Shown here: positions 1 to 20,969 of the stretch, piece by piece
How positions within the stretch are numbered: position 1 is the first letter of the stretch
Layout of the letters: each line of letters starts with the position of its first letter
Sequence record: DRR723986_1328
Direction: 5' to 3' (one strand)
DNA length: 20,969 nt
Notes under the pieces: model-generated
The model's input: only the letters and a program-made list of their open reading frames with translations
Told to the model about the DNA's origin: nothing
The model's database searches: none
Made by a program: the position numbers and the translations under genes

Positions 1-198
1 CAGGCGATGCGGCGCTTTCCAAATCCGTTCCCCTGTTTGCGCCCTATCGGGTGCTGCCTGTCTCAGCCGAACTCCTGACCTTGATGGCCATGTTTCCTTT
101 GCCGTCGGCTCTTCTTCAGATCGTGGTTCATGCATAGCCGTCTTTTCCAGGCGCGGCAAGAAAACCCGGTTCAGAACCAAGGCCTTTCAAACAGAATG

Positions 199-230
199 CT
201 TGACCTTGTGGCAATCTGAATGCCACATCT
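199..230 (+). promoter_or_regulatory. Putative promoter of the LOG gene with an internal 7-7-7 inverted repeat
   Basis: CTTGAC at 199-204 and CACATCT at 224-230, with ATG at 238 and no SD. TGTGGCA (207-213) and TGCCACA (221-227) form an inverted repeat. Confidence 0.4.
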
Positions 231-237
231 TTGCGTC

Positions 238-855
238 ATGAATACGGTTTCTCAAAATCAGCTTACAAGCGTCTGTGTTTACTGCGGGTCCAGCTTCGGT
301 TCAGACCCTGCACACGAGGCGTCCGCCACCCGTCTGGGCCAGCTAATTGCCGAGGCTGGCCTTCGACTTGTCTATGGCGGCGGCTCTGTCGGTCTGATGG
401 GAACCGTGGCCAATGCCGCCCTCGAAGCCGGCGGCAAAGTGACGGGAATCATTCCGCGTTTCCTGGAAAAACGCGAGGTGATGCTGGACACCCTCGAAGA
501 CCTGATCGTCACGCAGGACATGCACGAGCGCAAACACCTGATGTTCGAGAAAGCTGACGCCTTCATCGCGTTGCCCGGCGGTATCGGCACCCTGGAAGAA
601 GCCGTCGAAATGATGACCTGGGCCCAACTCGGACAACACCGCAAGCCGGTGGCACTGGCCAACCTCAACGGCTTCTGGTCGCCTTTGCTGGAACTTCTGG
701 ATCATATGCGGTCACAGGGATACATCCGTCCGGACACTGAAGTTCCCTATCTTGTTGCCCGATCCGTGGACGATATCCTGCCCATGCTGCGCCGCGCGAT
801 CAACGGTGAACCCCTGCCGGCACAAGAAGCATGCGCCTCGGTAACAGATCTCTAA
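238..855 (+). CDS. LOG family protein (TIGR00730; cytokinin riboside 5'-monophosphate phosphoribohydrolase / nucleotide monophosphate nucleosidase)
   Basis: Motifs VCVYCGSS, LVYGGG.VGLMG, MHERK..M and the LOG signature PGGIGTLEE. ATG at 238 is preferred over 220 because 220 lies inside the predicted promoter. Confidence 0.93.
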   Translation: MNTVSQNQLTSVCVYCGSSFGSDPAHEASATRLGQLIAEAGLRLVYGGGSVGLMGTVANAALEAGGKVTGIIPRFLEKREVMLDTLEDLIVTQDMHERKHLMFEKADAFIALPGGIGTLEEAVEMMTWAQLGQHRKPVALANLNGFWSPLLELLDHMRSQGYIRPDTEVPYLVARSVDDILPMLRRAINGEPLPAQEACASVTDL

Positions 856-980
856 AACTCTACTGAGTATAGAGGTTGGGAATACGTTCCCATGACTGTG
901 AATATTGGAACCAAATCGATTTGCAGTCTGTGGAGTTGAATAGTACCGTCGCACGAAACGCAGGAAGAACAGGCCACTAA

Positions 981-2234
981 ATGCAAACTACCCTTCTTGT
1001 TGAAGATGCGGCGTTTTTCGAGAAGGCAATCGTCAAGAAACTGCATGAGGTCGGCCGTCACCAGATCATGGTGGCACGTAGCTACGAAGAGGCAGAGAAC
1101 TGCCTCAATCTGCCTATCGGTGAACCTGACCTTGCTCTTGTCGACCTGACCCTTCCAGACGCCCCCGACGGCGAAATCGTCGATCTTTGCGAGAAGTGGA
1201 ATATTCCCACGATCGTCTTCACCAGCCGCTTCGACCCGAAAACCCGAAGCAAGTTCCTGGAAAAAGGCGTTATTGACTACGTCCTGAAGGATTCTCCCGG
1301 CAGCCTGAACTATGTTGCGGACCTGATCCGGAAACTGGCGCAGAACCCCAAGATCGGCATTCTCATTCTGGACGATTCCGCGGTGGAGCGGGACGTGATC
1401 TCCAAGATCGTCGGCAAGCACCTATACAAGATCTATCAGGCCAGCTCTACGGACGAAGCCCTCCAGACCCTGAAGGATTACAAGGACATCAAACTTGTCC
1501 TGGCGGACTATTTCATGCCGGACAAGGACGGCTTTGCCTTTCTGAAAGCCGTTCGCAGAGTGCATGACCCGGAGAAAGTCGGCGTCATCGGCATGTCGTC
1601 CTATGCCAATCCGGACAACCGGGTGCGGTTCCTGAAATACGGTGCAGCGGATTTCGTCGACAAGAACTGCCCTCCGGAAGAGCTGCTGCTGCGCGTGTCG
1701 CAGAACCTCGATTACATCTACCGGATCGAGGAACTCAACAACATGGCGATGCGGGACTCCCTTACGGGTCTCTACAACCGCCGTTACCTTCTGGAACAGG
1801 CCACCAAGGCAATCGCGACCTGGCCGGGTTCCGAAGGACGTGCGCATTGGCTCGCGCTCCTCGACCTGGACTCCTTCAAGGCAATCAACGATTCACTCGG
1901 CCACGATTTCGGCGATGCGGTTCTGATCAGTTTTGCCCGCCACATGATGAAGCTCGCAAAGGAAGACGATATCGTCTCGCGGCTCGGCGGCGACGAATTC
2001 TGCATCGTGTTCCGGGACAAGGAAGAAGCCGAGGTTGTCGACGGACTGCAAAACCTACTGGACAATGTTCTGGCCTCGCCCGTGCGTCACGACGGCGAGG
2101 AACATCTGATGAAGACAAGCGTCGGCGTCGCCCCGCTCGAAAGCGGCAGGTTTGGCGACGCCCTGAAGACCGCCGATCACAGGCTTTATGCTGCCAAACG
2201 CAGTGGCCGCGGCCAGCTGGTTTCTTCAGACTGA
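981..2234 (+). CDS. Response-regulator diguanylate cyclase (REC-REC-GGDEF)
   Basis: Two receiver domains (LLVEDA...ALVDLTLPD...YVLK and ILDDS...VLADYFMPD...FVDK), then D.LTGLYNRR, DLDSFKAINDSLGH, RLGGDEF and ADHRLYAAK. Confidence 0.93.
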   Translation: MQTTLLVEDAAFFEKAIVKKLHEVGRHQIMVARSYEEAENCLNLPIGEPDLALVDLTLPDAPDGEIVDLCEKWNIPTIVFTSRFDPKTRSKFLEKGVIDYVLKDSPGSLNYVADLIRKLAQNPKIGILILDDSAVERDVISKIVGKHLYKIYQASSTDEALQTLKDYKDIKLVLADYFMPDKDGFAFLKAVRRVHDPEKVGVIGMSSYANPDNRVRFLKYGAADFVDKNCPPEELLLRVSQNLDYIYRIEELNNMAMRDSLTGLYNRRYLLEQATKAIATWPGSEGRAHWLALLDLDSFKAINDSLGHDFGDAVLISFARHMMKLAKEDDIVSRLGGDEFCIVFRDKEEAEVVDGLQNLLDNVLASPVRHDGEEHLMKTSVGVAPLESGRFGDALKTADHRLYAAKRSGRGQLVSSD

Positions 2235-2274
2235 CCGCATCTTCCACAGTGCTCTGGCTGCCATTACCCTAGTT

Positions 2275-3180
2275 TCAGCTCCGGTAGCGCCGCCAGCTGT
2301 CGTAGGTAAACACCACCAGCGCAGCCCAGATCATGCCGAACGTCATCAGCTTGGTCGGGTCCAGCGGTTCGCCCCAGATATAAATCGCCATCAGGAAGTG
2401 CATGGACGGCGCCATGTACTGCATAAGCCCCAGCATGAAGAGCGGCAGCCGCCGGGCGGCTGAGGAAAAACAGATCAGGGGCAAGGCCGTGACAATGCCC
2501 GTCCCCACGAGGGCGAGCAGAACCGGCGGATCGTTCAAGACCATTGCGTCGACACCCCAGCTGAGGCTCAACAGCATGTAGCCGGCGGCGAGCGGAAACA
2601 GCACAAGCGTTTCCACGAACAGTCCCGGAGTTGCCTTCACGGGCGTCACTTTTCGCACGTAGCCGTACCCTGCGAAGGAAAACGCCAGCACCAGAGACAC
2701 CCACGGCAAACCGCCTGCCAGGATCGCCTGCAGAACCACCGCAATGGCGGCAACGCCGACAGAAATCCCCTGCCAGGTCGTCAGTTTTTCCCTCAACACG
2801 AACAGGCCAACCAGAATGCTGACCAGTGGGTTGATGAAATAGCCGAGCGAAATATCGAGCACGTGATTGTTGGAAATTGCCCAGACGAAGGTCAGCCAGT
2901 TGACGGCAATGAAAGTGGCGGACGCCGTCAGCCCCATGAGCACCTTCGGCTGGCGAAAAACCTCGCGCACTTCCTGCCAGCGGCCGCGCGAATAGAGAAA
3001 CAGACCGACAAACAGCACCGACCAGAGGATCCGGTGAGACACTACAAGATCTGCTGGCACGGTATCGGTCAGTTTGTAATAGGCCGGGAGGAAGCCCCAC
3101 ATGCCGTATGCAGCCAGGCCAAACAGAAGGCCCTGACGGAATTCGGCATTCGCTTCGGTGCTGGTCACCGTCTGCGACAT
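2275..3180 (-). CDS. rarD: EamA/DMT family transporter RarD
   Basis: About 10 hydrophobic segments with RarD motifs AYGMWG.LP.Y, HRILWS, NWLTFVWA, SLGYFINPL, YGYVRK and GLMQYMAP. Confidence 0.92.
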   Translation of the reverse strand: MSQTVTSTEANAEFRQGLLFGLAAYGMWGFLPAYYKLTDTVPADLVVSHRILWSVLFVGLFLYSRGRWQEVREVFRQPKVLMGLTASATFIAVNWLTFVWAISNNHVLDISLGYFINPLVSILVGLFVLREKLTTWQGISVGVAAIAVVLQAILAGGLPWVSLVLAFSFAGYGYVRKVTPVKATPGLFVETLVLFPLAAGYMLLSLSWGVDAMVLNDPPVLLALVGTGIVTALPLICFSSAARRLPLFMLGLMQYMAPSMHFLMAIYIWGEPLDPTKLMTFGMIWAALVVFTYDSWRRYRS

Positions 3181-3220
3181 GGCATTGCCTTTCTGGCGCC
3201 CGAAAGGCGCGTGACCAGGA

Positions 3221-4816
3221 TCAGGCCACGTTGGCTTTCATCAGCGCGAATGTAATGGAGTCGACCAGGGCCTGGAAAGAGGCGTCGACGATGTTGGAGG
3301 ATACCCCGATCGTGAACCAGCGCCGGTGCGTGACTGTGTCCTGGCTTTCGATCAGAACGCGCGTGACAGCGCCCGTGCCACCATTGAGGATGCGCACCTT
3401 ATAGTCAATCAGTTCCAGGCCGTCGATGGCAGACTGGTATTTGCCCAGATCCTTTCGCAGTGCCATGTCCAGCGCATTGACCGGGCCGTTGCCTTCAGCA
3501 ACCGACATTCGGGTTTCGCCGTCGATATCGACCTTCACCACGGCTTCCGAAACCGTGACCAGATCGCCGATTGCGTTAAACCGGCGTTCCACCATCACGC
3601 GGAAGGATTCAACTGCGAAGTAACGCGGCACCTCGCCCAATTCCCGGCGCGCAAGCAACTCGAACGACGCGTCGGCGGCCTCGTAGGCATAGCCTTCGGC
3701 TTCCCGTTCCTTGACCTTCGCCAACAGTAGGTCAAGACGCGGATCTGACTTGTCGACTTCGATGCCCACCCGGGCCAACTCTCCCAGAAGGTTGCTCTTG
3801 CCGGCCTGGTCGGACACCAGCACCCGCCGCTGGTTGCCGACACTTTCCGGTGTAACGTGTTCATAGGTCTGCGGATCCTTCAGGATCGCGGAGGCATGAA
3901 TACCGGCCTTTGTGGCGAAGGCGGTTTCGCCCACGTAGGGGGCCTGCCTGTCCGGCGACCGGTTGAGGATTTCATCGAACGCATGGGAAATTGAGGTGAT
4001 CTCTTTCAACTGAGCGTCGCTGACACCGATTTCGAACCGATCGGAGAATGCCGGTTTCAGCTTAAGTGTCGGGATCAGGGTGATGAGGTTGGCGTTGCCG
4101 CAGCGCTCACCCAGCCCGTTCAAGGTTCCCTGGATCTGCCTTACGCCGGCATCCACTGCCGCCAGTGAGTTGGCGACCGCGTGACCGGTGTCATCGTGGG
4201 TGTGGATGCCGAGATGCGTTCCGGGAACAACCTCCTGCACCTTGGTGACGATGTCGAAGATCTCATCGGGCAGCGTGCCGCCGTTGGTGTCACACAGAAC
4301 GATCCACCGCGCGCCTGCATGGTATGCCGTGCGGGCACAATTGAGCGCGTATTCCGGATTGGCCTTGAAGCCATCGAAGAAATGCTCGCAGTCGATCATC
4401 GCTTCCTTGCCGGCAGCAACGGCTGCGGTAACGGTCTCGTAGATCGAATCGAGGTTTTCCTCGTTGCTGCAACCAAGCGCGACCCGGACATGGTAGTCCC
4501 ATGCCTTGGCCACGAAACAGCAGGCATCGGAACTTGCGGACAGCACGTCCTGAAGCCCCGGATCGTTCGCAGCCGAGCGGCCTGCGCGCTTGGTCATGCC
4601 AAACGCGGTGAACGTTGCCTTGCGCGTCCGCTTTTCACTGAAGAACTCACTGTCGGTCGGGTTGGCACCCGGATAGCCACCTTCGATGTAATCGACGCCA
4701 AGCCGCTCCAGAAGTTCGGCAACCACAACCTTCTCGTTGACAGAGAAGTCGACCCCGCTGGTCTGGGCGCCGTCACGCAATGTCGTGTCGAAAAGAAAAA
4801 GCCGTTCCTTGGTCAT
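3221..4816 (-). CDS. cimA: Citramalate synthase (LeuA-related DRE-TIM metallolyase; threonine-independent Ile pathway)
   Basis: DTTLRDGAQ, YIEGGYPGANP, EHFFDGFK, CDTNGG, GIHTHDD, GERCGNANL and a C-terminal regulatory domain (GNGPVNALD, DYKVRIL, TRVLIES). The GANP and EHFFDG motifs fit the CimA clade rather than LeuA. Confidence 0.9.
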   Translation of the reverse strand: MTKERLFLFDTTLRDGAQTSGVDFSVNEKVVVAELLERLGVDYIEGGYPGANPTDSEFFSEKRTRKATFTAFGMTKRAGRSAANDPGLQDVLSASSDACCFVAKAWDYHVRVALGCSNEENLDSIYETVTAAVAAGKEAMIDCEHFFDGFKANPEYALNCARTAYHAGARWIVLCDTNGGTLPDEIFDIVTKVQEVVPGTHLGIHTHDDTGHAVANSLAAVDAGVRQIQGTLNGLGERCGNANLITLIPTLKLKPAFSDRFEIGVSDAQLKEITSISHAFDEILNRSPDRQAPYVGETAFATKAGIHASAILKDPQTYEHVTPESVGNQRRVLVSDQAGKSNLLGELARVGIEVDKSDPRLDLLLAKVKEREAEGYAYEAADASFELLARRELGEVPRYFAVESFRVMVERRFNAIGDLVTVSEAVVKVDIDGETRMSVAEGNGPVNALDMALRKDLGKYQSAIDGLELIDYKVRILNGGTGAVTRVLIESQDTVTHRRWFTIGVSSNIVDASFQALVDSITFALMKANVA

Positions 4817-4848
4817 ATCCGTATCCTGAGCAGCGTCGGGGCTGTCTT

Positions 4849-5346
4849 TTATTCGTTGTCATTTGCCCCGGTGCGAACCGGTGGCCAGGTTTCCGTGTCG
4901 TGATCGGGGTGCTGGAACGAAACGAGCGACGCCAGAAAAGGCGCTGCCTCCATATCGTCTTCCGTCACCCTTTCGGGAATTTGAGCCATGCTGTCGGCAT
5001 AAGGCAGCTTTGCCTCGACGCCGAACTGGATGCTGGGCGGGATCTGCGATGGATGGTCAAAGGCCCCGATGGCCAGTGCAATGCCATCCGGCGCTTCATA
5101 GGTCAGCGGCGTACCGCATTCGGCGCAAAAGCCCCGGGTTGCGTGATTGGAACTCTGGAAGTGCTTCAACGATCCACGTGTCCAGACAAGCCTGGATGTT
5201 TCAGGAACACTGACCAGTGGCGCGTAAAAGCCACCAAAGGCCTTCTGGCACATGCGGCAATGACAAATGGAAGCCTCGCCCAATGGCCCTTCCACCTTGA
5301 ACCGCAAGGCACCGCACTGACAGCCTCCGGTATGGATCTCCGTCAT
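4849..5346 (-). CDS. GFA family (glutathione-dependent formaldehyde-activating / CENP-V-like) zinc protein
   Basis: GGCQCGALRF, CHCRMCQKA and RGFCAECGTPL. The ATG at 5346 overlaps the upstream stop codon (ATGA). Confidence 0.9.
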   Translation of the reverse strand: MTEIHTGGCQCGALRFKVEGPLGEASICHCRMCQKAFGGFYAPLVSVPETSRLVWTRGSLKHFQSSNHATRGFCAECGTPLTYEAPDGIALAIGAFDHPSQIPPSIQFGVEAKLPYADSMAQIPERVTEDDMEAAPFLASLVSFQHPDHDTETWPPVRTGANDNE

Positions 5347-5837
5347 CCGCCCCTCACTTCCCAATGATCCGTGTCATGATCGGGATGCTGATTGTTGGTT
5401 GCCGTGACATCATTGATCCCACCTGGCAGGTCGTCCCGATTTGACTGCGTTTCGTTCAGTTCGAAAAGATGCCCATAGAATGACACTCGCCCCTCGACAC
5501 CGGACTGTTCAACCGGCGTGACCGCGGCGACATCGTCCAGGCTGCCATGGGTAAAGGAAATGTGGTCGTCGCCAATCGTATCAAAGGCCAGAGGCGTGCC
5601 GCAGGTTCCACAGAAACCCCGGCGGACAGGCTTGGAAGAGTGGAACCAGGAGGGTTCGCCGCGGGTCCATTCAAAATCGGACTTCGCAGCACCGATCAAC
5701 GGCAGAAAGAAATTCCCCGATGCCTTCTGGCACATGCGGCAATGACACAGATGCGGATGACCGACCTCTCCCGTCACCTGGTAACGCACGGCGCCGCACT
5801 GGCAACCGCCGCTCAGCCTTTGAACAGTATCGCCCAT
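5343..5837 (-). CDS. GFA family zinc protein (tandem paralog)
   Basis: GGCQCGAVRY, CHCRMCQKA and RGFCGTCGTPL. The ATG at 5837 overlaps the DUF559 stop (TGATG), with a GGAGA SD upstream. Confidence 0.9.
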   Translation of the reverse strand: MGDTVQRLSGGCQCGAVRYQVTGEVGHPHLCHCRMCQKASGNFFLPLIGAAKSDFEWTRGEPSWFHSSKPVRRGFCGTCGTPLAFDTIGDDHISFTHGSLDDVAAVTPVEQSGVEGRVSFYGHLFELNETQSNRDDLPGGINDVTATNNQHPDHDTDHWEVRGG

Positions 5838-6205
5838 CAGAAATTCTCCTTGCCACAAGCGTTCAGGATCTTGCGGCAGACACCGTCAAGGTCGTGCGTC
5901 ACCTCCGCATTCCAGAAGCGCAAGGTCGTCCAGCCGAGAGCCTGAAGCTTGCGGTCGCGTGCGATGTCACGCGCCTGGCCCTGCAGTTCTGCGTGCTGGG
6001 ATCCGTCCAGTTCCACGATCAAGCGATGAGCAGGTGCCGCGAAATCGACAATGACCCCTTCGATCGGCATCTGCCTGCGAAAGGAAATCCCCTCCAATCG
6101 ATGCGCCCGGATCACTTGCCAGAGCTTCTTTTCAGCGTCCGTCATTTGCGAACGCAGGCGTTTGGCGTTGGATCTGAGTTGCTTGGAAACTGTCCGGTGC
6201 GGCAT
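5837..6205 (-). CDS. DUF559 (Vsr-like, PD-(D/E)xK) endonuclease domain protein, 122 aa
   Basis: LRSQMTDAEKKLW, FRRQMPI...IVDF, IVELDGSQH and RD..RD..L...GW..LRFWN. ATG at 6205 is preceded by an AAGAGGT SD. The frame is also open upstream to GTG 6505. Confidence 0.88.
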   Translation of the reverse strand: MPHRTVSKQLRSNAKRLRSQMTDAEKKLWQVIRAHRLEGISFRRQMPIEGVIVDFAAPAHRLIVELDGSQHAELQGQARDIARDRKLQALGWTTLRFWNAEVTHDLDGVCRKILNACGKENF

Positions 6206-6256
6206 GTAGCGACCTCTTAGCGATAGCCTGAAACCAGTGTTTGTTACACAAGCTGT

Positions 6257-6306
6257 ATACCCCCCTCTGTCCGCTTGCGCGGACATCTCCCCCTCAAGGG
6301 GGGAGA
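6257..6306. repeat. REP-like double-hairpin palindromic element, left copy
   Basis: ATACCCCCCTCTGTCC start; hairpin TGTCCGC-ttgc-GCGGACA (6268-6285); hairpin TCTCCCCCT-caa-GGGGGGAGA (6286-6306). Confidence 0.85.
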
Positions 6307-6428
6307 CCGGAGCATGCGGGCTGATTTGAGAAAACTCATACAGCTTTGGAGAGGTCTCCTCCCTGAGCAGAACTCCGGTCTTGCGCCATAGCCGGTTCAA
6401 AAATGCATGGCAGCGCGGCATACGCCCC

Positions 6429-6477
6429 TCTCCCCCCTTGCAGGGGAGATCTTCCCATAGGGGACAGAGGGGGGTAT
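6429..6477. repeat. REP-like double-hairpin palindromic element, right copy (inverted relative to the left copy)
   Basis: The reverse complement reads ATACCCCCCTCTGTCC-cctatgggaag-ATCTCCCCtgCAAGGGGGGAGA. It has a 16-nt exact match to the left copy and a near-identical second hairpin. Confidence 0.85.
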
Positions 6478-6501
6478 CCCGTCTTTCCGCCTGGTACCGT
6501 C

Positions 6502-7917
6502 TCACCGCTTGACTTCCCAGGTTGTCACGCGGGCACCGGTTTCTGAGTCTTTTGAATCCTTTAGAAGAATTCCCTGAGACGTCAGTTCATCGCGGATCGC
6601 GTCAGCTTCGGCCCAGTTCTTGGCATTGAGGGCCTCCAGGCGTTTTTCGATGGCTGCCAAAATGCCGGCCTCATCAACGCCAGACAAATCCGCCTTGACC
6701 GGATGAACGCCGAGGATCGCGGCAGATGCCGAGTAAACATCCAGTTTGGCAGGGTCCTTGGAAGCCTCGACGGCGAGCGCGTGGAGCGCCTGAATGGCGC
6801 CTGCGGTGTTCAGGTCGTCCAAAAGGGCATCAAGCACCTCGGCGGCAGGGGCCGCATCCGTTTCGACCGGATCCGGCCAACGGGCCAGGAGGTTTTCCGC
6901 TTCTTCAAGCTTGCGTTTGGAGAAGTCGATCGGCTCTCGATAGTTGGTCATCAACATGGCAAGGCGCAGCACTTCGCCCGGCCACATGCGGCCGCCGAAA
7001 CTGTCCGTTTCCAGAAGCTCCTGAATGGTGAAGAAGTTGCCCTCGGACTTGGACATCTTCCGGCCTTCCACCTGCAGGAAGCCGTTGTGCATCCAGTAGT
7101 TGGCCATGACCTTGGTGCCATGAGCGCAGCGGGACTGGGCGATTTCGTTTTCGTGGTGCGGGAAGATAAGGTCCAGCCCGCCGCCGTGAATGTCGAACAC
7201 TTCACCCAGATGGTGCGCGCTCATGACAGAGCACTCGATGTGCCAGCCCGGACGCCCCCTGCCCCACGGGCTGTCCCAGCCGGGCTCTTCTTCAGAAGAC
7301 AGTTTCCAGAGCACGAAATCTCCGGGGTTCTTCTTGTGAGCATCAACCGCAATGCGAGCCCCGGCTAGCTGCTCGTCCAGCTTCCTCTTTGACAGGCCGC
7401 CGTAGTCGGGCATGGACTGGGTGTCGAATAGAACTTCACCGCCCGCCTGATAGGCGTGTCCCTTTTCGATCAGCGCCGCGATCATCTCGACCATGCCGCT
7501 GATATGCTGTGTCGCCCGAGGCTCGATGCTCGGCTCCAGCACACCCAGAGACCTGATGTCCTTATGGAACTGGTCCGCAGTCTTCTGCGTCACCTGGGCA
7601 ATGGCTTCATTGAGCGACAGATCGGGAAAGTCACGAAGTGCGCGTGCGTTGATCTTGTCGTCAACGTCAGTGATGTTGCGCGCATAGGTGACGTGGTCGG
7701 CACCATAAAGATGGCGCAGAAGCCGGAAGAGCACATCGAAGACGATGACCGGTCGCGCGTTACCGATGTGGGCAAAGTCATAGACGGTCGGTCCGCAGAC
7801 GTAGAGACGCACATTCCCGTCATCGATCGCCCGGAAGTCCTCCTTCTGGCGCGTCAATGTGTTGGTGAGCTTCAAGCCCTTGAAAGTGCCGGATTTCTCT
7901 GTCTCAGCGGCGCTCAT
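6502..7917 (-). CDS. cysS: Cysteine--tRNA ligase
   Basis: [17 protein letters not shown] (HIGH motif), [38 protein letters not shown] and KMSKS. SD AGGAG at 7928-7932. Confidence 0.98.
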
Positions 7918-8054
7918 GTCAAACGGTCTCCTGGCCGGCTGGCCGGGCGGTCCGTCTCAGAGGAAATTTTGCCAAGAGGGAACGGCCACAGCCAGCGGTG
8001 TCGCTAGCTGCAAATAATGGTGATCGAAATGATGTTCCGTGTGGCCGTCATCAT
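7918..8054 (-). promoter_or_regulatory. Candidate ribosome-mediated (translational) attenuator 5' leader of the cysS...cimA operon
   Basis: Contains the leader ORF and three alternative helices: 8048-8040 with 7990-7982 (9 bp); 7995-7983 with 7945-7931 (13 bp, 2-nt bulge); 7978-7971 with 7935-7928 (8 bp, covers the SD). No U-tract terminator. Confidence 0.72.
8004..8054 (-). CDS. Leader peptide MMTATRNIISITIICS (16 aa; 5 Ile, 3 Thr, 1 Cys)
   Basis: Read directly from the minus strand: ATG ATG ACG GCC ACA CGG AAC ATC ATT TCG ATC ACC ATT ATT TGC AGC TAG. It ends 86 nt before the cysS ATG. Five of codons 8-14 are Ile. Confidence 0.75.
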   Translation of the reverse strand: MMTATRNIISITIICS

Positions 8055-8061
8055 GGAGCGC

Positions 8062-8092
8062 TTTATGGACCGGAAAACAGAACCCGGTCAAG
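8062..8092 (-). promoter_or_regulatory. Sigma70-type promoter predicted to start transcription at the leader-peptide ATG (leaderless)
   Basis: Minus strand: CTTGACC (8092-8086), N18, CATAAA (8067-8062), 7 nt, ATG (8054). No SD precedes the ATG. Confidence 0.6.
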
Positions 8093-8293
8093 GCTGCAGT
8101 TGCCGCTGAAACGCCAATTTCCGTGCCTTGTGGCCGCAACGCGTCACTCCCACGAGCGATAACGGATCGCGCGCTTTTCCTGTTGCGGCAACAAACGGGA
8201 TCGGCTTTGCAATGGCAAGGAAGCTTAACGCAGTTCAATTATGCGCAAGATGCACTAGACTTTCCCCGTTGGGAATCAGAGGGGGTATTTCCG

Positions 8294-9964
8294 ATGGGAA
8301 TATTTTGCACGTGCCGTAACAGACATCTTGGTCTTCTTTTCACGCTGGCAGCGTTTTTGTCCGGACCACTTTCGGCACCATATGTCCAGGCACAAACCGC
8401 GGCACCGGCGACCAGCGAGACCCAGGTCGTTCCGCCCCCTGTTTTCAAGGAACCGCAGACGCCGATCGCCAGGGCCATTCAGGCGCAAGTTTCTACGAAA
8501 CTGCCCGAAGGTCTTGCACTCTATTATGGCGAACGCGCTTTCGCACCGGTCTGGTTCAACGAGAATGGCCTGACGGAAGATGCTCATCTGACCATTGCCG
8601 CCATGGCGGCGGCGAACGACCACGCACTCAACCCCAACAATTACGATCCCCTCGGCTTCATAAAGCGTTCGGAAACTTCCCAGAGCGAGCAGGAATGGGC
8701 CCAGTTCGATCTGGACCTGTCCGTACAGTTCCTGCGCTATGCGACCCACCTCTCCTCCGGCCGCGTTCAACCCAACAAGGTCAACAAGGCGCTGAACGTG
8801 TTTCCGGATCGGCCTGATCCGAAAATGCTTTTTGAAAATGCCGAACAGGCCGTGGACTTCGGGGCCTTTCTGGAAAGCCTCGCACCCCAGACCGACAATT
8901 ACGCGCGCCTGAAGCGGCGCCTTGCCCAATACCGGGAGAAGGCTGCTGCCGGCGGCTTTACTCAGGTTCCGGATGGTGAGGTTCTGAAACCGGGTATGAG
9001 CGATCCGCGCCTGGAGGTTTTGCGAACCCGGCTCATGGAAGAAGACATTGTCGTTGCCGGAGATCACACCGGTGATGTCTATGACGGCGCCCTGGTGGAA
9101 GCCGTCAAGCTGTTCCAAGAGTACCACGGCCTTGAAACCGACGGTGTCATCGGCAAGGCGACAATTGCCCAGCTCAACATTCCGATCCAGGAAAAGCTCA
9201 TCCAGATGGAGCTCAACATGGAGCGGCGGCGCTGGATGCCGGATGATCCGGGACAGTTCTACGTCTTCGTCAATCTGGCAGACCAGAACCTGAAGGTGGT
9301 GCGTGACGGAAAGACCATTCACACGGCGCGGGTCGTTGTAGGCAAGCCCTACCACGCAACGCCAGTGTTTTCCGACCGGCTGGAATATGTGGAAATCAAC
9401 CCGTACTGGAACGTGCCCTATTCCATCGCGACGAAGGAGTATCTGCCGAAACTCAAGCAGAACCCCACGGCGCTCAGCAACAAGAGCATCCGGATCTTCC
9501 AGGAAGGCAACGAGGTCGCGCCGACACAGGTTGCCTGGAACAGCTATTCCGGTGGCAATTTCCCGTTCCGGCTGCGCCAGGACCCGGGTGAGGACAATGC
9601 GCTTGGTCGCATCAAATTCATGTTCCCCAACCAGTTCAACATCTACATTCACGACACCCCGTCGAAATCCCTGTTCACCAGAGCGGAGCGCGCCTTCAGC
9701 CACGGCTGCATTCGCGTATCGGATCCCTTTGCCCTGGCGGACGTTCTTCTGGTCGATTCCGACGGCACTCCGGGAAAATGGGAAGCCATTCGCGACAGCG
9801 GCGAGCGTACGGTCGTCAAAACCAAGGTCGAAATCGACGTGCACCTCACCTACCTGACCGCGTGGATGAACAAGGACGGATCAACACATTTCAGAAAAGA
9901 CATCTACGACCGCGACAAGGTGCTGCTGGAAGCGCTACGCAGAGCGATGACAGAGAACCTCTAG
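8294..9964 (+). CDS. L,D-transpeptidase (YcbB/LdtD-like: scaffold, peptidoglycan-binding and YkuD domains)
   Basis: Signal peptide ending VQA-Q; PG-binding motif AVKLFQ.YHGL..DG.IG..T; VVVGK...TP, NPYWNVP.SI, NALGRIKFMFPN and catalytic IYIHDTP...SHGCIRV. GAGGGGG SD precedes ATG 8294. Confidence 0.93.
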   Translation: MGIFCTCRNRHLGLLFTLAAFLSGPLSAPYVQAQTAAPATSETQVVPPPVFKEPQTPIARAIQAQVSTKLPEGLALYYGERAFAPVWFNENGLTEDAHLTIAAMAAANDHALNPNNYDPLGFIKRSETSQSEQEWAQFDLDLSVQFLRYATHLSSGRVQPNKVNKALNVFPDRPDPKMLFENAEQAVDFGAFLESLAPQTDNYARLKRRLAQYREKAAAGGFTQVPDGEVLKPGMSDPRLEVLRTRLMEEDIVVAGDHTGDVYDGALVEAVKLFQEYHGLETDGVIGKATIAQLNIPIQEKLIQMELNMERRRWMPDDPGQFYVFVNLADQNLKVVRDGKTIHTARVVVGKPYHATPVFSDRLEYVEINPYWNVPYSIATKEYLPKLKQNPTALSNKSIRIFQEGNEVAPTQVAWNSYSGGNFPFRLRQDPGEDNALGRIKFMFPNQFNIYIHDTPSKSLFTRAERAFSHGCIRVSDPFALADVLLVDSDGTPGKWEAIRDSGERTVVKTKVEIDVHLTYLTAWMNKDGSTHFRKDIYDRDKVLLEALRRAMTENL

Positions 9965-10000
9965 AGGCATAACACACTGTTCTAATTGAACTTTACTTCT

Positions 10001-10016
10001 GTTTAGATATCTGAAC
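10001..10016. promoter_or_regulatory. Near-perfect 16-bp palindrome, possible ArsR/SqrR-type operator
   Basis: GTTTAGAT-ATCTGAAC has one mismatch and lies in the AT-rich gap upstream of the small ORF and the ArsR gene. Confidence 0.35.
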
Positions 10017-10103
10017 GGTAGCTGAATGCGGCACTCAGCATGGGTTCAAGCCGGCACCACTAATCTCCAGTCAATCGAAACGGATTGCCATCTGGAGTTA
10101 CCC

Positions 10104-10292
10104 ATGCTGAACCGCCTCTTCGTCATCTTCTTCCTGGCCCTCATCCTGGGTGGCCCGTTTGCAGCCATCATCGCAATCACCGACGGCACCAAGGCGTTTG
10201 GCCAGGAAGCCCAGCAAAAGGGCATGTGCCTGACCACCGGAACCGGCTGCGGCAACGGGAATATCATTGTCACGGTGGCCAGTCGGATATAA
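10104..10292 (+). CDS. Small hypothetical secreted or membrane protein (62 aa) with a C-x6-C motif
   Basis: GGAG SD at 10094-10097, GC3-rich codons, hydrophobic N-terminus (LFVIFFLALILGGPFAAIIAI) and C-terminal MCLTTGTGCGNG. Confidence 0.65.
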   Translation: MLNRLFVIFFLALILGGPFAAIIAITDGTKAFGQEAQQKGMCLTTGTGCGNGNIIVTVASRI

Positions 10293-10427
10293 AAGCGCGC
10301 TCGCAGGCATTGCGGGAACTGGTGAACGTTCACCTGAAAGCGTGTGTACTTCAAAGTTGTTTCCACTTGAAAAGAGTGGGAATCTTGTCTGAGATTGGTC
10401 GCACACAGGACATTCCAGCCTCTTTGC

Positions 10428-10456
10428 TTGCAGTTTACTCCGATGTTTGGCAAGGT
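10428..10456 (+). promoter_or_regulatory. Putative promoter for a leaderless ArsR-family gene
   Basis: TTGCAG (10428-10433), N17, CAAGGT (10451-10456), N6, ATG (10463). No clear SD. Confidence 0.35.
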
Positions 10457-10462
10457 TGTCCC

Positions 10463-10804
10463 ATGGACTACAAAGCACTTGAAGATAAAGCAGAATCCGC
10501 GGCGGAATTCTTGAAGATGATGGCATCCGCGCCGCGATTGCTGTTGATGTGTCTTGTCCTCGACAACGAACGCAGCGTTGGCGAACTGGCAGAAAAAACC
10601 GGCATGCGCATGCCGACCGTCTCGCAGCAGCTCGCTCTTCTGCGCGCGCAGGGTCTCGTCTCGACCCGTCGCGAAGGCACGACCATCTATTACCGGCTCG
10701 CCAGCGAACCGGTCAGGGACATCATGTCCGTGCTTTACAAGAACTTCTGCGCGGATGCCGAACTGCCCGGCCCAAAGCAGCTGGAAGCTCTGGACGCGGA
10801 CTGA
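10463..10804 (+). CDS. ArsR/SmtB family regulator, SqrR/BigR-like persulfide-sensor type
   Basis: HTH SVGELAE.......VSQQLALLR..GLV..RREG.TIYYRL, with paired cysteines in RLLLMC (helix 2) and LYKNFC (helix 5). Confidence 0.88.
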   Translation: MDYKALEDKAESAAEFLKMMASAPRLLLMCLVLDNERSVGELAEKTGMRMPTVSQQLALLRAQGLVSTRREGTTIYYRLASEPVRDIMSVLYKNFCADAELPGPKQLEALDAD

Positions 10805-10831
10805 TCCGCGTCCTTCGAGTATTCCCCGGCC

Positions 10832-11347
10832 TTAGTCCTGGACGAAATCACCGCATTTCGGGGGCTGCTGATCTCCCCAGGGCATCAACGGCACGGTTGA
10901 GGTCGAGTTTTTAGGGCTGCCTTCAATCAGCTTGTCGGAATAGACCAGATAGACAAGAACGTTTCGCTTGGCATCGCAGCCACGGACGATCCGCATTTTC
11001 TTGAACATGAACGAGCGGCGCTGGCGGAACATTTCCTCGCCCTGTTCGAAGTTCTCCTTGATTGTGACCGGGCCAACCTGACGGCACGCCAACGATACGT
11101 CAGAGACTTCTTCCGCAACGCCGAGCCAACCGGAAACGCCGCCTTTCTCCGGAACCGTGAAGTGGCAGGAGACACCGTCGACAATCGGATCGTCTATGGC
11201 GTAGGTCGCCAACTTGTGGTCGGGCGTCAGGAACTTCCAGACGGTTGATTTCTTGAAGATCAGATCAGGCTCATCCGCCGCAAGAGCAGCGCCCACGCCT
11301 TGCAGCAGCAAAGATGCGCCAAGAGCGGCGGTGACCAGAAAACGCAT
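10832..11347 (-). CDS. creA: CreA family periplasmic protein
   Basis: Signal peptide (ALA-A), DDP.V.GVSCH, GWLGVAEE.SD.SLACRQVGP and LVYLVYSDKLIEGSPKNS. GGAGG SD. Confidence 0.9.
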   Translation of the reverse strand: MRFLVTAALGASLLLQGVGAALAADEPDLIFKKSTVWKFLTPDHKLATYAIDDPIVDGVSCHFTVPEKGGVSGWLGVAEEVSDVSLACRQVGPVTIKENFEQGEEMFRQRRSFMFKKMRIVRGCDAKRNVLVYLVYSDKLIEGSPKNSTSTVPLMPWGDQQPPKCGDFVQD

Positions 11348-11378
11348 TAGAAATCCTCCAGATTTTCAACCGCCCAAC

Positions 11379-11406
11379 ATGTGGGGATCACGAAAGCGCG
11401 ATCAAG
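11379..11406 (-). promoter_or_regulatory. Putative RpoH (sigma32)-type promoter of creA
   Basis: Minus strand reads CTTGAT-N14-CCCCACAT, against the sigma32 consensus CTTGAA-N13/14-CCCCATNT. Confidence 0.5.
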
Positions 11407-11415
11407 CGTCAGACG

Positions 11416-11447
11416 AAAAACAAAGCACGCGCCCAGCAGGCGCGCGC
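11416..11447 (-). terminator. Intrinsic terminator of the MBL-fold gene
   Basis: Minus strand GCGCGCGCC-TGCTG-GGCGCGTGC followed by TTTGTTTTT, 36 nt after the stop codon. Confidence 0.75.
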
Positions 11448-11483
11448 CTCACAACTTCATCTTACCGGGTTTTCGACGCGATG

Positions 11484-12734
11484 TTAGCGGGCGTCTTCAA
11501 GAACCTTGTCTGCGGCCGCCTTTTCTTCAGGAGCCGGTGTATCCGACGGTTTTTCGTCCTCGACGATGTCCTCGGCCGATAGCTCCATGTCTTCGCTGTC
11601 TTCCGGCTGCTCCTCTTCAGAACCGAGTGCAAGCGAGGCAGCAAAATCGCTGTCCGAGACGAGATCGGATGCTTGTGCTTCTCCGCCCGTTGCCGAAGCC
11701 TCTTCCGAGACTTCCGCCGCGGGCGCATCGGCGATAGCCATTTCCGCCGCAACCTGCTCCGGTGCCCCCTCACTCAGCCCGGCTGTTCCGTCCAGGGCAT
11801 CGTAAAGATCGGCGATCCGTTCCCGTGTCCATATCTGGGGCTGGTCGAGGCCAAGAGCTTCGTCGTAGGCCCGGGCAACGCTTATGGGCAGATGAAATTC
11901 AAAGTCGGCCTTCGAGCCGAAACGGGCAGCAAGCGCGTCACGAACAGCCTGGAAAGTATCCTTCAGACCAAGGCTCTGTTCGACGCATGCAACTGCCGCG
12001 TCCCGCAAGGTCACGACAAAATCACGGGTCGTTTCAACGGCCGTTGCCACGGCTTGCGCACCGATGGCGGATTTCCCGCGTCCCGGCATCAGCGCAGTCG
12101 GACGAAACGCCGTGATGCGGTCGAGCGCGCGCGGCCAGTCGGCCAGATGGGCATCTCCGCAATAGGGAACAGCGGCTTTCTGAACCAGATCTCCCGCGAA
12201 GATCACGCCACTTTGCGGAACCCATACGACCAGATCACCCATCGTATGGGCGCGGCCCAGATGCATCAGCCGGACGTCCAGCCCGCCAAGGTCGATGGTC
12301 ATTGAAGATGCAATGGTCATGGACGGCATGCTTACACCGGTGTTGCCGGGTAGTCCGGCGAACAGTGCCGCATCCCGCTCCCGGGCCACGCGGATTTCCT
12401 CGACGCCGCGGGTTTCCATCATCCGTCTGGTCAGATCGGAAGCAATGACCTCGCCCGGCTCGAATGCCAGGGCACCAAGTGTGTTGTCTGAATGGAAGTG
12501 CGTCAGAACAACCTGTTTGATCGGCTTGTCCGTGAGCTCGCGAACCTTCTGCAGAACCTTTTCCGCAAGGGCCGGCGTTGCCTGGGCATCGACAATCAGA
12601 ACACCTTTTTCGCCGATGACCACGCCGGTGTTGGAACAGCCATCCGCGCTATAGGCATAACAGCCGCGTCCAAGCTCTTCGAACCGTTCGTTTTCACCCG
12701 GAACGGCTTCGGACCTGTTTGTCATCTCTACCAT
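11484..12734 (-). CDS. MBL-fold metallo-hydrolase family protein with a long acidic C-terminal tail
   Basis: NTGVVIGEKGVLIVDAQ, THFHSDN, HLGRAHTMGD, FAGDLV and LMPGRG. The last ~100 aa are Glu/Asp/Ala-rich low complexity. An alternative start exists at 12725. Confidence 0.88.
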   Translation of the reverse strand: MVEMTNRSEAVPGENERFEELGRGCYAYSADGCSNTGVVIGEKGVLIVDAQATPALAEKVLQKVRELTDKPIKQVVLTHFHSDNTLGALAFEPGEVIASDLTRRMMETRGVEEIRVARERDAALFAGLPGNTGVSMPSMTIASSMTIDLGGLDVRLMHLGRAHTMGDLVVWVPQSGVIFAGDLVQKAAVPYCGDAHLADWPRALDRITAFRPTALMPGRGKSAIGAQAVATAVETTRDFVVTLRDAAVACVEQSLGLKDTFQAVRDALAARFGSKADFEFHLPISVARAYDEALGLDQPQIWTRERIADLYDALDGTAGLSEGAPEQVAAEMAIADAPAAEVSEEASATGGEAQASDLVSDSDFAASLALGSEEEQPEDSEDMELSAEDIVEDEKPSDTPAPEEKAAADKVLEDAR

Positions 12735-13104
12735 AACGGTCTCGCTTTCCTGCCAGATGTCTGACTGCCTGTTTCGGCCTGCGCGAACTTTGCCGCGCTT
12801 TTTCCTGTTGACTGAAGCGTCTCAGTTTCGGTGTCTGATTCGCAATTTTTCACGCGCCAATTCCTTAACTATTCTCTCTTTATCAACAGATAGGTCAGCT
12901 CTTTCGCCGTATTTTGACTGCACCAAACAAAGCTCTTCGCCATACTTGCTTTCAATCCTGCTACTTTTTCGTAGCTGCCCGGGGTGTCTTTCCGGGGTTA
13001 TTCAACCGGATATACTTGCTAGTCACAGAAAATGGCCGGATAACGGCATTGTTCATCTGCCTGCTCAATCAGGCTTAACGAATCTCCAAGGCGTCGACTT
13101 ATCC

Positions 13105-13605
13105 ATGTCCGATCAGCAAGGGTCCAAATCCACTGTTTCCCCAGGCAAGGTACCTTCCAAACCTGTCCTGAAGCTGAGCGCATTCCTGCCTTACAGGCTC
13201 AACCATCTGGCCGAGACCGTCAGCAGGTCCTTTTCCAGAATTTATGCCGACACCTACGGTATCGGGATTCCCGAATGGCGGGTGCTTGCCACTCTTGGCG
13301 AATACAAGGCCATGACCGCACGAGATATCAGCCAGGCAACCTCCATGCACAAGACCAAGGTCAGCCGGGCTGTCGCCGCCCTGGAAAAGCGCGACCTGCT
13401 TGTGCGTGACAAGAACAGGGACGATCAGCGGGAACAGACCCTGTGCCTCTCTGACCAGGGCAATGCCATGTACGAAGAAATTGTCCCTCAAGCCCTCGCC
13501 TACAGCAAGAGCCTGGAAGACGCGCTGACAGAGGAACAGAAATCGGTCCTGGACGAGATTTTCGACCGTCTGCACGAGGCCACGCGATCCGGGGAAAGCG
13601 ACTGA
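13105..13605 (+). CDS. MarR family transcriptional regulator
   Basis: FLPYRLNHLA, IPEWRVLATLG, HKTKVSRAV..LE.R.L and DQRE..L.LS..G. ATG 13105 chosen; the upstream extension to 12757 does not look protein-like. Confidence 0.92.
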   Translation: MSDQQGSKSTVSPGKVPSKPVLKLSAFLPYRLNHLAETVSRSFSRIYADTYGIGIPEWRVLATLGEYKAMTARDISQATSMHKTKVSRAVAALEKRDLLVRDKNRDDQREQTLCLSDQGNAMYEEIVPQALAYSKSLEDALTEEQKSVLDEIFDRLHEATRSGESD

Positions 13606-13741
13606 AATCCTGCGTGGTCCTGCCGCTCCGCCATTAACCTAACGTGAGAGCTTTCATTGCTATTGATAGGTCCAGCAGCGATAGTGCCGGGGTCGGTTGA
13701 AGGCCGATACGGCGTGGCAAAAACGCTGTAGGGGATGGGTG

Positions 13742-15082
13742 ATGAGACGTAGCTGGTCTGCCGGGTCCAAGGTTATGGCACGCGCTGTCGCGTTTGGTGT
13801 CGGGCTTGTGCTGTGCGCACATACCGCGAGCGCGGCCACCTGCTCCAGCCTGAAGGACGAACTGCAGCGGCTGGAATCGCGCTCGACGGCACAGTCTCCC
13901 GCAGCCCAGAAATGGACCACCGCCAAATCCCAGCAGCAAAAGGCCATCAATGCCGCAGAACGGGATGCAAACTACTTCGGCTGCGCTTCAAACGCATCCC
14001 CCAAATGCAGCGGTCTCAATGACAAGATCAAGCGCATGAAGGCCAACCTTTCTGCGATTGAACGTCAGCTTGCGAAATCCGGTGGCGGATCGTCTAAGAA
14101 TGCAAAACGTGTAAGGCAGATCCGGGCCTCGCTGGCAAAACAGAAATGTGATGCCCCGACCCGCGAAGCACGCCAACAAAACGCCAGAGGTGAGGACAAG
14201 CCGCAGTCTCTTCTGGCACGCATCTTCAACCCGCAGCCGCGCGTCGAACTTGCCTCCGTAACGACGGGCGACCGGGAAATCGCTTCGGTGCGCCGGCAAG
14301 CCCGCAGCGAAACCAAACAATATTCCCTGCCTTCCGGTGGCGCATTCCGGACCGTTTGTGTTAGAACCTGCGACGGCTATTTCTTCCCCGTGAGTTTTTC
14401 GACGGGCAAGAGCCAGTTTGCCAATGACGAAGCAAGATGTTCGGAAATCTGTCCGGCTGCGGAAACCGAACTATACGTCTATCGCAACCCGGGTGGCGAC
14501 CAGGCCCAGATGATGTCTCTGGCCGGCAACCTCTACTCCGAACAGCCCTTCGCCTATCGCTACAAGAGCGAATTCGTTGAAGGCTGCAGTTGCCGTGCAA
14601 CGCGGCAATCGAAGGCGCAGTCGGCCTGGACGGATCTCAGCACCGGTTCGGGAAACAGGGTATTCTTCACCGACATCAGCGCCGGCCTTCCCAGGCGGAC
14701 ACTTCAGCCAAGCCGCGGTGGAACCTACGAACACGAAGAAGACCTTCCCTCTCCGCTGACCAGAACCCCGCTGACCAGAACGCAGCTTCCGCGTTTTGAA
14801 GATCCGGACACGCTCATGAACATGGAAAAGGGCTTCGACGTGTCGGCGCGGCTTGATCTCGCCGCGACACGACTTGAGCGCGACGAGGACAAGGTTGCTT
14901 CAAGTTCCGGTTTCAAGGACGGTTTCCCGGTCCTGTCGATGCATTCCCCCAAGGAAACGGATGACGAGGAACTGGCGGCTTTTTCGCCTGTGTTCAAGGC
15001 AGAAGACGACGGTTTTAGCGCAGCGCCGGACCGAAAGGCCCCTGTCAGGGTAGTCGGTCCAGAATATTTTGTCGCCCAATAA
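13742..15082 (+). CDS. DUF2865 domain-containing secreted Cys-rich protein
   Basis: Signal peptide (ASA-A), coiled-coil N-terminus, [28 protein letters not shown]...P.A..Y......CSC and C-terminal VRVVGP. Start uncertain (13697, 13742 or 13775). Confidence 0.85.
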
Positions 15083-16406
15083 GCGGCAGCAAGGCCTTCA
15101 TGTCCGGACCGTGATCCATCCCGGTCAGCACCCTGCGCAACGGCATGAACAGGCCACGACCCCTACGGCCGGTTTCAGCCTTCAGAGCAGACGTCCACTC
15201 TCCCCAGGTCTCCAGGGTGATGTCGCCCTCGGGCAGCAAGGCCTTTGCACCTGAAACGAATTCCTGGTCTTCGTCCTCGATACGGCTTTCCACGGGACCC
15301 GTGACGACCTGCCAGTAGGCACGCGCGTCGTCAACTGTTTCGCAGTTGCCACGCACGGTATCCCAAAAATCAGCCCCCCCACTGATGCCCATCGCTGCAA
15401 GACGGCTCTCCACCGCCTCGTAGGGCAGATCATGCACGAGGCGCGCGTTGAGGGACTTCAGCTCTTCCGGATCGAACTTTGCGGAGGACCGCGAAACACT
15501 GGTCAGGTCGAATTTCTCGATCAGGGCATCCATGGACGCAACCGGCTCGACCGCCTGACTGGTCCCGGTCAAAACGGCCAGGGAAGCGACCGCCATTGGC
15601 TCAAGCCCGGCCTCGCGCAGAGAACCTATGGACAATGCCCCCTTGCGCTTCGAAAGGCCTTCGCCATCGATCGTCGTCAGGAGGTTGTGATGACCGAATA
15701 CCGGTGGCTTTGCCCCCATCGCCTCGAAGATGGCAATCTGGACGCCTGTGTTGGAGACGTGATCTTCGCCGCGGATGATGTGGGTCACGTCCATGTCGAT
15801 GTCATCGACAATTGAGGTGAAGGTGTAGAGATACGAACCGTCCGCACGGATCAGAACCGGATCGGACATGGAGGCCAGATCGATCGTCTGGTCGCCGCGG
15901 CACAGATCCGACCAGGCGACATCCGTACGTCTGGTTTCAAACGGGTTGCCGTCGTGGTTCGGCAGGACAAAGCGCCAATGCGGCTTGCGGCCTTCGGCTT
16001 CGAAAGCCGCCCGCTCTTCTGCGGTCTGCTTCAGGCCTGCACGGTCGTAGACCGGAGGTCTGCCGAGCGCTCGCTGGCGCGACCGGCGGCGTTCCAGTTC
16101 ATCCGGCGTTTCGTAACACGGGTAAAGAAGGCCCGCATCTTTCAGCTTCTGCGCCGCTGCATCGTAGTTGGCGATCCGGTCCGACTGCCGCTCCTTCAGG
16201 TCCGGTTCGATCCCGAGCCAGTGAAGGTCGGTCTCGATGGAATCGGCATATTCCTGCTTCGAGCGGACGAGGTCCGTGTCATCGAAACGCAGGATGAACC
16301 TGCCGCCCATCTTCTTGGCAAAAAGCCAGTTGTAGAGCGCAGGACGGATGTTGCCGATGTGGATGTGGCCGGTCGGCGACGGCGCGAAGCGAACAGTGAC
16401 GGTCAT
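15045..16406 (-). CDS. gltX: Glutamate--tRNA ligase
   Basis: [41 protein letters not shown] and LFMPLR..LTG..HGP. Confidence 0.96.
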
Positions 16407-16458
16407 GGCGATGAGTTAGCCGGGGTTGAACCGGACGGCAACCCCAAACTACCGGACC

Positions 16459-17676
16459 TTACGAAGAATGTTCGGAAGACCGGTAGGTGCGCGACACGAA
16501 CCCGAGCACACCGCAGAAAACGAGGCAGTAGCCCCCCATTGCCATGACCTGCAGGTCGAACGAGACGCCTTTGTCGATCAGCCAGCCGACGAGACCCGGA
16601 CCTGCCGCGGAAGCAAACACCATCACCGAAAACGCGACAGACCGAATGGCCCCCATGTGCCGCGTGCCGTAAACCTCCGGCCAAAGCGCGCCCACCAGCG
16701 TGCTGTTGAAACCGTTCGAGATGCCGACAAGCAGCATGAAAACGAAAGCAGCTGCTGGCGCGTGGAAATTGGCGAGCACGAAACAGGCCAGTGTCAGGGG
16801 AACAAGGGTGAAAGGCAGCAACTGACGCGCGGAAAACCGGTCAATCAACGGACCTATCACCAGGGAAGCACAGACCACGCCGGATGCCATCAGCAGAAAG
16901 GCGCTTGCAAACAATTCCAGCGTCCACCCTCTCAGTTCCACCAGATAGACCTGGTGGAAGAAGATTGCCGTTCCGATAAAGGCCGGCGCGTTGACACCGC
17001 AGTTGACCAGCCAGAAGCGGACATCGCGCAGCGCTTCGCCCCGTGTCCACTGGCGGCCTTCCGGTTTGGCCGAGGCCGTTTCGAGCGCGGAAGGGATGCG
17101 GTCCTTTGCCAGGAGCGTCAACAAAACCGGCAGGGCAACAACAGCCAGCACGATGGCCGATACCGTCCAGGCACCGCGCCACCCGAAGGCATTGGCGAGG
17201 ACGACGAAGCACAGCGGAAACAACGCTTCAGCCGTCGGAAAACCGAGAACGGCGATCGACACCGCCCGGCCCCGCTGTGCGGTGAACCATCGTCCGGCAG
17301 CGGTCACCGACGTGTGGGTCATCATGCCCTGCCCGCACAACCGGAGACCATAAAAGGCAAGTCCGACCATCCATACGGAAAACGTGTTGGCCATCGCCAG
17401 GCAGAACAGGGCGAGACCTGTCATCACCACCGCTGCGATCTTCTGTACCGGGAAGTGATCCAGGCTGCGACCGACATAAGGCAGGGTCAGTGCACTGCCG
17501 AGGGTCGCCACCATGTAAAGCAGGCCAATGTCACCGTGACTGAGACCGAACTCCGCCCTGAGGTCCCCCGCCGAGAGCGAGATGAAAAACGTCTGCCCGA
17601 AGCCGGAAAAGACCGCGAGCAGGTAACTGGCGGCAAGCCAGCGGGCATTTTCACGCAGGAAGGAGAAATAGGTCAT
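16459..17676 (-). CDS. MFS transporter
   Basis: About 12 hydrophobic segments; SGFGQTFFIS, motif-A-like GRSLDHF and GPLIDRFSAR, RWF...RGRA and WPEVYGTRHMGAIRS. Confidence 0.92.
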   Translation of the reverse strand: MTYFSFLRENARWLAASYLLAVFSGFGQTFFISLSAGDLRAEFGLSHGDIGLLYMVATLGSALTLPYVGRSLDHFPVQKIAAVVMTGLALFCLAMANTFSVWMVGLAFYGLRLCGQGMMTHTSVTAAGRWFTAQRGRAVSIAVLGFPTAEALFPLCFVVLANAFGWRGAWTVSAIVLAVVALPVLLTLLAKDRIPSALETASAKPEGRQWTRGEALRDVRFWLVNCGVNAPAFIGTAIFFHQVYLVELRGWTLELFASAFLLMASGVVCASLVIGPLIDRFSARQLLPFTLVPLTLACFVLANFHAPAAAFVFMLLVGISNGFNSTLVGALWPEVYGTRHMGAIRSVAFSVMVFASAAGPGLVGWLIDKGVSFDLQVMAMGGYCLVFCGVLGFVSRTYRSSEHSS

Positions 17677-17724
17677 CGAGGCAAAAGCCCACTTTCAACA
17701 AACAACTGACGATCCACAAAACAA

Positions 17725-17766
17725 CCCACCCCGCGGAAGCTCGAAGCGCTGTCTCGAAGGATGAGG
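17725..17766. repeat. Degenerate palindromic intergenic repeat (CTCATCCTGAGGAGG...GTCTCGAAGGATGAGG-type)
   Basis: CCCACCCCGCGGAAGCTCGAAGCGCTGTCTCGAAGGATGAGG. The right arm is intact and the left arm decayed relative to a REP-like family I recognise from Hyphomicrobiales. Only one copy is in this window. Confidence 0.55.
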
Positions 17767-17854
17767 CGGTAGCTTTCTGCCACGCCCGTTCAAATTCAAA
17801 CGACCAGGTTCTGCGAAACATCCGCCAGGCAGGCGCCTTTCAAGGCCCTGCCCC

Positions 17855-19546
17855 TCAAGAGCGATCGCGGAACCTGTTGGTGATGGGATATCGCCGGTCC
17901 TTGCCGAAATTGCGCTCGGTGATCTTCACCCCCGGAGGCGCCTGCCGGCGTTTGTATTCGGCAATATAAAGAAGATGTTCGATCCGGTGGATCAGTGCCC
18001 GGTCGTGACCGCGTTTTTCAATGTCGCCCACCGACATCTCGTCTTCCACCAGACATTCCAGGATGTCGTCGAGAACATCGTAAGGCGGCAGGGAATCCTG
18101 GTCTGTCTGGTTTTCACGCAGTTCGGCAGTCGGCACCTTGGTGATGATATTGGACGGAATAACCTCTCCACCCGGACCAAGCAGGCCTTCCGGCAGGTTG
18201 GCATTGCGCCATGCGGCCAAGTGATAGACCTGCGTCTTGTAGAGATCCTTGATCGGATTGTAGCCACCGTTCATGTCGCCATAAAGCGTGGCGTAGCCGA
18301 CCGACATTTCCGACTTGTTGCCGGTGGTCATGACCATGCGCCCGAACTTGTTGGAAACTGCCATCAGGATGACACCACGCGCACGCGATTGAAGGTTTTC
18401 TTCGGTCGTGTCTTCGTTCGTGCCGGCAAACAGATCGCTCAGCGCCGACCTGAAGCCTTCGACCGGTTCGGAAATCGGCACAGTGTCATAGCGGATACCC
18501 AGCGCGTTGGCGCAGGCTGCCGCATCGGTGATGCTTTCTTCCGAGGTATAGCGATAGGGCAACATGATCGCATGGACCTTGTCGGCGCCGAGCGCATCTA
18601 CCGCCATTGCCGCACAAATGGCCGAGTCGATACCACCGGAAAGGCCCAGTACGACTCCCGGAAAGCCATTCTTGGTGACGTAGTCTCCAAGGCCCATGAC
18701 GCAGGCCCGCCAATTCGCCTCATCGAGTTCCGGAAGCCTTGCAAAAGTGCCGTTCTCGCAAACCCAGGTCTCACCCTCGCGCTTCCAGTCACTGATACCA
18801 AGAGCAGCTTCAAACTGGAGCATCTGGAATGCGAGCGAGCGATCGGCATGAAGCGCGAAAGATCCGCCATCGAAAACAAGCTCGTCCTGCCCGCCAAGCT
18901 GGTTGCAGTAAATCAGCGGCAATCCGGTCTGGACCACACGCGAAACAACCACCTGCAGACGGTGCTCCGCCCGGTGTTCCCAGTAGGGAGAGCCATTGGG
19001 AACCAGCAGCAGCTCCGCGCCGGTTTCCTCCAGACACTCGCAAACCTCGTCGTTCCAGATATCCTCGCAGATCGGCAAGCCGATGCGCACACCGCGGAAG
19101 TCGACAGGTCCGGGCAAGGGGCCTGCAGCAAAAACCCGCTTCTCGTCAAAAACGCTATAGTTGGGCAGGTCGTACTTGTAGCGAACGGCCTTGATCTCAC
19201 CCTGGTCCAGCAGCAGGGCGGCGTTATAGACTTTGCCTTCCTCGCTACGCCAGGGAGACCCCAGCACGATGCCCGGACCGCCATCTGCGGTTTCACCGGC
19301 AAGGGTTTCGGCCGCTTCCATGCAGCGCCTGACGAAAGCCGGTTTCAGAACAAGGTCTTCCGGCAAATACCCGGCGAGCATCAGTTCGGAGGTCAAGACA
19401 AGGTCGGCCCCTTGAGAGGCGGCTTCCTGACGGGCCTTGCGAACGAGCTCTGCATTGCCGGCCACATCGCCAACAGTCGGGTTTAGCTGCGCGACAGCCA
19501 GTCTGAAACGGTCTGAAATCATCGGAAAATTACCAGGAAGTGACAT
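17855..19546 (-). CDS. nadE: Glutamine-dependent NAD+ synthetase (nitrilase + synthetase domains)
   Basis: AQLNPTVGD; nitrilase triad E (SELM), K (KYDLPNY) and C (ICEDIW); GGQDELVFDG, LSGGIDS, ENLQSR.RG, TGNKSE..VGYATLYGD and EYKRRQ. Confidence 0.96.
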   Translation of the reverse strand: MSLPGNFPMISDRFRLAVAQLNPTVGDVAGNAELVRKARQEAASQGADLVLTSELMLAGYLPEDLVLKPAFVRRCMEAAETLAGETADGGPGIVLGSPWRSEEGKVYNAALLLDQGEIKAVRYKYDLPNYSVFDEKRVFAAGPLPGPVDFRGVRIGLPICEDIWNDEVCECLEETGAELLLVPNGSPYWEHRAEHRLQVVVSRVVQTGLPLIYCNQLGGQDELVFDGGSFALHADRSLAFQMLQFEAALGISDWKREGETWVCENGTFARLPELDEANWRACVMGLGDYVTKNGFPGVVLGLSGGIDSAICAAMAVDALGADKVHAIMLPYRYTSEESITDAAACANALGIRYDTVPISEPVEGFRSALSDLFAGTNEDTTEENLQSRARGVILMAVSNKFGRMVMTTGNKSEMSVGYATLYGDMNGGYNPIKDLYKTQVYHLAAWRNANLPEGLLGPGGEVIPSNIITKVPTAELRENQTDQDSLPPYDVLDDILECLVEDEMSVGDIEKRGHDRALIHRIEHLLYIAEYKRRQAPPGVKITERNFGKDRRYPITNRFRDRS

Positions 19547-19666
19547 TGCTTTCTGGTGTAGCCGCTAGATCGGCGAACGTCCAATCTGAATTTGCATACG
19601 TCCAGAAGTAGATTTGCCGGCACCTGTCAACAGCCCGGTCGTGATGGACCATGCCTGACGGCATCG

Positions 19667-20200
19667 TCAGAGCAAGGCGAGCCCGGCTTGATCGGCTGAA
19701 GTTTCCGATGCTGCCGTGGACGAGATGTCCGTGACATTCAGTTTGCGCAGCGGCTGCTGATGCCCGGGGCCGAGAAGACCTTTCGAGCGCCCATGCATCT
19801 CCTGCCGTTCAAGGATTTCCCCGATGTGACGATATAAGATGGCAGGAGCGATCGGTTTGGCGACGAACCCGTGAATACCAATCTCTATGCCTTCCAGGAT
19901 TGTCGCGCGCTTGGCATGGGCAGTCACGATCAGAACCGGCGTGGTGCTGATCACAAGGTCCCTGTCGGCACGAAGGATGCGAAGAAACTCATTGCCGCCA
20001 AAGGGGCTCATCACCCAGTCGCAAAGCACAATGTCCGGCTTGCGGTCGACGACCATTTCCAGGGCTTCCGCACCATCGCTGGCTTCATAGGCCGAACGGA
20101 TGCCGAAGCCCGCCAGCACGGAGCGGAGGATCGAGCGCATATGGGGATTGTCTTCCGCAATCAGGCAGGAAACCTTCGTCAGATCCCACTTATCGCGCAC
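19667..20200 (-). CDS. Single-domain response regulator (REC with C-terminal tail)
   Basis: LIAEDN, DIVLCDWVM (phospho-Asp), IVTAH and FVAKP. GTG start with a GGGGAG SD. Confidence 0.9.
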   Translation of the reverse strand: MRDKWDLTKVSCLIAEDNPHMRSILRSVLAGFGIRSAYEASDGAEALEMVVDRKPDIVLCDWVMSPFGGNEFLRILRADRDLVISTTPVLIVTAHAKRATILEGIEIGIHGFVAKPIAPAILYRHIGEILERQEMHGRSKGLLGPGHQQPLRKLNVTDISSTAASETSADQAGLALL

Positions 20201-20255
20201 AACTCAAACTCCCCACTACACCCGTTTCCCTAAAAAGAAGCTATGCGCGTCGAGC

Positions 20256-20271
20256 GTTAAGCGAGGCTTAC
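20256..20271 (-). promoter_or_regulatory. Putative CtrA binding site upstream of the response regulator
   Basis: Minus strand GTAA-GCCTCGC-TTAAC, an 8/9 match to TTAA-N7-TTAAC. Confidence 0.55.
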
Positions 20272-20300
20272 CTCAGGGCACGTTCATCCGGAAAAATCCG

Positions 20301-20335
20301 AAAAAAACGCAAAAGGGCGGCAAATGCCGCCCTTT
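20301..20335 (-). terminator. Intrinsic terminator of the DAHP synthase gene
   Basis: Minus strand AAAGGGCGGC-ATTT-GCCGCCCTTT followed by TGCGTTTTTTT. Confidence 0.85.
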
Positions 20336-20365
20336 CAGATAACGTTACGGAAGAGGCAATCCTCT

Positions 20366-20969
20366 TTATGCGCTTGCCGCAAGCGGCTCGACCTGCCGGC
20401 CGTCGCGTTCCTTCTTCAGGTTTTCCGCAATCAGGAATGCAAGTTCCAACGCCTGATCCGCATTGAGGCGCGGGTCGCAATGGGTGTGGTACCGGTCGCC
20501 GAGCTGGTCCTCGGTCAGGGCGCGTGCCCCACCCGTGCACTCGGTCACATTCCGACCGGTCATTTCGATGTGAACACCACCGGCATGCGTGCCTTCCGCA
20601 CGATGAACCGCAAAGAAGGCTTCCACTTCCTTCAGGATCCGGTCGAACGGACGGGTCTTGTAACCGCCAGCGGAAATGGTGTTGCCATGCATCGGATCGC
20701 AGGACCAGACAACCGTCTTGCCTTCCCGCTCGACAGCGCGAACGAGCTGCGGCAGGTGGTCGAACACCTTGTCGGCGCCGAAGCGGGCGATCAGCGTCAA
20801 GCGGCCCGGTTCGTTTTCCGGGTTCAGGATGTCGATCAGCTCCAGCAGGCCATCCGGTGACATGGACGGGCCACACTTGAGGCCGATCGGGTTCTTGATA
20901 CCGCGGAAGAATTCCACATGGGCATGGTCCGGCTGACGCGTCCGGTCGCCGATCCAGATCATGTGGCCG
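20366..20969 (-). CDS. Class II 3-deoxy-D-arabino-heptulosonate 7-phosphate synthase (3' part; 5' end outside the window)
   Basis: [51 protein letters not shown] and [10 protein letters not shown]. Confidence 0.95.

Follow-up and report, generated by a model that had tools for sequence, protein, structure and literature searches.

We propose that a short open reading frame (sORF) lying upstream of cysS is probably the leader peptide of a cysS-(DUF559-GFA-GFA)-cimA transcript in which the supply of isoleucine and cysteine would set ribosome-mediated attenuation, a reading built on comparison of sequences. The sORF was found in the window, that is, the whole 20,969-nucleotide stretch of DNA that was analyzed (record DRR723986_1328), and its conservation, codon bias, covarying RNA helices, alternative pairing, and linkage to cimA are presented in turn below, together with the other explanations on which these data bear.

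The Ile/Cys-rich sORF and its conservation

The sORF runs from 8054 to 8004 on the minus strand, like cysS, and encodes MMTATRNIISITIICS* with the codons ATG ATG ACG GCC ACA CGG AAC ATC ATT TCG ATC ACC ATT ATT TGC AGC TAG. An earlier note on this DNA, which named no strand, had described a 16-codon ORF ending 86 nt before cysS, with five Ile codons, three of them ATT, and one Cys codon, and all of these counts match the sequence: there are three ATT and two ATC codons, the Cys codon is TGC at codon 15, and the stop codon ends at 8004, leaving a gap of 86 nt to the cysS ATG at 7917. The cysS and cimA identities given in the same note were confirmed by profile matches. The features of the putative operon are as follows.

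8004..8054, minus strand: leader sORF MMTATRNIISITIICS*, a candidate leaderless ORF, called from sequence, conservation, and codon bias
6502..7917, minus strand: cysS, cysteine--tRNA ligase, 471 amino acids (PF01406, 3e-113; TIGR00435, 448.6 bits)
5837..6505, minus strand: DUF559 gene (domain match), with a 4-nt overlap with the cysS stop
5858..5343 and 5364..4849, minus strand: two tandem GFA-family genes (domain matches), their ends overlapping
3221..4816, minus strand: cimA, (R)-citramalate synthase (TIGR00977, 620.6 bits against a cut-off of 450)

The assignment of cimA was further checked with the LeuA models, all of which scored under their own cut-offs (best LeuA score, 269.3 versus 517). 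The order of genes after cysS, all on the same strand, is DUF559, GFA, GFA, cimA, and rarD, with overlaps or gaps of no more than 40 nt. Among 10 other families that were sampled, 5 likewise had a GFA-family gene (PF04828) in the interval from cysS to cimA (loci L033, L036, L047, L065, and L087), and 2 had a DUF559 gene there; the GFA gene, with its link to thiol chemistry, may be a standard component of the operon.

The composition of the sORF was compared with that of all ATG sORFs of 8 to 35 codons on both strands of the whole window (n = 242), and it was the only one, with either ATG taken as the start, to hold 6 Ile plus Cys within 10 residues. Another Ile-rich sORF, MMSRQPTISIPIMTRIIGK (5 Ile, no Cys), was observed at 5354-5413 on the minus strand, where the two GFA genes meet but out of frame with them, and is probably due to chance.

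The closest named relatives of the source of the window were Roseibium, and the sORF was kept in 24/24 loci of this genus with slight variation, I, S, and T interchanging at codons 10 to 13. The order was then sampled through 70 further genomes from about 40 families, taking cysS together with flanks of 700 nt on the upstream and 6 kb on the downstream side and scoring an sORF where an ATG-initiated frame had three or more Ile and one or more Cys within a 10-residue span and lay no more than 300 nt upstream of cysS. Among these 70 loci from other families, an Ile+Cys sORF was present in 62 and an Ile-only sORF in 2, with no sORF in the remaining 6. As a control, the antisense strand of these 70 loci gave 2 Ile+Cys, 2 Ile-only, and 4 Cys-only sORFs, with none at the other 62. 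An Ile/Cys-rich sORF was also found in 69 of 80 named records, including Rhizobium (MKTVICIICRKIIR), Mesorhizobium (MKTSFAICGICIIG), Bradyrhizobium (MNGLLAICAICEITS), and Devosia (MKTKCTIIACIITC). Conservation of such an ORF before cysS across the order, which the earlier note had put forward as a check, was thus observed in the genus, in the order, and among the named records. Taken together, the antisense and window controls exclude a chance origin of the sORF.

The 75 distinct peptides ranged in length from 13 to 31 residues and were composed of 26.0% Ile and 9.3% Cys; in the CysS proteins of the same loci, Ile made up 4.7% and Cys 1.1%. All but one of the 75 had three or more Ile and one or more Cys (74/75; median, 5 Ile and 2 Cys). 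Ile codons in the sORFs were 221 ATT, 121 ATC, and 3 ATA, i.e., 64% ATT, and those in cysS were 267 ATT, 1237 ATC, and 38 ATA, so that ATT is rare (17%) in the synthetase gene itself. The enrichment was strongest near the C terminus, with Ile at position -3 in 75/75 peptides and at position -4 in 61/75, and with Ile or Cys at position -2 in 60/75. Ile and Cys traded positions from family to family, and both the N-terminal half and the length were free to vary. What has been kept is composition without sequence or length, which is the signature of regulatory leader peptides. Since the codon at position -3 was ATT in 72/75, the synonymous sites give no clean coding signal, and a constraint at the RNA level is also possible.

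These data also bear on the notion that the sORF encodes a functional hydrophobic micropeptide or is a chance ORF. The peptide is indeed short and hydrophobic, as a micropeptide would be, but its N-terminal half and its length (13 to 31 residues) vary, and only the codon composition, the stop codon context, and the RNA pairing are kept; with chance ruled out by the two controls, we regard this explanation as having practically no likelihood.

Association of the leader with cimA

Linkage was scored where a CimA homologue (TIGR00977) was encoded on the cysS strand no more than 6.5 kb downstream of cysS. By this measure cimA was linked in 66/70 order loci and in 38/60 loci from other families of the class, counts that come from kin genomes and represent few independent losses. 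Outside the order, the gap between cysS and cimA was no more than 150 nt in 28 of the 38 linked loci, and the genes overlapped by 1 or 4 nt in 13 of the 38; inside the order, small genes were inserted and the median gap was 668 nt.

Of the Ile+Cys sORFs, 69/70 were at cimA-linked loci. The sole unlinked case, G315, came from a 100%-complete genome with no CimA match, and its leader ends ...ICREIKS, compared with ...ICREIIS in a sister genome, the terminal Ile-Ile having become Ile-Lys. The remaining three order genomes without an adjacent CimA had no leader either, and searches of these three genomes for CimA returned nothing or only a 33%-identical LeuA-like match. In another alphaproteobacterial order, no cimA was found within 1.5 kb of cysS in 8/8 genomes, and three of the eight bore sORFs with a run of Cys (CC, CCC, or CCCLC) and zero Ile. 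The idea in the earlier note that Ile enrichment should be lost where cimA is unlinked agrees with this distribution, the lone exception having lost its Ile-Ile, with the qualification that the unlinked cases are few and the relatives not independent. The sORF was absent from some loci in which cimA is linked, namely three order loci (e.g., G027) and 24 of the 38 linked loci in other orders, indicating that linkage does not require the leader.

The upstream regions of stand-alone cimA genes were inspected in six genomes of other orders, and no convincing Ile leader was found. The best of the six was a 9-codon frame, MLAPLIITG, ending 13 nt before the cimA start at L265, which may be a minimal Ile leader. 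A further set of candidates, the Cys-only "CxCxC" leaders at L122, L137, L140, and L151, was rejected, as these were judged from the flanking sequence to be artefacts produced by the out-of-frame 3' end of an upstream gltX-like gene. Such a gene, called by eye from its C-terminal motif, was found directly before cysS in several other alphaproteobacterial lineages (L122, L137, L140, L151, L254, L258, L259, and L261).

With both the composition and the distribution of the leaders in hand, we considered whether only one amino acid might be sensed, either Cys, with the Ile codons serving as slow A/U-rich spacers, or Ile on behalf of cimA, with Cys incidental. The single Cys codon in the genus of the window, an order leader lacking Cys altogether (L081), the retention of AUUAUU at the nucleotide level, and the fact that the published cysS uORFs hold Cys codons only are all compatible with this explanation. 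However, 74/75 peptides have at least 3 Ile together with at least 1 Cys, and other A/U-rich codons are not enriched (Lys, 2.0%; Phe, 1.2%; Asn, 3.5%). Furthermore, Ile-rich leaders were seen only where cimA is, or recently was, linked, and Ile-free Cys-run leaders were seen where it is unlinked. Sensing of a single amino acid is improbable. The dual Ile/Cys sensor suggested in the earlier note instead draws support from comparison, through the conserved Ile+Cys sORF and its association with cimA, and would remain the preferred reading of the leader.

Predicted 5' end and folding of the leader RNA

Two promoter-like boxes precede the sORF, and a Shine-Dalgarno sequence precedes cysS.

8087..8092, minus strand: -35-like box CTTGAC, invariant in the genus alignment
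8063..8068, minus strand: -10-like box CCATAA, kept in the greater part of the genus, with 18 nt separating it from CTTGAC and 8 nt from the sORF ATG
7927..7932, minus strand: cysS Shine-Dalgarno AGGAGA, read from the sequence and invariant in the genus

TTGAC was found 35 to 39 nt ahead of the sORF ATG in 92/105 loci, and the stretch between the -10-like box and the ATG was constant in length (7 to 8 nt) and variable in sequence. This spacing places the predicted transcription start approximately at the sORF ATG, without room for a Shine-Dalgarno sequence, and the sORF is therefore probably leaderless, its transcript starting at or a few bases from the ATG. A simple consensus sigma-70 scan of the window leader called no promoter, and this result counts against the attenuator reading. 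RNA contigs covering cysS in two studies end at 8022 and 8039, just within the sORF, and those of the divergent gene begin at 8145 and 8214. As these are assembled contigs, in which uncovered parts are not counted and ends cannot be seen, and of which X8 and X9 span the intergenic region and may be DNA, the stops at 8022 and 8039 are only a weak hint, one that would fit a transcript beginning at the sORF. One contig reaches 7.7 kb downstream through cimA, which does not by itself prove a single transcript. The divergent gene (8039-9964, plus strand) encodes an L,D-transpeptidase with Scaffold, PG_binding_1, and YkuD domains, and its start is probably the ATG near 8295 rather than the GTG at 8039.

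The leader was predicted to fold more stably than shuffled sequences (z = -3.06), and the following segments were defined from the fold and from comparison.

8040..8048, minus strand: segment A, ACGGCCACA, codons 3 to 5, the 5' strand of the closing helix, pairing with D in the minimum free energy (MFE) fold
8002..8010, minus strand: segment B, CAGCUAGCG, running from the third base of the Cys codon through the Ser and stop codons to 2 nt beyond, forming a 9-bp hairpin with C
7989..7997, minus strand: segment C, CGCUGGCUG, the 3' strand of the stop-codon hairpin, supported by the fold, the genus alignment, RNAalifold, and covariation
7982..7990, minus strand: segment D, UGUGGCCGU, the 3' strand of the closing helix, supported by the fold, cognate-pair tests, and covariation
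7974..7981, minus strand: pyrimidine tract UCCCUCUU after D, defined by composition over 72 leaders
7934..7954, minus strand: segment E, CGGACCGCCCGGCCAGCCGGC, an alternative partner of C+D, from duplex energies

In the predicted fold, the B:C hairpin, which contains the last codon and the stop, stacks on the A:D helix. The GCUGG in segment C is nearly invariant across the order, and a common architecture built from differing sequences was obtained in 14/14 families folded. The closing helix in particular changes from family to family, being formed by pairs such as ACGGCC:GGCCGU, AAAACCG:CGGUUUU, and ACGGAACC:GGUUCCGU. When 30 leaders were aligned with MAFFT and analyzed with RNAalifold, the stop-codon hairpin B:C was recovered and A:D was missed, as the register of A:D slides between families. 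A register-free test was therefore applied to 21 representatives of distinct D classes, in which cognate A:D pairs averaged -13.0 kcal/mol versus -10.0 +/- 0.5 kcal/mol for permuted pairs, with 0/20000 permutations as good.

A covariance model built from 20 leaders gave one match per locus in 59/76 sources, always at the sORF. In the resulting alignment of 59 leaders, which is fitted to the model and so favours the structure, 82.5% of cells pair versus 74.0 in shuffles, the figure for the B:C hairpin being 87.3%. Changes on both sides were seen in 14 of 16 pairs in this alignment, all 7 A:D pairs included, and the covariation score was 0.240 versus 0.121, with 0/500 shuffles as high and slid partners scoring 0.03 to 0.10. 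A remnant, CGCTAGCGCTGGCGG, resembling the B:C motif was observed upstream in L104/L111 (G027), where cimA follows cysS directly and no sORF was found; it looks like a decayed leader.

Another explanation would be that what is conserved is a structured cis-regulatory RNA to which a protein or ligand binds (e.g., in CysRS autoregulation), with the ORF incidental. Within the genus the leader is more conserved than cysS, segments B, C, and E are conserved in sequence and not merely in pairing, and the UGCA at the Cys codon may be read as including the tRNA-Cys anticodon triplet GCA. Against this, the distance from promoter to ATG, the location of the stop within B, and the Ile/Cys composition are all kept despite changing length and residue order. 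A search of Rfam 15 with the window leader likewise gave no family at E values up to 10 except three chance-level matches to eukaryotic or viral models, and 12 other loci gave nothing at gathering score. We therefore consider it very improbable that the RNA acts without regard to its ORF.

Segment E is predicted to compete with the closed fold. In the window, the C+D:E duplex has a calculated energy of -27.8 kcal/mol (z = -2.8), and over 45 leaders the mean was -25.1 versus -19.8 kcal/mol for shuffles, with z < -2 in 21/45. E sits 41 to 51 nt past the sORF stop in 36 of the 45 scored leaders. Its consensus is approximately GAACGCCCCGGCCAGC, and the sequence itself is conserved between families. 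Because E is complementary to C+D, the leader would be able to adopt two mutually exclusive folds.

The pyrimidine tract lies between D and E. Over 72 leaders, the 9 nt after D were 40% U versus 15% further on, and were 78% pyrimidine, yet only 16/72 leaders had at least 5 U in those 9 nt; a consensus scan of the window leader called no terminator. The tract is possibly a weak terminator U-tract or an anti-Shine-Dalgarno sequence. Involvement of Rho through a rut site was also considered and rejected, since the 55 nt after D were not C-enriched over G (C, 0.33; G, 0.27), equal to cysS coding sequence. The weakness of the tract and the negative terminator scan count against attenuation by transcription termination. 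So does the position of E: being transcribed after the tract, E cannot be a classical antiterminator for it.

An alternative is that the output is translational, such that a ribosome stalled on the sORF would free C+D to take E, which would otherwise help to hide the cysS ribosome binding site (RBS), with cimA following by coupling or polarity. E abuts the Shine-Dalgarno sequence, and a small hairpin extending into that sequence can form from the 3' half of E; C+D pairs strongly with E, and this pairing is conserved; by the time E is transcribed, it is too late to prevent termination at the tract; and the tract resembles an anti-Shine-Dalgarno sequence. Partition-function calculations did not reveal a consistent unmasking, however, the unpaired fraction of the RBS being 0.39 in the free leader versus 0.40 when the end of the sORF was masked (up in 19 and down in 9; n = 61) and 0.42 when all of it was masked (up in 19 and down in 10; n = 55; Wilcoxon P = 0.11). 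Moreover, a control acting on cysS only would not readily extend to cimA, since in the window three genes and a distance of 1.7 kb have to be bridged downstream. A translational output is accordingly judged unlikely, though it has more in its favor than the other alternatives raised above.

Proposed mechanism and comparison with known systems

With its enrichment in Ile and Cys codons, its predicted overlapping alternative folds, and its position 5' of the operon on the same strand, the leader has three of the attributes by which a leader-peptide attenuator is recognized. In the attenuation mechanism that we favor, a ribosome would load at the RNA 5' end without a Shine-Dalgarno sequence. When charged Ile-tRNA and Cys-tRNA are both ample, the ribosome would complete the sORF and depart, allowing the RNA to adopt the closed two-helix fold, with B:C stacked on A:D and the pyrimidine tract following. 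This fold would turn the operon off, most likely through transcription termination in the region of the tract. Under a shortage of either charged tRNA, the ribosome would stay on the last codons, melting B and holding A away from D; the freed C+D would pair with E, and RNA polymerase would run on into cysS and then cimA. The Cys codons would thereby report on the substrate of CysRS, and the Ile codons on the end product of the CimA pathway.

A more specific version of this mechanism may be considered. Because the closing helix joins the first codons to sequence beyond the stop, any ribosome on the sORF would block its closure. The leader could then act as a leaderless timer with the whole ORF in the loop, measuring the transit time over approximately seven Ile/Cys codons and so integrating two unrelated amino acids, and it would be ancient in the Hyphomicrobiales. 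We put this forward tentatively, as a possibility that is rather doubtful. If it were true, one device would co-regulate an aminoacyl-tRNA synthetase, a GFA thiol-chemistry gene, and the enzyme that opens the citramalate route to isoleucine. Later steps of the citramalate route to Ile use Fe-S enzymes, and for this reason the leader could couple sulfur or Fe-S status to Ile synthesis.

The Ile/Cys leader occurs in Rhizobium, Mesorhizobium, Bradyrhizobium, and Devosia and in many marine and soil relatives, and it would therefore be an unannotated regulator in much-studied symbionts. It would offer a functional reason for the old and widespread pairing of cysS and cimA in alphaproteobacteria, and it contributes a leader peptide that is probably leaderless and whose predicted closing helix is unusual in being nonlocal. 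Searches of the open literature, that is, the literature outside subscription papers and supplements, yielded no Ile/Cys leader, no cysS-cimA operon, and no composite leader in which codons for two unrelated amino acids would serve two different genes of a single operon.

Leader-peptide attenuators as such are textbook devices. The reading of several amino acids in one leader is familiar from the thr (Thr and Ile) and ilvGMEDA (Ile, Leu, and Val) leaders of Escherichia coli, and the control of a synthetase operon by a leader rich in the cognate amino acid is familiar from pheST and its pheM leader. The thr, ilv, and pheM leaders hold the amino acids of one pathway, have a Shine-Dalgarno sequence, and end in a canonical local terminator hairpin. 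Unlike thr and ilvGMEDA, the present leader would combine Cys with Ile, amino acids that have no metabolic relationship and that correspond to two different genes of the operon. In mycobacteria, leaderless polycysteine sORFs reportedly act as attenuators of downstream operon genes, as described by Canestrari et al. in 2020. The present sORF resembles these in its Cys codons and its probable leaderless start, but the mycobacterial sORFs precede cysteine biosynthesis genes, belong to Actinobacteria, and have Cys runs only.

Two published leaders precede cysS itself. In Deinococcus deserti, a leaderless 10-codon leader with Cys-Cys starts at a mapped transcription start site (de Groot et al. 2014; PMC4007540). 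Both it and the present leader carry Cys before cysS, and the leaderless start that was mapped there is predicted here; unlike the present leader, that of D. deserti, which belongs to another phylum, has no Ile and no link to cimA in the accessible part of the paper. The other is the uORFC-8-2 motif, for which the accessible part of its description lists 145 examples, all before cysS and all in Rhodobacterales; these have a tandem pair of Cys codons, as a rule at positions 14 and 15, and a clear U run, and ribosome-mediated attenuation was predicted for them (Brewer et al. 2021, RNA Biol; PMC8632094). The two share a short uORF just before an alphaproteobacterial cysS, with Cys codons near its end and within stems. 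They are separated here on the basis of that description, in the accessible part of which neither Ile nor cimA is mentioned, and individual examples of the motif may overlap with the present leaders. In the leaders analyzed here, Ile exceeds Cys (median, 5 versus 2), Cys is single or interleaved, and cimA is linked; in addition, unlike uORFC-8-2 as described in that text, they belong to the Hyphomicrobiales/Rhizobiales, have a closing helix formed from the 5' end of the sORF, and are followed by a weak U tract.

Follow-up and report, generated by a model that had tools for sequence, protein, structure and literature searches.

A single-cysteine upstream reading frame before cysS in the Stappiaceae: a probable translational attenuator without a terminator

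The leader of cysS, the gene for cysteinyl-tRNA synthetase, in the Stappiaceae probably controls translation by ribosome-mediated attenuation in response to the supply of Cys-tRNA(Cys), without a transcription terminator. We studied this leader in a window of 20,969 nucleotides (sequence record DRR723986_1328), in which all of the features described below lie on the minus strand, and in related leaders from other genomes. Every part of the leader is conserved, three of its helices (helix 1, P2 and P4) covary, and an alternative helix is supported by both its complementarity and its energetics, while masking of ribosome positions in silico lends the switch modest support. We propose that the cysS mRNA probably starts at, or 0-3 nt from, the AUG of a 16-codon upstream open reading frame (uORF). 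While the uORF is free of ribosomes, the segment GCUGGCUGUGGCCGUU would be locked by P2, which contains the Cys, Ser and stop codons, and by helix 1, which contains codons 3-5, and the downstream hairpin P4 with a weak outer stem would hold the start and flanks of the cysS Shine-Dalgarno (SD) sequence; this would be the OFF state. A ribosome at the end of the uORF, present for longest when it awaits Cys-tRNA at the UGC codon, would cover the 5' strand of P2, while a steric clash or a second ribosome would keep helix 1 from forming. Thus freed, the invariant segment would pair with GGACCGCCCGGCCAGC, the 5' half of P4, and the SD-bearing 3' half of P4 would be released, leading to more cysS translation in this ON state.

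The cysS gene occupies positions 6502..7917 and encodes a protein of 471 residues (Pfam tRNA-synt_1e, E = 3e-113, plus CysS_C). Its SD sequence, AGGAGA, lies at 7927..7932, 9 nt upstream of the AUG at 7917-7915, with the AGGAG core at 7932-7928. Sequence, conservation and spacing point to a -35-like box, CTTGAC, at 8087..8092, and a -10-like region, TCCATAA, follows 17-18 nt downstream at 8063..8069; the T of TTGAC lies 35-37 nt upstream of the uORF AUG in 88 of the 96 distinct leaders. A simple sigma-70 promoter scan found no site at the leader, so the promoter is proposed from conservation and spacing alone, and the position of the -10-like region would place the transcription start 0-3 nt upstream of the uORF AUG. 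All 23 of the RNA-seq runs listed consist of contigs, and are thus uninformative on starts and levels. Contigs from two studies end at 8022 and 8039, with neither study covering 8040-8144, which is a weak hint as to the start. The contigs connect the leader with cysS in all four runs examined, and in two of the four they span the entire intergenic region.

The uORF (8004..8054) encodes MMTATRNIISITIICS in 16 codons followed by UAG, and its Cys codon, UGC at 8012-8010, is codon 15, the next-to-last sense codon. Comparison of the 96 distinct leaders gives a length of 16 codons in 87 (15, 17, 18, 19 or 20 in the remainder), a UAG stop codon in every one, and the C-terminal residues IICS in 83. 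At least one Cys codon is present in the uORF of 95 leaders; a single Cys at codon 15 is seen in 80, and a second Cys codon, never in tandem with the first, in 15. In leader L073, AGC replaces UGC and the uORF is without any Cys codon. An SD-like motif upstream of the uORF start is found in just three of the 96 leaders, and with this rarity and the TTGAC spacing the uORF looks leaderless. The retention of frame and length, together with a promoter spacing that fits a 5'-terminal AUG, is indirect evidence that the uORF may be translated; stalling at the Cys codon and an effect on cysS translation are further steps that we infer.

The 156-nt leader folds with a z-score of -2.57, and only one of 200 shuffled sequences folds equally well. 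The 5' strand of helix 1, ACGGCCACA (8040..8048), comprises uORF codons 3-5 and pairs with 7990-7982 through nine canonical or G-U pairs, as the initial annotation of this DNA had described. The core of this helix is 95.5% paired among 91 leaders and covaries across families, for example as GGCUCC:GGAGCC in L214 and UGACG:CGUCA in L211. Cognate duplexes have a mean energy of -14.36 kcal/mol, against -12.41 kcal/mol for non-cognate ones, and none of 5000 permutations gave a value as low. Helix 1 is real. The hairpin P2 (7989..8010), composed of CAGCUAGCG, an ACAC loop and CGCUGGCUG, is seen in both the minimum-energy fold and the RNAalifold consensus. Its 5' strand, 8010-8002, pairs with 7997-7989 and runs from the last base of the Cys codon through the Ser and stop codons; this nine-pair strand begins at the C of UGC, and a further G-U pair, present in both the minimum-energy fold and RNAalifold, extends it to the G of that codon. 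P2 is 98.2% paired, with seven of its nine pairs invariant and a closing pair that changes from G-C to A-U in three leaders. Across families the changes read from the alignment are A-U, G-U and U-A, plus one of G-C to A-U. The loop is variable (ACAC, AAAU, CAAU, UCAG, ACAA and others).

The 3' strands of P2 and helix 1, in this order, make up the switch segment (C)GCUGGCUGUGGCCGUU (7981..7997), the columns of which are invariant in 91 leaders. The exact 16-mer of this segment occurs once per genome in each of the three genomes searched, where matches with one or two mismatches did not exceed those of a control pattern. The OFF structure is 90.7% paired, seven of its pairs are changed on both sides, and its covariation score is matched by none of 500 shuffles. 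Two compensations between families, U-G to G-C (L219) and G-C to C-G (L254), were read by eye; the column counts of the cross-family alignment (A2) are blurred by one-base shifts in L215, L219 and L254.

The hairpin P4 (7930..7947; CC.GGCC - AGCC - GGCC.GG) is found in the minimum-energy fold and its 3' strand continues into the SD sequence, of which just the GG is paired in P4 in this fold. P4 is 93.6% paired and three of its six pairs are altered on both sides, for example from G-C to U-A in L085 and L090; the loop is AGCC or a variant of it, and where L109 and L125 carry a loop insertion of about 20 nt the stem is retained, as judged by eye. The proposed ON-state partner of the invariant segment, GGACCGCCCGGCCAGC (7938..7953), is the 5' half of P4/P5 and could form 8+3+4 pairs with it. 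The alternative helix of the invariant GCUGGCUGUGGCCGUUC with GGACCGCCCGGCCAGC is the minimum-energy fold once the 5' part of the leader is masked, at -35.7 kcal/mol compared with -29.8 kcal/mol when P4 is kept, and it is partly chosen by RNAalifold. It is 96.6% paired over 15 pairs, while slid versions reach at most 54.6%. Within the Stappiaceae leaders the alternative helix has no double changes, one of its strands being invariant. The same switch from P4 to the alternative helix is seen in Breoghania, genus g29 (L071), Pannonibacter and the 'Rhodobiaceae' leader, despite their differing P4 sequences; of the two Pseudovibrio leaders shown, L085 switches and P4 persists in L083. Duplexes with a shuffled partner were equally strong in 2-42% of trials, a result that is not significant, owing to the G+C-rich partner; several partner segments were clipped in this test and we do not count it as support.

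The leader is present in 129 of 132 Stappiaceae genomes and in 10 of 10 genera of this family, which the current NCBI taxonomy places in the order Hyphomicrobiales of the Alphaproteobacteria. CysS protein identity falls to about 76% within the genus, and the leader is conserved far beyond cysS. In a species-level genome collection the core pattern was found in 101 stretches; among the 80 of these that were listed, 78 are titled as Stappiaceae genera or loosely named MAGs, the two exceptions being 'Candidatus Phaeomarinobacter sp.' and 'Rhodobiaceae bacterium'. Comparable leaders occur in 14 of the 20 other families of the order, where uORFs with Cys codons always precede cysS. The Cys codons of these sister families lie 5-10 codons upstream of the uORF stop, and a ribosome stalled there would not reach P2. 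An Rfam scan of 7600-8500 (E up to 10) gave chance hits only, and in the literature searched, to which most subscription journals did not belong, we found no description of this leader in the Stappiaceae or Hyphomicrobiales. It is possible, though on balance doubtful, that the Stappiaceae leader is one form of a family of uORF switches that extends across the order Hyphomicrobiales and has hitherto gone undescribed, its members being leaderless, Cys/Ile-rich and placed before cysS, and acting on translation and not on termination. In such a family helix 1 would, on completion of the leader, close over the start region near the 5' end. The Cys codon would then be read by the first ribosome alone, working co-transcriptionally, and this reading would fix the state of each mRNA; the device would be a one-shot sensor that relies on one sense codon, two positions ahead of the stop.

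Estimation of the access to the SD sequence gives insight into what a ribosome on the uORF could do. When a stalled and a queued ribosome are both masked, the mean cost of opening the ribosome-binding site falls from 13.84 kcal/mol (free) to 9.26 kcal/mol, with a drop of 3 kcal/mol or more in 70 of the 97 leaders, and it is back to 12.79 kcal/mol once the mask enters the invariant segment. When the footprint of the stalled ribosome alone is masked, helix 1 still forms, the SD accessibility of the window goes from 0.59 to 0.60, and accessibility rises by more than 0.2 in just 8 of the 97 leaders; the initial annotation had named unchanged access under such a mask as evidence against its own switch, and in this respect the result tells partly against it. 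Masking of the entire 5' part raises SD accessibility by more than 0.2 in only 27 of the 97 leaders and lowers it in eight.

For the window itself, opening the ribosome-binding site costs 7.6 kcal/mol with a ribosome at the stop codon, against 10.7 kcal/mol with one at the Cys codon, so the geometry is not Cys-specific in silico; a stop-plus-queue mask saves 3 kcal/mol or more in 58 of the 97 leaders. Both results are what would be expected if the uORF and hairpins worked without sensing cysteine, either because any translation of the uORF opened the structure, as a constitutive coupling that sets the level of cysS, or because the structure mainly set mRNA stability; the conservation of a single Cys codon, and the one natural leader that has none, are in keeping with this as well. 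We nevertheless think it unlikely, as Cys codons are found in 95 of the 96 leaders and in the uORFs of the 14 sister families, always before cysS, and such recurrence is hard to explain without a link to Cys-tRNA.

Translational attenuation at the cysS SD was already proposed in the initial annotation, with a different wiring. In that scheme helix 1 and an anti-SD helix 3 together form the OFF state, and a ribosome stalled at the Ile/Cys codons covers the 5' strand of helix 1 and allows a 13-bp helix 2 to form as the ON state. The broader claim, of a leader-peptide device that lacks a terminator and acts beside the cysS SD, is supported by our analysis, and it is plausible that the invariant segment can pair alternatively with the SD-proximal hairpin. 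All three helices also exist: helix 2 (7995-7983 with 7945-7931) has 13 canonical or G-U pairs with a 2-nt bulge and is 95.0% paired, and helix 3 (7978-7971 with 7935-7928) has eight canonical or G-U pairs, its 5' strand lying in the pyrimidine-rich stretch CCCUCUUGGC (7971..7980), the claimed anti-SD, which is complementary to 7935-7928. By eye, helix 3 is kept as CUCUUGGC:GCCGGGAG despite the insertion of about 20 nt in L109 and L125. A stalled ribosome would, moreover, reach the 5' strand of helix 1 in the 15 leaders with a second Cys codon and in those sister families whose Cys codons are at uORF positions 10-13.

This three-helix set leaves out P2 and P4, which are the hairpins chosen by the minimum-energy fold and RNAalifold, and its OFF state of helix 1 plus helix 3 lies 6.7 kcal/mol above that fold. 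In the window, a 30-nt footprint with the Cys codon in the A site extends over approximately 8030-8001, and so masks the 5' strand of P2 but does not reach that of helix 1 (8048-8040). Once the 5' part is masked, the register originally given for helix 2 yields -30.1 kcal/mol, compared with -35.7 kcal/mol for the other register, a loss of 5.6 kcal/mol. Covariation, which the initial annotation had named as a check of its helices, is seen in helix 1; helix 2 has no pair changed on both sides, as its 5' strand never varies, and helix 3, paired in 80.8% of cells, has a covariation score that 266 of 500 shuffles reach. The compensatory U-A changes that preserve P4 in L085 and L090 break helix 2, and the G and C that helix 2 would bulge are more than 90% conserved while an adjacent paired C varies. 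Nor is there support for the sensing of Ile: no connection between cysS and this amino acid is visible here, and the codon conserved as sensor is that for Cys. Taken together, these points make the original wiring quite unlikely to be right.

The absence of an intrinsic terminator raises the question of whether the output could be mainly transcriptional, through Rho. P4 is followed by GGAGACCGUUUGACAUG, with no U-run, and a scan of 7700-8500 found no terminator-like site on the minus strand, in agreement with the lack of a U-tract noted at the outset; the sole site is on the other strand, at 8342-8354. With the SD closed, the untranslated, C-rich and G-poor leader (7981-7959) would let Rho terminate inside cysS. 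A pyrimidine-rich, G-poor stretch does lie downstream of the invariant segment, and Rho could add to the translational mechanism. As the main output we consider it very unlikely; RNA contigs connect the leader with cysS in four of four runs, though contigs cannot reveal levels.

Least credible is the proposal that a protein, perhaps CysRS itself, or a small RNA recognises the invariant 16-17 nt as its operator and that the uORF is incidental. The action of E. coli ThrRS on thrS is an example of an operator bound by a synthetase, and the invariance of the segment does exceed what base pairing needs, with seven of nine P2 pairs never varying. However, there is no conserved loop with a GCA anticodon (the P2 loop varies, and P4 has AGCC or a variant), Rfam gives no match, and the motif is single-copy; the need of the segment to fit three partners explains the invariance. 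Mimicry of tRNA-Cys was rejected on the loops alone, there being no conserved GCA loop, and a T-box on the lack of both an Rfam T-box match and a conserved loop carrying GCA.

If the attenuator reading is true, it shows how a large group of marine and soil Alphaproteobacteria matches cysteinyl-tRNA synthetase to the charging of tRNA-Cys, using the logic of the trp attenuator with the ribosome-binding site as its target and a leaderless mini-gene as its start. The leader would be a compact natural test case for the minimum number of regulatory codons in such a sensor, here one, and annotators gain a conserved, unannotated small ORF and a cis-element absent from Rfam. Nothing is overturned by this, as both the control of cysS by Cys uORFs and leaderless Cys sORFs that unmask a ribosome-binding site have been published.

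The closest published relative of the Stappiaceae leader is the uORFC-8-2 motif of Rhodobacterales, which likewise precedes cysS and of which 145 examples have been published (Brewer et al. 2021, RNA Biol 18:2417, PMC8632094); we compared it by its published description. As described there, the motif has a tandem pair of highly conserved Cys codons, most often at positions 14 and 15, and a 3' U run 'in all cases' that is read as an intrinsic terminator, and the proposed mechanism is that the ribosome stalls at low Cys-tRNA (PMC8632094). By this account, both leaders lie upstream of cysS in Alphaproteobacteria and have a short uORF with a conserved AUG, a Cys near position 14-15, and two stems of which the first contains the Cys codon or codons. 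The Stappiaceae leader departs from this description in three respects: in 80 of 96 leaders there is a single Cys codon, the U-run is missing, and the second stem continues into the SD. Since certain records bearing the leader are titled Rhodobacteraceae or Rhodobacterales, a few among the 145 examples may be of the Stappiaceae type; the supplement text of PMC8632094 makes no mention of the motif name, cysS, Labrenzia or Stappia.

Leaderless reading frames of this kind have precedents elsewhere. In the mycobacterial 'Cys ribulon', as outlined by its authors, leaderless polycysteine sORFs unmask a ribosome-binding site (Canestrari et al., bioRxiv 10.1101/834739). The Stappiaceae uORF resembles these in being, as the TTGAC spacing and missing SD suggest, leaderless; it has one Cys codon and precedes cysS, whereas the sORFs described there have polycysteine tracts and control operons of cysteine metabolism in Actinobacteria. 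The mycobacterial sORFs were tested by mutation while the Stappiaceae leader is known from sequence, and the two have no sequence relation in so far as the former are described. In Deinococcus deserti, the cysS mRNA, its start mapped by dRNA-seq, begins with the reading frame of a leaderless leader peptide of 10 residues, two of them Cys (de Groot et al. 2014, PMC4007540). There, as predicted here, the cysS mRNA opens with the AUG of a tiny Cys-containing ORF, but in the account given transcription attenuation is proposed, the phylum is another and there are two Cys codons. The trp-type leader peptide of Sinorhizobium meliloti, trpL, is reported to be leaderless (PMC4007540, PMC10117765), which implies that leaderless leader peptides exist in this order. 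The trp-type attenuators, as generally described, share with the Stappiaceae leader a 1:2 / 2:3 / 3:4 logic and regulatory codons in or beside region 1. The actinobacterial LEU element before leuA is a further leader-peptide device and is said to mask the SD rather than terminate transcription. In the trp-type systems the 3:4 hairpin is an intrinsic terminator, whereas its Stappiaceae counterpart is the SD-proximal hairpin, and in the Stappiaceae an additional helix, helix 1, joins the switch segment to the 5' end of the uORF.

The cysS gene of the window (471 aa; Pfam tRNA-synt_1e, E = 3e-113) starts at 7917 on the minus strand, and about 140 nt upstream, on the same strand, lies a 16-codon uORF (8054-8004) encoding MMTATRNIISITIICS*, with no Shine-Dalgarno (SD) motif before it. 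A CTTGAC box (8092-8087, minus strand) and a -10-like TCCATAA (8069-8063, minus strand) stand just upstream of the uORF, and an L,D-transpeptidase gene on the plus strand is divergent from the leader. Rfam holds no family for the leader region of the window. A 93-codon ORF in another frame (7957-8238, minus strand) runs across promoter, uORF and switch, and is almost certainly not a gene, because the conserved promoter lies inside it. At the other end of cysS, overlapping its stop by 4 nt, is an ORF (5840-6505, minus strand) whose residues 109-217 form a DUF559/restriction-endonuclease-like domain (E = 9.5e-38); no family matches its initial ~100 residues, and its true start may therefore be further in. 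A GFA-family gene (5346-5858) comes after it.

With the CysS protein as query, 30 loci were found in the genus; of 132 family genomes, 129 carry a match to the leader DNA, with all ten genera represented. A 28-position pattern matched 101 stretches in a species-level genome collection; the 80 listed carry the titles Roseibium/Labrenzia, Stappia, Pseudovibrio, Pannonibacter, Breoghania, Hongsoonwoonella and Polycladidibacter, with a few loosely named MAGs, and the genera among these 80 are those of the Stappiaceae, order Hyphomicrobiales. From 202 gathered records, 194 with the core motif and 190 with a complete leader, we obtained 97 distinct leaders; the uORF was counted in 96, leaving out one split by an insertion (L069). 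The uORF has 16 codons in 87 of the 96, a UAG stop in every one, and a peptide ending in IICS in 83; it contains one Cys codon in 80 leaders, two in 15 and none in one. The cysS leader is a real, strongly conserved cis-regulatory element.

TTGAC stands 35-37 nt upstream of the uORF AUG in 88 of 96 leaders, a spacing by which transcription would begin at the AUG or 0-3 nt from it, and the uORF is therefore probably leaderless; an SD-like motif precedes it in only 3 of 96. In two studies RNA contigs break off at 8022 and 8039, with the next contigs starting at 8145 and 8214, which is only a weak hint on the 5' end because contigs cannot show transcript ends; in two further RNA runs, contigs cover the whole cysS upstream region.

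Two leaders stand apart. The one lacking a Cys codon (L073, G075:C38:199500-200400) has AGC in place of UGC, so that its peptide ends in IISS, and GGCUG where the other leaders have GGCCG in the invariant segment (7997-7981 in the window); its source contig is A+T-rich and belongs to a 20-Mb assembly in which contamination is 6%. L069 (G072:C10:57850-58750), from a Stappiaceae genome 74% complete, carries within the leader an element of ~165 nt with terminal inverted repeats, whose insertion point coincides with the CTAG at the uORF stop; this CTAG is duplicated, with a copy on each side. The element looks like a MITE-type insertion and, by moving the uORF and the invariant segment apart, provides a naturally occurring disruption of hairpin P2.

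Shuffling weakens the fold of the leader (z = -2.57; 1 of 200 shuffles as good). The initial annotation had proposed a switch of three helices with no U-tract: helix 1 (8048-8040/7990-7982), helix 2 (7995-7983/7945-7931) and helix 3 (7978-7971/7935-7928). All three are present, every pair canonical or G-U, and the U-tract is indeed absent; however, the minimum-energy fold combines helix 1, cut to seven pairs, and a weak outer stem (ACGG:CCGU) with two hairpins outside that proposal. P2 (CAGCUAGCG-ACAC-CGCUGGCUG, 8010-7989) is stacked on helix 1 and takes in the last part of the Cys codon together with the Ser and stop codons, and the 3' strand of P4 (7947-7930) continues into the AGGAG of the cysS SD (7932-7928). 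In an alignment of 91 of the 97 leaders (L069, L173, L066, L070, L068 and L067 were excluded for long insertions), the helix 1 core, P2, P4 and the outer stem together have 90.7% of cells paired and seven pairs changed on both sides, a covariation score reached by none of 500 shuffles. P4 alone is 93.6% paired, with both-side changes in three of six pairs; P2 is 98.2% paired, with seven of nine pairs invariant; the outer stem is 61.7% paired, with weak covariation.

RNAalifold on this alignment returned both P2 and the core of P4, plus a portion of a long-range helix, GG..GUUC (7987-7980) with GGAC..CC (7953-7946). Together with GCUGGCUG:CGGCCAGC this makes a 15-pair alternative helix that joins the invariant segment to GGACCGCCCGGCCAGC; it is 96.6% paired, against at most 54.6% in slid versions, and the invariance of one strand accounts for its lack of double changes. 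Variation in the other, 3' strand is mostly C/U facing G and G/A facing U, which fits base pairing but also ordinary transition bias. A conserved GAGACGG upstream of P4 (7952-7958) resembles the SD region GGAGACC(G) (7927-7933), and either could be the partner of a pyrimidine-rich stretch (7980-7971); Stappia leaders have an extra local hairpin (CUCC...GGAG) inserted between the two.

Energies distinguish these arrangements. In the unmasked window leader the minimum-energy fold reaches -54.8 kcal/mol, against -48.1 kcal/mol for helix 1 with helix 3, the OFF state first put forward; helix 3 is 80.8% paired in the alignment with covariation not above shuffles, and we consider that state unlikely. 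With the mask covering the 5' part up to 12 nt beyond the first base of UGC, the alternative helix gives -35.7 kcal/mol, helix 2 -30.1, retained P4 -29.8 and helix 3 -25.8. Helix 2, 95.0% paired in the alignment with no double change, loses here to the alternative helix. The wiring of the initial annotation calls for revision, although its helices exist.

When nothing but the 30-nt footprint is masked, a check suggested by the initial annotation, helix 1 persists, and just 8 of the 97 leaders gain more than 0.2 in SD accessibility. With everything 5' masked, as for a stalled and a queued ribosome, SD accessibility rises by that much in 27 and falls in 8. Averaged over the 97 leaders, the energy needed to open the ribosome-binding site is 13.84 kcal/mol unmasked, 10.96 with the Cys footprint only, 9.26 with Cys and queued ribosome, 10.59 with stop and queued ribosome, and 12.79 with the mask 3 nt further into the invariant segment; under the Cys and queue mask it is lower by at least 3 kcal/mol in 70 of 97. 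In the window leader the stop-position mask opens the site more than the Cys-position mask (cost 7.6 vs 10.7 kcal/mol). Masking thus lends the switch modest support, real in direction and small in effect, on the modelling assumption that the ribosome prevents helix 1.

We propose that the cysS leader is a leader-peptide attenuator with translational output, in which P2 and helix 1 would keep the invariant segment sequestered. A ribosome waiting at the uORF end, longest if Cys-tRNA is scarce, would free this segment, which could then capture the 5' half of P4 and release the SD-bearing half.

We screened the cysS upstream regions of 20 further families within the order, and of 40 families outside it, for a uORF that is 10-27 codons long, contains Cys and starts 30-40 nt after TTGA[CT]. 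Such a uORF occurs in 14 of 20 against 2 of 40 (control strands, 2 of 60); 10 of the 20 also have GCUGG within 24 nt past the stop. The sister-family peptides are likewise Ile/Cys-rich (...AICICGISIIS*, ...NICCGIIIS*, ...IICR*). Helix 1 pairing is kept despite sequence change, as GGCUCC:GGAGCC (L214), UGACG:CGUCA (L211) and GAAGACG:CGUCUUC (L217), and cognate duplexes average -14.36 kcal/mol against -12.41 for non-cognate ones (0 of 5000 permutations as low). By eye in the cross-family alignment, one P2 position varies among A-U, G-U and U-A, and a second goes from G-C to A-U; the alternative helix changes from U-G to G-C (L219), G-C to C-G (L254) and U-G to C-G (L215, L218), and breaks at U.U in L204 and L085 and at A.G in L213. 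In those families whose Cys codons lie 5-10 codons ahead of the stop, the stall is perhaps read through helix 1, as the initial annotation proposed.

In almost every family the Cys codons have Ile codons (AUU/AUC) as neighbours (IIC, ICIC, ICCGIII, IIIS*; window uORF, L203-L219, L226, L254); the bases of these Ile codons are used by no helix of our models, and cysS here has no evident link to isoleucine. In many other alphaproteobacterial orders (L222-L261) cysS lies, by eye, directly behind what looks like the end of gltX, the spacer being short. Promoterless small ORFs with Cys codons occur in several such spacers, for example VTFVRFICRISICG* and MQRIAIIIGACIICA*, and L226 (MIGLICICRIVCC*) has tandem Cys codons within a hairpin and then a U-rich tract, as in a published Rhodobacterales motif.

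Our literature search found no description of this leader for Stappiaceae or Hyphomicrobiales. Several comparable systems have been described. Sinorhizobium meliloti trpL, from the same order, is a leaderless leader peptide (PMC10117765), and the Deinococcus deserti cysS mRNA begins with a 10-codon ORF containing two Cys codons (PMC4007540). Mycobacterial leaderless polycysteine sORFs unmask a ribosome-binding site (Canestrari et al., 10.1101/834739), the mechanism we propose here, without sequence relation. In Rhodobacterales, cysS is preceded by the uORFC-8-2 motif, in which tandem Cys codons at 14-15 lie in the first stem and a terminator with a U-run is present (Brewer et al. 2021, PMC8632094); gene, uORF and first stem are common to both, whereas the tandem Cys codons and the terminator are absent from the window leader. 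The cysS leader thus resembles this published Cys-uORF motif but differs from it in Cys codon number and proposed output element.
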